A stretch of 64,000 nucleotides of DNA from Deltaproteobacteria bacterium (GTDB lineage: Bacteria > Desulfobacterota > Syntrophia > Syntrophales > UBA5619), in the NCBI GenBank assembly GCA_021372415.1, contig JAJFUM010000089.1, positions 30 to 64,029 of the forward strand. The letters are read 5' to 3'. The position numbers and the translations under genes were made by a program. Each line of letters opens with the position of its first letter. Positions within the stretch are counted from its first letter, which is position 1. This document shows, one piece after another, positions 1 through 64,000 of the stretch. Below the pieces are notes generated by a model that was not told the DNA's origin, searched no databases, and worked only from the letters and a program-made list of their open reading frames with translations.

Positions 1-365
1 CGAGGTGTCGGACCTCAACCAGGCGCTGGCCCTGTTGACAGGGCAGGGTGACACAGGTATATTTCTTCGCCGAGCCGTTGAAATCCACCGGGGAGAAGAT
101 AAAAACGGAAGCGCCCTGACCGCGACCATATCCGCTACGTGCTACTGATGAATAGGAACTTCATCCCTGCCCACGCCGTTGGCACCCTGGATGGAACACA
201 GACAGGGTCCATCCTGATAACATCCTGTAAAGACTGAATTCGCCAGAATGGCACCCATATTGCGATTTAGATCCATCGCGGGGCGTTCAAATCCCTGCAT
301 GCCACGGGAAAGGGCTTCGACATGAAGCGGAGATTTCCGGAATTCCTGAATGGGGGGCCAAGGAA

Positions 366-797
366 ATGAAAAAGAGCATCGCCATAATCGGAATGTCGGT
401 GGTTTTCCTCATGATGATGGCGGCCCATGGGGCATGGGCCGCCGACAACGGCACTGGCACGGTTACCGTCGACGGGTTGGTCTGGCTGAAAGACGCCGGT
501 TGCCTTAGCCGCGGGTCATGGGACCAAGCCAAGTCCCAAGCTGCAAGCCTGAAATCCGGCCAATGCGGCCTGACAGACGGCTCCTATGCCGGTCAGTGGC
601 GTCTTCCCACCATTCTTGAACTCTCTAAGAGGTATAGCAACCACGGCGAGTTCATCAACGTCCAGATGGGCGACTACTGGTCGTCCACTGGGGGGAGAAC
701 CTCCGAATATGCCTGGGTCGCAAATATGGAGTTCGGTTACGAGAGCGAGATGAAGACGTGGGGCTTGGGCTACGCCTGGCCGGTCCGCAATCCATAA
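366..797 (+). CDS. secreted DUF1566 / Lcl C-terminal-domain-like protein
   Basis: ATG at 366. N-terminal signal peptide (MKKSIAIIGMSVVFLMMMAAHGAWA). 'GLVWLKD...WRLPTILEL...YWSST' pattern is typical of DUF1566 proteins as I remember them. Confidence 0.55.
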   Translation: MKKSIAIIGMSVVFLMMMAAHGAWAADNGTGTVTVDGLVWLKDAGCLSRGSWDQAKSQAASLKSGQCGLTDGSYAGQWRLPTILELSKRYSNHGEFINVQMGDYWSSTGGRTSEYAWVANMEFGYESEMKTWGLGYAWPVRNP

Positions 798-993
798 CGT
801 ACCGCCAAGAGGGTACGGCCGCCGCCTGCCGCAGGGACAGGTGACGGCGCCGTTCGTCCGCGAACGACCCAAGACATTTCCTTCCCAAAGAAGCCCCCCT
901 GTGGTATGCAAGCATCGCCCTGAGTCCCCCGGATGGAGAGCTGAACCGCAGGCGGGGCAGTAACGGGGCATCATTTCATCGGGAAGGAAGAGC

Positions 994-3402
994 ATGACGG
1001 AAACCAGCCAGACGGAAGCGACCGCGGCCCCTGCCGCAAAAGATTACCATTCAACGATCGCCGCGGAACTGGGGATCGCCCCGGCGCAGGTCAAGGCGAC
1101 GGCCGAGCTCCTGGGAGAAGGGGCCACGGTCCCCTTCATCTCCCGCTACCGCAAGGAGGCCACGGGGTCCCTCGACGAGGTTGCCGTGACCGAAATCCGC
1201 GACCGCCTCGCCCAGCTCGCGGAGTTGGACAAGCGGCGCGAGGCCATCCTGAAATCCCTCATCGAGCGCGACCTTCTCACCGACGAGCTCAGGGCGAAGA
1301 TCGACGCCGCCGGGACCCTCTCGGTCCTGGAGGACCTCTATCTCCCCTTCCGCCCCAAGCGCCGGACCCGGGCAACCGTGGCCCGGGAGAAGGGGCTCGA
1401 ACCCCTCGCCCAGCGGATCTTCGACCAGGCGGAGGCCTTCGACCCCATCGAGGCGGCCGTGGCCTTCGTCGATCCGGAAAAGGGAGTGGCCTCCCCAGAG
1501 GAAGCCCTGGCCGGGGCACGGGACATCATCGCCGAATGGGTGAACGAGGACGAGAAGGCCCGTGCCCGGATGCGCGAGCACTTCGAGACCAAGGCCTCTT
1601 TCCAGTCCAAGGTCATCGCGGGCAAGGAGACCGATGGAAGCCGCTACCGGGACTACTTCGACTGGCAGGAACCGGCGGCCAAGGCCCCCTCCCACCGGGT
1701 CCTCGCCATGCGGCGGGGCGAGAAGGAGGAGTTCCTGGCCCTCCGGGTCGTGCCGCCGGAGGCCGAGGCGATCGACCTCCTCGTCGGGCTCTTCGTCAAC
1801 GGGGAAGGGCTGGTTTCCGCCGAGGTCCGCCTCGCCGTCGAGGATGCCTACCGGCGCCTCCTGGCCAACGCCATGGAGACGGAGATCCGCCTGACCACGA
1901 AGAAGCGGGCCGATGCCGAGGCGATCCGGGTCTTCGCAGAGAACCTCCGCCAGCTCCTGCTCGCCCCGCCCCTGGGCCAAAAGAGGGTCCTGGCTCTCGA
2001 CCCGGGCTTCAGGACCGGCTGCAAGGCCGTGTGCCTCGACGCCCAGGGGAAGCTCCTCCACAACGAGACGATCTACCCCCACCTCTCGGAGAAGGGCCGT
2101 GAGGCCGCCGCCGAAAGGGTCCGCGCCCTCTGCGCCCAGTTCGACCTGGAGGCGATCGCTGTGGGGAACGGGACCGCCGGCCGGGAGACCGAGGCCTTCC
2201 TGCGTTCCCTGGGCCTCCCCGAGGCGGTCCAGATCGTCATGGTCAACGAGAGCGGGGCCTCGGTCTACAGCGCCTCTAAGATCGCCCGGGACGAGTTCCC
2301 CGACCACGACGTCACCGTCCGCGGCGCGGTCTCCATCGGCCGGCGGCTGCTGGACCCCTTGGCGGAGCTGGTCAAGATCGACCCCAAGGCGATCGGCGTG
2401 GGGCAGTACCAGCACGACGTGGACCAGGCGGAGCTCAGGCAGAGCCTCGACGACACCGTCATGAGCTGCGTGAACGCCGTGGGCGTCGAACTCAACACGG
2501 CCAGCGCCGCCCTTCTCACCTACGTCTCCGGCCTGGGGCCGGCCCTGGCCGAGAAGATCGTGGCCTGGCGGGACGCCAACGGCCCCTTCCCCTCGCGCGA
2601 GGCCCTCAAGGAGGTCCCCCGCCTGGGGGCCAAGGCCTTTGTCCAGGCTGCGGGGTTCCTCAGGATCCGCGGCGGGGCGAACCCCCTGGACGCCTCGGCC
2701 GTCCACCCCGAGAGCTACGGGATCGTGGACCGGATGGCGGCGGACCTGGGCTGCTCCGTCGGGGACCTCCTGAGCGACGCCGGGCTCCGCAAAAGGATCG
2801 ACCTGGCCCGCTACGTGACGGACCAGGTGGGACTCCCGACCCTGAACGACATCATGGCGGAACTCGCCAAACCCGGCCGCGATCCCCGCGCAAGCTTCGA
2901 GGCCTTCCGCTTCGCCGAGGGGATCGAAAAGATCGAGGATCTCCAGGCCGGGATGAAGCTCCCGGGGATCGTGACGAACCTCACCGCCTTCGGGGCCTTC
3001 GTGGACATCGGCGTCCACCAGGACGGCCTGGTCCACCTGAGCCAGCTCGCCGACCGGTACGTGAAGGACCCCGCTGAGGTCCTCAAGGTCCGCCAGGTCG
3101 TCGAGGTGACGGTCCTGGCCGTCGATCTGGAGCGCAAAAGGATCTCGCTGACCATGAAAAAGAAGCCCGACGCGGCGGGCGCCGCGGATTCCAATGCAAA
3201 GGCGGCAAAGGGGCCCGACGGGGAGCGACGCGGGCAGGGCGGCGCAAAAACGTCTCCCCAGCAGAGGGAAAAGGCCGGCGAAAAACCGGGCCAGGGGAAG
3301 CCCTTCCGGGAAAAGCAAGGACGGGATTTTGCCCGGCAGGGCCGGCGCGACGAGAAGGTCCCTTTCAACAACCCCTTCGCAGCGGTCTTCGGGAAGAAGT
3401 AG
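994..3402 (+). CDS. tex: Tex-family transcription accessory protein (YqgF-like, HhH and S1 domains) with a basic Lys/Gly/Arg-rich C-terminal tail
   Basis: 802 aa. N-terminus 'VPFISRYRKEATG', central 'LALDPGFRTGCK' (YqgF/RuvX-like), C-terminal S1 'GIVTNLTAFGAFVDIGVHQDGLVHLSQL'. Confidence 0.9.
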   Translation: MTETSQTEATAAPAAKDYHSTIAAELGIAPAQVKATAELLGEGATVPFISRYRKEATGSLDEVAVTEIRDRLAQLAELDKRREAILKSLIERDLLTDELRAKIDAAGTLSVLEDLYLPFRPKRRTRATVAREKGLEPLAQRIFDQAEAFDPIEAAVAFVDPEKGVASPEEALAGARDIIAEWVNEDEKARARMREHFETKASFQSKVIAGKETDGSRYRDYFDWQEPAAKAPSHRVLAMRRGEKEEFLALRVVPPEAEAIDLLVGLFVNGEGLVSAEVRLAVEDAYRRLLANAMETEIRLTTKKRADAEAIRVFAENLRQLLLAPPLGQKRVLALDPGFRTGCKAVCLDAQGKLLHNETIYPHLSEKGREAAAERVRALCAQFDLEAIAVGNGTAGRETEAFLRSLGLPEAVQIVMVNESGASVYSASKIARDEFPDHDVTVRGAVSIGRRLLDPLAELVKIDPKAIGVGQYQHDVDQAELRQSLDDTVMSCVNAVGVELNTASAALLTYVSGLGPALAEKIVAWRDANGPFPSREALKEVPRLGAKAFVQAAGFLRIRGGANPLDASAVHPESYGIVDRMAADLGCSVGDLLSDAGLRKRIDLARYVTDQVGLPTLNDIMAELAKPGRDPRASFEAFRFAEGIEKIEDLQAGMKLPGIVTNLTAFGAFVDIGVHQDGLVHLSQLADRYVKDPAEVLKVRQVVEVTVLAVDLERKRISLTMKKKPDAAGAADSNAKAAKGPDGERRGQGGAKTSPQQREKAGEKPGQGKPFREKQGRDFARQGRRDEKVPFNNPFAAVFGKK

Positions 3403-3472
3403 GCTGCCGGCGGGGCCGCGCTTCTTTCTTGAACCGCCGCCCCGCCTGTGCCATAATGGCCCCGAAACTGCC

Positions 3473-4093
3473 ATGGACGATTCCGCTAAAATCCTGATTC
3501 TCTTCGCCCACCCGCGCTTCGAGAAGTCCCGGGTGAACCGGGCGCTTCTCGACCGAATCGAGGAAGTGCCCGGGGTGACCGTCCGCGACCTTTACGAGCG
3601 CTACCCCGACTTCAACATCGACGCGGCCCTGGAGCAGGAGGCCCTGGCGGCGCACCCGATCATCGTCTGGCATTACCCCTTCTACATGTACGGCGCACCG
3701 GCCCTGCTCAAGCAGTGGATGGACATCGTCCTGGAGAACGGCTGGGCCCACGGCCGCGGGGGGGAGGCCCTGAAGGGCAAGATCTTCTTCAACGCCCTGA
3801 CCACCGGCGGCACCCGGGAGGGGTATGCAGCCGGTGGTTACAACCGCTTCACGATCCGGGAGCTCCTGGTTCCCTTCGAACAGACGGCCGCGTTGTGCCA
3901 GATGGTCTATCTGCCGCCCTTCGCCGTCCAGGGGACCTACCTCCTGACCGAGGCCCAGTTGACGCGCCATGCCGCCCTCTACCGCACGCTCCTGACCCGT
4001 CTGGCGCAGGGGAACTTCGACGTTGAGGCGATAAGGCGCTTCGATTTCCTCAATGACTGGCTGAACCACAATCCGGGAGGATCGAAGCCATGA
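3473..4093 (+). CDS. kefG: KefG/KefF-type flavodoxin-like NAD(P)H oxidoreductase (K+ efflux ancillary subunit)
   Basis: Start placed at internal ATG (MDDSAKILILFAHPRFEKSRVN), because the upstream part of the track ORF overlaps the tex tail. ATGA overlap with the following kefC-like gene. Confidence 0.7.
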   Translation: MDDSAKILILFAHPRFEKSRVNRALLDRIEEVPGVTVRDLYERYPDFNIDAALEQEALAAHPIIVWHYPFYMYGAPALLKQWMDIVLENGWAHGRGGEALKGKIFFNALTTGGTREGYAAGGYNRFTIRELLVPFEQTAALCQMVYLPPFAVQGTYLLTEAQLTRHAALYRTLLTRLAQGNFDVEAIRRFDFLNDWLNHNPGGSKP

Positions 4094-5970
4094 ACCACTC
4101 CTTCCTGCAGGAGGGCCTCATCTACCTGGCGGCGGCGATCCTCTTCGTCCCCCTCGCCAAGCGGCTCGGCATGGGATCGGTCCTGGGTTACCTCCTGGGC
4201 GGGATCGCGATCGGCCCCTATTTCCTGGGACTGGTCGGCGGGGAGGGAACAGGCGTCATGCACATCGCCGAGTTCGGCGTGGTGATGATGCTTTTCCTCA
4301 CGGGACTGGAGCTGGAGCCCGCCCACTTCTGGGGGATGCGCCGCCTGATCCTGGGGTCCGGCGCCCTCCAGGTCGGCCTGACGGCCCTGCTCTTGACGGC
4401 CCTCTTCAAGGTCGTGGGATTCACCTGGCAGGCGGCCTTGGCCGTGGGGCTGGCCCTGGCCCTGTCCTCCACGGCGATCGTCCTGCAGACCCTGAGGGAA
4501 AAGGGACTGGACCGAACCCAGGCGGGGAAGGGCTCCTTCGCGGTTCTTCTCTTCCAGGACATGTCGGTCATCCCGATCCTCGCCCTCCTGCCGCTCCTGG
4601 CCTACCAAGCGGTCAGGGACGTCTCGAACGGGTCCGCCACGCTGATCGGGGGATTGCCGGGGTGGGCCCAGACGATCGCCCTCCTCGTTGCCGTGAACCT
4701 GGTGGTCCTGGCCGGCCGTTTCGTCGTCGCCCCCTTCCTGCGCTTCATCGGCCGCATCCAGCTCCGGGAACTCTTCACGATCTCGGCCCTCTTCATCGTG
4801 ATGGGAGCGGCCTACATCATGGAGCAGGTGGGGCTCAGCCCCGCCCTGGGGACCTTCCTGGCCGGCATCGTCCTGGCCAACAGCGAGTACCGCCACGAGT
4901 TGGAGAGCGACATCGAACCCTTCAAGGGAATCCTCCTGGGCCTCTTCTTCATCTCCGTCGGGGCGTCGATCAATTTCGGCCTGCTCATGGACCGGCCGCT
5001 GACGATCATCGCCATCGTCCTGGCCGTCGTGGTGATCAAGGCCTTCGTCCTCTTCCTCACGGGGAAGGCGACCGGTCTCACCTTCGACCAGAATCTCCTT
5101 TTTACCCTGGGGCTCGCCCAGGTGGGGGAATTCGCCTTCGTCCTCTTCTCCTTCATGAACCAGCTCCATCTCCTGTCCGCCAGGGTGGCGGACGCGATGA
5201 TGGGGGTGACGGCCCTGAGCATGACGGTGACGCCGATCCTGCTGCTGATCAACGAACGGCTCATCACCCCGCGCTTCGGCGTCCCGGAAAAGGAGGAGAA
5301 GGAGGCCGACGCCATCGACCTGCACCACCCGGTTATCCTCGCGGGATTCGGCCCCTTCGGCAGCACCGTCGGCCGGTTCCTCAGGGCCAACGGGATCGAG
5401 GCCACGATCCTCGACAACGACTCGGACCGTGTCGACCTCCTCAGAAGGATGGGCTTCAAGGCCTTCTACGGCGATGCCACGCGGATCGACATCCTCAAGG
5501 CCGCCGGGGCCGACAAGGCCAGGATTCTCATCGCCGCCATCGGGACCCCGGGGATCAACCACGACCTGATCGAAAAGGCCCGGAAACTATTCCCAAACCT
5601 CACGATCATGGCCCGGGCCGAAAACCGCTTCGATGCCTACGACCTGATGGACAAGGGGGTCACGGACATCTACCGGGAGACCCTGGACACGTCGGTGCGT
5701 CTCGGGATCGACTGCCTCGTCAAGTTGGGCCACCGCCGGCACAGTGCCTACCGGGCGGGTCAGAATTTCATCCGGTACGACGAGGCGGCCCTGCAGAAGC
5801 TGGCGCAGCACCGCCACGACCAGAGCCGCTACATCTTCAATGCCACGGAACAGATCCGGCTCCAGGAGGAGCTCCTGGCCAACGACCGGGCAGCGAACCC
5901 CTCCCTACACGACCACGCCTGGGACAGCAGCCGGCAGGACCGCCCGCCTGAGGGAGAGCCGGGGAAATAG
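4090..5970 (+). CDS. kefC: glutathione-regulated K+ efflux / CPA2 monovalent cation:proton antiporter with C-terminal TrkA-N (RCK) domain
   Basis: 626 aa. Polytopic N-terminal Na/H-exchanger-like region, then 'HPVILAGFGPFGSTVGRFL' Rossmann motif. Coupled to the kefG-like gene. Confidence 0.85.
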   Translation: MNHSFLQEGLIYLAAAILFVPLAKRLGMGSVLGYLLGGIAIGPYFLGLVGGEGTGVMHIAEFGVVMMLFLTGLELEPAHFWGMRRLILGSGALQVGLTALLLTALFKVVGFTWQAALAVGLALALSSTAIVLQTLREKGLDRTQAGKGSFAVLLFQDMSVIPILALLPLLAYQAVRDVSNGSATLIGGLPGWAQTIALLVAVNLVVLAGRFVVAPFLRFIGRIQLRELFTISALFIVMGAAYIMEQVGLSPALGTFLAGIVLANSEYRHELESDIEPFKGILLGLFFISVGASINFGLLMDRPLTIIAIVLAVVVIKAFVLFLTGKATGLTFDQNLLFTLGLAQVGEFAFVLFSFMNQLHLLSARVADAMMGVTALSMTVTPILLLINERLITPRFGVPEKEEKEADAIDLHHPVILAGFGPFGSTVGRFLRANGIEATILDNDSDRVDLLRRMGFKAFYGDATRIDILKAAGADKARILIAAIGTPGINHDLIEKARKLFPNLTIMARAENRFDAYDLMDKGVTDIYRETLDTSVRLGIDCLVKLGHRRHSAYRAGQNFIRYDEAALQKLAQHRHDQSRYIFNATEQIRLQEELLANDRAANPSLHDHAWDSSRQDRPPEGEPGK

Positions 5971-6027
5971 GATCGGCGCCCTCGCTTGCCTTCCTTCCTC
6001 AGGTTATCCGCCGTATGCCCGTATGCT

Positions 6028-6417
6028 CTAGGAAGCCTTCAAAGCCACCAGCAGTTCTTTCGGCAGGCGCCGGGCCTTCCGGTCCGGTCCCAGGCAGGCC
6101 AGCGTCACCCGGGCATCGGCCAGGAGCGTCCCGTCCGAGACCCGGACCACCTTCTGCCCCAAGGTGAAGGTCCCGCCGGTTACCTCCAGGACAACAGTCT
6201 CCACACGGAGGTGATCATACAAGACGGCCGGGGAGAGGTAGTCGATCTCCAGATGGATCACCGGGATGAGGCGGCCCCGGTCCTGGAGTTCCCGGGGGGA
6301 GAGACCGCGGTCTCTCAAAAAGTCCGTCCGGCCCTGCTCCAGGTAGCGCAGGTACTTGGCGTAGTAGACCACGCCGCCGGCGTCCGTATCCTCGAAGTAC
6401 GTGTGGATCTCCGTCAT
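6028..6417 (-). CDS. YbgC/FadM-type 4HBT-fold acyl-CoA thioesterase
   Basis: 'HTYFEDTDAGGVVYYAKYLRYLEQGRTDFLR' hot-dog thioesterase signature. ATG at 6417 is preceded by AGGGGAGG; the track ORF begins at an upstream TTG (6441), which is possible but less likely. Confidence 0.75.
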   Translation of the reverse strand: MTEIHTYFEDTDAGGVVYYAKYLRYLEQGRTDFLRDRGLSPRELQDRGRLIPVIHLEIDYLSPAVLYDHLRVETVVLEVTGGTFTLGQKVVRVSDGTLLADARVTLACLGPDRKARRLPKELLVALKAS

Positions 6418-6456
6418 GCCTCCCCTTCTCCACTTCTCCAATGGCCTCTGCCGATC

Positions 6457-7587
6457 TCAGGTGCGCCCCGACAGTCCTTCTCCCGGCCGTCCGCCCCATC
6501 GCAGCATCCCGTAGTGGACGGCCAGGCCGGCGACGAAACCCACGGCCATGTTGGTCAGGAGGGACACCGCCACGGTGATGGCCAGGGGGACCAGATCCCA
6601 CCCCGGCCGGACGTCCCGGACGAACCTTGTCAGTTCGACGCCCACGAGGAACATCATCGCCCCGATGATCGCCGGGGGGAAAGCGGCAAAGAGGCTGGCG
6701 ATGGCCGCGGCGAAGAAGAGCCCCAGGCCGATCTCGATCGCACCCTCGATGAGATTGGTCCCACCGGTCCTGGCCCCGAAGTAGTACTGCCCGGCCAGCC
6801 CCCCGGAGCCATGACACATGGGCATTCCCCCGAAGAAGGGGGTGATGAGGTTCATGACCCCCTGGTTCCAGGAAAGCTTCCCCACGCCCACCGGCCGGTC
6901 GGGGAAATAGGTCATAATCAGGGCGGCCGTGGCGATCGTGGCGTTGGTGATCGTCAGCGGAATCTGGGCAAAACCGGCCAGGACCAGGGAATCCCAGACC
7001 TCCTTCGGGTTGAACCCGGTGAGGGGCGGGGGAGTGAAGCGGACCAGTTCCACCGCGGGAAGACGCCCCTGGTAGGCGACGATGGCAATCCCCAGGAGCA
7101 TCAGGACCACGGCAGCAGGGGCATACCGGCTGTCCCTGAGGATCAGAACGATCGCGACCGCGACGATCCCCAGGATCCAGCCCCCGCTGATCATCTTCAG
7201 GGCCTCGACGGCTAGCATGATCCCCAGGGTCGCCTGGATCCCCCGGACGATGCTCCGAGGGGTGATCTTCGAGAGCTTCACGATGGCCCCGGTCGAAGCC
7301 AGGAGCACCCAGACGAGCCCCATGGCGAAACCGGAGGCGTAGATCAGGGACGGCGTCCAGTGCTGGGCGATGGCGACGACGGCCAGGACCTTCATCGGCT
7401 CGATGGGCATGGGGAGCTTGTAGACGAGCCCCGTCACGACGTTCGCCAGGCCCATCATGACCAGGAATCCCGCCGGGTCCAGGCCGCAGACGGCGATATA
7501 GCCGATCGCCAGGGGGAAGAGGGTCCCGAAGTCTCCCATCGAACCGGCCAGTTCCCTCAGGTTGAACTCGAACGACCCGACCTTCAT
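6457..7587 (-). CDS. putative sulfate/molybdate-transporter-family membrane protein
   Basis: Polytopic membrane protein. 'FNLRELAGSMGDFGTLFPLAIGY' N-terminus resembles the MOT1/SulP-related family. Start chosen at MKVGSFEF. Confidence 0.55.
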   Translation of the reverse strand: MKVGSFEFNLRELAGSMGDFGTLFPLAIGYIAVCGLDPAGFLVMMGLANVVTGLVYKLPMPIEPMKVLAVVAIAQHWTPSLIYASGFAMGLVWVLLASTGAIVKLSKITPRSIVRGIQATLGIMLAVEALKMISGGWILGIVAVAIVLILRDSRYAPAAVVLMLLGIAIVAYQGRLPAVELVRFTPPPLTGFNPKEVWDSLVLAGFAQIPLTITNATIATAALIMTYFPDRPVGVGKLSWNQGVMNLITPFFGGMPMCHGSGGLAGQYYFGARTGGTNLIEGAIEIGLGLFFAAAIASLFAAFPPAIIGAMMFLVGVELTRFVRDVRPGWDLVPLAITVAVSLLTNMAVGFVAGLAVHYGMLRWGGRPGEGLSGRT

Positions 7588-7695
7588 CCCTCGTTCTCCA
7601 AGGGCCACCGACGGTTCGCACCTTCTTCCTACCACCCGCACTGCTGCGATTTTCCCCCGGTGCCCATGCTATGGGGGGCTTTCCCGCGGACCTTC

Positions 7696-8250
7696 TCACC
7701 CCTTTTCCAGAAGCACGGCCCGGCTCAGGCTGACGGCCGGCCGCTCAAGGATCCGAAAGCCAGCCTCAAGGCACGCCGCGGCCATCCCCTCAAAGGTCCC
7801 GAGTGTCACGTGGAGCTTCGGTTCGACCAGGAGGAAACGTCCCCCCGGCTTCAGGAGGCCGCGGATCTCCCGGAAGAGGCGGGGCTGGTCCGGCACCTCG
7901 TGGGCCATCCAGAAGGCGAGGGCGAAATCGGTCTCGGCCTCCGGGTTCAGTCCCAGGGTGTCCGGCCGGCAGCGGTGAAGGACGATCCTGCCGTCCACCC
8001 CCGCCTTGCGGGCCCGCTTCCCCAGAGCCGCCAGCATCCTCTCCTGGAGATCGACGGCAACGACCCTCCCATCGGAACCCGCCAGCCTTGCCATCGCCAG
8101 GGTGAAGTATCCCATCCCGCAGCCGATATCCAGGACCTGCATGCCGGCCTTCACATGGGGGGCCAGGAGGCCCTCCGGATCATGAAAGAGACGGCGCAGG
8201 GGATTGTCGAAACTGTGGCAGAGCCACCAGGGACAGACCAAATGAGCCAT
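7696..8250 (-). CDS. class I SAM-dependent methyltransferase
   Basis: 'VLDIGCGMGYFT' motif I, 'GRVVAVDL' motif II, 'LKPGGRFLLVE'. Start ambiguous (8250 or 8268). Confidence 0.75.
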   Translation of the reverse strand: MAHLVCPWWLCHSFDNPLRRLFHDPEGLLAPHVKAGMQVLDIGCGMGYFTLAMARLAGSDGRVVAVDLQERMLAALGKRARKAGVDGRIVLHRCRPDTLGLNPEAETDFALAFWMAHEVPDQPRLFREIRGLLKPGGRFLLVEPKLHVTLGTFEGMAAACLEAGFRILERPAVSLSRAVLLEKG

Positions 8251-8340
8251 TCGCCATGCCCTCCCCAAAGGCCGATCCGTGGATCCTTTTGCCCGGATTT
8301 CCGCTGGACGCAGGCGCCGGGTCCCACGCCTTCCCCACGT

Positions 8341-8586
8341 TTAAGGCTTGAGCTTGTTGTGGGCGCCGTCGCAGTACGGGGGCTTGCCGGAGTGCTTGCA
8401 GCCGCACCAGGCGACGGTCTTGGGATAGCTGATCGACACCTCGACGGGTTTCATGTCGGTGCCGAGTTTCTCGTGGGCGCCGTCGCAGAACGGATCTTTG
8501 GCCGAATGGCCGCAACTGCACCAGTGATAGGTCCCGGGCTGCATCTCCATCATGTAGGGGCCCTTCTTGACGATCTTCGGTTCCAT
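8341..8586 (-). CDS. small CDGSH iron-sulfur domain protein (two CDGSH motifs)
   Basis: 81 aa with 'CSCGHSAKDPFCDGAH' and 'CGCKHSGKPPYCDGAH'. Confidence 0.85.
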   Translation of the reverse strand: MEPKIVKKGPYMMEMQPGTYHWCSCGHSAKDPFCDGAHEKLGTDMKPVEVSISYPKTVAWCGCKHSGKPPYCDGAHNKLKP

Positions 8587-8818
8587 GGTCGTTCCTCCTC
8601 GGTTTTGCAGGTTTCTACCCGCAGGGTAAAGATCCTAATGACTGTATGACTGTAAAAGTATAGGGGGACGGGAGATGGACTGTCAACCCTCAAAACTCGT
8701 ATCCGAGGCCGATCAGGCAGGCCGTGGAAGGCCCTATTCCAGAGATCTGCATCCCCGTCGTTCTGGATCGGCACGCGCACCCTGGAGAGGGTCCCCGATC
8801 CCGCCGCCCTGATCCGGG

Positions 8819-10228
8819 CTATTTCTCCTTCAGGAAGAGCCGGACCGGACCGATTTCGACGAAGGACGGCCCATCGCCGAAGTTTCCGGCAATGACGACG
8901 ACCAAGTCCTCCTCCAGGAGACGGCCCGCTTTCAGGTGGCCCCTCAGGGCCCTGCGGATAAAGTCCTGGCTGTCGGCCGTCTTTTCGATGTACTCGGCAA
9001 AAACGCCGAAGGAGAGGGCCAGATGCCGGACCACCTGCCATTGGTAGCAGTGGGCGAAGATCGGTTTGCGGCCCCGGAAACCGGCCATGTTGCGGATGGA
9101 ATTCCCCGAAGAGGTGTCGGCGATGATGGCCCGGGCGTCCAGCTTCAGGGCCGCCTCCACGGCCGTCTTGGTAAGGAAGGCCGAACGCTCGTTGGTCAGG
9201 ACCACCGTCGGGACGTCGTCGATGTCGTTGCGGGACTTCTCGACCTCGGCGGCGACCCGGGCCATGGTCGTCACGGCCTCCAGGGGATAGCGGCCGCTGG
9301 CCGTCTCGGCGCTCAGCATGATGGCGTCGGTGTTGCTGTAGATCGCGCCGGCGATGTCGCTTACCTCGGCCCGGGTGGGCCGGGGATTGGCGATCATGGA
9401 CTGGAGCATCTGGGTCGCGATGATGACCGGCTTGCGGCGGGCGATGCACTTCTCGATGAGCATCTTCTGGACCCCCGGGACCCGCTCAAAGGGGATCTCG
9501 ATAGCCAGGTCCCCGCGGGCGACCATCACCCCGTAGGCGTGATCGAGGATCTCGTCGATGCGGTCCACCCCTTCCTGGTTCTCGATCTTGGCGATGATCT
9601 TGATCGGGCTCTTGCACTCGTCGAGGATGGCCTGGACGGCCAGAACATCCTCCTTGCCGCGGACAAAGGAATGGGCGATGAAATCACAGCCCTGCTCGGC
9701 TGCGAGACGGATGTAGGCCCGGTCCTTTTCGCTCAGGGCGGGCAGATCAAAAGAGACCCCCGGGACGTTTACGCTCTTTCTCCCCTCGATCCTTCCGCCG
9801 TCCAAGGCCTCGCAGATCAGGGTGTCCCCCTGCCTCTCCAGGACCCTGAGCTCAACCGTTCCGTCGTCGATGAGGATAAGGCTCTCCGGCGGGACCTCCG
9901 CGACGAACCCCCGGTGGCTCACACAGACCTCATCCCGCGTCGATTCCCGCTCCGGATCCCCCCGGAAGACAACGCGATCTCCCTTTGCCAGGACAATCTC
10001 CCCGGCAACGGGGGTGGTCCGGACCTCCGGGCCCTTCGTGTCGATCATGACGGCGATGTGGTCCGAGACCTCCCGGACGTTGCGGATCAGCTTCAGGGCC
10101 CCCTCCGGGGACTGGTGGGCGGTGTTGATCCTCACCACGTCCATCCCGGCCCGGTGGAGCTCGGCCAGGAACGGCACCTCACAGCGTTTATCGGAAAGGG
10201 TCGCGACAATCTTGGTCTTCTTGTTCAT
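8819..10228 (-). CDS. pyk: pyruvate kinase
   Basis: 'KTKIVATLS...MDVVRINTAH', 'IKIIAKIENQEG', 'VMVARGDLAIEIP', 'IIATQMLQSM'. Start at MNKKTKIV. Confidence 0.9.
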   Translation of the reverse strand: MNKKTKIVATLSDKRCEVPFLAELHRAGMDVVRINTAHQSPEGALKLIRNVREVSDHIAVMIDTKGPEVRTTPVAGEIVLAKGDRVVFRGDPERESTRDEVCVSHRGFVAEVPPESLILIDDGTVELRVLERQGDTLICEALDGGRIEGRKSVNVPGVSFDLPALSEKDRAYIRLAAEQGCDFIAHSFVRGKEDVLAVQAILDECKSPIKIIAKIENQEGVDRIDEILDHAYGVMVARGDLAIEIPFERVPGVQKMLIEKCIARRKPVIIATQMLQSMIANPRPTRAEVSDIAGAIYSNTDAIMLSAETASGRYPLEAVTTMARVAAEVEKSRNDIDDVPTVVLTNERSAFLTKTAVEAALKLDARAIIADTSSGNSIRNMAGFRGRKPIFAHCYQWQVVRHLALSFGVFAEYIEKTADSQDFIRRALRGHLKAGRLLEEDLVVVIAGNFGDGPSFVEIGPVRLFLKEK

Positions 10229-10392
10229 AGGGTCCTCACGATGATCGTAACGGTAAAGCCAGGCTGCCCGCACCGCGGGAAGCGAACGTTTTTATTCTAC
10301 CACAGATGCCACAATTGCCACAGGCCTTCCTGGGCAGAGGTGGCATCCTAACCTGAGCCTGAAGCCCTTTGCGTCCCTCCTGTAAAAGGGAT

Positions 10393-10422
10393 TTGACAAG
10401 GGGGATTCGGTCCTTCTATACT
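10393..10422 (+). promoter_or_regulatory. sigma70-like promoter for the DUF748 gene
   Basis: TTGACA, 18-nt spacer, TATACT, about 100 nt upstream of the ATG at 10524. Confidence 0.55.
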
Positions 10423-10523
10423 TTATTAAAGAATCGCCTTTCTCTCCAGGGGATGGATAGGGCTGACCGTTAGCTCGGGGGTCCGTTGTCGGTCCGCCGG
10501 CCGTTGCAAACATCGAGGCGCCC

Positions 10524-13500
10524 ATGTCGAAGCCCAAAAAGTTCGTCCTTATCGCCATCGGCTTCCTGGCCCTTCTGGCCATCTTCATCGCCGCCGTCCT
10601 GCCGGGCCTTGTTAAGGGCAAGGCCGTAGAGCTCCTCTCGGAGACCACGGGACGCCCCGTCCGGATCGAGAAGATCTCCCTCAATCCCCTGACCCTGACG
10701 GCCTCGGTCCAGGGGTTCGCCCTGGAAGAGAAGGGCGGCGGCCCCTTCCTGTCCATCGGCGTCCTGCGCGTCTCGGTCAGTCCCGCGTCGATCTACCGGC
10801 GCGCCCTGGTCCTCTCCGAAGTCACGATCGAATCACCCTCGGTCCGGATCGTCCGCACCGGGCCCGACCGTTTCAACTTCACGGAGATCCTGGAGCGCCA
10901 AAAAAAGAAGGAGGAGAAACCCGAATCCGCCGCCATCTTCCCCCTTGTCCTGAACGGCTTCACCCTGTCGAAGGGCTCGCTGGAACTGGACGACCGGGCC
11001 GTGGCGGGAGGCCGGCAGCACACCCTGAAGAACCTGGAAGTCGCCCTCCCCTGGCTGAGCACCCTCCCCGACGAGTCGGACCGGGAAGCGGCCCCGCAAC
11101 TGTCCGTTCTTGTCAACGGCGCACCCCTGACCCTCGCGGGCAAGGTCAAGCTGTTCCGGAAGGACCCCGAGGGGTCCCTCCGCGTGACGCTCCAGAAGCT
11201 CAGCCTCCCGGAGCTGGCGGTCTATGTCCCCCAGGCCCCGCCTGTGGATCTGGCTTCGGGACGCCTCTCCCTCGATCTGGACCTCCATTACCGTCAGCCC
11301 CTGAAAGAAAAGCCGGAGCTGACCGCCAAGGGCACCGCCCGGGTCGAGGGCATCGTGCTGAACCTGGCCAAGGGGCAGCCTCTGCTTAAATTCTCCTCGC
11401 TGGAGGTCAAGGCCGCCGACGTCTCCCCGCTGGCGGGCCGTTTCGAAATCGACTCGATCGCCCTGGACGATCCGGAACTCTTCGTCCGCCGCGACCGGCG
11501 CGGCGAATGGATGTTCGAGCGGCTTCTCCCGCCCAAGACGGCAAAGCCTGAGGCGGCCGCGGCGCACAGACCGGCCGCCGAGGGTCCCGGCGCGTCCCCG
11601 GTCTTTTCCGTCGCCACTCTGGCACTCCGCAACGGCCGCATCCAATTCCAGGATGATCTCCCGGCGGGCGGATTCAAGGCCTCGGTCGAGCCCATCTCTG
11701 TGTCCCTCAAGGACCTGGACAGCCGCCCGGGCAAAACGGCCCGCTACGACCTGGCCCTCCAGGTGGACCGGGAGGTCCGCCTGGCCTCTACCGGCGAGGT
11801 CATCCTCTCCGGGCCGGCCGCAAAGGCCTCCTTTCAGCTCACGGGACTCCCGCTGCAGAAGGGATGGCCCTATCTGGCCGGCTATCTGACGGCGCCGGTC
11901 AAGGGCCTGCTCGATATCGCCGGAGAAGTCGCCTTCAGCAAAGGGGAAGGCCTCTCCGTCGGGAAGGGTCGCCTGGGCCTCAAGAACCTTGCCACCCGTT
12001 ACGGCGACGGGGAGGGGGTGGATCTTGTGTCTCTGCAGATCGACGACGCGGCCTTCAGCCAGAAAGCCAACCGCCTGGACATCGGCCGGATCGCTCTTTC
12101 CCAGGGGCAGGTCTCCCTCTCCCGCGAGGCCGACGGCCGCCTCTCCGTCGAATCGCTCCTTGTCCGGAAGGAGCAGAACGGGACGCCGGAAAAGGCCGCC
12201 GAAGCCAGGCCCCCAAAGACCGCTCCCTCGCCGGCCAAGCCCGATGCCAAACCCTTCGCCTACCGGATCAAACGGTTCGACCTGGATCGGTTCAACATCG
12301 CCGTCACCGACAAGACCCGTCCGGAGAATCCCCGCTTCACCCTGAAGGAGACGTCGCTGTCCCTGGCCGGCCTGAGCGGCCCGGAGCCTCGCCCGGCCCG
12401 GTTCCGGTTCGCCTCGATCTTTGCCCAGGCGACGCCCATCAGGGCCGCCGGCGAGCTCACCCCTCTGCCCTTCCGCTACCGGGGCGATCTTTCCGTCGGC
12501 GGGCTGCCGCTCCGCGATTTTGATCCCTACCTGCCGGAGAACCTGAACTTCCAGATCCTCGGCGGCCTCCTGGACACGGCCCTGACGCTGGACTTGGCCC
12601 TGGCGGAGGACGGCCCCGCGGGCAGCATCCGCGGAAACATGGGGCTGAGCGCCTTCCACACTGTCGACGGCTCAGAGCAGGACGATCTCCTCAAATGGGA
12701 GAGGCTCCAGGTGGACGCCATCCGATGCGACCTGAAGCCGCTTCAACTGGAGATCGGCCAGGTGTCGCTCAACCATTTCTACTCGCGGATCATCATCCGG
12801 GAGGACGGGACCCTCAACCTTCAGGACCTGGTCAAGAAGCCCAAGCCCGAGGCGGCGGAAAAACCCGGGGCGGGCCGGGAAGGCCAGGCGGCAAGCAGTC
12901 CCGCGAGTCTCGCCGCCGCACCCGCACCCGTGAAGACCGGGGAGGCCCCTGCCGCGGCCCCGCCGGTGATCCGGATCGGGACCGTCACGATCCTGGACGG
13001 GACCGTCGATTTCACCGACAAGCACCTCCCCAACGATTTCGAGACGACCTTCTATAATCTGGGAGGCCGGATCAGCGGCCTCACCTCCGAAGCCTCGCTC
13101 ACGGCCGACGTGGACCTCCGGGGAAACCTGGAGAACCAATCGCCGCTCCAGATCACGGGCCGGATCAACCCCCTCCGGAAGGACCTCTTCGTCGACCTGA
13201 AGATCACCTTCTCGGATATCGACCTCTCGCCGATGAGCCCCTACTCCGAAACCTATCTGGGGTACATCCTGGAGCAGGGCAAGCTCTTCATGGACCTGTC
13301 CTACCACATCGAGAACGGCGAGCTCGCCTCGGAGAACCGGATCCGGGTCGACCAGTTCACCTTCGGGGAGGAGGTGAAGAGTGAGAAAGCCACGAGCCTG
13401 CCGGTCAAGCTCGGGATCGCCCTCCTGAAGGACCGCCGGGGAGAGATCCATCTGGATGTCCCGGTTACCGGCCGGATCGACGACCCCCAGTTCAACATCT

Positions 13501-14168
13501 GGCGGATCGTCTTCCAGGTCCTGAAGAATCTCCTGGTCAAGGCGATCACCGCCCCCTTCTCGCTCCTGTCGTCCCTCTTCGGGGAGGGCAAGGACCTGAG
13601 CGTCGTCGCCTTTGCCCCGGGGAGCGATCGCCTCGATCCCCCGGAGGAGAAGAAACTCGAGGCCCTGGCCAAGGCCCTGAAGGAGCGGCCGGAACTGAAG
13701 ATGTCCCTAACGGCCTACCTGGACCGGGAGAAGGACGCCGAGGCCTACCGAAACGAGCTCCTCACCCGCAAGCTGAAGAAGGAGAAATTCCTGGCCCTGG
13801 CGCGGGCACGGCAGGTCAAGGAGGGCGACAGGGCCGAGTCAGTCACGCTGACCCCCGAGGAGCGGTCGACCTACCTCAAGGCGGTCTACGCCAAGGAGAC
13901 CTTCCCAAAACCGCGCAACATCCTGGGCCTGGTGCGGACGCTGCCCGATCCGGAGATGGAGAAGCTGATCCTGGCCCACACCACGATAGGCGACGAGCAG
14001 TTCCAGGACCTGGCGCGGGAGCGCGCCGCCGCCGTGACGGCCTATCTGGTCGAGAAGGGCCAGGTGCCGCCCGGGCGGATCTTCCAGAAGAAGGACGACT
14101 TCTTCAAGCGTCCTGAGAAAAACGAGATCCCCCAGAGCCGCGTCGAGCTCAACGCGATCGTTCCGTAA
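10524..14168 (+). CDS. large DUF748/AsmA-like envelope protein
   Basis: 1214 aa. N-terminal membrane anchor (FVLIAIGFLALLAIFIAAVLPGL), repetitive beta-rich body, Pro/Ala linkers. Architecture is typical of DUF748 proteins. Confidence 0.65.
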   Translation: MSKPKKFVLIAIGFLALLAIFIAAVLPGLVKGKAVELLSETTGRPVRIEKISLNPLTLTASVQGFALEEKGGGPFLSIGVLRVSVSPASIYRRALVLSEVTIESPSVRIVRTGPDRFNFTEILERQKKKEEKPESAAIFPLVLNGFTLSKGSLELDDRAVAGGRQHTLKNLEVALPWLSTLPDESDREAAPQLSVLVNGAPLTLAGKVKLFRKDPEGSLRVTLQKLSLPELAVYVPQAPPVDLASGRLSLDLDLHYRQPLKEKPELTAKGTARVEGIVLNLAKGQPLLKFSSLEVKAADVSPLAGRFEIDSIALDDPELFVRRDRRGEWMFERLLPPKTAKPEAAAAHRPAAEGPGASPVFSVATLALRNGRIQFQDDLPAGGFKASVEPISVSLKDLDSRPGKTARYDLALQVDREVRLASTGEVILSGPAAKASFQLTGLPLQKGWPYLAGYLTAPVKGLLDIAGEVAFSKGEGLSVGKGRLGLKNLATRYGDGEGVDLVSLQIDDAAFSQKANRLDIGRIALSQGQVSLSREADGRLSVESLLVRKEQNGTPEKAAEARPPKTAPSPAKPDAKPFAYRIKRFDLDRFNIAVTDKTRPENPRFTLKETSLSLAGLSGPEPRPARFRFASIFAQATPIRAAGELTPLPFRYRGDLSVGGLPLRDFDPYLPENLNFQILGGLLDTALTLDLALAEDGPAGSIRGNMGLSAFHTVDGSEQDDLLKWERLQVDAIRCDLKPLQLEIGQVSLNHFYSRIIIREDGTLNLQDLVKKPKPEAAEKPGAGREGQAASSPASLAAAPAPVKTGEAPAAAPPVIRIGTVTILDGTVDFTDKHLPNDFETTFYNLGGRISGLTSEASLTADVDLRGNLENQSPLQITGRINPLRKDLFVDLKITFSDIDLSPMSPYSETYLGYILEQGKLFMDLSYHIENGELASENRIRVDQFTFGEEVKSEKATSLPVKLGIALLKDRRGEIHLDVPVTGRIDDPQFNIWRIVFQVLKNLLVKAITAPFSLLSSLFGEGKDLSVVAFAPGSDRLDPPEEKKLEALAKALKERPELKMSLTAYLDREKDAEAYRNELLTRKLKKEKFLALARARQVKEGDRAESVTLTPEERSTYLKAVYAKETFPKPRNILGLVRTLPDPEMEKLILAHTTIGDEQFQDLARERAAAVTAYLVEKGQVPPGRIFQKKDDFFKRPEKNEIPQSRVELNAIVP

Positions 14169-14174
14169 AGTCCG

Positions 14175-15227
14175 TCAGATCCTCTCCTTGACCACATGCA
14201 GGCGGATCGTAGAGCCGGTAACCCGGCTCCGGCCGGTGTAGAGGAATGCCACGATCCAGAGGACCTCAAAGCAGAGAAGGACCGCAGGGTCCCAGAGGGC
14301 GAGAAGGCCCATCGCCAGGTCCGGCTTCGCATCCCCGGTGAACGGGAAGAGAATCATAATCAGAAAGGCATAGGGAATGGAAAGCAGGGACATGACCTGG
14401 TAGGCCGAGATCCTGCCGCCCCCCCGGAAATCGGCCCGGAGGAACTCGGAAAGGACGCGCCAGAGCTGGGTGACCACGAGGGTTCCGCAGAAGGCGGCGC
14501 GATGGAATCCGCCGAGAAAGGCGTAGCATCCGGCCAATCCGGTGGCCACAAGCAGGACGGCCGTCACTGCCTGAATCGGAACCACCTTTCTGCCGTCGAG
14601 GTGATGGGCGTAAGCGATCTTCTTGGTCTGGCCGGTAAAGACAAAGGCCCATCCGCTGAAAATTCTTCTGACAAGGGGTGGGCAAGCCGACAGGGGTTTG
14701 CCGTAGCAGCATCCAAAGCTGATGCAGGCGAGCCTGCCGGTCCCCTCACCGAAGGCAAAGGCGATCGACAGGGCCGCCAGGAGACCCATCACGGAAGCGT
14801 CGAACCCCATCTGTTTCCCCAAAACATCCTGGATGTACTGAAACGTCCAAGGCGCGGCCAGAAGTCCCATGAAGGAGGCGCCGCCCACCGTGAAGGTGTT
14901 GGCCTTGCCCTCGATCCACAGCGCGATCAGCCCCGAGGCGGGCATGCAGATCACCAGAACAGCCGCCGAAAGGATCAGGATTGCGCCGGCCGGAACGGAG
15001 ATGGAACCGGCCAGAATGAAGAAGACCATGGCGGCCAGGAGATAGGCGGTCGCGTTGAACAGACCGTAATAGGTCAGGTTCAGGCCCTTCCAGGCACCGT
15101 CGGACCCCCTTTCTCCCAAGACGCAACCGATCACCTGCCATCTCTCTTTCGGCAGAACCCTGAATCCCCACACAAAGAGAACCGCAAGGACGACACCCAG
15201 GCTAAGGATGAAAATCTCAGGCAGCAT
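14175..15227 (-). CDS. prolipoprotein diacylglyceryl transferase (Lgt)-family membrane protein, divergent
   Basis: About 8 TM segments. 'GRLACISFGCCYGKP' resembles the Lgt 'GR.gnf.ng...G' region. Last gene of the Pho-box-preceded psd/dksA-like operon. Confidence 0.5.
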   Translation of the reverse strand: MLPEIFILSLGVVLAVLFVWGFRVLPKERWQVIGCVLGERGSDGAWKGLNLTYYGLFNATAYLLAAMVFFILAGSISVPAGAILILSAAVLVICMPASGLIALWIEGKANTFTVGGASFMGLLAAPWTFQYIQDVLGKQMGFDASVMGLLAALSIAFAFGEGTGRLACISFGCCYGKPLSACPPLVRRIFSGWAFVFTGQTKKIAYAHHLDGRKVVPIQAVTAVLLVATGLAGCYAFLGGFHRAAFCGTLVVTQLWRVLSEFLRADFRGGGRISAYQVMSLLSIPYAFLIMILFPFTGDAKPDLAMGLLALWDPAVLLCFEVLWIVAFLYTGRSRVTGSTIRLHVVKERI

Positions 15228-15639
15228 AATCTTCCGATACCGTGTAAGGAGGGATGCAGTGCCCTCTGTGATTTCGATGAATTTCCATCTTTGCCTTGCA
15301 GGACGTGCAGAGACGGCTCATGGGCGCAAGCAGAAGCCGTTTCGGGCTTATGGCCTCGCCGCATCGGACGCAAAGGCCGAACTGGCCATGATCGATGCGC
15401 AGGACCGTCTCCTGGATTTCCTGGATTTGTTTGCGTTCCCTCTCGCGGATTGCCAGCTCCACAGCCCTGTCGTGCTCTACGGCCGCCTGGTCCATAAAAT
15501 CAGCCAAGTTCCCCGCTTCGCCTTTGATCCGGCCGGCGGTCCGGTCCGCCGCGATCTGCAGATGCTCCATCTGAAGCAGGAGCTGCCTCCTGATGTTTGC
15601 CATCAACTTTTGTTGGACCATCTTGACCCCCTTTCCCAT
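15217..15639 (-). CDS. DksA/TraR-family C4 zinc-finger protein
   Basis: Coiled-coil N-terminus plus 'CVRCGEAISPKRLLLAPMSRLCTSC' four-Cys finger. Start ambiguous (15639 or 15621). Confidence 0.75.
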   Translation of the reverse strand: MGKGVKMVQQKLMANIRRQLLLQMEHLQIAADRTAGRIKGEAGNLADFMDQAAVEHDRAVELAIRERERKQIQEIQETVLRIDHGQFGLCVRCGEAISPKRLLLAPMSRLCTSCKAKMEIHRNHRGHCIPPYTVSEDYAA

Positions 15640-15646
15640 GACTCGC

Positions 15647-16663
15647 TCAATTGGTCAGGCCCCTCCGGTTCGAGCTGGCGATCAGGGATCGGACCTTGAC
15701 ATCCGACTCCACGAGGGGTTGACCGAAACCCCTGCTGAAGACGCTCTGCACCCCGGGATAGGCCATGTTGGCTGCAATATCCTCGGCAAAACGGATCCGG
15801 GCCTTCTGAAAGACGAGGACAACGGTACTGCTTCCAGGCCTGAAAAGGCTCTTGGGCATCCCCCGCTTGAGAAACAGCCCTACGCCGACCGGCGCGGGGT
15901 CGTTGTACTTCCTCTCGCTGTAGCACTGGACAATGTCGCCGATCATGAGGGCCACGACCTCGATCATAGCCACCAGGCCGACCAGGGTCCCGCCAGGGAC
16001 ATCCGTGTCAATGACGGTCACCACCCGTTTGTTCTTGGAGTAGGGTGTCGCCACCGAGACCACGGCGTTGGGGTTACAGGCGTGGTACAGGCCGGGGACC
16101 TGATAAAAATCGACAACCTTGCCGGCCACGGGGGCGTGATTGTAATGGTATTTATCCGGCGTCAGCCGAAAAACGGCGAAATCACCTTCCCGAAATGCCG
16201 TGAGCCAGTTGCCCTTGTTGAATCCGAACAACTCGTCGTAGTCGAAGAACTTCCCTTTGATGAAGAGGCTGGACGTGTCGCAGAAGGAGCCACAGAGCAT
16301 CTTGGCGTCCGAGGGCGAGACGATCACGTGGGGATCGTTCGGCATGGGGCGGCATTCCCAGTAACGGATCTTCCTTTCAAAGATCCGCTGGAGGGTGTCC
16401 AGACGCGCCGGGGAATCGAGACACTCCCGCAGGTCGATGCCCAGGGTCTTGCAAAGCCCCAAACGGCCGGCGATTCTCTTGGAGAACATCCCACCGTAGC
16501 TCAGGTCTCCCAGAAGACCAGAGGCGCGGGCACTGATCAGTTTTTTGAAGAGCCAGGGCGACCACTCCCGGACCCCCGAATAGAGAAAACGGATGGCCGC
16601 ATCTCCGAGCAGCTGTTCGGTTTGTACCCTGCGGCTCTCCCGGTCGATATGCTGGTGCTGCAT
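15647..16663 (-). CDS. psd: phosphatidylserine decarboxylase-family proenzyme
   Basis: 'FRLTPDKYHYNHAPVAG', 'FRPGSSTVVLVF' (G-S self-cleavage region). AGGAGG RBS before the ATG. Confidence 0.8.
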   Translation of the reverse strand: MQHQHIDRESRRVQTEQLLGDAAIRFLYSGVREWSPWLFKKLISARASGLLGDLSYGGMFSKRIAGRLGLCKTLGIDLRECLDSPARLDTLQRIFERKIRYWECRPMPNDPHVIVSPSDAKMLCGSFCDTSSLFIKGKFFDYDELFGFNKGNWLTAFREGDFAVFRLTPDKYHYNHAPVAGKVVDFYQVPGLYHACNPNAVVSVATPYSKNKRVVTVIDTDVPGGTLVGLVAMIEVVALMIGDIVQCYSERKYNDPAPVGVGLFLKRGMPKSLFRPGSSTVVLVFQKARIRFAEDIAANMAYPGVQSVFSRGFGQPLVESDVKVRSLIASSNRRGLTN

Positions 16664-16702
16664 GACTTTACCTCCTGTTCGATGGAATCCTAACAGGGGA
16701 CT

Positions 16703-16741
16703 GTGAAGCCATGATGACCGATCTATGAAGATTGGATGAAA
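16703..16741 (-). promoter_or_regulatory. Pho-box array (4 phased repeats) plus -10 TAGGAT (16687-16692) upstream of psd
   Basis: Gene-sense strand: TTCAT-n6-TTCAT-n6-GTCAT-n6-TTCAC-n10-TAGGAT. All four TCA cores sit exactly 11 bp apart. This is the cleanest copy in the window. Confidence 0.65.
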
Positions 16742-16760
16742 CGATGCCGCAAGGGCATCG
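16742..16760 (-). terminator. hairpin after arsC (possible weak intrinsic terminator)
   Basis: CGATGCC-CTTGC-GGCATCG followed by TTTCAT on the minus strand. It directly abuts the psd Pho boxes. Confidence 0.4.
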
Positions 16761-16798
16761 GAAAGAAATGTCCAGTAGAGAAACAGGGAAGTTCATGG

Positions 16799-17230
16799 TT
16801 AAAGACCGAGGAAGGCCCCCCATTTTCTGACCGCGGTCCCGATGTCGCCCCTGATCCTTCTCATGGCGTTCATCCTGTCTTCCAGTGTGACGCCCAGGAG
16901 CTCCGGGTCGGGGAAGCTCCAGTGGAGGCAATTGGCGTTCCCCGAAAAGAAAGGGCGATGCTCACCGGAAGCTTCATCGCAGACGGTAATGATCCACGAA
17001 AAGGCTTCTCCTGCTTTCAGAAAATCCTGGACTTTCTTTGTTCTGCTTTGAGAGATGTCGATCCCGACTTCGTCCATCGCCGTGACGACCAGTGGGTTTA
17101 AGTCCCCGGGTTCGAGCCCGGCGCTTTTTGCCTCGAACCGGTCTCCGTAGAGGGCATTCAGCCAGCCTTCCGCCATTTGAGAGCGGGCGCTGTTGTGGGT
17201 ACAGATGAACAGGACCTTTCGCTTTTTCAT
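16799..17230 (-). CDS. arsC: LMW-PTP-fold arsenate reductase / protein-tyrosine phosphatase family protein
   Basis: 'VLFICTHNSARSQMAEGW' CX5R(S) P-loop and 'VCDEA' second Cys. The third Cys of the thioredoxin-coupled type is not obvious, so substrate is uncertain. Confidence 0.75.
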   Translation of the reverse strand: MKKRKVLFICTHNSARSQMAEGWLNALYGDRFEAKSAGLEPGDLNPLVVTAMDEVGIDISQSRTKKVQDFLKAGEAFSWIITVCDEASGEHRPFFSGNANCLHWSFPDPELLGVTLEDRMNAMRRIRGDIGTAVRKWGAFLGL

Positions 17231-17259
17231 CGCTTCGCTCCGAAAATGGACCCGTTAAA

Positions 17260-17291
17260 CAGAGACAGGCCTCAGCGAGGCCCTGTCTCTG
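17260..17291 (-). terminator. strong hairpin between pstS-1 and arsC (terminator or attenuator)
   Basis: Minus strand: CAGAGACAGGGCC-loop-GGCCTGTCTCTG then TTTAAC. A second 7-bp hairpin lies at about 17294-17313. Only about 30 nt separate it from the arsC ATG, so partial read-through is plausible. Confidence 0.5.
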
Positions 17292-17334
17292 CACCGTGTC
17301 CTAGCCGACACGGGGGCGACTGCCGATGCCTCTT

Positions 17335-18156
17335 TTACTTCTTCGGCAGGGGAACGAACCCTTCTTTCTTGACCAATGCCTGGCCCGCCGCACTCAGGAC
17401 GAACTGGATATATTTGGCCGTCTCGCCTTTGGGCTCTCCGTTGGTGTACATGTAGAGGAACCGGGAGACCGGATACTCCTTGGAAAGGGCCGTCTTCTCG
17501 CTGGCCTTGACCCCGTTGACCGACAGGCCTTTCACTGTCTTGTCCAGGTACCCCAAGCCGATGTAGCCCAAGGCGTATTTGTTCTTCGACACGGCCTGGA
17601 CAATGGCCCCGTTGGAGGCCTGCAGCTGCGCACGAGGCGTAACCTTGGCCCCTTTCAGGACCAACTCGCCCCAGGCCTCGAAGGTCCCGGAGCTGCTGTC
17701 CCTGGAGATCACCACGATGTCGAGGTCCTCACCGCCTACTTCCTTCCAGTTGGTGATCTTCCCCTGGTAGATCTGGTTCAGTTGGTCGAGGCTGAGATTT
17801 TTTACCGAGTTCTTGGGATTGACGATCGGGACGATCGCATCAATCGCCACCACCGTTTCCATGGGATTCACCCCTTTGGAGTTGGCCAACTCCGATTCCG
17901 TCTTCTTGATCTCCCGGGATGAATTGGCGATATCCGTCGAGCCATCGATCAGGGCCTTGATCCCCTCGCCCGATCCCCCGCCGGACAGGGAGATCTTCGC
18001 CCCCGGATTCGCCTTCATGAAGGCCTCCAGGGTCGCCTGGGCAATGGGCAGGACCGTCGTCGAACCTTTGATCACGACATTGTCCGCAATGGCTGCTCCG
18101 GCACCGAACACCCAAAGTGCCGCAACCAGCGCCAACTGTTTGAAAAATCTTTTCAT
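17335..18156 (-). CDS. pstS: phosphate ABC transporter substrate-binding protein PstS (orphan copy)
   Basis: Signal peptide plus 'IKGSTTVLPIAQ...ISLSGGGSGEGIKALIDG'. Close paralog of 48672..49496. Confidence 0.9.
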   Translation of the reverse strand: MKRFFKQLALVAALWVFGAGAAIADNVVIKGSTTVLPIAQATLEAFMKANPGAKISLSGGGSGEGIKALIDGSTDIANSSREIKKTESELANSKGVNPMETVVAIDAIVPIVNPKNSVKNLSLDQLNQIYQGKITNWKEVGGEDLDIVVISRDSSSGTFEAWGELVLKGAKVTPRAQLQASNGAIVQAVSKNKYALGYIGLGYLDKTVKGLSVNGVKASEKTALSKEYPVSRFLYMYTNGEPKGETAKYIQFVLSAAGQALVKKEGFVPLPKK

Positions 18157-18198
18157 GGATTATCCTCCTCATTTGTTTTGGCGAAAATATAGGGGATC

Positions 18199-18239
18199 AT
18201 TGTTACAGGATGATGACGGATCCATGAATCTTCCGTAAA
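18199..18239 (-). promoter_or_regulatory. Pho-box array plus -10 TATATT upstream of pstS-1
   Basis: Gene-sense: TTTAC-n6-TTCAT-n6-GTCAT-n6-GTAAC-n10-TATATT. Near-identical layout to the pstS-2 promoter. Confidence 0.65.
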
Positions 18240-18264
18240 CGAAGAATGCTTCCCGGACCGGCCC

Positions 18265-18305
18265 GCTTCATCAAGAATTCACGCTCCCTACATCACGCTG
18301 CAACA
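18265..18305 (+). promoter_or_regulatory. Pho-box-like array upstream of phoA-family gene
   Basis: TTCAT-n6-TTCAC-n6-TACAT-n6-GCAAC, then TAGGCT at the same +14 offset from the last core as in the other promoters. Confidence 0.5.
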
Positions 18306-18343
18306 ACATGAACTTAGGCTCTCTCAAAAACAAAGGAGACGCT

Positions 18344-20038
18344 ATGGTTCAACATTTCAAAACAGGAAAATGGCTCATCCCGATCGTTGCGCTGATCGCC
18401 TTGGCCGGTGGCATCGATTCTGCGTCGGCCAAACCGAAGGAAAAATCCAAACCCCGAAACGTGATCGTCCTGATCGCCGACGGCTGCGGGAGCGAACAGT
18501 ATACCCTTGCCCGCTGGTTCAAGGGCGCCCCCCTGACCCTGGACGAAATTCTGGTCGGCGCGGTAAAGACCCATATCGCAGACTCCGTCGTGGCCGATTC
18601 CGCCCCTACGGCCACCGCCTATGCCACGGGTTACAGGAGCAGCGATAAATTGATCGGCGTCGGCCCTAAGGGGGGAACCCTCCCCACCATGCCCGAGCCC
18701 CCGGCTGCAGAGTGGTACCGGCCGCTGGCGACCGTCCTGGAAGGGGCGAGACTCAAAGGGATGGCAACGGGAATCGTCGCCACCTCGCGCGTCTCGCACG
18801 CCACGCCGGCCGCATACATGGCCCATGTCCCCTCGAGGAGTCAGGAAGAGTCCATCATGGAACAGGCCGTTTACCAGGGCGTCGACGTCGTCTTCGGCGG
18901 AGGCGGACGGTATCTGCTGCCGAAGAACATGGGAGGAAAGCGGGCCGACGGGGAAAACCTGAAATCCGTCCTCCGGACCAAAGGATACATCGTCGCGGAG
19001 AACGGCGCTGAGATGAACGCCTTCGTCACCGGACGGATCTTCGGCATGTTCTCCGGGGACCACATGGAGCCGGAGATCGACCGGAAGGAGTTCGCCCCCA
19101 AGCAGCCGAGCCTAGAGGAGATGACCCTCAAGGCGATTGAAATCCTTTCCGGACAATCCAAAGCCAGGGGCTTCTTTCTGATGGTGGAGGGCAGTGAAAT
19201 CGACTGGGCCGACCACGGCAACGACCCCTCCCAGCTGATGAGCGACCTGATGCAGTTCGACCGGGCCGTCGGGGCAGCCCTGGACTTCGCCAGGAAAAAC
19301 GGGAACACACTGGTCCTGGCCCTCTCGGACCACAACACCGGCGGGATGACGATCGGCAATTACGGAACCAGCAAGACCTATTCGCAGTTGAAGCTCGATC
19401 AGCTCCTGGACCCGCTCCGGAAGATGAGGCTCTCCGCACCGGGGCTCCTCAGAAAGGTGGGCAACGAAAAAACCCCTGAGAAAGTGAAAGGCGTCGTGAA
19501 GGCCTACTGGGGTCTCGATATCACCGACGACGAGGCCGCGGCCATCCTCTCCATCGCCCGGAAGGACAAGGACGATCCCCACAACGGCTTCGGCGAGGTC
19601 CTCACCCCCCGGTATACCGCCATAGGCTGGACGACCCATGGCCACACGGGCGGAGACGTTCCGCTTTTCGCCTACGGGCCGAAGAGCCCCAAGGGTCTGC
19701 TGGACGGACCCGAGATCGGCAGGGTCACGGCAGAGGCACTGGGCATCGACCTCGACCGCACGACGCAACGGCTCTTCGTGGAGGCCCAGTCGGCCTTCAA
19801 AGACGGAATGGTCACGATCGACAAAACGGATGCCGAAAATCCCGTCGTGAGGGTCGAATACCAGGAGAAGCAAGCCGAAATGCCCGTCAACAAGAATCTC
19901 ATGAGGATCGACGGGGTCGAATCCGAATTGGAGGGCGTGGTCGTCTACATCCCCGAAACAGACAAGGCCTACGTCCCGCTGCAGGCTGTCCATGCCATCC
20001 TGGGAAAGAAAGGGAAACGGCCCTCCATTTCTAAATAA
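18344..20038 (+). CDS. phoA: alkaline phosphatase (PhoA family) with about 95-aa C-terminal extra domain
   Basis: 'VIVLIADGCGSEQ', 'DSAPTATAYATG' (active-site Ser region), 'SDHNTGGM', 'GHTGGDVPLFAYG'. C-terminal 'NLMRIDGVE...AYVPLQAVHAILG' resembles a copper-amine-oxidase N-terminal-like domain. Confidence 0.85.
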   Translation: MVQHFKTGKWLIPIVALIALAGGIDSASAKPKEKSKPRNVIVLIADGCGSEQYTLARWFKGAPLTLDEILVGAVKTHIADSVVADSAPTATAYATGYRSSDKLIGVGPKGGTLPTMPEPPAAEWYRPLATVLEGARLKGMATGIVATSRVSHATPAAYMAHVPSRSQEESIMEQAVYQGVDVVFGGGGRYLLPKNMGGKRADGENLKSVLRTKGYIVAENGAEMNAFVTGRIFGMFSGDHMEPEIDRKEFAPKQPSLEEMTLKAIEILSGQSKARGFFLMVEGSEIDWADHGNDPSQLMSDLMQFDRAVGAALDFARKNGNTLVLALSDHNTGGMTIGNYGTSKTYSQLKLDQLLDPLRKMRLSAPGLLRKVGNEKTPEKVKGVVKAYWGLDITDDEAAAILSIARKDKDDPHNGFGEVLTPRYTAIGWTTHGHTGGDVPLFAYGPKSPKGLLDGPEIGRVTAEALGIDLDRTTQRLFVEAQSAFKDGMVTIDKTDAENPVVRVEYQEKQAEMPVNKNLMRIDGVESELEGVVVYIPETDKAYVPLQAVHAILGKKGKRPSISK

Positions 20039-20049
20039 TATTGGCCCCC

Positions 20050-20116
20050 AGGAGAGGAGGGGGGGAGCGTTCACGGGTGTTCCCTCCTCAGCCTTGAACG
20101 GGCCCCCTCCTCTCCT
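20050..20116. repeat. 14-bp perfect inverted repeat (AGGAGAGGAGGGGG ... CCCCCTCCTCTCCT) with about 39-nt spacer
   Basis: Read directly; lies just after the phoA stop codon. Confidence 0.6.
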
Positions 20117-20167
20117 ATATAGAGACCATGGCCATGCGCCCCCGGTGATCTTTTTTGTCCGGGACTT

Positions 20168-20208
20168 CTCTCATCATCTCTTCATGACCCCGTAAAATCC
20201 CTGAAACA
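20168..20208 (+). promoter_or_regulatory. Pho-box-like array upstream of MCP-1
   Basis: CTCAT-n6-TTCAT-n6-GTAAA-n6-GAAAC with 11-bp phasing; TTATCT/GATTAT -10 at the expected offset (about 20216-20223). The proximal repeats are weaker. Confidence 0.4.
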
Positions 20209-20251
20209 GAAATTTGATTATCTGAGCCCACTTCACAGATGGGAGGTTCAT

Positions 20252-22057
20252 ATGAAGCTGGATCTTAAAATGAAAATACTGACGCCCACGATCATCTTGA
20301 TTGTCCTTGTCATGGGAATTTCCGCGGGGATCAACTTTTACCTGTCCCGCAGCGCCTTTGAGGATGATGCCGTCCACGCCCTCAAAATGATAACGAAATC
20401 AAAGGCGGAACTGATCGACGAGTGGATCGAAAATGCCAAAGGCATGATCAGCGCCTCTGCAGCAAGGAGCGAATATGAAGCCGTGCTGAAGAACGATACC
20501 GAGGAAACGAGGAAGGCGGCCAATATCAAGCTGGCCGAACAGATTCAGGAGATCCCTGATTTTTCCTATATCCACATCGCCAACGTCCAGGGGGAGGTCC
20601 GGGCCTCATCGGTGCCGGATTCCGTAGGAAAGGTCCAGTTGGCGGATCGCGACTATTTCCATAAGGCCTTGAAAGGGGAGATGAACGTTTCCAATGTCTA
20701 CCTCTCCCGGACAACGGGAAAACCGGCACTGGCTGTTGCCGCTCCGGTCCGGGACGGCGAGAAGATCATCGGGGTGATCTATGCCGTACCGGACCTGATG
20801 AAGTTCAACGAAGAGTTCATCAATTCCGTTGACGTGGGACAGACCGGATACCTCTACGCTTTCGATCCGTCCGGGCAGATCTTTGCCCATAAGGATGAAT
20901 CGCAGATCATGAAGTTGAACCTCACCGGATACGATTGGGGTCGGGAGATGCTCAAAGGCGGGCAGGGGGTCGTCGCATACGAATTTCAGGGGAAAAAGAG
21001 GCTGGCCAGTTTCGCCGCCTGCCGGAAGGTGGGCTGGTCGGTAGCCGCCGTGATCCCGGAGGATGAAATCTTTGCGAAATCCAACCTGATGTCGCGCATC
21101 AATCTTGGGCTTTTTGCCGTCGGACTGGTATTGATTCTGGCGCCCCTCTATTGGATCGTTCGGTCCGTGGTCAACCCGATCGACCGGATCGCGGCAGGAC
21201 TCGACTCTGCCGCCGACCAAATCGCCGCCGCTTCGACCCAGGTGGCCTCCGCCAGCCAATCCCTGGCGGAAGGGGCTTCCGAGGAAGCGGCCTCTCTGGA
21301 GGAAACATCCTCCTCCCTGGAGGAGATGTCCTCCATGACGCGGCACAATGCCGACAACAGCGCGCAGACCAAGGCCCTGATGTCGGAAACCCGGATGATT
21401 GTGGAGAAGGTCAGCGAGCAGGTCAACCGCATGACATCGGCCATCGCGGAGGTCACGAAATCGAGCGAGGAAACGGGAAAGATCGTCAAGACCATTGATG
21501 AAATCGCATTCCAGACCAACCTGCTGGCGCTCAACGCCGCCGTCGAAGCCGCCCGGGCCGGCGAGTCCGGCGCCGGATTCGCGGTGGTGGCCGACGAGGT
21601 GAGGAATCTGGCCATGAGGGCGGCAGAAGCCGCCAAGAACACCGCAACCCTCATTGAGAATACGATCTCCACGGTCCGCAAGAGCAGCGATTTGACGCGA
21701 CAGACCCAGGAGGCTTTCCGGGAGAATATCGCCATCTCCGACAGGGTCGGGGTCCTGGTGGAGGAGATTGCCTCCGCGTCTCATGAGCAGGCGCAGGGAA
21801 TCCAGCAGATCAGCAACGCCCTGTCCGAGATGGATCGGGTCGTTCAGCAGACGTCGGCCAACGCCGAGGAGTCGGCCAGCACTGCTGAGGAACTCAATGC
21901 CCAGGCTGAGCAGATGAAGGCCTTTGCGAAAGAGCTGGTCGAAGTGGTCAGCGGATCGCGCAATGGAAACGGCTTCCAGAGATTGCCCCTGTATGAAGAC
22001 GGCGCTTTGAAGGAGGCCCCCACTGTGCAGCGGGGAAGCGGAGGCGGTCGCGTGTAG
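20252..22057 (+). CDS. methyl-accepting chemotaxis protein with periplasmic dCache-like sensor
   Basis: TM1, about 260-aa Cache-like region, TM2, HAMP, then conserved signalling hairpin '[24 protein letters not shown]'. Confidence 0.9.
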
Positions 22058-22135
22058 GTGTCTGCCGGCTGATCGGAGTTCCCCAACCGGAGGACGTAAA
22101 ACAGGTGCACATCTCTGCGGCATGGATTTTCCAGG

Positions 22136-22165
22136 CCCCCGGGGCGATCCGTTTCGCCCCGGGGG
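22136..22165 (+). terminator. perfect 12-bp GC hairpin downstream of MCP-1
   Basis: CCCCCGGGGCGA-TCCGTT-TCGCCCCGGGGG followed by TGTTGG (poor T-tract). Confidence 0.45.
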
Positions 22166-22216
22166 TGTTGGCGATTCAGGCAGGGTCGATGTGGGGAAAA
22201 TTTTCCTGAAGCGCTG

Positions 22217-22258
22217 GTTATCATCAAAACTTAGCATATCCGTCATCGTCCTGTAACA
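22217..22258 (+). promoter_or_regulatory. Pho-box array plus -10 TATACA upstream of phnC
   Basis: ATCAT-n6-TTAGC-n6-GTCAT-n6-GTAAC-n10-TATACA. The proximal half CCGTCATCGTCCTGTAAC nearly matches pstS-1 CCGTCATCATCCTGTAAC. Confidence 0.55.
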
Positions 22259-22324
22259 TCCCTGCTCTATACATCGGTCCATCCATGATCGTCCCGGACG
22301 ATCCAATCAACCGAGGGGTCCGCC

Positions 22325-23143
22325 ATGATTCAGATTGAAGCGAGAGTCCTTGCCCTGGGCTACGGAAGGCGAATCGTTCTTCCGGACGTTAACCTGAGGA
22401 TTCAGAAGGGTGAATTCATCAGCATCATCGGTCCTTCCGGCGCCGGGAAATCGACCCTGCTCATGTCGCTCAACGCCAGCGTCCCCATCTTGGGTGGCGA
22501 GCTTTACGTCCTGGGTGAGCCGGTCCACCGGATCGCCAATGCCTCCCTCAAGGCTCTGCGCTCACGCATCGGAATCATCTTCCAGGGCTTCAACCTGGTT
22601 AAACGCATGACCGTGGTGGACAACATCGCCAGCGGGATGCTCTGCCGCATGCACCTTCTATCGACGATGCTCAAATATTACACGCCACGGCAGTACGACA
22701 AGATCTGGGAGTTCATGCGCATTGTCGGCATCGAAGAGGCTGCCCTGCAGCGCTGCGATCAACTCTCCGGAGGACAGATGCAGCGTGTGGCCATCGCCCG
22801 GGCCATGGCCCAGGAGCCGGAAATCATCCTGGCCGATGAGCCCATCTCGTCGCTTGATCCCGTGAGTGCAAGGCGTGTGATGAACACGCTCAAAACCGTC
22901 AACGAAACATACGGGATCACCATCATTTCCAACCTTCACCAACTTGACTACGCACAAAACTACTGTACCCGGATCATTGGAATCCGCGGCGGCCAGATCG
23001 TCTTCGATGGCAATCCGGCGTCCCTGACCGACGAGGTCGTCAGAGAGATCTATAACGGGTTCAGCGAAGACGACCATGACGAACAGATCGAGAGCTGTGC
23101 GCCCTACCGACCTTTTGTACCCGAAGCGGCGGTGAGCGCGTGA
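22325..23143 (+). CDS. phnC: phosphonate ABC transporter ATP-binding protein
   Basis: Walker A 'GPSGAGKST', signature 'LSGGQMQRVAIARA', Walker B 'ILADEP'. Followed by phnD/phnE-like genes. Confidence 0.85.
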   Translation: MIQIEARVLALGYGRRIVLPDVNLRIQKGEFISIIGPSGAGKSTLLMSLNASVPILGGELYVLGEPVHRIANASLKALRSRIGIIFQGFNLVKRMTVVDNIASGMLCRMHLLSTMLKYYTPRQYDKIWEFMRIVGIEEAALQRCDQLSGGQMQRVAIARAMAQEPEIILADEPISSLDPVSARRVMNTLKTVNETYGITIISNLHQLDYAQNYCTRIIGIRGGQIVFDGNPASLTDEVVREIYNGFSEDDHDEQIESCAPYRPFVPEAAVSA

Positions 23144-23187
23144 GTCCACACCCATAACCCCGACCCTATTCCTGTAAGGAGGAACCC

Positions 23188-24060
23188 ATGAAGAGAACGA
23201 TTGCTGTAGCGGCCGTCCTGGCCTTTACTCTGATTGCCATCACCAGCCCAGCGCTTGCCACGCCTCCGGCCGACTGGCCCAAAAAACTTGTCCTGGGCAG
23301 CATCCCGACGGACTCATCGGCGAACATCACCGAACGATTTGACAATCTTGTGAAATACCTTGAGAAGAAACTCGGCGTGCCGGTTGAAGTCAAGGTTGCC
23401 TCAGACTATGCCGGGGTCATTACGGGCATGCAGTTCAAGCATATCGACTTGGCATATTTCGGGCCCAAGTCCTATGTCGAGGCCGCCGCTCGCGCAAACG
23501 CGGAGGCCTTCGTCATCGAGGTCGGAAAGGACGGAACGCAAGGCTACCACGGGCTCATCATCGCCAAGAAGGGCTCCGGCTTCAAGACCATGGCCGACCT
23601 GAAAGGCAAGCTCTGGGCCTTCGTGGATCCCAATTCCACGAGCGGCACGCTGGTCCCCATGGTCCACTTCCTCAACGAACTGAAGATCGATCCGGAAAAA
23701 TATTTTTCAAAGGTCATTTACTCCGGCAGCCACGAAGCCTCGATGCTTTCGGTCAAAACGGGCAAAATCGACGCCGCTTCGACCAACGACCTCGATATGG
23801 CCCGGGGAAACGGCAAGCAGTGGAATGCGGAGAAAGACTTCGAGATCATCTGGACGTCGCCGCTGATCCCGGGCTCTCCTATGGCCTGCCGCAAAGACCT
23901 GCCTTCAACGCTCAAAAACGCCCTTTCCGAAGCCTTCCTGGCCTATAACGATGCAACGGGCCTGGATCGTCTCAAGATCAAGGGGTATGCTCCCGTGGCG
24001 GACAAAACCTATGACACCATCCGGGACTTGATGGACGTCCAAAAGAAGATAAAAAAGTAG
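23188..24060 (+). CDS. phnD: phosphonate/phosphite ABC transporter substrate-binding protein
   Basis: Signal peptide plus 'YAGVITGMQFKHIDLAYFGPKSY' PhnD-family pattern. Confidence 0.85.
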   Translation: MKRTIAVAAVLAFTLIAITSPALATPPADWPKKLVLGSIPTDSSANITERFDNLVKYLEKKLGVPVEVKVASDYAGVITGMQFKHIDLAYFGPKSYVEAAARANAEAFVIEVGKDGTQGYHGLIIAKKGSGFKTMADLKGKLWAFVDPNSTSGTLVPMVHFLNELKIDPEKYFSKVIYSGSHEASMLSVKTGKIDAASTNDLDMARGNGKQWNAEKDFEIIWTSPLIPGSPMACRKDLPSTLKNALSEAFLAYNDATGLDRLKIKGYAPVADKTYDTIRDLMDVQKKIKK

Positions 24061-24144
24061 CGTCACCCTTTCCCCCTTGTTCCCCCTTTGCCGCCGGAGA
24101 GGCGGGACGCGGACCGTCCCGCCTCTCACCGGAGAACAGCAGCC

Positions 24145-25002
24145 ATGTCCCTGACGGAAATCAAGAAAAAGACCAGTCCCTTCAGTGCCTTCAACTTGGC
24201 CATCCTGATCCTCACGCTCGCCGTCGTCACATGGAGCTGGACGTCGACGCAGATGAGCGTCTCGGCCATGCTCGATGGCTGGCAGAACATGCTCGTCTAC
24301 ATCCAGGGCAACCCGGAGGTCGCCGAGAGTGGCTTTTTCCCGCCGAGCATAAAGGGAGACGGCCTTAGAAGGTACCTGTTTTCCATGCTGGAAACGGTGC
24401 AGATGGCCCTTCTCGCCCTCATCATCTCGGTGGCGATCGCCTTCCCGCTGGCCTTTCTGGCCTCGCGAAACACCCTGGAAATCGTGGTCCCCGGCAGGCG
24501 GGTCCCGTCCCGACTGATCCGGAAAGCGCTGTACGCAATGATCCGCTTTTTTGCAAACCTGTCGCGTTCCATAAACGAGCTGGTTTGGGCCCTGATCTTC
24601 GTATCGGCCGTGGGTCTGGGCCCCATGCCCGGCATCCTGGCCCTGGGCGTCCACACTTCGGGGGTGCTGATCAAGCTCTTCTCCGAAGGCATAGAAAACA
24701 TCCAGCCCGAACCCATCACAGCCCTGATGGCCACCGGCGCCGGACCGTTAAAGGTCATCCGCTACGCCGTCATCCCGCAGATCGCACCCTTTTTCGTCTC
24801 CATGACGCTCTACCGTTTCGAGTCCGATGTCCGTTCGGCGACGATCCTGGGCTTCACGGGCGCAGGGGGGATCGGGATCTATCTCTACGACAAACTGCGG
24901 AGCTACGAGAATCAGGACGTGACCACAATCCTGATCGTCATCGTCCTGACCGTGGCGCTCGTGGACCGGTTGAGCGCCGTGATCCGCAAGAGGTGCACCT
25001 GA
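24145..25002 (+). CDS. phnE: phosphonate ABC transporter permease
   Basis: PhnE-type 'NELVWALIFVSAVGLGPMPGILALGVHTSGVL' EAA-loop region. Start chosen at MSLTEIKK. Confidence 0.85.
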   Translation: MSLTEIKKKTSPFSAFNLAILILTLAVVTWSWTSTQMSVSAMLDGWQNMLVYIQGNPEVAESGFFPPSIKGDGLRRYLFSMLETVQMALLALIISVAIAFPLAFLASRNTLEIVVPGRRVPSRLIRKALYAMIRFFANLSRSINELVWALIFVSAVGLGPMPGILALGVHTSGVLIKLFSEGIENIQPEPITALMATGAGPLKVIRYAVIPQIAPFFVSMTLYRFESDVRSATILGFTGAGGIGIYLYDKLRSYENQDVTTILIVIVLTVALVDRLSAVIRKRCT

Positions 25003-25024
25003 GGGCTCGTGGAAAGGACCCGAA

Positions 25025-25453
25025 TCAGTGGATCAGGTTCAGGGTCGCGATCAGGATTTCCCGGAGCAGGCACAGGAGCGCCAGGACCAGGGAGAGCATC
25101 GCCGTGATGAAAAGGACCATGACGGTAATATTGACGTTGAAGTTGAGAAAGGTCCCGAGGAAGAGGGTGACGATGACACCGCAGACCAGGAGCGAGGTCG
25201 TGGTGGACAGGGTGATGGCATAATCAATCAGCTTGGCCCTCCTCGACAGCGTCGCCAGCTCCGCGTGGTGAGCGGCCGTGCCCGAGGCCGGATGAAGAGG
25301 CTTCTCCTCCAGAACGCGGGTCCGGTCGATCACGCGGCCCAGCCGGCTCGTCAGGACGTTCATAAACAGGGCAATGGTGCTGAGCAGAAAGACGGGGGCG
25401 ATCGCCAATTGTATCGCCCGGGCGACGCCGTCGACGCCGTGGATTTCGGGCAT
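25025..25453 (-). CDS. DUF2721-family membrane protein
   Basis: 'AIQLAIAPVFLLSTIALFMNVLTSRLGRVIDR' plus two C-terminal TM segments. Immediately downstream of phoH. Confidence 0.6.
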   Translation of the reverse strand: MPEIHGVDGVARAIQLAIAPVFLLSTIALFMNVLTSRLGRVIDRTRVLEEKPLHPASGTAAHHAELATLSRRAKLIDYAITLSTTTSLLVCGVIVTLFLGTFLNFNVNITVMVLFITAMLSLVLALLCLLREILIATLNLIH

Positions 25454-25481
25454 GGGTCTTCTCCTTTAAGTATCGTAGGTA

Positions 25482-26852
25482 TCAGAGGATCTGCGACCCC
25501 AACTCGGCGAGGGCCGAACGTTCCCCCTTGCAGAGGGTCACATGGCCGGCGATCTTCTCTCCCTTGAATCGCTCCACGAAATAGGTCAATCCGTTGCTGC
25601 TGGCATCGAGGTAAGGGTGATCGATTTGTTCCGGATCGCCGGTGAACACGATCTTTGAACCCTCTCCGATCCGGGTGACGATTGTTTTGATCATCTGCGG
25701 ACTGAGATTCTGGGCCTCGTCGCAGATGATGAACTGCCTGGGAATGCTCCGCCCCCGGATGTAGGTCAAGGGTTCCATCTCCAGGACGCCCCTTTCGAGA
25801 AGATGCTCGACGATGCGCAGGGATTTCATCCGCTCCTCATCGGGTTCCCGGCCGTTCTTCACGTTCGCCGGAAGCCTGCCGCGCCCCTCCTTGGCATCCT
25901 GGACGTTGCTGAAGATGTGTTCGATATTGTCGAAGATCGGCTGCATCCAGGGCCGCATCTTCTCGTCTTTGTCGCCGGGCAGATAGCCGATGTCGTTTCC
26001 CACCGGAACCACAGGGCGGGTGATCAACAGGCGGGAGTAAACCCTTTCATCGAGTACCTTCTGCAGCCCAACGGCCAGGGCAAGCAGCGTCTTTCCCGTC
26101 CCGGCCCTTCCCACGAGCGTTACGGCCCGGATCTGATCGTTCAGAAGCAGGTCCATGGCAAACCGCTGCTCCTTGTTGCGGGCCTTGATTCCGAAGCACT
26201 CCACGTCACCGTGGAGCAAAGGCACCAGGGTATTGTCCTGGCATCGCCCCATGGCCGACTGGGAAGGGTTGGCCGGATTCTTCAGGATGAAGAACTGGTT
26301 CGGCAATCCCCCCCATTCCTCGGGCACGGTCAACTTCTTGGTGCGGTGAAAGAGATTGATCTGATCTTCCGTGACGCTCCGATTCCCCGCCCCATCGTAT
26401 AGAACAGTGCATTGGACCTTGTCCCGGTAGAAATCCTCCGAAGCGATCCCGATCACGTCCGCCTTGATCCGGAGGTTGAGGTCCTTGGTGACCAGATGGA
26501 CATTGCAGCGCTCACGCTGGAGTTGATATGCGATCGCCAGGATCCGGTTGTCCGGCTGGCTCCAATCAATCCCCGCGGGAAGCTCGCCGCTTGACCAGTG
26601 ATTGACCTCAATCCGGAGAGAACCGCCCCCCGGCAGAACCACGCCCTCCGCCAGTCTCCCCTTTCCGCGCAGATCATCCAGGGCCCGGGAGACCTCCCGG
26701 GCATTCTTCCCGATCTCGTCCTGGCGCCTCTTCTGGCGGTCGACCTCCTCGATGACGGCCAGCGGTATCACCACTTCGTTGTCGTCAAAGGCATAGATCG
26801 CCTGAGGGTTGTGCAGGAGAATATTTGTATCCAGGATATAGGTTTTTTGCAC
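25482..26852 (-). CDS. phoH: PIN-domain-fused PhoH-family ATPase (YlaK-like)
   Basis: 'YILDTNILLHNP' PIN N-terminus and 'GRAGTGKTLLALA' Walker A. Start is GTG at 26852, preceded by AGGAGGA; the track ORF extends further upstream without support. Confidence 0.85.
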   Translation of the reverse strand: MQKTYILDTNILLHNPQAIYAFDDNEVVIPLAVIEEVDRQKRRQDEIGKNAREVSRALDDLRGKGRLAEGVVLPGGGSLRIEVNHWSSGELPAGIDWSQPDNRILAIAYQLQRERCNVHLVTKDLNLRIKADVIGIASEDFYRDKVQCTVLYDGAGNRSVTEDQINLFHRTKKLTVPEEWGGLPNQFFILKNPANPSQSAMGRCQDNTLVPLLHGDVECFGIKARNKEQRFAMDLLLNDQIRAVTLVGRAGTGKTLLALAVGLQKVLDERVYSRLLITRPVVPVGNDIGYLPGDKDEKMRPWMQPIFDNIEHIFSNVQDAKEGRGRLPANVKNGREPDEERMKSLRIVEHLLERGVLEMEPLTYIRGRSIPRQFIICDEAQNLSPQMIKTIVTRIGEGSKIVFTGDPEQIDHPYLDASSNGLTYFVERFKGEKIAGHVTLCKGERSALAELGSQIL

Positions 26853-26927
26853 CGCGTCCTCCTGATCTGGATTCGGGGTACGCCCAAGACCACGGACCGA
26901 TCCCCTGTCTACAGTTACCGCAGCGAT

Positions 26928-26966
26928 GTTGCAGAATGATGACCGAGCCGTTAATAGATGGTTGCC
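26928..26966 (-). promoter_or_regulatory. weaker Pho-box-like array upstream of phoH
   Basis: Gene-sense GCAAC-n6-TTAAC-n6-GTCAT-n6-GCAAC with 11-bp phasing. The -10 candidate TAACTG is poor. Confidence 0.35.
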
Positions 26967-27023
26967 GGCAGGCTCTCCCCCGGGAGGGGAAATGAGGGGC
27001 AGGGCATCACCGGTCGGGCACAC

Positions 27024-28001
27024 TCAGAGGGTAAGGGCCGATGCCAACCGGACCTGCATGCTGCCGGAATGACCGGGAGAGACACGCGTGTAGCGCCACC
27101 GAAGGGCACCGATTCGCCAGATCCCGTTTTCCCCCGGACCGATCTCCACTTTGCAGACAATGCCATACTGGAATTTTTTAAGCCTGAGGCCGGTGCAGAA
27201 ATCACCCAGGGAGAAGGCCAGGAGTTTCGCCGCATCGCCACGCCGCACCACCGACAGCGGCTGAGGGACATGGCAATGATGCCCCAGGACAGCGTCATAC
27301 CCGGATAGAAGATCTTCGCCTGCCTGAACGATGGCAGGCCGGGGAAACATCTCCAGTTCGTATCCCCAATGCGGATACGCCATACAGAAGGCCGCCGCAC
27401 CGGCCGAGCATCTATCGAGGACATCGAAGAAGGCGACCTCCCCGCAGGGCCGGTTGCTCCACATCGAGGCGCCGACGACCCGAACGCCATCGGCGATATC
27501 GGCAAAAGGCTCTTTCCTGAGGCCGAACACATGGAATCCCCGGTCACGCATGTGATTGATCGACTTCTTGAAGGTGGCCGCCGGATAATCTCCCGCATGG
27601 TTGTTGGCCACGCAGAGGAAGGTGCGGTCCGGCTGGAAGAGTCCGGCCAAGGCATCCAGGATGGAGGGGTTGTGCCTCTGGGCACCAGGGCTGGGCTTGC
27701 CAGCCCCGGTCACCGTCCCCTCCATGTTTCCGATTAGACGGTCGCAGCCCTGGAAGAAGAGGCGCACATCGGCCGCGATGTGGAGGGTGTGACGACCCAT
27801 GGCCATGATGTCGCCGACAACTCCCAGGGTGATCCGGGGTCGGATCGGATTCAGGATCGTTTCCTGGGGCAATGCCTGGATGCCGCAGGGATTCGTCTTT
27901 CGTACGCCCCGGATGTTCCGCCAGAGCCATACGATCGATTCCCGAAAAGGATAGGGCCCACCCCGGTCACTATCGATGCCGGATCGTTTCGTGTTTCCCA
28001 T
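27024..28001 (-). CDS. CapA-family (PGA_cap) metallophosphatase-fold protein
   Basis: 'GVVGDIMAMG', 'VANNHAGDY', 'AYPHWGYE', 'LGHHCHVPQP'. Start at MGNTKRSG; the upstream part of the track ORF is a shadow of the MBL gene. Confidence 0.75.
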   Translation of the reverse strand: MGNTKRSGIDSDRGGPYPFRESIVWLWRNIRGVRKTNPCGIQALPQETILNPIRPRITLGVVGDIMAMGRHTLHIAADVRLFFQGCDRLIGNMEGTVTGAGKPSPGAQRHNPSILDALAGLFQPDRTFLCVANNHAGDYPAATFKKSINHMRDRGFHVFGLRKEPFADIADGVRVVGASMWSNRPCGEVAFFDVLDRCSAGAAAFCMAYPHWGYELEMFPRPAIVQAGEDLLSGYDAVLGHHCHVPQPLSVVRRGDAAKLLAFSLGDFCTGLRLKKFQYGIVCKVEIGPGENGIWRIGALRWRYTRVSPGHSGSMQVRLASALTL

Positions 28002-28060
28002 GGTTAAGACAGTAATCGGCGATCTTGGCCCGCGCACGGGAATAGCGGCGTAACGCCGCA

Positions 28061-28738
28061 TCAGCGCAGGGCTTTTCGAATCACCTCGGCCGGAAAGGGC
28101 TTCCCGTGGGCCGGATAGACCGTCTTGGCGCCGGCATGCAGGAGCAACGTCCAACTCTCCCGAACCTGCTGGACGTCCTCGGCAAAGATGGGCAGACCCG
28201 GACCTAGGCGCAGAGGCCAGGCGTTCATCGCCAGATCGCCCACAAAGGCCTCCCCTGTTTCCAAGAGGACGCTGACGGAACCGCTGGAATGCCCAGGCGT
28301 GGGAAGGACGTTTCCGGGGATTCCATAGTCGTAAAGCGAAAAGGCCTGGTTCTCGAGGACGACATCGACCTTGGCCGCGGGGATGTCGATCCAGGGAAGA
28401 AAGCCCACCATGACGCCTGCCAGGAGCCGCCCCCAAGCCGTTACACCCGGCTCCAAGCGCTTTTGGGATTTTTCCAGCCACGCCTTCTCTTCGCGGTGCA
28501 GGGCCACCTTGGCCCCGGTGATGTCCCTGATGACGCTGGCCGAACCGATGTGGTCCCAATGACCGTGGGTGAGGATGATCAACCCGATCTCATCGGGTAT
28601 CAGGGAGAGCCGGTCCATGGCTCTCAGAAAGCCCCTCATCATCCCCGGCGATCCGCCGTCGATCATAACGATTCCGTCGCCTTGGAGCAGATAGCACCGA
28701 TCGGCTCCCAATTTCATGGTATGGATGAATACATTCAT
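28061..28738 (-). CDS. MBL-fold metallo-hydrolase
   Basis: 'LILTHGHWDHIG' HxHxDH motif. Start at MNVFIH (alternative 28771). Confidence 0.8.
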   Translation of the reverse strand: MNVFIHTMKLGADRCYLLQGDGIVMIDGGSPGMMRGFLRAMDRLSLIPDEIGLIILTHGHWDHIGSASVIRDITGAKVALHREEKAWLEKSQKRLEPGVTAWGRLLAGVMVGFLPWIDIPAAKVDVVLENQAFSLYDYGIPGNVLPTPGHSSGSVSVLLETGEAFVGDLAMNAWPLRLGPGLPIFAEDVQQVRESWTLLLHAGAKTVYPAHGKPFPAEVIRKALR

Positions 28739-28784
28739 GTGAAACGCGCCGTCTCTCCCTTGCCGCAGCATCGCGCCGCCACGT

Positions 28785-29708
28785 TCAGAGCGGATCCCTC
28801 CTGAAGTACCTCCAGACCCCCAGCACACCGATCAGGGAGATCACCGAGAGACCGAGGATGATCCAGAAGGCGTAGTCGTTTTTCTGCAGGGGGATGGCCA
28901 CGTTCATGGAGAAGGTGCTGACCACGAGCGTGGGGATCATGATGCCGATCGTAACGATGTTCAGCCGCTTCATGAGGATGTTCAGGTTGTTGTTGACGAT
29001 GGAGGCCCGGGCGGCCGTCATCGACGAGAGGATATTGGAATACATCCTGGCCTGCTTGAAGCACTGGTAATTCTCGATGATGATGTCATCGAGGAATTCC
29101 CGGTCTTCCGGAGAGCGGAGCATCTGCTGGCCCAGGTGCCTCATCTTCTCCAGGAGGGCGCTGTTGGACGACATGGCGTTGAGATAGTAGACCAAACTCT
29201 TTTCGAGATCGAAGAGCTGCAGCAGATACCGGTTCTCCATGGAAGAACTGATCTTTTCCGACAGGTCTTCGGAAACCCGGGCGATGATCTGCAGGTGGGT
29301 CCGGAAGAGGGAAATGGAGGCATTGATGAGTTTGAGCATCACCTCCTCCGGACGGCCGATTCTGGAAAAGGGTCTTCCCGAGAAAGGTGCAGGTTCCTCG
29401 GCGGAGACGACGATCAAAAGATCCGCAAAGAGGAAGAAACCGACGGACGTAACTTTGAATTCCAGGTCCCCTCCGGGGACATGGTTCCGGGGAACCTTGA
29501 AGATCACGGCCCGATGGTTCGGCTCAATCTCGATGCGGGCCTGTTCGTCCGGGTCCAGGGTGGAATGGAGGGTATGCTCATCAAGCCCGTGATGATGAAT
29601 CAGGACCCTCTGCTCGTCCTCATCGGGAGCGGCAAACCAGGCAACCCGCGCAAAAGCCGGGTGGCATTCGACCAGGCGCTCGTCTTCGATGTTGTAAGAC
29701 CGTATCAT
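28785..29708 (-). CDS. CorA-family divalent-cation channel homolog with SMN in place of GMN
   Basis: Cytoplasmic N-domain plus two C-terminal TM helices. Signature position reads 'STFSMNVAIP' instead of YGMNF. Confidence 0.7.
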   Translation of the reverse strand: MIRSYNIEDERLVECHPAFARVAWFAAPDEDEQRVLIHHHGLDEHTLHSTLDPDEQARIEIEPNHRAVIFKVPRNHVPGGDLEFKVTSVGFFLFADLLIVVSAEEPAPFSGRPFSRIGRPEEVMLKLINASISLFRTHLQIIARVSEDLSEKISSSMENRYLLQLFDLEKSLVYYLNAMSSNSALLEKMRHLGQQMLRSPEDREFLDDIIIENYQCFKQARMYSNILSSMTAARASIVNNNLNILMKRLNIVTIGIMIPTLVVSTFSMNVAIPLQKNDYAFWIILGLSVISLIGVLGVWRYFRRDPL

Positions 29709-29778
29709 CGGTTATCCCCTGTCATCCCCCTTTCCTTCCCGGCAAATCCGGGAAGAAAAAGGGGGCTGCGTTCGTTCT

Positions 29779-30078
29779 TCAGAGTTCGGATGCCGGCTCA
29801 AGATGGCTAATGGACAAGCTGTCGCCTTCCATCGGCACAGCCTCGCCTTTCTTCCATTTAAGCTCGATGACGAGTTTCTCCCGCAGATTATCCTTTTCCA
29901 GCTTGGCCTCCGCCTCCAGTTCGAGAGTGACCGGATCCTGGGGTTTCAGGTTGATGACCTCGTCATTTTTCCGGATACAGAGTTGACCTTCCTTGAGGGA
30001 TGTCACCAGGTGTTCCAGATGTTTGATCACTTCCACCAATGCCACTTTTGATTTGACCTTCAACTGTTGACTTGCCAT
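29779..30078 (-). CDS. amphi-Trp domain protein (paralog A)
   Basis: 99 aa. 'LEHLVTSLKEGQLCI...INLKPQDPVTLELEAEAK...KLVIELKWKK'. Same pattern as ORFs 30122..30649 and 35532..35813. Confidence 0.7.
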   Translation of the reverse strand: MASQQLKVKSKVALVEVIKHLEHLVTSLKEGQLCIRKNDEVINLKPQDPVTLELEAEAKLEKDNLREKLVIELKWKKGEAVPMEGDSLSISHLEPASEL

Positions 30079-30121
30079 ACTGTCTACCTCCTGATGAAGT
30101 GATGGAAAAAACAGGCGATAC

Positions 30122-30649
30122 CTAAGCAGCGCCAGATTGCCCCCTCCTTTTTGGAGAGGCGCTATTTTTTATGAGGGGTTTCTTCCGCACGGACGCTTTC
30201 AATCGTTTCGTGCCATGTCCCACGTTTCTTTTTTCAATCGTTCCGGAAAACGTTTCATTCCTGTGCGTGTCGCTCGTTCCCGCTTCCAGGCTGTTTCCGC
30301 CCGGTTCACCGGACGGTTCGGGGAGGGATCCCGGCCGGTTACGGGGCGCGTAGTCTGCCGCCTCCGATCGGGGAATCGAAAAGATCTCCTTCTCTTTCCC
30401 TAACGACCAGGATTCCCGGATCCTCCACGAGAGCTTGAGGACCATTTTCTCTTTCCAGATCCCATGGCTCGCTTTGCTCGCCGCTTCCAGTTCGATGGAG
30501 ACCGGCGTCCGGGGCTTGAGCAGAATGGACTTCCCCTCGTGGGTGAGGTAAATGGTCCCCTGCTTGAGACATTCGATCAAGCCCTCCAAGTAGCGGGCGG
30601 CAACGGAGAATCCCGTTCTCGTTCGGACCCGTAGGTATTGGTCGGACAT
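30122..30649 (-). CDS. amphi-Trp domain protein (paralog B) with about 90-aa low-complexity basic tail
   Basis: 'LEGLIECLKQGTIYL...ILLKPRTPVSIELEAASK...KMVLKLSWRI', then a Ser/Pro/Arg/Lys-rich tail. Confidence 0.65.
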   Translation of the reverse strand: MSDQYLRVRTRTGFSVAARYLEGLIECLKQGTIYLTHEGKSILLKPRTPVSIELEAASKASHGIWKEKMVLKLSWRIRESWSLGKEKEIFSIPRSEAADYAPRNRPGSLPEPSGEPGGNSLEAGTSDTHRNETFSGTIEKRNVGHGTKRLKASVRKKPLIKNSASPKRRGQSGAA

Positions 30650-30667
30650 ACGGCACCTCCTGAGGGT

Positions 30668-31885
30668 TTATGTTAAGGACAGAAGGACATCGCAGAGACG
30701 TTCGGGATCCACATAGGGCGAGCTGTCCTCGGTGACCAGCGTCGCTTCGAGGATCCCGATCCCCCACTCACGGATCCTCTCCAGATCGAGATCGAAAGGA
30801 TACCTCCCCCACCTGCTGTCCAAGACGATCCAGTCCAGATAGTCCGTCGGTTCTCCCGGATGATCCCCCTGAAGACAGCGGATCATGGTCCGGACGGCAT
30901 CGCCCAGGGACATCCCTGCCTGCTCCGTGTCCGGGAGCGTGTTGGGAACAAAGACTTTTGGACAGCGGTTGGCCGCAATGGCGGCACCCACGCCCCGTGG
31001 AAGGAGATTCGCCAGAACACTCGAATAGAAGCTCCCCATGGGGTAACAGATGATCTCGGCGCCGTCGATCAGAGCCGCGGTTTCAGAGGAGATCTCCGTC
31101 TGGACCCGCTCGGGCAGATCGACCGAAGCGCTCAGGAACAGCTCATCGATGGGGCTTCTCGCCTTGAGAAACGCATCGCCGGTGATCCGATGCTGTCCTA
31201 CCAGGGTCTGACCGCTTTGGAGTCTCGCCGCCAGGTGGAGGTCGTCGGTGACGACGGGCCTGACCAGTCCCTGGACCTCCACCAGCCGTGAAAAGAGATA
31301 GATGACCGTCTCGATGTGGCGATGGTGGTTCAGATAGCCCGCCGTCAGGATGATATTGCCGATGTTGGCCCCCCTAAGATCGAAGTCGCCGGGCATGAGC
31401 CGGAGGAAGTCCTCGATATGGCCGCAGACGATGGACCGCATCGGCACGGGGATGCCGTCGACGAGGGAATCCAGGCCTTCGGCGATCATCTGCAGCTTCT
31501 CCCGGAGTCGGTCCGACGGATCGTCCGCAGGAAGCCGGTAGGAAAAGAGTCGATAGATTTCCGGGTTGCCCTTGATGGACTGATCGGCAAGGGCCATGAG
31601 GCGGTTCCTCACATCCCCGATGGAAAGCATCCGAAAGGCACGGCGGATCTCGGCGGAACTGCCCCCGGAATCGAAGGGGGTGATGATGTGGACGGAATTG
31701 TGGGTATACCGGATCAGGGTCTTGCTGAACCGTTTGAGGGCAGTGCCGCCGCTGAAGAAGAGCAGGCGCGGTCCGAGTTCGGGCGCCTTTTCGTAACGGG
31801 CGATCTTCAGTTTGTCCGGCAACAGGGCGCGGCGTTGCAGAACGATCCGCTGCGGAAGTCGTCCCGGGTCCTGCAGGGCCATCAT
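30668..31885 (-). CDS. CofD/YvcK-like protein (GAK-type)
   Basis: 'LLFFSGGTALKRF', 'ITPFDSGGSSAEIR', 'GNIILTAGYL' typical of the CofD/UPF0052 fold. Start at ATG 31885 (ATGA overlap with upstream stop, GGAGGGG RBS). Confidence 0.75.
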   Translation of the reverse strand: MMALQDPGRLPQRIVLQRRALLPDKLKIARYEKAPELGPRLLFFSGGTALKRFSKTLIRYTHNSVHIITPFDSGGSSAEIRRAFRMLSIGDVRNRLMALADQSIKGNPEIYRLFSYRLPADDPSDRLREKLQMIAEGLDSLVDGIPVPMRSIVCGHIEDFLRLMPGDFDLRGANIGNIILTAGYLNHHRHIETVIYLFSRLVEVQGLVRPVVTDDLHLAARLQSGQTLVGQHRITGDAFLKARSPIDELFLSASVDLPERVQTEISSETAALIDGAEIICYPMGSFYSSVLANLLPRGVGAAIAANRCPKVFVPNTLPDTEQAGMSLGDAVRTMIRCLQGDHPGEPTDYLDWIVLDSRWGRYPFDLDLERIREWGIGILEATLVTEDSSPYVDPERLCDVLLSLT

Positions 31886-32973
31886 GTCCCCTCCTGCCGC
31901 AGGAAGTCGAGGCAAAAAACCGCCGCCCCGTCGAAATCGATGCCCCCGGTCGCCTCAAAGACGGCACAGTTGCGGAGCTGTTCCACGTAACGTTCGCTTG
32001 AAAAATCGGGCGGCGTCTCCAATTCCTCGGGAAGAAAGAAGAGACCGGGAGGCTTGATGAAGGCGGCCAGGAGATCCCGCCGCTGGTCGATATCCACCCG
32101 GCGAATGCAAAGGGGCCCGCCGTCTCTCCTCCAGTTGAGCAGAAGCAGGCCCTTCATCAGGGCGCTCAGTTGAAACTTCTTCTCGCCGAAGACCTCGTCA
32201 ATCACCACGTCGTATTTGCGCTCCAAGTGCCATAACGCCTCGGAGTCCCAATCGGCGTACAACCGCCGATCCTCATCGCTGATCACGTCCCGAAGAACCG
32301 GGACGGACAGGAGGGTCCCCGGATTGACGCGGGGCTGCTTGGGAATGCCGTACATCCTGAGGCGTCCCCAGCGCTCCGCGGTCATCAGCCGGTCGTTGCT
32401 GACGAAGGAGGCCCCCCGTGTCAGAAGATGAAGCGCAAGGCTCGACTTGCCGCTTCCGGAGAAACCGGCCAGGGCCATTCCCCGATCCTCCAAGGCAACA
32501 CCGGCCGCATGGGCCAGCAGACTCCCTCCCCGGAGCATCCGCTCGATAAAGCGGTTGTTGATGAAATTGACGATCTGATTGCTGTTGGCCCGGCAAGGTC
32601 CGACCGCCAGATTGTCCTGGCCGTTGAAGAGGAAGCAGAGGCCGGTCAGGCGCTTCCGGACGATCCTTCCGCCCGCCAGGTCCGCATACTCCTCCTTGAC
32701 CCGGGTCTTGCCCGGATCGGGGTCCTTTTGCCGAAGGACCAGGGGCAGGGGCATCTCATCGGCCTCGATGGCGTAGATCAGGATGTCCTCCTGGGATTCC
32801 CAGCAGGTGAACTCCTTGAAGTAGCGGCGCAACTCCGCCATCAGGTCCGGTGAATTCGACTTGACTTGAATGATCAGCTCCCCGATCCCGACAAATAGCC
32901 GCTCATGGGTCGGATACCGATTCAGGACATCGGCGAAGAGATTCTGGAACAGGACCGTCTGCGGATTATTCAT
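31882..32973 (-). CDS. HprK-related P-loop kinase (kinase B type)
   Basis: 'HAAGVALEDRGMALAGFSGSGKSSLALHL' matches the HprK C-terminal kinase Walker A context. 8-nt overlap with the ATP-grasp gene. Confidence 0.7.
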   Translation of the reverse strand: MNNPQTVLFQNLFADVLNRYPTHERLFVGIGELIIQVKSNSPDLMAELRRYFKEFTCWESQEDILIYAIEADEMPLPLVLRQKDPDPGKTRVKEEYADLAGGRIVRKRLTGLCFLFNGQDNLAVGPCRANSNQIVNFINNRFIERMLRGGSLLAHAAGVALEDRGMALAGFSGSGKSSLALHLLTRGASFVSNDRLMTAERWGRLRMYGIPKQPRVNPGTLLSVPVLRDVISDEDRRLYADWDSEALWHLERKYDVVIDEVFGEKKFQLSALMKGLLLLNWRRDGGPLCIRRVDIDQRRDLLAAFIKPPGLFFLPEELETPPDFSSERYVEQLRNCAVFEATGGIDFDGAAVFCLDFLRQEGT

Positions 32974-33847
32974 GAACGGCCTCCAGAACGGAATCCACGA
33001 TCATCTCGGCCATATTGATCCCCTGGGCCTCCCAGAGTCCCCGAAACCCGCCCAGGGCCGAGACCTCGAAGACCATCGGCCCTTCCCGGCCTTCCACGAC
33101 GTCTACACAGGTGAAATCGAGCCCGAACAGCGCCGCGGCCCGGGAGGCCAGCTCGACAATGTCCCGGGAGGGTTTCGCGGCCTCGTAGCGCCCTCCGTTG
33201 ACCGTCGTCGTGTTCCAGGACCCGCCCGGGGCGACACGGGCGTAGGCGCCCACATAGCGCCCCCGGAGAAAGGCGATCCCCAGGTCCCGGCCCGGCAGGT
33301 CGATCTTCTTTTGCACATACAGGACGCAATTGCCCAGGTCCCTGAAGGCACCGATGCTTTCCCGCAGTTCCGGATCGTCGCTCTTCATCACCTCCATCCC
33401 TCGGGCCTTGGAGGTGAAAAGCGGCTTGAAGACGGCTTGCCCGAACCGACGGACGGCCGCCTCGGCCGCCTCGATATGCTCCGTCAGGACTGTCTCCGGC
33501 ATGGGAATCCCCCCGAGCCGCAGGGTGAGGGTGCAGCTGAGACGATCCAGACAGCGGGCAATGGCGGCGGGATCTGAGAAGACCCTGACTCCCCGCTCCC
33601 GAAGGTAACGCAGCATCTCCAGGCGCTGGAGATGGTCCGGACTGTACCGCGCACCGATCTTCTTCACGATCAGGCCGTCGAGCGTGCCCAGATCGATCCC
33701 CTTGTAGAACAGCGTCTCCCGCCGCGATTCATAGCGAACGCGGTCCATCTCCACCAGGAGCCGAAAGCCCGTCTTCTTTTCGACGGCCGCCGTCATCTCT
33801 TCCGAGGACCATCCCCCGGAAATGCCGACGACACCGATCTTCACCAT
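32966..33847 (-). CDS. RimK-like ATP-grasp ligase (GAK-type)
   Basis: 293 aa with a RimK/alpha-L-glutamate-ligase-like layout ('VFKPLFTSKARGMEV', 'VLYVQKKIDLPGRDLGIAFL', 'FTCVDVVEGREGPMVFEVS'). Confidence 0.8.
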   Translation of the reverse strand: MVKIGVVGISGGWSSEEMTAAVEKKTGFRLLVEMDRVRYESRRETLFYKGIDLGTLDGLIVKKIGARYSPDHLQRLEMLRYLRERGVRVFSDPAAIARCLDRLSCTLTLRLGGIPMPETVLTEHIEAAEAAVRRFGQAVFKPLFTSKARGMEVMKSDDPELRESIGAFRDLGNCVLYVQKKIDLPGRDLGIAFLRGRYVGAYARVAPGGSWNTTTVNGGRYEAAKPSRDIVELASRAAALFGLDFTCVDVVEGREGPMVFEVSALGGFRGLWEAQGINMAEMIVDSVLEAVHE

Positions 33848-33897
33848 CCCTTGTCATCCTTTCCGCCGAATCGCTTTTCAAAATTCCGCCAGCGGGA

Positions 33898-35535
33898 TCA
33901 ATAAACCCAGATATCCCGGGGAACGCGGAACTGTTCCCAGGGCCTTCCCTCGTGCTCCAAGAGCCGATCCAGCAGGTAGATCCCCCGCAGAAAAAGGTCC
34001 TTGGAAAAATCCTCCTTGAGGATGAACCTTGTGGAGGAGATCAGAGACCGGATCAGGCCGAGGGCCAATCGGGCATCGAAGGTCTCGTCCCCGTGCCGTT
34101 CCGAGAACTCCCTCGCGAAGCAGTAGAACTCATCGATCACCTCCGACAGCCAGTGGCGCAAGCCTGGATTGAACAGGGGCATCCGGAAATTCGAGATCAT
34201 GAAGACGGACACGTCCTGCACATAATCCAGGTCGTGGGAACGATGGAGGTCGATATAGTAAATGCGGTTTTCCCGGTGATTGTAGAGGATGTTGTCCGCA
34301 TTGAAGTCCCCATGGATGAAGACGGAAAAGGGAGGCGTCAAGGCCGCTTCGATCCTCGCCGCCTGCTTCAGCCGATCGACGAAGGGCGGCCGTTCCAAGC
34401 TGCCGATGATCTGAGTCGGCCTGTTGAAGGACGAGTGGACCTCATAGACTTCGGGTAATTTCCCCAGGAGCTGCCGCATGAAGTTCGCCGGTTTCCCCTC
34501 GGGAAGCTTGGTCCGGGTCCAGACCGCATCCATGACGCCCTTCAGCTCTCTGAAGGCCTGCCGGAACAGCGCGCCGTTCTGCTTGATGACGATCTCCTGA
34601 AAATTCAGGCCTTCGATGCACTCCAGAAGCATGAACGCCTTGCCGTTGAGGGGCTGGAAACCGAAGACCTTCGGCGTCAAGCCCGGCATGATCTCCTGCC
34701 AGCGCCCCAGTTTCTCCCTCTCCTGTTCGATCTTCCCCAGTTCCCCCTCCTTGAAGATCACCTCCTGGACGCCTTTCGGGATATCCGGGGATACGACCTT
34801 CTCGATGCGGCATCCCGAACGGGTCTCGGCATGGATGTCTTCGATGGTGAACTTGCCGCCGGCCGCGGGGAGGTGGTCCTGCAGAGCCAAATACTCGAAG
34901 AGTTTCAGTCTGCTGCCGGCATAGGCGGAGATGATGGCCTCTCCGATGTTGAGAAGCGAATCGCCGATCCGCTCCAGGTAACGGAGGATCATCAGGGCGG
35001 TGACCGCATTGCCGATGTCGCGCCCCTCCCGGAGGATCGCCATGAGGGCATCGAAATCCCGCTTGTAGAGCCGATCCAGCTCGATCTCCGCCCGGCAGAC
35101 GGCCAGGGCGTCCTTGACGATTCCCTTGAACAGGCTGGGCACGATCAGGTCGAGGGCCTCCTCAATCACCCGGAAATAGGCCTGGTAGTCGAAGTGACCC
35201 ATGAAGGTGGGGTCGCTTAAATACTGCACCTGGGTCACGATGTTGATCAGGTAGTCGCCGATCTCCTCGAGGTTGCTCACGGCCGTGTTGAGGGACCCCA
35301 TCATCCGGATGACCCGGTCGTCTTCCGAGCGGCTCCTCAAAATCTTCCGGTAGCTCTTCCGTTCGATGGTGATCTTGAGATTGTCGATATAGTCCTCGCG
35401 GGTCCTCATACGGTCCGGAAGGGTCTTCTCACCGAGCTCCAGGACACCGAGCGTGTCCTCCAACTGTCGCCGGATCCGCACAACGAGAAACATGAAGTTT
35501 TCATTGAGGCCCTTGAAGGCAAACATCGGACTCAT
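33898..35535 (-). CDS. fusion protein: two PhoU repeats plus APH/choline-kinase-like phosphotransferase domain
   Basis: PhoU signatures 'LEEIGDYLINIV' and 'LERIGDSLLNIGEAI' (compare the canonical phoU here: 'LERIGDMAANITE'). C-terminal 'FIHGDFNADNILY' (HxDxxxxN catalytic loop) and 'IYYIDLHRS'. Start is ATG 35535, in ATGA overlap with the amphi-Trp C stop. Confidence 0.75.
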   Translation of the reverse strand: MSPMFAFKGLNENFMFLVVRIRRQLEDTLGVLELGEKTLPDRMRTREDYIDNLKITIERKSYRKILRSRSEDDRVIRMMGSLNTAVSNLEEIGDYLINIVTQVQYLSDPTFMGHFDYQAYFRVIEEALDLIVPSLFKGIVKDALAVCRAEIELDRLYKRDFDALMAILREGRDIGNAVTALMILRYLERIGDSLLNIGEAIISAYAGSRLKLFEYLALQDHLPAAGGKFTIEDIHAETRSGCRIEKVVSPDIPKGVQEVIFKEGELGKIEQEREKLGRWQEIMPGLTPKVFGFQPLNGKAFMLLECIEGLNFQEIVIKQNGALFRQAFRELKGVMDAVWTRTKLPEGKPANFMRQLLGKLPEVYEVHSSFNRPTQIIGSLERPPFVDRLKQAARIEAALTPPFSVFIHGDFNADNILYNHRENRIYYIDLHRSHDLDYVQDVSVFMISNFRMPLFNPGLRHWLSEVIDEFYCFAREFSERHGDETFDARLALGLIRSLISSTRFILKEDFSKDLFLRGIYLLDRLLEHEGRPWEQFRVPRDIWVY

Positions 35536-35813
35536 CCCTGGTCGGTCCGGATGGCCAGGACCTGCTTCGGCTTGCCTTCGGCCTGCCGTTGATCCTTCCA
35601 GACAAACTTGATGGAAAGCTTCGACTTCCGATGACGGCTTCTGGCCTTGATCTCCACCTGGATCAGGCCCGACGGCTCCAGGAGGATTTCCTCCTGGCCG
35701 GTTTGAAACTCCAGCCTCTGACTCCGGAACCCTTCGGAAAGGGTCTGGAGGTATCGGACAACGGATTCCTTGTCTTCGATGGATTCGTGTTGAAAGTCCT
35801 TGACCTGTTCCAT
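35532..35813 (-). CDS. amphi-Trp domain protein (paralog C)
   Basis: 'VVRYLQTLSEGFRSQRLEF...ILLEPSGLIQVEIKARSR...KLSIKFVWKD'. ATG at 35813 is preceded by AAAGGGGG; the track ORF starts at TTG 35828. Confidence 0.65.
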   Translation of the reverse strand: MEQVKDFQHESIEDKESVVRYLQTLSEGFRSQRLEFQTGQEEILLEPSGLIQVEIKARSRHRKSKLSIKFVWKDQRQAEGKPKQVLAIRTDQG

Positions 35814-35824
35814 GCAGCCCCCTT

Positions 35825-36967
35825 TCAAACCGTTCCGCCGGCAAGGCGGGATTGGTACTCGTCGATGACCTTTCTCTTGTCGAAATCCCCCATATTGAGA
35901 ATCTTGCGGACGGCCGTATCGTCCCAGGGGGGTTGATGGCCGATTTCACGGGCGGCCTTGTCGGGATCCTGTTGTTCGGGATCGAGGATCTTTTCGCTCA
36001 GATGGGTATCGTCCCCCATCATGACCAGCAGGCGTCTGCCCCCCTGCCCGGCCTTGTTCTTCCTGATCACCGTCTGGATCAAGAATTCCGTAAACTCCCG
36101 GGATTGCGGATTCCAAACCTCATAGCCGTCCACATCATAATCGGCCAGAAGGACAGGCCAGAACTGCTCCGGATGGGGCACGACGACCCCGCCGGCCAAT
36201 CCTCTGGCCTCCTCGATGATCTCGTTCACCTCATAGAAATAGTCGAGACGAAACCGTCGCTTCACGACCTCCTTGACCCCGGCCGCAAAGATCACCGACC
36301 TGTCGATTGCATGGGCATCGTAAAACTCCCGATGGGCGTTGATGTAACTGATCACCAGCTTGTTCTTCAGCGCCATGTCGGGAATCGAATCGGACCTCAA
36401 TTCAATCATCCTTTTGAGCTTTCCGGCCAGGACCCCGGTAAAGAGGACCAATGCTTCCTCGGTTCCCGTATGCCTGGCCGCTTCCAGGAGGCACCCCTCA
36501 TGACGGGGATCGACCAACGTCTCCAGAAACTCGAACAACTGCGTCTGTCGATACTGGCGGGTATGGGCGATCATGGACCTCAGGCTGTGGGCCTTTTCGA
36601 TCTCTCCGGACCGGAAATGGAGCAGGATCTGAATCTTGCGATTGAAGGCATCGGCCCGACAGTCTACCTCGGCACCCGCGTAATCGCCGTAGACGAGGAT
36701 CTCATTGTGCTGGGTCGGAATGATCAGGGTCTGACCGGCATGGGGATAGACCCTCCGCAGCCTCGTTTCGACCAGCGGCAGGGGGACCATCTCCGGGTGC
36801 CAGTGGATGGCCAGAACAGACCCCTCCGTGTCGAAAATCTTCCCCGGGCAGACGATGCGTTCGATCTGCAGCGGGGTGAGTTCCATCGCGGTCAGTTTCT
36901 CAAAGATCTGCAGATCCCATTCCGTAATTTCCTCCACGGCATCCTGGAGGTTTCTGATTGCTGGCAT
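35825..36967 (-). CDS. hypothetical protein, possible PHP-like metal-dependent phosphoesterase
   Basis: His/Asp motifs in PHP-like order: 'AIHWHPE' (HxH), 'PTQHNE', 'VVPHPEQF', 'DGYEVWN', 'MGDDTHL' (GxDxH). Start uncertain (ATG 36967 or TTG 37006). Confidence 0.4.
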   Translation of the reverse strand: MPAIRNLQDAVEEITEWDLQIFEKLTAMELTPLQIERIVCPGKIFDTEGSVLAIHWHPEMVPLPLVETRLRRVYPHAGQTLIIPTQHNEILVYGDYAGAEVDCRADAFNRKIQILLHFRSGEIEKAHSLRSMIAHTRQYRQTQLFEFLETLVDPRHEGCLLEAARHTGTEEALVLFTGVLAGKLKRMIELRSDSIPDMALKNKLVISYINAHREFYDAHAIDRSVIFAAGVKEVVKRRFRLDYFYEVNEIIEEARGLAGGVVVPHPEQFWPVLLADYDVDGYEVWNPQSREFTEFLIQTVIRKNKAGQGGRRLLVMMGDDTHLSEKILDPEQQDPDKAAREIGHQPPWDDTAVRKILNMGDFDKRKVIDEYQSRLAGGTV

Positions 36968-37014
36968 GAACAACGGTCCCTCGCCTCCGAAATTTTCATT
37001 ATCCAATCATCAAA

Positions 37015-37054
37015 CTGTAACGCGAATATGACGGGAGCGTTAAGATCTCATGAA
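37015..37054 (-). promoter_or_regulatory. Pho-box-like array facing the GAK-type operon
   Basis: Gene-sense TTCAT-n6-TTAAC-n6-GTCAT-n6-GTTAC with exact 11-bp phasing. The -10 candidate GATAAT lies 3 nt further away than in the strong promoters. Confidence 0.4.
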
Positions 37055-37133
37055 ATCGAAATCCGCCGCCCCATTTCATTAAATGCCACCCCTCTGATCC
37101 TCAGAATCTCCCATATCAAATTGGGAACTTAAA

Positions 37134-37169
37134 AAAGGCGATCGGGGAGATCCTTCAGCGGTCGCCTTT
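37134..37169. terminator. bidirectional-terminator-like hairpin inside a divergent promoter region
   Basis: AAAAAA-AAAGGCGATCG-13 nt-CGGTCGCCTTT-CC. On the minus strand the stem is followed by TTTTTT. Confidence 0.35.
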
Positions 37170-37178
37170 CCACCGAAG

Positions 37179-37231
37179 TTTCACGGAGGATTCATCCAAG
37201 CGTCATCACTTCGTCACAGGGATCGTATAGA
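37179..37231 (+). promoter_or_regulatory. Pho-box array plus -10 TATAGA upstream of the 811-aa ORF
   Basis: TTCAC-n6-TTCAT-n6-GTCAT-n6-GTCAC; all four TCA cores are 11 bp apart. TATAGA follows 8 nt later, about 50 nt before the GTG at 37283. Confidence 0.6.
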
Positions 37232-37282
37232 CAAGGAATCGAATGTTGAGAGAATCTGAAACCCCTTTGAAAGGAACTGTCT

Positions 37283-39718
37283 GTGAGCAGAAATGAAAAC
37301 GCCCTGTCCCCCCCCGTGGTCCCGATGCGGGGGCCGGAGGAGCGGCTTCTCTCCTCCCGGGAGGCGATGGAAAGACTGGACGTTTACGGGCCGGCCGGTA
37401 TTGATGCAGAGGCCCTGCCCTTCTCCCTTTACGATACCACCGCCGGAAGCGAAACCGAGCTACAGGCCGTCGTGATCGGAAAGCGGGAAGACGTCGACCT
37501 CCCCATCACGATCACTCAGTCCCACTACCTGGCCAACATCATCCGGCGCAGGGCCTCCGGCGAACTGCCGGGACGAGCGATGACCGAGTTGGAAAGGTAC
37601 CTCCAAGACAATGTCGACGGCGTGTGGGAAAACAGCTGGGTCCGCTTCCCCAGGGACATGCTGGGCCCCTTCGCCCAGGGGATCCTCAGTGGCGACCTCT
37701 TGGCGGACAAGGCCGACCCTTCCCAGGGATACCGGACCGACCTGACCGATTTCATCTTCCGGCAGGAAGACCGGGAATATCTCCGCATCCCGATCAGTTA
37801 TCTGCTGAAGCTCTCCCTGGCCGAGGCGATCGACGGACAGCCGCCCGCCGTGGCCGAGACGGGACGCAGCCTGATGGATCACTTCCTGAGCGACAACACC
37901 TCGCCGGAGATCTGTTCCTTCCAGGTCTCATCCCTCACCCCCCGGACCGGGATGGGCCGAGAGGTGGCCAGGGAATCGGCGAAGCGGTTCCTCCTGACGC
38001 AACTGCTCGTCCAGTACGCGAACCAGCGTTTCGGCCTCATGCAGAGCGGGCAGAAGGCGATGGTATTCTATTCGCCCCATCCGCCGATCCGTCAGAAGAG
38101 GCTCAACGCCTGCATCTCCGACGCCTTCTACCGGGAGCTTTTCATGAACCCCTGCCTTTCGGGTTGGAACCGCGGCGAGATCAAAAAGGAATACATGCAC
38201 CTGTGTCATCGGGTCCTGAGCCGCAGCCAGCTCAACGCCCTGGGGAAGCTCCGCGAATCGGGCATCATCACCCGCAACCTCGTGGTCCTTCCGAATACCT
38301 CCAACATCTGCCTGGCCAACAACGGAACGCACGTCAGCCTCGGCAGCCGAAAAATCACCGCTCTCCTGAAGGACCCGGCCTCCGGCTTCACGGCCCGCCA
38401 CGAGAAATACCTCGGGGATCTGGTCATCAAGATCCTGGAGCATTTCCTCCCCCTCTTCGTGGGCACCTACAGTGCGACCCCCTACCGGCTCGACTACTCG
38501 GAATTCCATCCGGAATGCGTCCTGGGGTTCCTTCCCCATGAACTGGATTTCGACCACCTGCGCATGCTCTGGAGGCGGTGGCAGAAGAAGGCGGACATCC
38601 GTGTATTCGGGAAAACCGTGACCCCCTTCGGTCCCCCCTGGCTCGACGGGGCGATCCGTGCTGTTTTCAGGCTCCGCGGCGATTTCCTCCCCGACTTCCG
38701 CCTCATCGACTACCTGGTGGCCCTGAGGAGCACTGAAAAGAGCCCGGCCCTGGACGGAATGCTTCACAACCACGACCGGCTCAAGCAGGATCTTGCCGAA
38801 CTGGGCGTCTTCGACAAGCGGATGTCCCTCTACCTGTTCAACAAACTCCGCGAGTATGCCACCATGGGGTTCTCCGGCTTCGAGGGACGCTCCTACAGCC
38901 TCTTCTTCAATCTCGAAGAGGATATGGCCGGGGCCGTGGACCTGCAGAACCTCTTGGCGGCCCTTGCGTTCCAATATATCGCCGGGGGGATCGCCGACCA
39001 CGACCGTATCCCCGACGATCCTTTTGTCGAGAGCGAGAGACGGCAAATCGTCTTCGGGCGGGCCGTGGGCATCCCCACTTTTTTCGTCCGCCAGGACACC
39101 CAGAACCTCTTCCTGCAGCGGATCATCGAGAAGACCCAGCGGGTCAGGGTCAGCCGGCGCTATCCCGGCTACTGGAGGGTCCACCACCGGGAGTATTGCC
39201 GGGCCCTCGTGCGACTTATCCGGGAAGACGGGGCGGATCTGATCAAAACTCTCGGGATGGCCGAAAAGATCGCCGACCTCGAAAAGAGGCTGGAAGATCC
39301 TGACCGCTGTTCCGCCCTGGGAAAGCTGACGCAGGCCATCCTCCAAAAGGCCAGGGCCGCCTCCCCGATGGCGGTGCAGGCCGCAAACTTCAATCGGAGC
39401 GCCGAGGACTACTACCGCAACGACCTGCGGAAGGCTCACGCCATGGAAGGGGTCCGCTTTCTTGAGGAAGACCTTCGGCGCATCGCCTCGACCGCCTGCA
39501 ACGAAAAAGAAACCCTGAACGCCCTCCTCCGGCAGATCGGCGGTGACGGGTCCTGCTCCGAATCCTTCAGATGGGCCATCAACGACGAAAATACCCCTCC
39601 GCAAATCTTACGCAGCCTGATTTCCATCCTGATCGTCACCGTCGGCTTCGATCGCCGGGAGTCTGAACGGGCAACCGTCGAGATGGCCGGTCACCGCCTG
39701 GACGCGGTTCACCAGTAG
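37283..39718 (+). CDS. large conserved-looking hypothetical protein (811 aa), no family recognised
   Basis: Long ORF with balanced amino-acid composition, unlike its Arg/Gly/Pro/Asp-rich antisense shadow. AAAGGAA RBS 7 nt before the GTG. No TM segments or signal peptide. Confidence 0.6.
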   Translation: MSRNENALSPPVVPMRGPEERLLSSREAMERLDVYGPAGIDAEALPFSLYDTTAGSETELQAVVIGKREDVDLPITITQSHYLANIIRRRASGELPGRAMTELERYLQDNVDGVWENSWVRFPRDMLGPFAQGILSGDLLADKADPSQGYRTDLTDFIFRQEDREYLRIPISYLLKLSLAEAIDGQPPAVAETGRSLMDHFLSDNTSPEICSFQVSSLTPRTGMGREVARESAKRFLLTQLLVQYANQRFGLMQSGQKAMVFYSPHPPIRQKRLNACISDAFYRELFMNPCLSGWNRGEIKKEYMHLCHRVLSRSQLNALGKLRESGIITRNLVVLPNTSNICLANNGTHVSLGSRKITALLKDPASGFTARHEKYLGDLVIKILEHFLPLFVGTYSATPYRLDYSEFHPECVLGFLPHELDFDHLRMLWRRWQKKADIRVFGKTVTPFGPPWLDGAIRAVFRLRGDFLPDFRLIDYLVALRSTEKSPALDGMLHNHDRLKQDLAELGVFDKRMSLYLFNKLREYATMGFSGFEGRSYSLFFNLEEDMAGAVDLQNLLAALAFQYIAGGIADHDRIPDDPFVESERRQIVFGRAVGIPTFFVRQDTQNLFLQRIIEKTQRVRVSRRYPGYWRVHHREYCRALVRLIREDGADLIKTLGMAEKIADLEKRLEDPDRCSALGKLTQAILQKARAASPMAVQAANFNRSAEDYYRNDLRKAHAMEGVRFLEEDLRRIASTACNEKETLNALLRQIGGDGSCSESFRWAINDENTPPQILRSLISILIVTVGFDRRESERATVEMAGHRLDAVHQ

Positions 39719-39745
39719 CTCGCTGCGTGCGAACCTCCAACCGAT

Positions 39746-40723
39746 TCACTTTTTTCGCGAACGGGAACCCCGCGTACCATCGCCGACCAGGTGCGACAGC
39801 AGTGCGGCCTGCATCTTCGACCACATGACCCGTCCGACAACGGTCTCGTCGATCAGCAGATGATGGGCGTACAACGCGGCCTCCGGTGGATCCTTCTGCA
39901 CGTCGACGACCCGCCATCGGTCGAGATGGTCGGCGGCGATCATTTGAACCAGATCGTCGTAGGAGATGAATTCGTCCTCCCGATCCAGGAAGACGACCGT
40001 CGGCACGTTCAGTTTGGTGTTCCGGTTCTCCTCGAAAAGGCTCAGGGCCTCGAACAGGGCCTTGTAACCGGCCATGGGTGTCCCGGCGTTGGCACGATAA
40101 GCCTCCGGCGACAGGCTGTCGAGCACCAGGTCCGGGAACGGCATGAGGACTTTGAGGAGATAGGGCTTTAGGGTGATTTTGAGGGCGGGGGAAAATAGGG
40201 CCACCCGATCGAAGGAAACGTCGGGCCTGGAAACCTGCAACTCGCAGCCCAGAAGGCCCCCCAGGGAATATCCGACCAGGAAGAGGGGAACTCTTTTTTG
40301 CCGAGCCCGCCGCTTGGCCTTTTGATAGGCGCCATACACCTCGTCCGACCAGAGCCGGTAGGTTACGGTTCGGAAGGAATCCAGCCTCGCCTCCTCGCGA
40401 TTCCTCCCCTCAGCCTGGAGATAGTTGTCGCCGTGTCCGTAGAGCGACAGATTCAGGGCCTCGATGCCCGCACGGTTCAACCGCTCGATCAGGAATTCCA
40501 TCCTCTCGGGCTTCAGGTTCAGGCCGTGCACAATCAGAGCGACGCCCCGGAGTCTGGTGAAGGCGCTTTTGCGGTACCAGTGGGCGGAACCTCTTTCGGA
40601 ATCTGCGGCAATCCCGGCCGAATCATGAAACCTGGGAACAGCGCTGTTGAACCGCTGATAGACGAAGACAAGGACAAGACCGATCAGCAGGCATGCCCCC
40701 AGGATGATCCAGCGCTTCCTCAT
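39746..40723 (-). CDS. membrane-anchored alpha/beta-fold serine hydrolase
   Basis: N-terminal TM (WIILGACLLIGLVLVFVY), 'ALIVHGL' oxyanion region, nucleophile elbow 'GYSLGG'. Confidence 0.75.
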   Translation of the reverse strand: MRKRWIILGACLLIGLVLVFVYQRFNSAVPRFHDSAGIAADSERGSAHWYRKSAFTRLRGVALIVHGLNLKPERMEFLIERLNRAGIEALNLSLYGHGDNYLQAEGRNREEARLDSFRTVTYRLWSDEVYGAYQKAKRRARQKRVPLFLVGYSLGGLLGCELQVSRPDVSFDRVALFSPALKITLKPYLLKVLMPFPDLVLDSLSPEAYRANAGTPMAGYKALFEALSLFEENRNTKLNVPTVVFLDREDEFISYDDLVQMIAADHLDRWRVVDVQKDPPEAALYAHHLLIDETVVGRVMWSKMQAALLSHLVGDGTRGSRSRKK

Positions 40724-40814
40724 CTTTCGGAAGGTCCGTCACGGTAAAGGTCCACCCACCCGGCCGGGCCGGTTTTCGCCCTTTTTCAGCCGGCGGCGGA
40801 GTCCCGAAGGCCCA

Positions 40815-42671
40815 TCAAACATGGAGCCGTTGCTCGAAGAGATATCCACTCTTCCCTGTTTCTTCCGTCAGCCTTTTGACCTTCTTTTTCAGCGAAGCGG
40901 CGACTTCCGAAAAGAGGGCCGGATGCGGGTCCACCCAGACCTTGCTGCTGTCGATAACGGCCAGACTCATGGTGATCAGCGGCGTGATGAGCGGATTGCC
41001 CTGACGGTCCGCCGCTCCAAGGATACAGCCCCTTTCGACGTCTTCGTTCTTGAACAGGCCGAGTTTCTCAGCATCAAAGCCACTGCACAGGCATTCCAAT
41101 GCCTCTTCCCGGATGATGCCCCGGTTGACGATCACAAAGTCGTCGCCGCCGATATGTCCCAACCGGGCCCCCTCCGGAAGTCGGTTCAGCCAGTCGCCCA
41201 AGACCCGTGCCGTGAGGCAGAGCATCTCATCCCCCATGAGAAACCCGTAGGTGTCGTTGTAAACCTTGAAATGGTCGAGATCGATATAGATGATCGAATA
41301 TTCGGGCCAAGTCAGGGCATCATGGATCCATCGGTGAATCGCGTTGTTACCCGGCAGTCCCGTCAGCGGGTTGACCCCCATGGCGGAGCGGATCTCCAGT
41401 TCCAGCGATTTGGTCATCACCTGCTTCATGGTCACGGTCCCCATGAATTTCCCTTCGGCATCCACCACCAGAACCGGGTCGTACAGGTCTTCTGAATGGC
41501 GATCCATCGCCAGTTTCGCCATCATCGTCACCGTCATCTTGTCCTCGACGATCAGGGGATTGGGTTTGCAGACGACCTCGATGGGCTTTTTCTGGAAGAG
41601 CTGATATCCGAAGGCGCCCCCGGTTTCCGCATAGAAATTCTGCCGCGTGATCATCCCGGCGATGCTGTCCCCGTCGAGGAGGATCACGTGATCCAAGTGG
41701 GTCCGCTTTTTGAATATCATATTCAGATCCTTGCAGTGCAGGGTGTGGGCGGCAATCGTCATGGGGCGGATCACGAGACTGGCGACCTTCTCGTCCACAT
41801 CGATCGTGGCCTGGTCGTATTTATCGATCAGCGCCCTGAGTTTCTTTCTCATCTCCTCTGAGAGGGCATAAGGTTCCCGCTCGGGCCGACCGAAGAGGAA
41901 GCCCTGGGCGTACCGGACGCCGTACCGGACCAAAACCTCCAACTCCTCCAAAGACTCGACGCCTTCGGCGATCAACCTGGCGTTGACGCTGGAAGCAAAA
42001 GCCGTAATGGCCTTGACGATCTTCTGCTTGTAGTCGTGGCGGTGGACATCCCGGACGATCGCCATATCCAGTTTCAAGTAATGGGGGGTCGAGGCGATCA
42101 GGGTCACCAGCCCCGAATAGCCGGACCCGAAATCATCCACGGCGATCTTGAAACCCTGGTTCGCGTAATGGGCGACCAGCGTCCCGAACTGTTTGAAATC
42201 CTCGAAAGTCTTTTCCTCGGTGATCTCGATGACGATCTGCCTCTGATCAATGCCGTACTCCCGGAGGCGCTTCTGGGTGAATTTCTCGATGAACCGGGGG
42301 TCGCTGAAGATATCCGGGCTGACGTTGATAAAGAACAGGACATTTCGGAACGGTTCGGGAAGGGAGGCGATCTTCCTGAGGGCGGCGACACGGCAGGCCC
42401 TCTCCAGATCCCAGGTCGCCCCCCGCTGTTTGGCTGCCGAGAACATCTGGCAGGGAGTCTCATAAGGGGCAACGCCTCTGGAGAGGATTTCAAACCCCGT
42501 GACCGAGGCGGAGAAAAGATCGATCACCGGGTGGAAATGAGGGGTCACCTGAATCGATTCGACAAAGGCATCCACGTCCGTTCCCCCGACAGCCCTGGAG
42601 CGGCTGGGGGCCTCCGCATCACGGGAAGCCTCTTCCATCAGCTGGGCATACATGTTTTTTCTCTCCGACAC
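40815..42671 (-). CDS. EAL - CBS pair - degenerate GGDEF (GGDDF) c-di-GMP signalling protein
   Basis: N-terminal EAL domain ('FEILSRG', 'IVIEITEE', 'KIAVDDFGSGYS', 'IAEGVES'), central CBS-like pair, C-terminal 'RLGHIGGDDFVIV'. Confidence 0.85.
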   Translation of the reverse strand: MSERKNMYAQLMEEASRDAEAPSRSRAVGGTDVDAFVESIQVTPHFHPVIDLFSASVTGFEILSRGVAPYETPCQMFSAAKQRGATWDLERACRVAALRKIASLPEPFRNVLFFINVSPDIFSDPRFIEKFTQKRLREYGIDQRQIVIEITEEKTFEDFKQFGTLVAHYANQGFKIAVDDFGSGYSGLVTLIASTPHYLKLDMAIVRDVHRHDYKQKIVKAITAFASSVNARLIAEGVESLEELEVLVRYGVRYAQGFLFGRPEREPYALSEEMRKKLRALIDKYDQATIDVDEKVASLVIRPMTIAAHTLHCKDLNMIFKKRTHLDHVILLDGDSIAGMITRQNFYAETGGAFGYQLFQKKPIEVVCKPNPLIVEDKMTVTMMAKLAMDRHSEDLYDPVLVVDAEGKFMGTVTMKQVMTKSLELEIRSAMGVNPLTGLPGNNAIHRWIHDALTWPEYSIIYIDLDHFKVYNDTYGFLMGDEMLCLTARVLGDWLNRLPEGARLGHIGGDDFVIVNRGIIREEALECLCSGFDAEKLGLFKNEDVERGCILGAADRQGNPLITPLITMSLAVIDSSKVWVDPHPALFSEVAASLKKKVKRLTEETGKSGYLFEQRLHV

Positions 42672-42766
42672 ATCGCCATTCCGGACTCAGCCCTTCCTCT
42701 GGAGCCTCTTTGGGACAGGTCCGGGTGGCCTGAATTTCAGCCTAAATGACGTCATCCTAGAACGGA

Positions 42767-42808
42767 ATTGTTGTCCCTTGATGAAGACCCCGTGAATAAA
42801 GGATGACG
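42767..42808 (-). promoter_or_regulatory. Pho-box array plus -10 TAGGAT upstream of the EAL-CBS-GGDEF gene
   Basis: Plus-strand text ATTGTTGTCCCTTGATGAAGACCCCGTGAATAAAGGATGACG aligns in register with the pstS-2 promoter ATTGTTACAATTCGATGACAACCCCGTGAAGCTTCCGTGAAA. TAGGAT sits at the canonical offset, and a TGACGTCA palindrome (42748-42755) overlaps the -10/TSS. Confidence 0.5.
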
Positions 42809-42829
42809 AAAAGGCGGGAAGTCCGCTCT

Positions 42830-43534
42830 TCAGGCTTCGTCGGCGAACTTGTAGCCGATACCGCGGACGGTCAGGATATACCGTGGGTTCGAAGGGTCCG
42901 GCTCGATCGCCCCCCTCAGGCGGCTGATGTGGACATCCACCGTCCGGGGCTCTACGAAGGACTCGTCACCCCAGACGCGGTCGAGAAGCTGTTCGCGGCT
43001 GTAAACCCGGCCGGGATGGCCAATGAAGAACTGCAGCAGTTTGAACTCGCGGGAGCTGAGCTCGACCTCCCTGCCCTCAAGGGTCACGCGGTAGGCCTTC
43101 AAATCGACGTGGAGCCCCTGGAAATCGAAAGACTCCGGCAGGTTTTCGTCCGGGTGCTGATCCGATCGCCTCAGGACGGCGCGGACCCGGGCGATCAGCT
43201 CCCGAACATGAAAAGGCTTGGTAAGGTAGTCGTCCGCCCCGATCTCCAGCCCCAGGATCCGGTCCACAGGTTCAGACTTGGCGGTCAGCATGATAATGGG
43301 CAGATTCGCCGTCTCGGGGACGCCCCGGACGATCCGGCACACCTCCGTTCCCGATACCCCGGGCATCATCAGGTCCAAGACGACCAGGTCCGGCTTGTCA
43401 CGCCGGATCGATTCCAGGGCGCTGCCGCCATCCAGGGCCTTCAGGACGGAGAATCCTTCCCGTTCGAGATTGTAGGCAACCAGTTCCACGATGTCTTTCT
43501 CGTCGTCGGCAACGAGGATCTTCTTCTGCGTCAT
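42830..43534 (-). CDS. phoB: OmpR/PhoB-family response regulator
   Basis: Receiver 'ILVADDE...DLVVLDLMMPG' plus winged-helix 'REFKLLQFF...VDVHISRLR'. Last gene of the pst-phoU-phoR operon. Confidence 0.85.
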   Translation of the reverse strand: MTQKKILVADDEKDIVELVAYNLEREGFSVLKALDGGSALESIRRDKPDLVVLDLMMPGVSGTEVCRIVRGVPETANLPIIMLTAKSEPVDRILGLEIGADDYLTKPFHVRELIARVRAVLRRSDQHPDENLPESFDFQGLHVDLKAYRVTLEGREVELSSREFKLLQFFIGHPGRVYSREQLLDRVWGDESFVEPRTVDVHISRLRGAIEPDPSNPRYILTVRGIGYKFADEA

Positions 43535-45288
43535 GTCGATTCCTCATAGAGGGGAAAATGGAGCGAAACCGTGGTGCCGTGGCCCAGGGTGCTCTCGATG
43601 GCCATCCGTCCCCCATGGGCCTTCATCAGGTGTTTGACGATCGAAAGCCCCAGGCCCGTGCCCCCCATTTCCCGCGAACGCGTCTTGTCCGCCCGATAAA
43701 ACCGCTCGCCCAGCCGTGGGATCTCCCCCTTGGGGATGCCCACACCCGTGTCGGCGATCCGGACGATCAGGGTCCTCTCATCACCGGGTTCAACCGTGAC
43801 GGCGATCGACCCGCCCGCCGGTGTAAACTTGACGGCGTTGTCCAGAACGTTGAGCAGGATCTGGGCCAGCCGGTCCCGGTCGGCCCGGATGGGCGGCAGT
43901 CCTTCCGGGACCTCCCGGATGAGTTTCAGCCCCTTCTCAAAAATCCTGGCAGTCACAAGGGCCAGGACGTCATCCAGGGCCCCTTCCAGGGAGAGCCGTT
44001 CGAGACGGAGATTCTCCTCGCCCAACTCGATCCCGGAGAGGGTCAGAAGGTCGTCCACGAGGCGATTGAGCCGCTCGGCGTTCTCGCGGATTGTCGCCAG
44101 GAACTTATAGGTCTTCTCCTGGTCCACAAGAGCCCCTTGCTCAAGGGTCTCCACAAAACCGATGATCGCTGTCAGGGGAGTCCGGATCTCGTGGGTGACG
44201 TTGGCCACGAAGTCTGTGCGGACCCGCTCGAGTTTCTTCAGGCGCGTCACGTCGTGGAAGACCAACAGGGTCTTTTCCTCCCCGCCGGCTTCCCCCCGGA
44301 TGGCAGAAATCGTCACGTCCATCACGACCGGATTTTCATCCCCCATGGTGATCTCGCGAAAAATCGGCGTTCCCGACTGCCGGAAACGCTCCAGGGCATC
44401 CTGGAGTGAGATATTCCGGAAGGCCTCCAGGGGCGTCCTGCCGACGAGTTCCCCCTGGGACCGCCCGATCGTCTCCTCCATCCCCCGGTTGAGGGTCTCG
44501 ATCCGTCCGCCGGCATCCAGAACGACGATCCCTTCCACCATGCCGGTAAAGAGGGATTGAAGTTTTCTTTTTTCCCCATCGGCGGCGCGGATCTTCTCCT
44601 GCAGGACCTCGACCATCCCGTTGATGTTGGCGGCCAGGACGCCGATCTCGTCCCGGGAAGGGATCCTGACCATCCCGGAAATCTGTCCGACCTGTACCTT
44701 TTCGGTGAAGGCCACCAGCTTCCCGATGGGTGAAATCGCCCGGATGCTGTAGATCAGGCAGAGAAAGAGCGGAATGAACAGGCCCGGAACGAGAATCCAG
44801 AGAAAGATCCGCCGGAAGGACTCCATGGAACGGACCACCTCCTGAATGGGACGGGCCAAGCGGATGTACCTTTTTATCTCCCCCTTCTCTGTCAGGGCAA
44901 GGGCCACATACTGGAGCTCGATCGCGAGGGTGCGGCTGTAACGGACCGCCGATCCCTCCCCCCTCAGGCGGGCTTCCTGGACTTCCGTCCGGTAGAGAGG
45001 GTTCCCCGGCTCGATTGCGGCGGGGTTCGAATCGGCCAGGACCCGGCCGGCAGCGTCAAGCAAGGTTATCCTGGCGCCGGCACTTTCTGCAAATTCCACA
45101 ATACGCGCCGACACTTGATCCGGAGGGATCAAGGCAATCAGACGCGCTTCGGCCGCCATCTCTTCCTCGCTCCAGCGCATGAGGACGCCCTTGAGCTCCC
45201 GGTCGATCAGGAACCCGGCGATCAGCGCCGCAATGACCCCGATCGTAAGGAAGGCGACAAACAGCCTGAAGGAGAGTCTTCTCTTCAT
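43531..45288 (-). CDS. phoR: PhoR-like sensor histidine kinase (TM-HAMP-PAS-HisKA-HATPase)
   Basis: 'FVANVTHEIRTPLTAI' H-box, 'LDNAVKFTP' N-box, 'GTGLGLSIVKH' G2. 4-nt overlaps with phoU and phoB. Confidence 0.85.
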   Translation of the reverse strand: MKRRLSFRLFVAFLTIGVIAALIAGFLIDRELKGVLMRWSEEEMAAEARLIALIPPDQVSARIVEFAESAGARITLLDAAGRVLADSNPAAIEPGNPLYRTEVQEARLRGEGSAVRYSRTLAIELQYVALALTEKGEIKRYIRLARPIQEVVRSMESFRRIFLWILVPGLFIPLFLCLIYSIRAISPIGKLVAFTEKVQVGQISGMVRIPSRDEIGVLAANINGMVEVLQEKIRAADGEKRKLQSLFTGMVEGIVVLDAGGRIETLNRGMEETIGRSQGELVGRTPLEAFRNISLQDALERFRQSGTPIFREITMGDENPVVMDVTISAIRGEAGGEEKTLLVFHDVTRLKKLERVRTDFVANVTHEIRTPLTAIIGFVETLEQGALVDQEKTYKFLATIRENAERLNRLVDDLLTLSGIELGEENLRLERLSLEGALDDVLALVTARIFEKGLKLIREVPEGLPPIRADRDRLAQILLNVLDNAVKFTPAGGSIAVTVEPGDERTLIVRIADTGVGIPKGEIPRLGERFYRADKTRSREMGGTGLGLSIVKHLMKAHGGRMAIESTLGHGTTVSLHFPLYEEST

Positions 45289-45977
45289 CCCTTCGGTCCG
45301 CAGGTCGGCTGGTGCCGTACGCTCTTTCCCGTGATCATGTAAATCACCATGTCTGCGATCCCCTCGGCGTGATCGGCGATGCGTTCGAGACTCTTGGAGA
45401 TCTGCATGATGTAGAGGCAGACCTGGATCTTATGAGGCTCTTCCATCATGAATGTGAGCAGTTCCCGGAAGATCTGCTCGTTGAGCCGATCAATAATGAC
45501 ATCCTCCTCCCGGACCCGATGGGCCAGTTCCACATCCTCGCTCACCATGGCGTCGAGGCTTCTGTGGATCATCCCCCGGACGATCTGGGCCATCCGCGGC
45601 AGATCGATGTAGGCCTTGATCTGGGGAATCTCGTTCAGGATGAGGACCTTCTCGGTGATATTGGCAGCCATGTCGCCGATCCGCTCCAGGTGGCCGGTGA
45701 TCTTGATCGATGTCGTGATGAACCGCAGGTCCCGGGCGGCGGGCTGGCGGAGGGCCAGAAGGCGGATGCACTTCTCCTCCAACTCGAAATCGAGGCGGTC
45801 GATCTGGTCGTCTTCGCAGATGACCTGCTTGGCCAGTTCGGAGTCTCTCTCCACGAGCGCCGTGGTTCCTTTTTCCAGGGCCTTTTCCGTCAGGGCCCCC
45901 ATGTAGAGCAGACCGTCCCGGATCTCCTGGAGCTCACGCTCGTATTCCGCGCTGGTATGTCGTTTGGCTTCTTCCAT
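45285..45977 (-). CDS. phoU: phosphate signalling complex protein PhoU
   Basis: 230 aa, two repeats with 'LERIGDMAANITE' and 'LERIADHAEGIAD'. Confidence 0.9.
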   Translation of the reverse strand: MEEAKRHTSAEYERELQEIRDGLLYMGALTEKALEKGTTALVERDSELAKQVICEDDQIDRLDFELEEKCIRLLALRQPAARDLRFITTSIKITGHLERIGDMAANITEKVLILNEIPQIKAYIDLPRMAQIVRGMIHRSLDAMVSEDVELAHRVREEDVIIDRLNEQIFRELLTFMMEEPHKIQVCLYIMQISKSLERIADHAEGIADMVIYMITGKSVRHQPTCGPKG

Positions 45978-46000
45978 GGTTCCTCCTTCGGCTCTGATGC

Positions 46001-46771
46001 TTAACCGAACCGACCGGTGATGTAATCCTCAGTCTGCTTCACATCCGGGTTGGTGAAGATCTTTTCCGTGGCGTTGAATTCGATCAGTTTGCCCATGTAG
46101 AAAAAACCCGTGTATTCCGAGACGCGGGCCGCCTGCTGCATGTTGTGCGTCACGATGATGATCGTGTAGCGTCTCTTGAGTTCGTCGATGAGCTCTTCGA
46201 TCTTCGCCGTGGAGATGGGATCGAGCGCCGAGGTCGGTTCGTCCATCAAAAGGACGTCGGGCTTCATGGCCAGCGCCCTGGCGATGCAGAGGCGCTGCTG
46301 CTGTCCGCCGGAGAGGGTCATGGCAGATTTTCCCAGGATGTCCTTCACCTCGTCCCAGAGGACCGCCTGTTTGAGGCTCTCCTCCACGAGGTTCTCCAGA
46401 TCGCCGTTGTTCCGGACGCCGGAGAGTCTCGGGGCGAAGGTGATATTGCTGAAGATCGACTTTGGAAAGGGGTTGGGCTTCTGGAAGACCATCCCGATCC
46501 GCTGGCGGATCCCCACGGGGTCCACGTCGGGGGCGTAGATGTTCTTCCCCTCGAACAGGATCTCCCCCTCCACCCGCGTCCCGTCGATCAGATCGTTCAT
46601 CCGGTTGAGGAGCCGAAGGAGCGTCGATTTGCCGCAACCCGACGGCCCGATCAAGGCGGTGACGCGGCTCTTTTCGAAATCCAGCGTCACGTCAGTCAGG
46701 GCCTTGAAGGCACCGTAATAGAAATCCACGTTCTTGGCCGTGATGATCATCTCTTTTTCCACATCTACCAC
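46001..46771 (-). CDS. pstB: phosphate ABC transporter ATP-binding protein
   Basis: 'NVDFYYG', 'GPSGCGKST', '[14 protein letters not shown]', '[12 protein letters not shown]'. Confidence 0.92.
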
Positions 46772-47646
46772 CTTTTCCTCTTCCGGACCATGCTGCGCAG
46801 GACAATGGCCACCAGATCGATCCCCAGGACCAGGACGATCAGGACCAGGGCCGTTCCGTACTGCAGGGGGCGGGTCTGCTCGATATGGGTCCCCGCCGTA
46901 GCCAGGACATAGATATGATAGGGCAAAGCCATCACCTCGTCAAAGACCGATTTCGGCAGAACGGCTGTGAAAAAGGCCGCCGCCGTGAACATGATGGGCG
47001 CCGTCTCCCCGGCGGCGCGTCCGACCCCCAGGATCGACCCGGTCAGGATCCCCGGCAGGGCCGAGGGAACAACGACCCGGGAGATGGTGCGCCATTTGGA
47101 GACGCCCAGGGCGAGAGAAGCCTCACGGAAGGTCTGGGGAACGGCCTTGAGGGCCTCCTCCGCAGCTCCGATGATCGTAGGGAGGATCAGGATCCCCAGG
47201 GTCAAGGCTCCGGAGAGGATGCTGGAACCGAATTTCAGGAAGACGACGAAAAAACCGAGGCCGAAGAGGCCGAAGACGACGGAGGGGACGCCGGCCAGGC
47301 AGTTGACGCCGATCCGGATGATCCGGATGAAGAGCCCCTGCTTCGCATATTCCGTCAGATAGATCGCCGAGACCACCCCCAGGGGGAGGGCAACAAGGAT
47401 CGCCCCGACGGTGAGGTAGAAGGTCCCGACGATGGCCGGCATGATCCCGCCTTTGGTCATGGAATCCAAAGGAGGTTCCGTAAGAAATCTCCAGCTGATG
47501 GCCCCGATCCCGTTGACCAGGAGAAAGGCGATGATTCCCACGAGAGCCACCGTGACGATGAAAGCTGCCAGCCGCACCACGCCGAAGAAGAAGCCCTGCC
47601 GGAGATAACGCCATTGCATGGACGGGTCTGGTCTATAGGCGCTCAT
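46765..47646 (-). CDS. pstA: phosphate ABC transporter permease PstA
   Basis: Polytopic permease with '[22 protein letters not shown]' EAA loop. Position in the operon. Confidence 0.9.
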
Positions 47647-48551
47647 AATGTTCCCGAACCCTCCTCTTTGAATCTGCGGGAGATGCGATCGGCGATCAGG
47701 TTGAAAAGGAGCGTGATCAGCAATAGAACGATCCCCGTGGCGAAGAGGGCGTGGTAATGGCCTCCCCCGAAGGGCGCTTCGCCCATCTCCGCAGCAATGC
47801 TTGCCGGCATGGGACGCACCGAATCAAAGATTCCCCGCGGGACTGCCGCCGAGCCTCCGGCCACCATGAGGACCACCATCGTCTCCCCGATCGCCCGGGA
47901 CATCCCCAGGATCACCGCCGTGGAGATCCCCGAGAGGGCAGCGGGGATCGAGACCCGGAGGATCGTCTCGTACCGCGTCGCCCCCAAGGCGTAAGAGGCC
48001 TCTTTGAAATCCCGGGGGACGGCGTAGAGGGCATCTTCCGAGATGCTCGATATGGTGGGGATCGCCATGACGGCCAACATGATGGAGGCGTTGACGATGT
48101 TGAGACCCGTGGGCAAATCGAAAGTCTCCTGCATCCAGGGCCCCAGGATCACCATCCCGAAGAAACCCAGGACCACCGAAGGGAGGCCTGCCAGGAGCTC
48201 GATCACAGACTTGAGAATCTCCTTGATCCGCGCCGGGGCGATCTCGGAGATGTAGACGGCGCAGCAGAGCCCGAAAGGAACGGCGATGAGACAAGACAGG
48301 GCCGTCACGATCACGGAGCCTACGATCAGAGGCCAGATCCCGTATTCCGGCGGATTGTACGTGGGATACCAGGACGACCCGAAGAGGAACTGCACCGGGT
48401 TGATCTCTTTGAAGAGGGGAAGTCCCTCCCGGAAGAGAAAAAGGACGATGAGCCCCAGAAAGAGCACAGAAAGGAAGGCAAAAAAGGCAAAGATATTCTT
48501 TATGATTATTTCCCTGGCCCTGCTGGTCAGGGCTCTTCGTCCGCTGTCCAT
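47643..48551 (-). CDS. pstC: phosphate ABC transporter permease PstC
   Basis: 'EDALYAVPRDFKEASYALGATRYE' EAA loop. Start chosen at MDSGRRAL. Confidence 0.88.
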   Translation of the reverse strand: MDSGRRALTSRAREIIIKNIFAFFAFLSVLFLGLIVLFLFREGLPLFKEINPVQFLFGSSWYPTYNPPEYGIWPLIVGSVIVTALSCLIAVPFGLCCAVYISEIAPARIKEILKSVIELLAGLPSVVLGFFGMVILGPWMQETFDLPTGLNIVNASIMLAVMAIPTISSISEDALYAVPRDFKEASYALGATRYETILRVSIPAALSGISTAVILGMSRAIGETMVVLMVAGGSAAVPRGIFDSVRPMPASIAAEMGEAPFGGGHYHALFATGIVLLLITLLFNLIADRISRRFKEEGSGTL

Positions 48552-48671
48552 AAACCTCTCTTCCGTATCAAAGCAACGCGGGCCCTGACGACCCGGCCCG
48601 CGCAAAAGCGTTCAACACCCAGGAAAGGACCCCGGCAGTGTATCAATCCCGCTGGCACCCCGGTTATACCG

Positions 48672-49496
48672 TCACCTTCCTGACAGAGGGACAAATCCTT
48701 CCCTCTTGACCAGGGCTTGACCCGCAGGGCTCAGGACGAACCGGATGTATCGAGCGGTCTCGCCCTTGGGCTCACCGTTGGTGAACAGGTACAGAGCCCT
48801 CGATACCGGATAGGCCTTCATGCTGGCCGTCTTCTCCGAGGCCCGGATGCCGTTGACCGACAGGGCCTTCACCGATTTGTCCAGGTATCCCAGGCCGATG
48901 TAACCCAGGGCATACCGGTTCTTCGAGACCGCCTGGACGATAGCCCCGTTGGAGGCCTGAAGCTGGGCCCGGGGCGTGACTTTGGCCCCCTTCAGGATCA
49001 GTTCCCCCCAGGCCTCGAAGGTCCCCGAACTGCTGTCCCTGGAGATCGCCACAATCTGAAGGTCCCGGCCGCCGACCTCCTTCCAGTTCGTGATCTTCCC
49101 CTGGTAGATCTGGCTGAGTTGATCGAGGCTAAGGTCGTTCACAGGGTTCCCCGGATGGACGATCGGTACGATGGCATCGATCGCCACCCTCGTCTCGACG
49201 GGATTGACCCCCTTGGTCTTGGCCAGTTCCACCTCTGCGGGCTTGATCTGCCGGGAGGATGTGGCGATGTCCGTGGCGCCGTCGATGAGGGCCTTGATCC
49301 CGTCGCCCGATCCCCCGCCGGACAGGGAGATCTTCGTCCCCGGATTCGCCTTCATGAAGGCCTCCAGGGTCGCCTGGGCGATGGGCAGGACCGTCGTGGA
49401 TCCCTTGATCACCACGCTGTCCGCAGAGACCGGACCGGCCGCGAGGATGAGTCCCGCCGCCAGCATCCAGAAGAACCATCCTGTTTTTTTCTCCAT
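48672..49496 (-). CDS. pstS: phosphate ABC transporter substrate-binding protein PstS (operon copy)
   Basis: Start at MEKKTGWFFW (signal peptide). The remaining upstream part of the 446-aa track ORF is Pro/Gly/Arg-rich read-through and was rejected. Confidence 0.9.
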   Translation of the reverse strand: MEKKTGWFFWMLAAGLILAAGPVSADSVVIKGSTTVLPIAQATLEAFMKANPGTKISLSGGGSGDGIKALIDGATDIATSSRQIKPAEVELAKTKGVNPVETRVAIDAIVPIVHPGNPVNDLSLDQLSQIYQGKITNWKEVGGRDLQIVAISRDSSSGTFEAWGELILKGAKVTPRAQLQASNGAIVQAVSKNRYALGYIGLGYLDKSVKALSVNGIRASEKTASMKAYPVSRALYLFTNGEPKGETARYIRFVLSPAGQALVKREGFVPLSGR

Positions 49497-49530
49497 CTCT
49501 TCTTCCCTCGCCAAGCAGCATAGAGGAGGA

Positions 49531-49571
49531 TTGTTACAATTCGATGACAACCCCGTGAAGCTTCCGTGAAA
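49531..49571 (-). promoter_or_regulatory. Pho-box array plus -10 TATGCT upstream of pstS-2 (pstSCAB-phoU-phoRB operon)
   Basis: Gene-sense TTCAC-n6-TTCAC-n6-GTCAT-n6-GTAAC-n10-TATGCT. Confidence 0.65.
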
Positions 49572-49642
49572 TAGATGGAACCGCCCGCAAGCCCAAAGCC
49601 GAAATCTCCTGCCGTCCGATCGATCTTTGGGGGAGGCCAGGG

Positions 49643-51592
49643 TCAGGTGAAGAACAGGACCCAGAGGATCTGGCCCAGGAGGAAGAGCCCCAGCAGGAGG
49701 CTGGCCAGGCCGAAGGTCGACCCGAGGAGCTTCAGGGGGATTCCCGGATAGGAGCGCTTCATGGACTCCAGGCGGGCGTCGTCCTTGAGGCGTTCGTAGT
49801 GGAGGGGCCGCTGCTCCTTCATGTCCTCCAGGGTGTAGGTCCCCGTGAAGATGATCCGGTCCATGGGGAACTTCGTCGGGATGAAGTGGGTGTTGAAGAA
49901 GTGAACCGTGAAGATGAAGAGGGCCGCCAGCAGGGCCTCCTCGGAATGGACGAGGGAGGCCACGTTGAGGAGCCAGCCCGGGAATAGGTACGAGGACCAC
50001 TCGGGCACCCACATGAGAACCCCCGAACTGCCGATGGCGAACATCCCCCAGAAGACGGCCCAGAAGTCGAACTTCTCCCAGTAGGTCCAGCGGTCGAATC
50101 TCGGCATCTCCCCTTTGTTAAAGAACCACCGGCCCATCCCCTTGAAGTCCTCCCAGTCCTTCCAGTTGGGGACGAGGGAATCGGGACCGAAGAAGCGCCC
50201 CCAGAACCCGCGGCGCCCCTGGCCCTTCGGGAAGAGGTATCGCAGGGACAGCCAGGCCACGTAGGCCACGATGGCGATCAGCAGGAGGGCCGCCCCGCGG
50301 TGGAAGAGGCCCGCCTGGTGCGCACCGCCCCAGAAGCGGATGAGGAGGCCCGAGAAGGCGGCGGTGTGGTACTTGAGCGGAAATCCTGTCATGACCAGGG
50401 TGAAGAAGGAGAGGATCAGCAGGACGTGCATGATCCGCTCCCTGCGCGAGAAGCGCTGGATCTGCTGCAGCCCCTCGCCCTTGGCCAGGAGGGCCCTGGG
50501 CAGGATGCCCTGCTTCTCCATGCGGTGGTTTTCCCAGTAGGTCTTGCGCCACCACAGGACGGTGTGGAGCCAGAAGAAGCACAGCGTCCCCACGAGAAGC
50601 CCCGACATGGCCACAAAGGTCCAGAAAAGGGCGGGATAGCGCTTCCGGTCCCGGTAATCGGGATGGGCCTTGTAGTCCACGAAGCGCGGATGGAATCCCC
50701 GGTGGCAGCGGCCGCAGTTATGGACGAGATTCGCGGGGTGGATGCTGGAACGGGGATCCCCTTTGGGAAGGATATTGTGGGTGGTATGGCAATCGGCGCA
50801 ACCGGCCACCCCTGCCGGATAGCCGATGCTCTGGACCTTGCCGTGATAGGTCTGCTCGTAATAGGCGACGATCTTGGGGTTGAGGTTGTTGCGCCTCGCG
50901 ATGACCGGATCGGCATGGCAGCGCTTGCAGTTTCGGCTGTAAAACTCCCGGGCCTCCTCGGGATACTTCTCCAGGGAGGTGTGGAAGACCTGCGTGTTGT
51001 GGAGGCCGTGGCAGTCGGCGCAGGCTGCGGCGTCCTGCTTCCCCTTGAGGACCGCCTCGGCGTGGCCGGAGGCGACGTAGTCCTCATTGGCGTGGCACTC
51101 GGTGCACCTCTCGATGACGACCCGCTTGAGGGGTTTCGTCCGGGCCTTGAAGGAATGGATCTCCCGATGGCAGTCGACGCAACGGAAATCGAGCTGGACG
51201 TAATGGAAATTCCGGCGGTATTCGAGCGCGATCTGTTCATGGCAGTTCCCGCAATTCACGGGGGCAGGCTTCTCCAGCCCTTTGCTGTGGAGGTTCTGAT
51301 GAGTGATCCCCGTGTGGCAGCCCGTGCAGCTGTTCTCGCCGTGGACCGACCGGGGGAAGGCCCCGCGGTAGAGGTAATCGTCGTGGCAGGAGAGGCAGTC
51401 GAGCACCGCCCAGGCAGGCATCGTCCCAGGCCCCGCCAGGGAAAGGGCGACAAAGCCGGCCACCAGCAGGACCAGCCGCCAGAAGGCCGCAATCCTCCGC
51501 ACCGGCCCTCTTTCGATCTTGAAGAGATTCCATGCGGGCATCGGGAATCCCATGCCCCGGTTGCAATCATTCCTGTCCACGGTCGGTCCCAT
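49643..51592 (-). CDS. CbcL-like fusion: 9-haem periplasmic c-type cytochrome domain plus HydC/FdnI-type di-haem cytochrome b membrane domain
   Basis: Nine CXXCH motifs (CLSCH, CTGCH, CGNCH, CVDCH, CTECH, CADCH, CKRCH, CADCH, CGRCH), followed by 4-5 TM helices with conserved His ('MHVLLILSF', 'GLFHRGAALL', 'SLVHSEEALL...FTVHFFNTHF'). Confidence 0.8.
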   Translation of the reverse strand: MGPTVDRNDCNRGMGFPMPAWNLFKIERGPVRRIAAFWRLVLLVAGFVALSLAGPGTMPAWAVLDCLSCHDDYLYRGAFPRSVHGENSCTGCHTGITHQNLHSKGLEKPAPVNCGNCHEQIALEYRRNFHYVQLDFRCVDCHREIHSFKARTKPLKRVVIERCTECHANEDYVASGHAEAVLKGKQDAAACADCHGLHNTQVFHTSLEKYPEEAREFYSRNCKRCHADPVIARRNNLNPKIVAYYEQTYHGKVQSIGYPAGVAGCADCHTTHNILPKGDPRSSIHPANLVHNCGRCHRGFHPRFVDYKAHPDYRDRKRYPALFWTFVAMSGLLVGTLCFFWLHTVLWWRKTYWENHRMEKQGILPRALLAKGEGLQQIQRFSRRERIMHVLLILSFFTLVMTGFPLKYHTAAFSGLLIRFWGGAHQAGLFHRGAALLLIAIVAYVAWLSLRYLFPKGQGRRGFWGRFFGPDSLVPNWKDWEDFKGMGRWFFNKGEMPRFDRWTYWEKFDFWAVFWGMFAIGSSGVLMWVPEWSSYLFPGWLLNVASLVHSEEALLAALFIFTVHFFNTHFIPTKFPMDRIIFTGTYTLEDMKEQRPLHYERLKDDARLESMKRSYPGIPLKLLGSTFGLASLLLGLFLLGQILWVLFFT

Positions 51593-51593
51593 G

Positions 51594-52346
51594 CTAGGGC
51601 CTTTTGTTCCTGGCCTTTTCCTTCGCCGTCATGGCCTTCCAGGAGGCCATGCCGCCGAAGAGCCTCTCCACGGTGTATCCCCTCGCGATCAGATAACTGG
51701 ACGCGAGCGGGGAACGGAAACCCCGGTTGTCCACGAGGATCAACGGGCGGTCGAGGGGCAGCTCCCGCCAGCGCCGGTGCAGCTGGTACATCGGCAGATT
51801 GACGGCACCCTCAATACGCTCTTTACGAAACTCCTTTTCCGATCGGATGTCCACGAGGAGGGCCCCTTGCTTCTCCGCCATCCTCTTTCGCAGGGCCAGC
51901 GGCTTCAGCGACGGGACCGCCCGGCGGGGGATCCGTTCCACCGAGACGGTCTGGTAACCGGCGATCTTCCAGGCCGGCATCCCGCCCTCCAGGAGCCGGA
52001 CGGCTTGATATCCCTGCCGGGCCGCCATGCCTGCCGCCTCGCGGCTTCTCCGCGAGGTCTCGCTCTCACAGTACAGGACCAGCATCCGGTCCCTGTCAGG
52101 GGCCATTTCGCCGATCCGTTCCTCAAACTCCTCGATGGGGATGCAGAGGGAACCGGCGATGCTGTGGTCCCGGCATTCGATCTCGGACATCGTGTCGACC
52201 AGGAGGGGCCTCTTCCCCTCGGCGATCATCCGCGCCAGCGTCTGCGGCGGGAGCCTCTGCCACCCCGTCTCGGCGGCCCCTGCGGCGGCGCAGAGGAACC
52301 CCATCAGCAGGATTCCCGAAATCCCAGATTTCAAAAAGCGGCCCAT
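51594..52346 (-). CDS. exported tandem-rhodanese protein (active N-domain, Cys-less C-domain)
   Basis: Signal peptide 'ISGILLMGFLCAAAGAAE'. Active-site loop 'VLYCESETSRRS'. Second domain has 'ILVDNRGFRS' (Asp instead of Cys). Confidence 0.75.
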   Translation of the reverse strand: MGRFLKSGISGILLMGFLCAAAGAAETGWQRLPPQTLARMIAEGKRPLLVDTMSEIECRDHSIAGSLCIPIEEFEERIGEMAPDRDRMLVLYCESETSRRSREAAGMAARQGYQAVRLLEGGMPAWKIAGYQTVSVERIPRRAVPSLKPLALRKRMAEKQGALLVDIRSEKEFRKERIEGAVNLPMYQLHRRWRELPLDRPLILVDNRGFRSPLASSYLIARGYTVERLFGGMASWKAMTAKEKARNKRP

Positions 52347-52362
52347 GGACCTCTCGACCTCT

Positions 52363-54990
52363 CTATTCATAAGCGGGCACGGCGCGGACACCCCACCCGA
52401 CCATCTGCGGCGCCGCATTCGGTTCCTTCGGTGTCGGGTAATTCTCCTTGAGAAATCGCCCCACATGGAGGATCTTCATCTTCATGAAGAACGGCGCGTT
52501 GTCGCTGTGGCAATCCAGGCATCCGTCGGGGCTCCCCTTGGCGCCGTAGGTCTTCTTCCGCTCCAGGGGAATCACGTTGTGGTAAACGGCGAAGGAAGGC
52601 CTCTCCCCCGGCCGGAGGATCTCGGACTCGACCAGCTTTTCCTGCCTGACTTCGTACAGCTTCCGGCCCACCATGACGACGTTCTTGAATCCCGCGTCGG
52701 TCAGGGCCCGGATCAGGGCCTTGATGTCCTCCTTGGTGCTCACGGTCTGGGCCAGGAGGGCATGGCCCCGCTCGTTCCTCACCTCGATCATCGAGAGCCC
52801 CGTGAGATTCTTCAAGGCCTGACGCACCGGGACCGGTCCGATCGGCCGGACCGACCCGTCTTTCTGCCTCTCCCCGAACCATCTCGCCGGTTGCGCGCCG
52901 GCTGCCCCAGAGGGAGTCCTCAAGGCCGCCGGTAATGCCGAGGAGACGACCTTGTCCTTCTTCATCTCGTAGAGCCGGCCGGAAACAAAGACCACGTCGT
53001 GAAATCCCATTCCTGTGAGGGCCCGGATCGCCAGCCGGATGTCCCTTCCCGTATCGACGACCGGCTCGACCCGCAGCGTGCCCCGGGGGCCTTTGACCTC
53101 CGCGAGGGAGATCCCCTCGAGGGCCCGGAAGGCCTGCAGGACGTACTGGAGGCCGATCGGCCTGATCTCGCCGCCCTCCTGCCGTTCCCCGAACCACGTG
53201 GCGTTCCGGTCATAGGGAGGGAAGGATTGGCCCGGGGCCGCCGCCGGCGCATCGAAGGGAATGACCCGGTCCCCCCGGAGGGCGTAGACGCGGTCCGCAA
53301 CGAAGACAACCTCCGGCCCCCCCTGGCTGGAGAGGGCCCGGATCATCTGCCGAACATCCGCCTCGGTGGCGACAGTCGTCTCTTTCCCCTCTTGTCCCCG
53401 GATGTCCCGGACAGCCACCGACGAGAGGTCCTTGATCCCCTCGGCGGCCCGTCGCACCCGGGTCGGAGGGATCGGCCGGATCCGGCCGCCGTCCAGCTTC
53501 TCCCCGAACCACTGGGAGGCCCGCGTCACGCAGGGGACGTAGCGTTCCCCTTCCCCCTTGACCCGTTCGTAACGGGTGATCCAGGGGGCCCATGGGGCGG
53601 CTGCGGGGGCAGTCCAGTCGTCCATCGGACCGATCCGTTCGAGGCGGTCCGCCGTATACAGGACCTCCTCCCCGGCGGCGGCATCCCGGAGGTAGATCGC
53701 CCGGCCGGGCTGGGCCGTGGAATGACAGGCCGAGCAGTGCAGGAGGGAAAAGTGAAACAAGGCCCGCGGGAACCTCTCCCTGTGCGTTTTCGAGGGATCG
53801 CGAGCCTCTCTGGGCATCCCGGGGCGCGTTGGCCGGTAACGGCCCTCGAGATGGCATTTGGCGCAGGTCATCATTCCGACGCCGTCGAGGCGGTCCATGA
53901 CGGTCCCCTGCGGCGAGAACCCCTTGGCAATCTGGTGTTGGAGCCGCTGCGACTTGGACCGGCCCGCCAGGGGGTGGCAGTCCGTGCACTGCAGCCCCGC
54001 CGCCACGTGGGCATCGTAAGGGGCTTCGTGGAGCGTCCCCGTCTTGCGGGCGTCCATCTCCCGGTGGCACTGCAGGCAGTTCTTGGCACCCACCTCCCGG
54101 TTGATCAGCCGCCCCTGGAGCTTCCCCTCCTTCGTGAAGAGATGGCCGTCCTTCCAATGGTAGTCGACGAGGGGACTTTGCGAGAGGTTCCACGTTCCGG
54201 TCTCAGAGGCCGACCCTGGGCCAGCCGTCGGAACGGCATAGGTGAAGACCGCCCCCCGGACATCGCCAAGGCCGGCGCCGGCCGTGGCGGCCCAGCGGTA
54301 GTTCCTCAGGCTCAACTGGGCGTTGCGCCGGTCGAGGCGGTACCCGGGAAAATGGCAGATCAGACAGTCCCCCTCCACGACGCCGGTCTCGCGGAAACGG
54401 CTCCGCCCGTCCGGCGTGGCCCGGGAGCTGTAATCCCCGTCCCGGGCCGAAGCGCCCTGCCTTTCGCCCTCGATCAGCGTCTTTGAAAAATCGGGCCTTC
54501 CATCGGCCTTCCGGCCGTATTCAAGGGGCCCCCCTCCCGGGTGGGTCCATCCGCAGGCCGCAGACAGGGCCTTCCCATCAGGGCCGAATTTTCCGCCCGC
54601 CCCGATCCAGTCGAAGGAGGAAAGGCCCTCCCCGTGAGGAGTCAGGTTTTTCTTCGGGGCGATGTGGCCGGAGGCGATCCCGGGGATGCAGCCCATCCCG
54701 TAGATGCCCGGGGAGGGGACCAGGGGACCGCCCGGGTCGATGCCGCCCTTTATCTCATCGAACCCCTGCTGGAAATGGTACCCCGAGGTGATCGTCGTGT
54801 AGCCGTGACAGGTCCCGCAGGTCCTGCGCGGGCTGTAGGGGTCCGCGGCGTTCCGAGAGGGGGTGATCCGCTCCCCCTGCTCGTTCTTGAGCCAGATGTC
54901 CCCGTGCCGCCACGGCTGGGCCGCCTGAAGCGGAAGCGCAGACAGAACAAGGGCCATGCAGACCGCAGCCGCCGTACCTCTGAATCCCAC
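52363..54990 (-). CDS. large heptahaem c-type cytochrome with three internal ~105-aa tandem repeats
   Basis: CGTCH, CLICH, CLQCH, CTDCH, CAKCH, CSACH, CLDCH. Signal peptide 'AAAVCMALVLSALPLQAA'. GTG 54990 is preceded by GGAGAGGA; the track start is ATG 55056. Confidence 0.75.
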   Translation of the reverse strand: MGFRGTAAAVCMALVLSALPLQAAQPWRHGDIWLKNEQGERITPSRNAADPYSPRRTCGTCHGYTTITSGYHFQQGFDEIKGGIDPGGPLVPSPGIYGMGCIPGIASGHIAPKKNLTPHGEGLSSFDWIGAGGKFGPDGKALSAACGWTHPGGGPLEYGRKADGRPDFSKTLIEGERQGASARDGDYSSRATPDGRSRFRETGVVEGDCLICHFPGYRLDRRNAQLSLRNYRWAATAGAGLGDVRGAVFTYAVPTAGPGSASETGTWNLSQSPLVDYHWKDGHLFTKEGKLQGRLINREVGAKNCLQCHREMDARKTGTLHEAPYDAHVAAGLQCTDCHPLAGRSKSQRLQHQIAKGFSPQGTVMDRLDGVGMMTCAKCHLEGRYRPTRPGMPREARDPSKTHRERFPRALFHFSLLHCSACHSTAQPGRAIYLRDAAAGEEVLYTADRLERIGPMDDWTAPAAAPWAPWITRYERVKGEGERYVPCVTRASQWFGEKLDGGRIRPIPPTRVRRAAEGIKDLSSVAVRDIRGQEGKETTVATEADVRQMIRALSSQGGPEVVFVADRVYALRGDRVIPFDAPAAAPGQSFPPYDRNATWFGERQEGGEIRPIGLQYVLQAFRALEGISLAEVKGPRGTLRVEPVVDTGRDIRLAIRALTGMGFHDVVFVSGRLYEMKKDKVVSSALPAALRTPSGAAGAQPARWFGERQKDGSVRPIGPVPVRQALKNLTGLSMIEVRNERGHALLAQTVSTKEDIKALIRALTDAGFKNVVMVGRKLYEVRQEKLVESEILRPGERPSFAVYHNVIPLERKKTYGAKGSPDGCLDCHSDNAPFFMKMKILHVGRFLKENYPTPKEPNAAPQMVGWGVRAVPAYE
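52621..53511 (-). repeat. three tandem in-frame ~315-nt (about 105-aa) repeats inside the heptahaem cytochrome gene
   Basis: Units begin WFGEKLDGGRIRPI / WFGERQEGGEIRPI / WFGERQKDGSVRPI. Each continues ...D[IV]R/K..IRAL[ST]..G[FG]..VV[FM]V..R[VL]Y.... Confidence 0.8.
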
Positions 54991-55172
54991 GGGATTCCTC
55001 TCCACATTTTCCCGGCCGGGGCGCACGGGCCGTCGCCACCGCCGGGCATCCCCCATGGATCTTCACGGACCTGAGAACCGCGATCCCCTGGCACGCTCTT
55101 TGGGAATCCGGTCCCGATCCATCCCTTCCCTTTCGGGCCTCCGGGGCCGCGGCCCCGGAGGCCCCCGACTCG

Positions 55173-56063
55173 TTACGGCTCCATCGGCGCCGCCGCGTCC
55201 TTGGCGTATTCCATCGTCGAGCCGTCATAGGCCTTGGCGTTCGAGTATCCCAGCAGTTCGTGGAGCATGAACCACCAGGCCGTGCAGAACTTTCCCGTAT
55301 CGCAGTAGAGGATGACCTCCTTAGAAGTGTCCGTCCCCACCGCCTTGGCAGCCTCGGCGGCCAGGGCGTCCTTGGACTTGTAGGTCCCGTCCGCCTCATA
55401 CATCAACGACGTGGGAAGATTGACGGCACCCTTGATGTGGCCCGCCCTGGCGACGAAATCCATCTTCTTCTTGCCGTCGAAGAAATCGGGTTCGCGCACG
55501 TCCACGATCACGGCCTTGCCCAAGGCCGCCAGGACGTCGGCCTTCTTCACGACGACATCTTTCTGGAATGTTCCCCTGTAAGCCTTGGACCGGGGTCTGG
55601 CGGCCTCGGTGGAAACCGTTTTCTGGTCGGCGACCCATTTGTTGTAACCGCCGCTCAGGAGGGCCACGTTCTGGACGCCAGCGTACTTGAGCGTCCAGGC
55701 GACCCGGGTGGCGTCAACCCGGTCCGCCGGGGTGTCCATCTTGCCCAGGACCACGACCGGCGTGGTCGCCTCGATCCCTACTGAAGAGAGGATGTCCTTC
55801 AGGTCGTCATCGGCGGGCAACTCGTTGAGGAGATCCCCCTTCTTGACGGCCCAGGAGCCGTAAACGACGTTGACGGCATTGGGGATGTGGCCGGCTTTGT
55901 ACTCCTCGACCTTCCGGACGTCCAGAACGACGACCTTGTCGATGTTCTGTTCCAGCCAGCCGGTAGTGACCACAGGCTCCATCGCCGCCGCGGCGGAGAG
56001 AGCGCCGAGGGACATCAGAAAAGCAAAGGCCATGATGGTGGTAAGCAGTTTCCTTCTTCTCAT
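55173..56063 (-). CDS. periplasmic two-domain rhodanese sulfurtransferase (SseA/Sud-like)
   Basis: Signal peptide 'MAFAFLMSLGALSAAAA', 'LDVRKVEEYKAGHIPNAVNV', active-site loop 'ILYCDTGKFCTAWW'. Confidence 0.85.
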   Translation of the reverse strand: MRRRKLLTTIMAFAFLMSLGALSAAAAMEPVVTTGWLEQNIDKVVVLDVRKVEEYKAGHIPNAVNVVYGSWAVKKGDLLNELPADDDLKDILSSVGIEATTPVVVLGKMDTPADRVDATRVAWTLKYAGVQNVALLSGGYNKWVADQKTVSTEAARPRSKAYRGTFQKDVVVKKADVLAALGKAVIVDVREPDFFDGKKKMDFVARAGHIKGAVNLPTSLMYEADGTYKSKDALAAEAAKAVGTDTSKEVILYCDTGKFCTAWWFMLHELLGYSNAKAYDGSTMEYAKDAAAPMEP

Positions 56064-56072
56064 TGCATCCTC

Positions 56073-57326
56073 CTATTCGCTTATGGGTATGGGTTTGGGG
56101 TTAACCAATAAATCCAAGTTGGCCTTGGAACCGTCCTTGATCAGTTTGTCCTTCGTGAGGAAACCCTTGCGATCCTCGTGGCAGGCGTCGCAGTTTCGGG
56201 TCCGCTCGGTGCGCTTGCGGATGTTGTGCGCCGGGGTGTCCCAGTAGTTGGGCAGGCGGTCGAACCTTTCCATCCCGATCCCCTCGCTCTTGAAGCTGTC
56301 CCGGACCGTGGGGATCAGCCGCAGGGTCGTGACCTGCCTCTTGTTCTTCGGGCTCATCCCGAGCATGAAGCCCGGCTTGGCCTCCGATCCGCCGCCTACG
56401 TGGCAATCGGAGCAGTTGCGGTATTCCGCCGAGGCATGGCATCCGAAACAGGTGACCTTGTCCTGGTGCTTGAGGTGGGCGATCCGGGCCGTGAGCTTCG
56501 CCTCGCCCCCCAGGCGATGGCAGTCCCGGCAGGATGGGCGGTCCCTGACCTCCTCCTTGGCCCGGTAGGCCGTGCCGTCACCGTGGAACTCCCGTTTCCT
56601 GTGGCAGTCCATGCACATCATACCCTTCTGGTAATGGACATCGGCTGTGCCGCCGTACTCGCCGGTATACTCGGGATAGACCCTCCCGCCGTGACAGAAG
56701 GCGCAGGTCTTGCCCTCGTCCTTCTTCACGAACCGGTGTCCCTGGATGAGGCCGACGCTGATCCCGCTGATCACCGGGGACTTCACATGACAGTCGCCGC
56801 AGGAGGCGTGGCAGGACCGGCAGGACTTCTCGAAGACATTGGCGTCGAAATGCTTCGCCTCCGCCGGGGACATCCGCTCGATCACGCGGTTCCGCTGGCC
56901 GGCCGTCGTGTAGTGGAGCGACTTGCCGTAGGTCGAAACGATCCGGGCATGGCACTCCCCGCAGGTCTCGAGGCGGTCCGACGGCCGTTTGTCCCACCCC
57001 TTGTGGGCCAAGTCCTTATTCAGTTTGGAGTCGTCACCCTTGTGGCAGGCGGTGCACCCCTTCGCGAAGTGCTCATCCTCGCTGATTATTTTCCGGTCCA
57101 CGAGGAAACCCCGGTGGTACGTCTCCGCCGAAACCGGCGGAGGAGCCCCCGCTCAACCCTGGGCCTCGCCGGAGCCGAGTTCCGGCACTTTGCAGAGCCG
57201 CTTCAGGAGAGCTTCGTTGGTATGGCAGATGATGCAGGAGCTTTCATTCTTGGCCGTGGAAGCCGAAGAAAGGACCAGGAGGACGACAAAGACGAGCATG
57301 ACACCCGTTACGATTCGAGACCTCAC
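56073..57326 (-). CDS. candidate 11-haem c-type cytochrome translated through in-frame UGA 57153-57155 (possible Sec). Otherwise two ORFs: 57153..57326 signal-anchor monohaem peptide and 56073..57101 leaderless decahaem
   Basis: AAGGAG-n6-GTG at 57326, signal peptide 'RSRIVTGVMLVFVVLLVLSSASTA', CIICH, then TGA. 17 sense codons follow in the same frame, then ten more CXXCH (CTACH ... CDACH). The downstream ORF alone has no export signal. Confidence 0.5.
57123..57142 (-). promoter_or_regulatory. SECIS-like hairpin starting 11 nt 3' of the UGA
   Basis: mRNA: UGA-GCGGGGGCUC-CUCCGCCG-GUUU-CGGCGGAG. Perfect 8-bp GC-rich stem with a G/U-containing tetraloop. Confidence 0.45.
57153..57155 (-). other. 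in-frame UGA codon (candidate selenocysteine / recoding site)
   Basis: The stop of ORF 57153..57440 lies exactly 54 nt (18 codons) upstream of the start codon of ORF 56073..57101, in the same reading frame. Confidence 0.5.
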
Positions 57327-57481
57327 GCGGGACTCCTTCGGGAGATTGTGTACGGTTCCATGGTACCAGAAAGGCGGCACCGGATCAATCCCGATCAACG
57401 GCGGCACAGGCCATACCTTTTTACCCGCAAGGTCTCGCAAAGGCAGGTTTGAGCAGAGTGCCGCCGATCACGGACAGGAAT

Positions 57482-57516
57482 TTATATGTTCTATATGTTC
57501 AGGATATGGAACATGA
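57482..57516. promoter_or_regulatory. tandem plus inverted ATATGTTC repeats in the AT-rich divergent promoter region (cytochrome operon / MCP-2)
   Basis: TTATATGTTC-TATATGTTC-AGGATATG-GAACAT: two direct copies of ATATGTTC and an ATGTTC-n8-GAACAT inverted repeat. Confidence 0.4.
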
Positions 57517-57661
57517 TTCTTCCTGTCAAGGGGATTCTGCCGCAGGCTTTGTCGCAGAAGGAATTGGCCCGGAGTATGCATATATTCTGCAATCGTCCAG
57601 TTCAACCAGCACCGGTCCGGACGGGCCTGCACCAAGACACTAAAAAAAGGAGTGAAGGAAG

Positions 57662-59434
57662 ATGGCAAGAAAGTCTCTGCGTTTCAAGTTGTTAGCGGGA
57701 GGGGTCCTCATCGTCCTGGTCCCCCTTCTGGTCGTCGGTATCTATGCCTCGTACCGATCTTCGACCGCCATGCAAGCGATGGGAAACGATCAGGCGGTCG
57801 CCATGGCCAAGAGTCTCTCCACCGTAGTGGAAACGGCGATGACCGATGAGGTGAAACTCATGACGGTCCTGGCCACGGACCTGGGCCTGATGGAGCCGGT
57901 CAGCGTCAACAATGCGGCGGTCAGCGCCAAACTGACGGAAATCTACAAGAAGATCGGAAGCGGTTACGAAGGGCTCTACGTCACCGACGTCAATGGCGTC
58001 ATCCAGGCGGAGGGGACGGGCCCCTCCTCGGGGCTCAATCTCGGGGACCGGGAGTACTTCCAGGCTGCCAAGGCCGGCAAAGTCGCCATCAGCAACCCCG
58101 TCAAGTCAAAGAAGTCAGGAACCCCCATCGTCGTGGTCGCCGCACCGATCTACCACAACGGGAAATTTTCCGGTGTGGTCGGGGCCCCCATGAAGACCGA
58201 TTCCCTTGCCGAGAAGCTCTCTTCCATCAAGATTGGCCGGACCGGCTACGCTTTCATGGTGGATCAGACGGGACGGGTGGTCACCCACCCCAAGAAGGAA
58301 TTGGTCATCGAGGCCGTCATGAGCAATTTCAAGGGGATGGAGGAAATCACCAAGAGGGTTCTCGCCCAGCAGACCGGCTCGGAGCACTACCAGTTCAACG
58401 GGGTCGACAAGATCGCCGGCTTCGCCCCGGTTTCCGGCATCGGCTGGAGCATCGTGACCACCCAGGACGAGAGTGAATTCCTGGCCGCCTCCCAGGCGAT
58501 CCGCAACATGATCCTGCTGGTCGCCGTAATCTTCCTCGCGCTCACGGTGACCGGCCTGATCTTCTTCGCCCGGAGCATCACCGGTCCGATCGGGAAGGCC
58601 ACGGCTCAGTTGACCGAGGGCTCGGCCCAGGTCGCGGACGCCTCGACCCAGGTCGCCACCGCCAGCCAGTCCCTGGCCGAAGGGGCCTCAGAGCAGGCCT
58701 CGTCTCTGGAGGAGACCAGTTCTTCCCTGGAGGAGATGTCCGCCATGACCCGCCGGAACGCCGACAACGCCTCTCAGGCGGACGGTCTGATGAGAACGGC
58801 CAACGATGTCGTAAAGAACGCCAACGGAGCCATGTCGGAGCTGACGGTCTCGATGAACGAGATCTCCACGGCCAGCGGCGAGACCTCCAAGATCATCAAG
58901 ACCATTGACGAAATAGCCTTCCAGACCAACCTGCTGGCCCTGAATGCCGCCGTGGAGGCGGCCCGGGCCGGGGAGGCGGGCGCCGGATTTGCCGTCGTCG
59001 CCGACGAGGTCAGAAATTTGGCGCTCCGCGCCGCCGAAGCGGCAAGAAACACCTCCACCCTGATCGAGGACACGGTCAAGAAGGTCAAACACGGGTCAGA
59101 CCTGGTCGTCAAGACCAGCGAATCCTTCGCCAAGGTGACGGACAGCACGACAAAGGTGGGAGAACTGGTCGAAGAGATCGCCGCGGCCTCCAAGGAGCAG
59201 TCCCAGGGGATCGATCAGATCAACCAGGCCGTCACCCAGATGAACACGGTTATCCAGACGACGGCGGCCAATGCGGAGGAATCCTCCGCCGCCTCGGAAG
59301 AGATGAACGCCCAGGCGGAGCAGATGCGTCAGGTGGTGGCGGAGCTCATGGCCATCGTCGGGGGCAACGCGCAAAGGGCCCTGCAGGTTACTCACGACAG
59401 TGGGAAATCGGGCCGGCGGTTGCAGCTCACCTAG
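57662..59434 (+). CDS. methyl-accepting chemotaxis protein with dCache-like sensor (paralog of MCP-1)
   Basis: Same architecture as 20252..22057, with a near-identical signalling domain '[24 protein letters not shown]'. AAAGGAG RBS. Confidence 0.9.
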
Positions 59435-59460
59435 CCCCGTGGAACAGCCACTTTAATGAG

Positions 59461-59505
59461 CAGCCCCCGATCCGCCCAGGGTGGATCGGGGGCTGTCGTT
59501 TTATT
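59461..59505 (+). terminator. rho-independent terminator after MCP-2
   Basis: CAGCCCCCGATCC-GCCCAGGGT-GGATCGGGGGCTG followed by TCGTTTTATT. The T-tract overlaps the stop of the convergent OsmC gene. Confidence 0.75.
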
Positions 59506-59917
59506 CCCAGAGAAAGACGACGGAAACCTGGACATCGGGGTGGAGGCTCTTATGGACCGGGCAGGTATAGGCCGCCTGCTCGAACATCTTCCGCTCTTTC
59601 GCACCCAGCGAAGCCCCATTCTTCACATGGAAGACCACCGAGAGCTTGCCGATCCTCCGGAAGGGCTCCTGGACCATCTCCTTGACGACGGTGACCGTCG
59701 TCCCTTCGATCGGATAGCCCTTCTGTTTGGCCATGATGCCTATGATGGTCATCATGCAGGTGCCCAGGGCCGTGGCGACCAGGTCGGTGGGGGAAAAGCT
59801 TTCCCCCTTCCCCTGGTTGTCCACCGGGGCGTCGGTGGAAAGGACTTTCCCGGAAGGGCCATGTTCACAGCGACAGCGCAGCTCTCCCTCGTAAGCGATG
59901 CGGATCTCAACGGCCAT
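59501..59917 (-). CDS. OsmC/Ohr-family peroxiredoxin-like protein
   Basis: 'FSPTDLVATALGTCMMT' and 'AAYTCPVHKSL', the two conserved Cys of the OsmC family. Confidence 0.85.
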   Translation of the reverse strand: MAVEIRIAYEGELRCRCEHGPSGKVLSTDAPVDNQGKGESFSPTDLVATALGTCMMTIIGIMAKQKGYPIEGTTVTVVKEMVQEPFRRIGKLSVVFHVKNGASLGAKERKMFEQAAYTCPVHKSLHPDVQVSVVFLWE

Positions 59918-60112
59918 GATCGATTCCTCCCTGATCGTGATGGGGCGCAGCTTGACGCCACGGATATTTCCCGCGGGGCCCCATCTCCGGCGGAACCCCT
60001 AGGGAACCGCCGGCAGTATAGGAAGCAGGTCCAGGATAGTCAACAGGATTCTCGCAGCGCCCCCCTTCACGGCCGCCCGTGCCTTGCCCTGCCCGCGCGG
60101 CTGTGATACAGG

Positions 60113-61324
60113 ATGGGCGATTCTCGGGCGGCCCTGGACCGGCCGCCGGTCCCCGAGGGGGTCGGTCCGGTCCCGCCGGTGAGGCCGCCTGCCGGAGGAA
60201 CCTTGCCCGAATCGATCATCCTGGCCGCCTGCGCGCTTCTTCAGGCCTACGTCTTCTGGCGTGTCGCGTCGGGACCGTTGTTGGCGCGGCACGTCTCCAG
60301 GCGATGCCTCGTCGGAGCGGGCATTGTCCTCTGGATCGCCTTCGCCGCCGGACGCCTGGCCGGCCACTGGAGCCCGGAGCCTTTCGCCCTGATGGCAGGT
60401 CTGTGCGCGATGACCTGGATGACCCTCCTGTTCCTCCTGGCGGTCCCGCTCCTGGCCCTGGACGTCGCCACCGGTTTCGGCCGCCTTCTGCCCCGTCTGG
60501 CACCCATGCTGCGCGGATGGGCGCTCGCCGCCGGCGCCGCGCTCATCGCGATCTCCTGCATCCAGGGCCTTCGGCCGCCCATCGTGGAGCACCAGGAGGT
60601 GTATCTCCCCGGACTGCGCGGCGAGCTGGACGGTACGGTGATTGCTGTCCTGGCGGACCTCCACGTCGGCCGCACTTTCGGCAAAGGGTGGCTGGAAGGA
60701 CGGATCGACCAGGTCCTCGCCGAACGGCCGGACCTGATCGTCCTGCTGGGTGACCTCTTCGAAGGGCATGGCAGGCCCCCGGCTTACGGTGCTGCGATCC
60801 TCGCGCGTCTGCGCGCACCGCTCGGGGTCTGGGCCGTCGCCGGAAATCACGAGATGCTCGGCGATACCGCCGCGGTCACGGCGCTCCTCGAAGGTTCCGG
60901 CATCCGGGTCCTCCGGAACCGATGGGCCGAGATTCGGCCGGGGCTCCTGCTGGCGGGCGTCGACGACCTGGGCGTCGAACGCAGCCGGGGAGACGATCTG
61001 GGACAGGCGCTGGAAGGTCGCCCGCGGGAGACGACGATCCTCATCACCCACAGCCCGCTGGAGGCCGAAAGGGCGGCCCGGGCCGGCGTCAGCCTGATGC
61101 TCGCCGGCCATACCCACGGCGGGCAGATCTGGCCATTGGGCTACGGGGTCCGACTCTTCTACCCCCTGTTGGAGGGACGATACGAGGTGGCGGGAATGCC
61201 GGTGATCGTCACCCGCGGCGCCGGGACCTGGGGACCGAGGATGCGGCTCTGGCGCCCGGGCGAAATCCTCCGCCTGACGCTTCGGGCGACCCCGGAGGCG
61301 GGGCCGCGCCGAAGGCCTGACTAG
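60113..61324 (+). CDS. membrane-anchored calcineurin-like metallophosphoesterase (YkuE-like)
   Basis: 4 N-terminal TM helices, then 'LADLHVG', 'LLGDLFEG', 'VAGNHE', 'GHTHGGQI'. Confidence 0.8.
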   Translation: MGDSRAALDRPPVPEGVGPVPPVRPPAGGTLPESIILAACALLQAYVFWRVASGPLLARHVSRRCLVGAGIVLWIAFAAGRLAGHWSPEPFALMAGLCAMTWMTLLFLLAVPLLALDVATGFGRLLPRLAPMLRGWALAAGAALIAISCIQGLRPPIVEHQEVYLPGLRGELDGTVIAVLADLHVGRTFGKGWLEGRIDQVLAERPDLIVLLGDLFEGHGRPPAYGAAILARLRAPLGVWAVAGNHEMLGDTAAVTALLEGSGIRVLRNRWAEIRPGLLLAGVDDLGVERSRGDDLGQALEGRPRETTILITHSPLEAERAARAGVSLMLAGHTHGGQIWPLGYGVRLFYPLLEGRYEVAGMPVIVTRGAGTWGPRMRLWRPGEILRLTLRATPEAGPRRRPD

Positions 61325-61342
61325 CGCGGCGCGGGCCGGCGG

Positions 61343-62647
61343 TCACCGGGCCGATTCGACGTAGGCGACGATCTTCTCGGCGAGCACCCGGACGACCTTC
61401 TCGAACTTCGCCTCGTCCCGGTCCAGGAGGGTCATCCGGAAGCCGGGCAGGTCCGTAAAGAAGGAGGTCAGAGGAATCACGCAGATCCCCGTGGCCCCCA
61501 GGAGGTAGTATACGAAGCGCTTGTCGAATTCGATCGGCTCAGCCACCAGCTTCTCGATATAGGCCCGGATGTCGTCCTGCTTGATCTTCAGGTGCTGGCG
61601 GCCGTTGAGGACCGCGTCGTTGAAAACCACCGTCATGTAGAAGGCCCCGCAGGTCCGGTTCACCATGACGTAGGGAAGGTCCTTGAGGATCTTGTAGGCG
61701 ATGTTGGAGAGCTTCTCGTAGTGCTGGACCCTCTCGTCCAGGTAGCGCTGATACTCCGGATGGTCCATGATCCGCGGGATCGCCATCTGCGGAAGCGTGG
61801 TGGAGCAGACCTCGGACATCTTCTGGTTGAGGATCGCGTCGATGTAGCGGGAGAAGGTCTCGTCCCGCTCCGCGTTGTAGACCTCCATCCAGCCGCAGCG
61901 GGACCCCGGCCATGGGAACTCCTTGGAGATCCCCTTCATGCTGATCCCCGGGACCTCCCCGATGATGTCGGACAGGGGGACCGTCTTCTTCCCGTTGTAG
62001 ATGATCTGGTGGTAGGTCTCGTCGAAGATGATGAACAGGTCGTAGCTCCTGGCGATCTCCACGATCCGCCGGAGGGTCTCCTCGGGATAGACGTAGCCGG
62101 TGGGGTTGTCGGGATTGATCACGAGGATCCCGACGATCGCCTTGTGGCTCTTCACCTTCCGTTCCAGTTCATTCACGTCCGGAGACCAGTCGCAGTAGGG
62201 GTTCATCCGGTAGGTGTTCGGGGGAAAGGAGGCGTGATGGACCTCGGCCAGCAGGTGCGTGGAGTAGGTCGGCTCCGGCATGATGATCCGCGCATCGACG
62301 CGGATGGCGCTGTAGGCCCTGGCGATCGCATCGCCCAGGCCGTTGAAGAAGATGATGTCCTCCGGCGTGATCTGCACCTTGCCGCGCCGGTTGACCCTTT
62401 CAGCGAGGAACTGACGCGTCGCCTCCATCCCCTTGGTCGGGGAATAGCCGAAGCTGTGGTCCTCGTTGATGAGTTCCGTGAGGATCGCCCGCATCCAGGC
62501 GGGGACCTTCTCCCCCTTCTGGACGGGATCGCCGATGTTCTCCCAGATCACCTCCACACCCGACTGTTTCAGGCGGTTGGCCACATTCACGATATTCCGG
62601 ATCTCGTAGACAAGTCCGCTGCCGCTCTTTGCAATGTCGAATCTCAT
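61343..62647 (-). CDS. class I/II PLP-dependent aminotransferase (alanine/aspartate aminotransferase-like)
   Basis: 'NIGDP', 'GYSPTKG', 'INPDNPTG', PLP-Lys region 'SMKGISKEFPWPGSRCGW'. Confidence 0.85.
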   Translation of the reverse strand: MRFDIAKSGSGLVYEIRNIVNVANRLKQSGVEVIWENIGDPVQKGEKVPAWMRAILTELINEDHSFGYSPTKGMEATRQFLAERVNRRGKVQITPEDIIFFNGLGDAIARAYSAIRVDARIIMPEPTYSTHLLAEVHHASFPPNTYRMNPYCDWSPDVNELERKVKSHKAIVGILVINPDNPTGYVYPEETLRRIVEIARSYDLFIIFDETYHQIIYNGKKTVPLSDIIGEVPGISMKGISKEFPWPGSRCGWMEVYNAERDETFSRYIDAILNQKMSEVCSTTLPQMAIPRIMDHPEYQRYLDERVQHYEKLSNIAYKILKDLPYVMVNRTCGAFYMTVVFNDAVLNGRQHLKIKQDDIRAYIEKLVAEPIEFDKRFVYYLLGATGICVIPLTSFFTDLPGFRMTLLDRDEAKFEKVVRVLAEKIVAYVESAR

Positions 62648-62907
62648 GGTTTGCTTCTCTGCACTCCTTCATGAAGTCCGGTGATGGAAATGATAATATT
62701 TTGTCGCATATTACAAATGCACCGATCTGTCCACCATTTTGTGGATGGAATCGAAGAGATTGAAAGGGAAACCCTCGCGACCGGGATGGTTTTGAAACTC
62801 CAGGGAGATATGTCATCCCCAGGCGACCGGAAACCAGGCGATCCGGCTCGACCGGACAAAATCCTGTCCGACAGGACCGTGTCCGACCCGGCCGGACGCA
62901 TCCGGGC

Positions 62908-64000
62908 TCATTCCAGGGGGCAGAAGTCCCGCATGCGGGCCTCGTCCCATCCCCATCGGCCTGTCCGGCACTGCGGGGCAAAGGCCGTTGCCAGGCCGAT
63001 TGCGATCAGGCCGATGCCGGCGATCGTGAACATGGCCCCGTAATGGCCGCCGTCGACCAGCCTCCCGAACGCCGCACTGCCGAGCGAGACGCCTGAAAAA
63101 AGCGAGAAGGTGAACAGGGAAAAGGCCTTGCCGCGGGCCGTCTCGCTGATTTCCGTTCCCCGCAGCTGCAACGTCGTGTGGAGGCCAACGAAACCCAAGC
63201 CCAGCGTGAACATGCCGCAGGCGAAGAGAATCGGGCGTCCGCCCGGAATCAGGACGAGAAAGGAGCTTCCCATGAAGAGCCCCCCCAGGCCGGCCAGGAG
63301 GTTCTCGGACAGAAACCGGCGGATCCGGCCCATCAGCAGGCCGCCCGTCACCGTTCCGACGCCGAAGAATGCCAGGAGGAGCCCGACGGTAAACTGATCG
63401 AGGCCGTATCGCCGCTCGCCGAAAGAGCCCAGATAAGTGACGGCCCCCCACATCAGAAAGCCCTCCAGCAGGACCCCGGCATAGACGAACAGGGCGCGGC
63501 GGTCCCGCAGGAACATCCCATAGCTCTCGGCGGAAGCCGCTGGTTTTTCCTTTTTCTCCGCCCCGAGCCGCCACATCAGGCCGACCGGAACCATGGCCAA
63601 AAGCCCGTAGCCGACCAGCATCCACCGCCACGAGACGAAGTGGGCGACGGCACCGCCGATCGCCGCGGAAAAGGCCATGGCCGCCGAGGTCAGCGCCGAT
63701 AGGCGGCCCAGGACGACCTGGCGCCGTTCGTATTCGAAGGTGTCCCCGATGTAGACCAGGGTCAGCGGGATCACCGCACCGGCGAAGGAACCGGCCAGGA
63801 GGCGCACGCCGATGAACTGCCAGGTCGTGACCGAAAGGGCGGAAAGGACCGTGAATAGGGCAAAGGCGACGCCGGCCGTCCGCACGACGGCGATACGGCT
63901 CAGGCGGTCCGAAAGCGGTCCGTAGACGAGCTGCCCCAGGCCGTAGGCAAAGGAATAGGTGGTCATGGCCAGGCCGATGCTCCCCGGCGACGAGGACAGG
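62908..64000 (-). CDS. MFS transporter, 5' end beyond window
   Basis: 'GQLVYGPLSDRLSR' MFS motif A near the window edge, about 10 TM helices visible. Sense codons continue upstream of the track Met at 63966 to the window end. Confidence 0.75.
   Translation of the reverse strand, partial: LSSSPGSIGLAMTTYSFAYGLGQLVYGPLSDRLSRIAVVRTAGVAFALFTVLSALSVTTWQFIGVRLLAGSFAGAVIPLTLVYIGDTFEYERRQVVLGRLSALTSAAMAFSAAIGGAVAHFVSWRWMLVGYGLLAMVPVGLMWRLGAEKKEKPAASAESYGMFLRDRRALFVYAGVLLEGFLMWGAVTYLGSFGERRYGLDQFTVGLLLAFFGVGTVTGGLLMGRIRRFLSENLLAGLGGLFMGSSFLVLIPGGRPILFACGMFTLGLGFVGLHTTLQLRGTEISETARGKAFSLFTFSLFSGVSLGSAAFGRLVDGGHYGAMFTIAGIGLIAIGLATAFAPQCRTGRWGWDEARMRDFCPLE

Follow-up and report, generated by a model that had tools for sequence, protein, structure and literature searches.

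A candidate selenocysteine-containing eleven-haem cytochrome c encoded next to a periplasmic rhodanese

Results

Organization of the locus

The window, by which we mean the whole 64-kb stretch of DNA that was analysed, carries on its minus strand a cluster of genes for multihaem cytochromes and a rhodanese (Table 1), the first of which is crossed by an in-frame UGA codon. The GTG start codon lies at 57326-57324, and the N-terminal coding part ends with ...GEAQG immediately before the UGA at 57155-57153. Downstream is an ORF with ten CxxCH motifs and no leader, which is in frame with this UGA, 17 in-frame sense codons (AGAPPPVSAETYHRGFL) separating the UGA from a GTG at 57101. Read as one chain, the product combines a signal peptide (judged by eye) with multiple CxxCH motifs, as an exported multihaem cytochrome c does, and its precomputed Pfam matches are PF14537, PF14522, and PF22113. 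The hairpin that follows the UGA has its 5' arm at 57142-57135, its loop at 57134-57131, and its 3' arm at 57130-57123. The first-pass annotation had described a UGA joining an ORF for a signal peptide and a single haem motif to a leaderless decahaem ORF, and all of its coordinates were confirmed from the sequence, as was the perfect 8-bp stem with a GUUU loop that begins 11 nt past the UGA. Its placement of the recoded residue in a C-x13-U context was a miscount, as the spacing is C-x12-U, and the Cys in question is replaced by H, Y, V, or F in orthologues. TGA is the ordinary stop codon of 22 of the 42 other genes in the window, and the genetic code is therefore standard.

Table 1. Features of the cytochrome-rhodanese cluster on the minus strand of the window.
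Feature	Position	Strand	Description
Shine-Dalgarno sequence	57333..57338	-	AAGGAG, 6 nt upstream of the GTG start; read from sequence
N-terminal coding part of cytochrome	57156..57326	-	GTG start, Sec-type signal peptide MRSRIVTGVMLVFVVLLVLSSASTA, haem motif 1 (CIICH)
In-frame UGA	57153..57155	-	Proposed selenocysteine codon, residue 58 of a 417-aa precursor
Rest of cytochrome	56073..57152	-	Linker AGAPPPVSAETYHRGFLVD, then ten CxxCH; TAG stop at 56073-56075
SECIS-like hairpin	57123..57142	-	CUCCGCCG / GUUU / CGGCGGAG; encodes P-P-P-V-S-A-E
Periplasmic tandem-domain rhodanese	55173..56063	-	Signal peptide, active-site loop YCDTGKFC; PF00581, E = 8.5e-34, two domains
Multihaem cytochrome, 897 aa	52363..55056	-	Third gene of the cluster, with 7 CxxCH and three tandem repeats of ~105 aa
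CbcL-like protein	49643..51628	-	Periplasmic multihaem c domain fused to membrane cytochrome b561/FdnI-like domain; PF14522 + PF01292

Homologues of the cytochrome were compared in two groups: clade A, which is the close family of the window gene, and clade B, a sister clade about 33% identical to it. The rhodanese gene, which in the window begins 10 nt past the cytochrome stop, follows the cytochrome gene in about 68 of the 82 clade-A loci and 59 of the 68 clade-B loci, and at least eight clade-B loci have the two joined in one reading frame. Two loci, L007 and L089, hint that the rhodanese and the selenocysteine may be lost together. A homologue of the 897-aa multihaem cytochrome follows in 45 of 82 loci, and the CbcL-like protein follows in 36 of 82, including the locus of Syntrophus aciditrophicus. 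The latter protein, whose start codon is not fixed, also has a below-threshold match to TIGR01583 (formate dehydrogenase gamma-like) and is likely the quinol-linked point of electron entry.

Conservation of the UGA and of the reading frame

TGA occupies exactly the same codon in 84 distinct orthologous sequences of clade A, and its position is never taken by TAA or TAG. These sequences come from the window, from 79 of the 80 genomes that represent species of Syntrophales and Syntrophorhabdaceae, and from isolate genomes, namely the complete genome of S. aciditrophicus SB and that of S. gentianae. TGA is likewise present at the homologous GEG-U-GG site in all 79 clade-B loci. Six clade-A sequences have a sense codon instead (CGA, UCA, GCA twice, UAC, and CGU, encoding Arg, Ser, Ala, Ala, Tyr, and Arg), which is never one for Cys. 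The absence of Cys among these close variants is unusual for a catalytic selenocysteine and could mean that the residue is dispensable for folding and electron transfer.

Cys aligned with a UGA in homologues, the Sec/Cys pair, is the classical signature of a selenocysteine site. Among 40 distant full-length homologues, 13 have Cys at the site (GEG-C-GG compared with GEG-U-AG, for example, PGEG-C-GGTVPEMEAWEK), and it is the commonest residue there; this exhaustive representative search overturned our first conclusion, that the family has no Cys homologue at all. Each distant homologue with Cys or another sense codon forms one uninterrupted chain, 410-480 aa long. Two full-length homologues listed with Trp at the site, P0014 and P0050, were rejected as Trp variants, as their DNA reads TGA and Trp was supplied by the gene callers.

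The reading frame continues across the UGA. In clade A, the nucleotides at +4,+5, +7,+8, and +10,+11 are invariant or nearly so, and those at +6, +9, and +12 vary (1.2-1.9 bits), such that the three-base periodicity of conservation is present from the first codon past the UGA, well ahead of any possible start codon. The same periodicity in entropy is found on both sides of the UGA in clades A and B, and tblastn alignments run across the site. A hydrophobic leader and the CxxCHT layout are common to every orthologue. The second ORF, on the other hand, has no conserved start, different ones being chosen by the gene callers, and in none of the orthologues does it bring its own signal peptide. Public gene callers list the N-terminal part separately, as ORFs of 53-79 aa, along with ORFs of 342-351 aa, and when the 57-aa N-terminal segment was used as a profile query, all matches were truncated ORFs of 53-79 aa, among them the S. 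aciditrophicus copy.

The hairpin downstream of the UGA

The window hairpin, with a stem of 8 bp, a folding energy of -15.2 kcal/mol when folded alone, and 18 nt between the UGA and the apical loop, agrees with the published bSECIS rules (PMC13188914), which call for a loop of 3-9 nt with G in one of its first two positions, a stem of at least 4 bp, a spacing of 16-37 nt, and an MFE of -7.5 kcal/mol or lower. The 66-nt region as a whole has a folding energy with z = -1.28, and 21 of 200 shuffles fold equally well, the DNA being G+C-rich; the hairpin of this single sequence is thus not beyond chance, and its reality rests on the comparative data. By the same rules, 62 of 84 UGA sites pass in clade A, compared with 11.7% of other codons in the same genes, and 67 of 79 pass in clade B against a background of 7.8%.

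Within clade A, the synonymous stem positions 15, 18, 27, and 30 are fixed in 73-75 of 75 sequences, whereas synonymous sites outside the stem have an entropy of 1.2-1.9 bits. Pairing holds in 85% of cells, with one covarying pair, and a C.C mismatch in 18 of 73 sequences needs an alternative bulged fold; the PPPVRPE group of this clade requires a bulged variant of the hairpin. Taken alone, the clade-A covariation is weak. Two stem pairs are lost in three of the six sense variants compared with one of the 84 UGA genes (Fisher p = 0.0007).

Clade B has a different 8-bp hairpin with a GUU loop, in the same register after the UGA. It is paired in 94.4% of cells, with 51 compensated cells and double changes at three pairs, and its covariation score of 0.346 compares with 0.168 in shuffles (reached in 0 of 500), while slid controls pair at 29-51%. 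The covariation imposes amino-acid swaps on the protein, from E-P-L-A to A-P-L-E. A covariance model of the clade-B UGA and hairpin, applied to the window without filters, missed the site at 57155, its best hits (E >= 0.24) lying elsewhere; the hairpins of the two clades are therefore not one alignable RNA family. Rfam searches of the whole window at the gathering threshold and of 57050-57250 at E <= 10 returned chance hits only. The two hairpins are analogous in geometry, as the spacing of 17-18 nt and the G-U that opens the apical loop are kept in both clades despite the different stems. Taken together, the sequence comparisons establish selection on the UGA, the reading frame, and the hairpin across two deep clades. 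The alignment of orthologues that had been proposed as a check thus found the TGA kept in both clades, the hairpin conserved, and Cys in distant homologues, and the core of the first-pass annotation, a multihaem cytochrome with selenocysteine encoded by a UGA ahead of a SECIS-like hairpin, came through every one of its proposed tests that was run.

Discussion

Decoding of the UGA

From these sequence data, we put at roughly 85% the probability that 57326..56073 on the minus strand is one gene whose product is a selenoprotein, a periplasmic c-type cytochrome with eleven haems. On reaching the UGA, the ribosome would have the hairpin displaying its G-U apical loop 18 nt downstream; this would recruit SelB.GTP.Sec-tRNA(Sec), and selenocysteine would become residue 58, within the glycine-rich loop G-E/Q-G-U-A-G-A-P-P-P between haem motifs 1 and 2. 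The entire chain would then be exported by means of its N-terminal signal peptide, followed by the attachment of eleven haems. No selA, selB, or selD was found within the 64-kb window (Pfam, 40 window ORFs) or in the 60 related loci that were scanned (L001-L060), and ARAGORN found no tRNA-Sec in the window or in those 60 loci. With no sel gene in the window, the selenocysteine trait of its own genome is assumed from relatives, of which S. aciditrophicus has the trait and 19 selenoproteins (PMC1794560).

It is quite improbable that the UGA is instead subject to programmed read-through without selenocysteine, in which a near-cognate tRNA (Trp, Cys, or Arg), aided by the hairpin, would give rise to both a short and a long product. 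Such read-through would fit the assorted residues, none of them Cys, of the close sense variants, as the identity of the residue may be tolerant, and one variant, P0196, has a true TGG. However, two clades whose stems differ both retain the geometry suited to SelB binding, with its 17-18 nt spacing and G-U loop start; distant homologues have Cys more often than any other residue at the site, and the carriers come from a selenoprotein-rich lineage. Hairpin-stimulated read-through without selenocysteine is also not known as an established mechanism in bacteria.

A further possibility is that the UGA is a true stop, so that the locus either yields two products, one a very small exported peptide with a single haem and the other a decahaem protein that lacks a leader and has its own start, or is a decaying pseudogene. 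This is how the public annotations divide the locus, and many orthologues have an ATG with a purine-rich stretch 11-12 codons past the UGA (EEMY), but the window lacks such an ATG, and the orthologues share no conserved start. A c-type cytochrome needs an export signal to receive its haem, so haem attachment to the second product would be impossible. Codon periodicity resuming right after the UGA, the sole use of TGA in 84 and 79 sequences, and the single 410-480-aa chains of the distant homologues with Cys or another sense codon likewise speak against two products, and we regard a true stop as highly improbable. Because the arrangement is conserved in about 160 independent assemblies as well as in two isolate genomes, both the decay into a pseudogene and the sequencing error that the first-pass annotation had listed as alternatives are excluded. 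Finally, the idea that the hairpin is a mere by-product of the conserved peptide AGAPPPV.AE and the window TGA an assembly or sequencing artefact, which could appeal to a stem made of Pro and Ala/Glu codons within a conserved motif and to the unremarkable fold of the single sequence, is effectively refuted by four-fold degenerate stem sites that are frozen while equally degenerate neighbours vary freely, by a sister-clade peptide altered so as to keep pairing, and by the recurrence of the TGA in isolate genomes and many independent assemblies.

A possible role in sulfur or selenium redox chemistry

The functional model for the candidate selenoprotein draws on gene neighbourhood and analogy. 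As the cytochrome adjoins or is fused to a periplasmic rhodanese, sulfane-sulfur redox chemistry is indicated. We tentatively suggest, at somewhat short of even odds, that the protein is a redox enzyme for sulfur (or selenium) with the selenol as its reactive centre, and that it is fed by the rhodanese and reduces its substrate to sulfide by way of the haems. In this scheme, the rhodanese, adjacent or fused, would pass sulfane sulfur as a persulfide to the selenol, a Se-S intermediate would form, and reduction through the haem chain would release sulfide, with electrons supplied by two other members of the cluster, the multihaem cytochrome and the quinol-linked CbcL-like membrane cytochrome.

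Both clades have eleven CxxCH motifs but only nine conserved histidines outside of these motifs. A more speculative and rather doubtful proposal is that Sec58 (Cys in distant homologues) serves one of the two haems without a conserved His, either as distal axial ligand or as substrate-bridging atom, which would make this a natural His/selenolate-ligated haem c to which the rhodanese, as partner or as fused domain, passes sulfane sulfur directly. Such a haem would be a new type of selenium-haem catalytic centre, and obligate syntrophs (Syntrophus, Smithella, Syntrophorhabdus) would then also possess an unrecognised periplasmic module for respiring or detoxifying sulfur or selenium. The AlphaFold model of P0006, the closest full-length sense variant, has a pLDDT of 69.9, falling below 50 around the site, and a Foldseek search of this model against the PDB found no structural neighbours.

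Extent and significance of the family

One search for the family gave 869 protein clusters; genome hits at the species level numbered 380, and metagenome hits over 584 for the sister clade. The superfamily as a whole has 1,067 representatives. No prior description of an eleven-haem selenocysteine family was found in literature searches, the family has no NCBIfam model match, and it does not appear among the cytochrome and 'hypothetical protein' entries of a selenoprotein catalogue table (PMC13188914). It is thus apparently both widespread and undescribed. In S. aciditrophicus SB, where the gene lies at about 93.6-94.8 kb of CP000252.1, the annotation divides it between a 'hypothetical exported protein' and a cytochrome that has no leader. 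Standard selenoprotein discovery pipelines depend on close Sec/Cys pairs, and the family may have been overlooked because such pairs are missing here at close range. Censuses of multihaem cytochromes and of selenoproteomes, such as those of anaerobic digesters and sediments, would under-count and mis-size these genes. The pairing or fusion with a rhodanese also provides a concrete hypothesis that can be tested in culture, namely that periplasmic sulfur or selenium chemistry takes place in syntrophs regarded as non-respiring.

Comparison with known selenium and haem systems

The first-pass annotation was not aware of any described multihaem cytochrome with selenocysteine, but such proteins are known. 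MccSep/ExtKL (GSU2937-2936) of Geobacter sulfurreducens is a characterised selenocysteine-containing pentahaem polysulfide reductase (PMC13510729; PDB 9wt8/9wt9; NCBIfam NF040886), and ExtKL, GSU2204-family, and Otr-family proteins are catalogued as selenocysteine cytochromes in PMC13188914. As selenocysteine multihaem cytochromes have only recently been proven to be real enzymes (MccSep, 2026), the present locus would represent a second, unrelated, and much larger family.

MccSep and the window protein are both periplasmic multihaem cytochromes c whose genes contain a single in-frame UGA with a SECIS-like hairpin after it, and both have historically been annotated as two ORFs. The selenocysteine of MccSep and the one proposed here each lie in a Gly/Pro loop (DG-U-P in MccSep and EG-U-AG..PPP in the window family), and MccSep is encoded beside the rhodanese-family ExtH just as the window cytochrome adjoins a rhodanese. 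MccSep carries out sulfur/selenium redox chemistry via its haems, and we infer an equivalent for the window protein, of which MccSep would be the best functional analogue without being related. The differences are substantial, as the window protein has eleven haems rather than five, and its selenocysteine would be residue 58 of a protein with no Ig-like domain, whereas that of MccSep is residue 325, within a C-terminal Ig-like domain; MccSep also has a haem-ligating C239, and the window family has no conserved non-motif Cys for such a role. A search of the PDB with the family profile at E <= 10 missed 9wt8 and 9wt9, both of which are present in the library, and the window protein has no match to NF040886 at E <= 0.1.

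The tetrathionate-reductase-family octahaem cytochrome (TIGR04315) and the GSU2204-family CXXCH protein (NF041027) resemble the window protein in their multihaem or CXXCH character, a recoded UGA, and anaerobic hosts of the Desulfobacterota type; both are listed in PMC13188914. The window protein matches neither model at E <= 0.1, and a clade-B member scores 20.8 bits against TIGR04315, for which the cutoff is 375. For lack of detectable homology or a model match, membership in the MccSep, Otr, or GSU2204 families was rejected.

The window hairpin shares several properties with the SECIS of the Escherichia coli fdhF type and the bSECISearch consensus: it lies within the coding region and starts 11 nt past the UGA, with an upper stem of 6-8 bp, an apical loop of 3-6 nt opening with G-U (or N-G-U), a distance of 17-18 nt from the UGA to the loop, and an MFE below -7.5 kcal/mol. 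Its sequence is unrelated to that of fdhF, and Rfam has neither a model for it nor one that matches it.

Among sulfur-metabolising haem enzymes, TsdA, SoxAX, and DsrJ have a thiolate at the active haem (PMC13510729). With these, the window protein would share a chalcogen side chain beside or on a haem, the contact between Sec58 and a haem being putative here. Neither these enzymes nor the Sud/Psr proteins have homology to the window protein, and all of them use Cys, not selenocysteine. In Wolinella, Sud and Psr form a sulfur relay from rhodanese to reductase, and the window protein may resemble this relay in having a rhodanese deliver sulfane sulfur to a periplasmic reductase.

A UGA-split eleven-haem cytochrome gene

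The UGA at 57155-57153 is very likely (a probability of roughly 85%) decoded as selenocysteine (Sec), a reading proposed by the first-pass annotation and now supported by the retention of TGA at the site in two clades, by hairpin covariation, and by Cys-containing homologues. The layout behind that proposal, in which the in-frame UGA separates a signal peptide and a CIICH motif from a leaderless decahaem ORF and is followed by an 8-bp hairpin, was confirmed from the sequence (see table). In the upstream ORF, MRSRIVTGVMLVFVVLLVLSSASTA is a typical export signal, and 17 sense codons in the same frame, AGAPPPVSAETYHRGFL, link the UGA to the downstream ORF. The C-x13-U context originally given for the Sec residue needs correction, as the true spacing from Cys to the UGA is x12, and that Cys is not conserved. 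TGA terminates 22 of the 42 other genes in the window, indicating that the code is standard. When folded as a single sequence, the window hairpin is no better than shuffles (z = -1.28), and its meaning therefore had to be judged comparatively.

Features of the window at and around the UGA-split cytochrome gene
Feature	Position	Strand	Description
Shine-Dalgarno AAGGAG	57338-57333	-	upstream of GTG 57326
N-terminal ORF	GTG 57326 to UGA 57155-57153	-	export signal and single haem motif CIICH
Hairpin	57142-57123	-	perfect 8-bp stem, GUUU loop, 10 nt past the UGA; -15.2 kcal/mol alone
Pro-Pro-Pro codons	57134-57142	-	5' arm of the hairpin
Downstream ORF	GTG 57101 (mechanical ORF list) to TAG 56075-56073	-	ten CxxCH motifs, leaderless
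Tandem rhodanese	55173-56063	-	signal peptide; PF00581, E = 8.5e-34; starts 10 nt past the cytochrome stop
Large multihaem cytochrome	52363-55056	-	897 aa, 7 CxxCH; downstream of the rhodanese
CbcL-like protein	49643-51628	-	single ORF: periplasmic multihaem c domain and membrane cytochrome b561/FdnI-like domain
815-aa ORF	37271-39718	+	strong coding-type base composition; no Pfam match
Interval ahead of the 815-aa ORF	35998-37270		about 1.27 kb; nothing called by a crude gene finder

Conservation of the UGA among close orthologues

Used as a protein query, the fused window sequence returned 869 clusters, most of them about 346 aa long and starting just past the site, which implies truncation by the same stop. 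A one-genome-per-species scan yielded 380 relatives, and 79 of the best 80, drawn from Syntrophales, Smithellaceae, and Syntrophorhabdaceae, have TGA at the corresponding codon, the exception having CGA. The orthologue comparison advised in the first-pass annotation favors the Sec reading: clade A, consisting of the window cytochrome and its close orthologues, contains 84 distinct UGA sequences, two isolates included, along with six genuine sense variants (CGA, UCA, GCA, GCA, UAC, and CGU), and TAA or TAG never occurs at the site among them. The isolates are Syntrophus gentianae and S. aciditrophicus SB, and the complete genome of the latter carries the gene as a 53-aa 'hypothetical exported protein', the TGA, and a 351-aa cytochrome (L083, 8001-9236; CP000252.1, about 93.6-94.8 kb). 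The nucleotides following the UGA show coding periodicity, with positions 4, 5, 7, and 8 invariant, 10 and 11 nearly so, and an entropy of 1.2-1.9 bits at third positions 6, 9, and 12, which argues for translation of AGAPPP in this frame, ahead of every candidate restart; no conserved restart codon was found after the UGA among the orthologues compared.

Two database proteins, P0014 and P0050, appear full-length with Trp at the site and were rejected as artefacts, since the underlying DNA (L084, 51-1313, and L087, 162-1385, both on short contigs) reads TGA. The gene callers seem to have adopted a TGA=Trp code for these contigs, which conceals a selenoprotein and mimics a sense variant.

A scan of the 64-kb window and of 60 related loci (L001-L060) found neither selA, selB, selD, nor tRNA-Sec. 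Sec is used in the lineage, S. aciditrophicus having been listed in 2006 with 19 selenoproteins; cytochromes, and with them its split cytochrome gene, are absent from that list (PMC1794560). Near the cytochrome at locus L089, a NiFeSe-hydrogenase large subunit was called in two pieces (1013-2222; 293 and 115 aa), which may reflect a frameshift or a further Sec-split gene.

The clade-A hairpin

Comparison of 75 distinct clade-A sequences points to the hairpin being a feature of the RNA. Within the stem, third-codon positions hardly change (U in 75/75 at position 15, G in 73/75 at 18, and G in 75/75 at both 27 and 30), and those just beyond it are freely variable. The conserved core is UCCGCC / N-G-U-N-N-N / GGCGGA, with 85% of cells paired and one covarying pair (C-G 45, U-G 6, G-C 4); a C.C mismatch occurs in 18 of 73 sequences, where a bulged alternative fold with a GUC loop is possible. 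The window hairpin satisfies the rules for bacterial Sec insertion elements (bSECIS) set out in PMC13188914, namely a loop of 3-9 nt with G within the first two positions, a stem length of 4 bp or more, a spacing of 16-37 nt, and an MFE <= -7.5 kcal/mol. These rules are passed by 62 of the 84 clade-A sites, compared with a background of 11.7% at the remaining codon positions of these genes. Two stem pairs are lost in 3/6 sense variants versus 1/84 UGA genes (p = 0.0007, uncorrected for phylogeny).

The 5' arm of the stem imposes Pro-Pro-Pro, an EF-P-dependent stalling motif, four to six codons past the Sec codon. Homologous PPP codons are present in loci L001-L080, and clade B is without them. 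The run probably arises as a side effect of the stem, but ribosomes could be slowed by it immediately after inserting Sec.

A second clade and distant Cys homologues

A profile search, exhaustive over 1.84 billion representatives, gave 1,067 hits, 135 of them below 1e-30, and thus defined a wide superfamily. Opposite the UGA, 13 of the 40 distant full-length representatives compared carry Cys (e.g., PGEG-C-GGTVPEMEAWEK), five carry Trp (one verified as TGG), and the remainder show various residues or gaps. Many other representatives begin right after the site (MPPLEAWEKV...), and a metagenome scan with these as queries recovered a sister clade, clade B, about 33% identical to the window protein, with 80 loci among the matches listed. 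TGA occupies the homologous ...GEG-U-GG.V.PL.P(H/Y)EKV site at 79/79 resolvable loci.

The clade-B hairpin, unlike that of clade A in sequence, occupies the same register and has a stem of 8 bp capped by a GUU loop. The covariation that the first-pass annotation had suggested looking for, seen at a single pair in clade A, is strong here: stems include GGAGCC/GGCUCC, GGCUCC/GGAGCC, GGUUCC/GGAACC, and GACGCC/GGCGCC, forcing the peptide to swap E-P-L-A with A-P-L-E. In alignment A9, which underlies the clade-B pair counts, 94.4% of cells are paired (29-51% in slid controls), three pairs show double changes, 51 cells are compensated, and the covariation score is 0.346 (0.168 in shuffles, with 0/500 reaching 0.346). 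The bSECIS rules are passed by 67 of 79 sites against a background of 7.8%. A covariance model of the clade-B element did not detect the site at 57155 when searched against the window; the two predicted hairpins have a common geometry and unlike sequences, and bSECIS elements are likewise heterogeneous according to published accounts.

A survey of Desulfuromonadia cytochromes reports that periplasmic 11-haem proteins form a large, unidentified cluster (Desulfuromusa kysingii, 51.3 kDa; PMC11492766); these could be Cys-form relatives of this superfamily.

Gene neighborhood and proposed function

A rhodanese occurs at about 68 of 82 clade-A loci, mostly directly downstream, a homologue of the large multihaem cytochrome follows in 45 of the 82, and the CbcL-like gene, whose product in the window resembles the CbcL quinol oxidoreductase in domain layout, is kept at the cluster end in 36, as well as in S. 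aciditrophicus. For clade B, a single-domain periplasmic rhodanese (loop CKTGGR) lies 50-230 nt downstream at 59 of the 68 loci with enough flank, and at least eight loci carry an in-frame fusion of the Sec-cytochrome to a tandem rhodanese (whole match region in L112, L121, L152, L157, L163, L164, L169, and L171; partial in L148), the fused proteins running 637-665 aa past the UGA.

Both clades have eleven CxxCH motifs and nine conserved non-motif histidines, so at least two haems would be without a His distal ligand. No conserved Cys lies outside the haem motifs in either clade, so Sec/Cys would be the one chalcogen side chain that is both conserved and available to take part in chemistry. 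The simplest model, advanced tentatively from the gene neighborhood, the rhodanese fusion, and analogy, is that the cytochrome may be a quinol-fed periplasmic reductase of rhodanese-delivered sulfane sulfur. The rhodanese would deliver sulfane sulfur (polysulfide or persulfide; possibly selenite) to the Sec cytochrome, and electrons from the quinol pool would arrive via the CbcL-like protein and the partner cytochrome.

At the S. aciditrophicus SB locus, ResB/CcsA cytochrome-maturation genes lie divergently upstream, and the cluster contains two rhodaneses. Both Arg sense variants, L007 (CGA) and L089 (CGU), are without a downstream rhodanese, and the L089 neighborhood is unrelated; this hints, in a sample too small for a test, that Sec and the rhodanese partner are lost together. 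The 897-aa cytochrome contains three tandem repeats of ~105 aa opening WFGE(K/R) at residues 516, 621, and 726, with 37-48 identical residues per pair and weak MerP/CopZ-like matches. Its orthologues align across ~550-680 aa only, and the repeats may thus be a lineage-specific expansion.

Relation to known selenocysteine cytochromes

The first-pass annotation knew of no described Sec-containing multihaem cytochrome, a view that is outdated. MccSep/ExtKL of Geobacter sulfurreducens is a crystallised pentahaem selenoenzyme, a polysulfide reductase essential for sulfur respiration, in which U325 adjoins a His/Cys-ligated haem (PMC13510729), and a 2026 review counts three such proteins among the selenoproteins: ExtKL, a GSU2204-family CXXCH protein, and an Otr-family octahaem cytochrome (PMC13188914). 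Membership of the window family in any of these three families was excluded by NCBIfam scores, a PDB profile search, and architecture. With clade A, clade B, and the Cys forms as queries, every NCBIfam model scored below its cutoff (best 31-48 bits versus cutoffs of 200-800), and the eleven-haem profile did not match the MccSep chains in the PDB library.

No published description of the eleven-haem Sec family was found in the literature searched, the coverage of which was incomplete. Selenoprotein discovery pipelines depend on close Cys/Sec pairs (PMC13188914); close-range pairs are absent from this family. A selenoprotein lacking Cys homologues has a precedent in GrdA. The family appears new and is large within a known kind, the multihaem cytochrome selenoproteins, and is partnered with or fused to rhodanese. 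The Sec question is directly testable in S. aciditrophicus. In contrast to MccSep, with its five haems, the window family has eleven, carries Sec at residue 58, and lacks an Ig-like domain; given this architecture and the lack of a model or profile match, it would resemble MccSep in the outline of its working, by analogy, rather than belong to that family.
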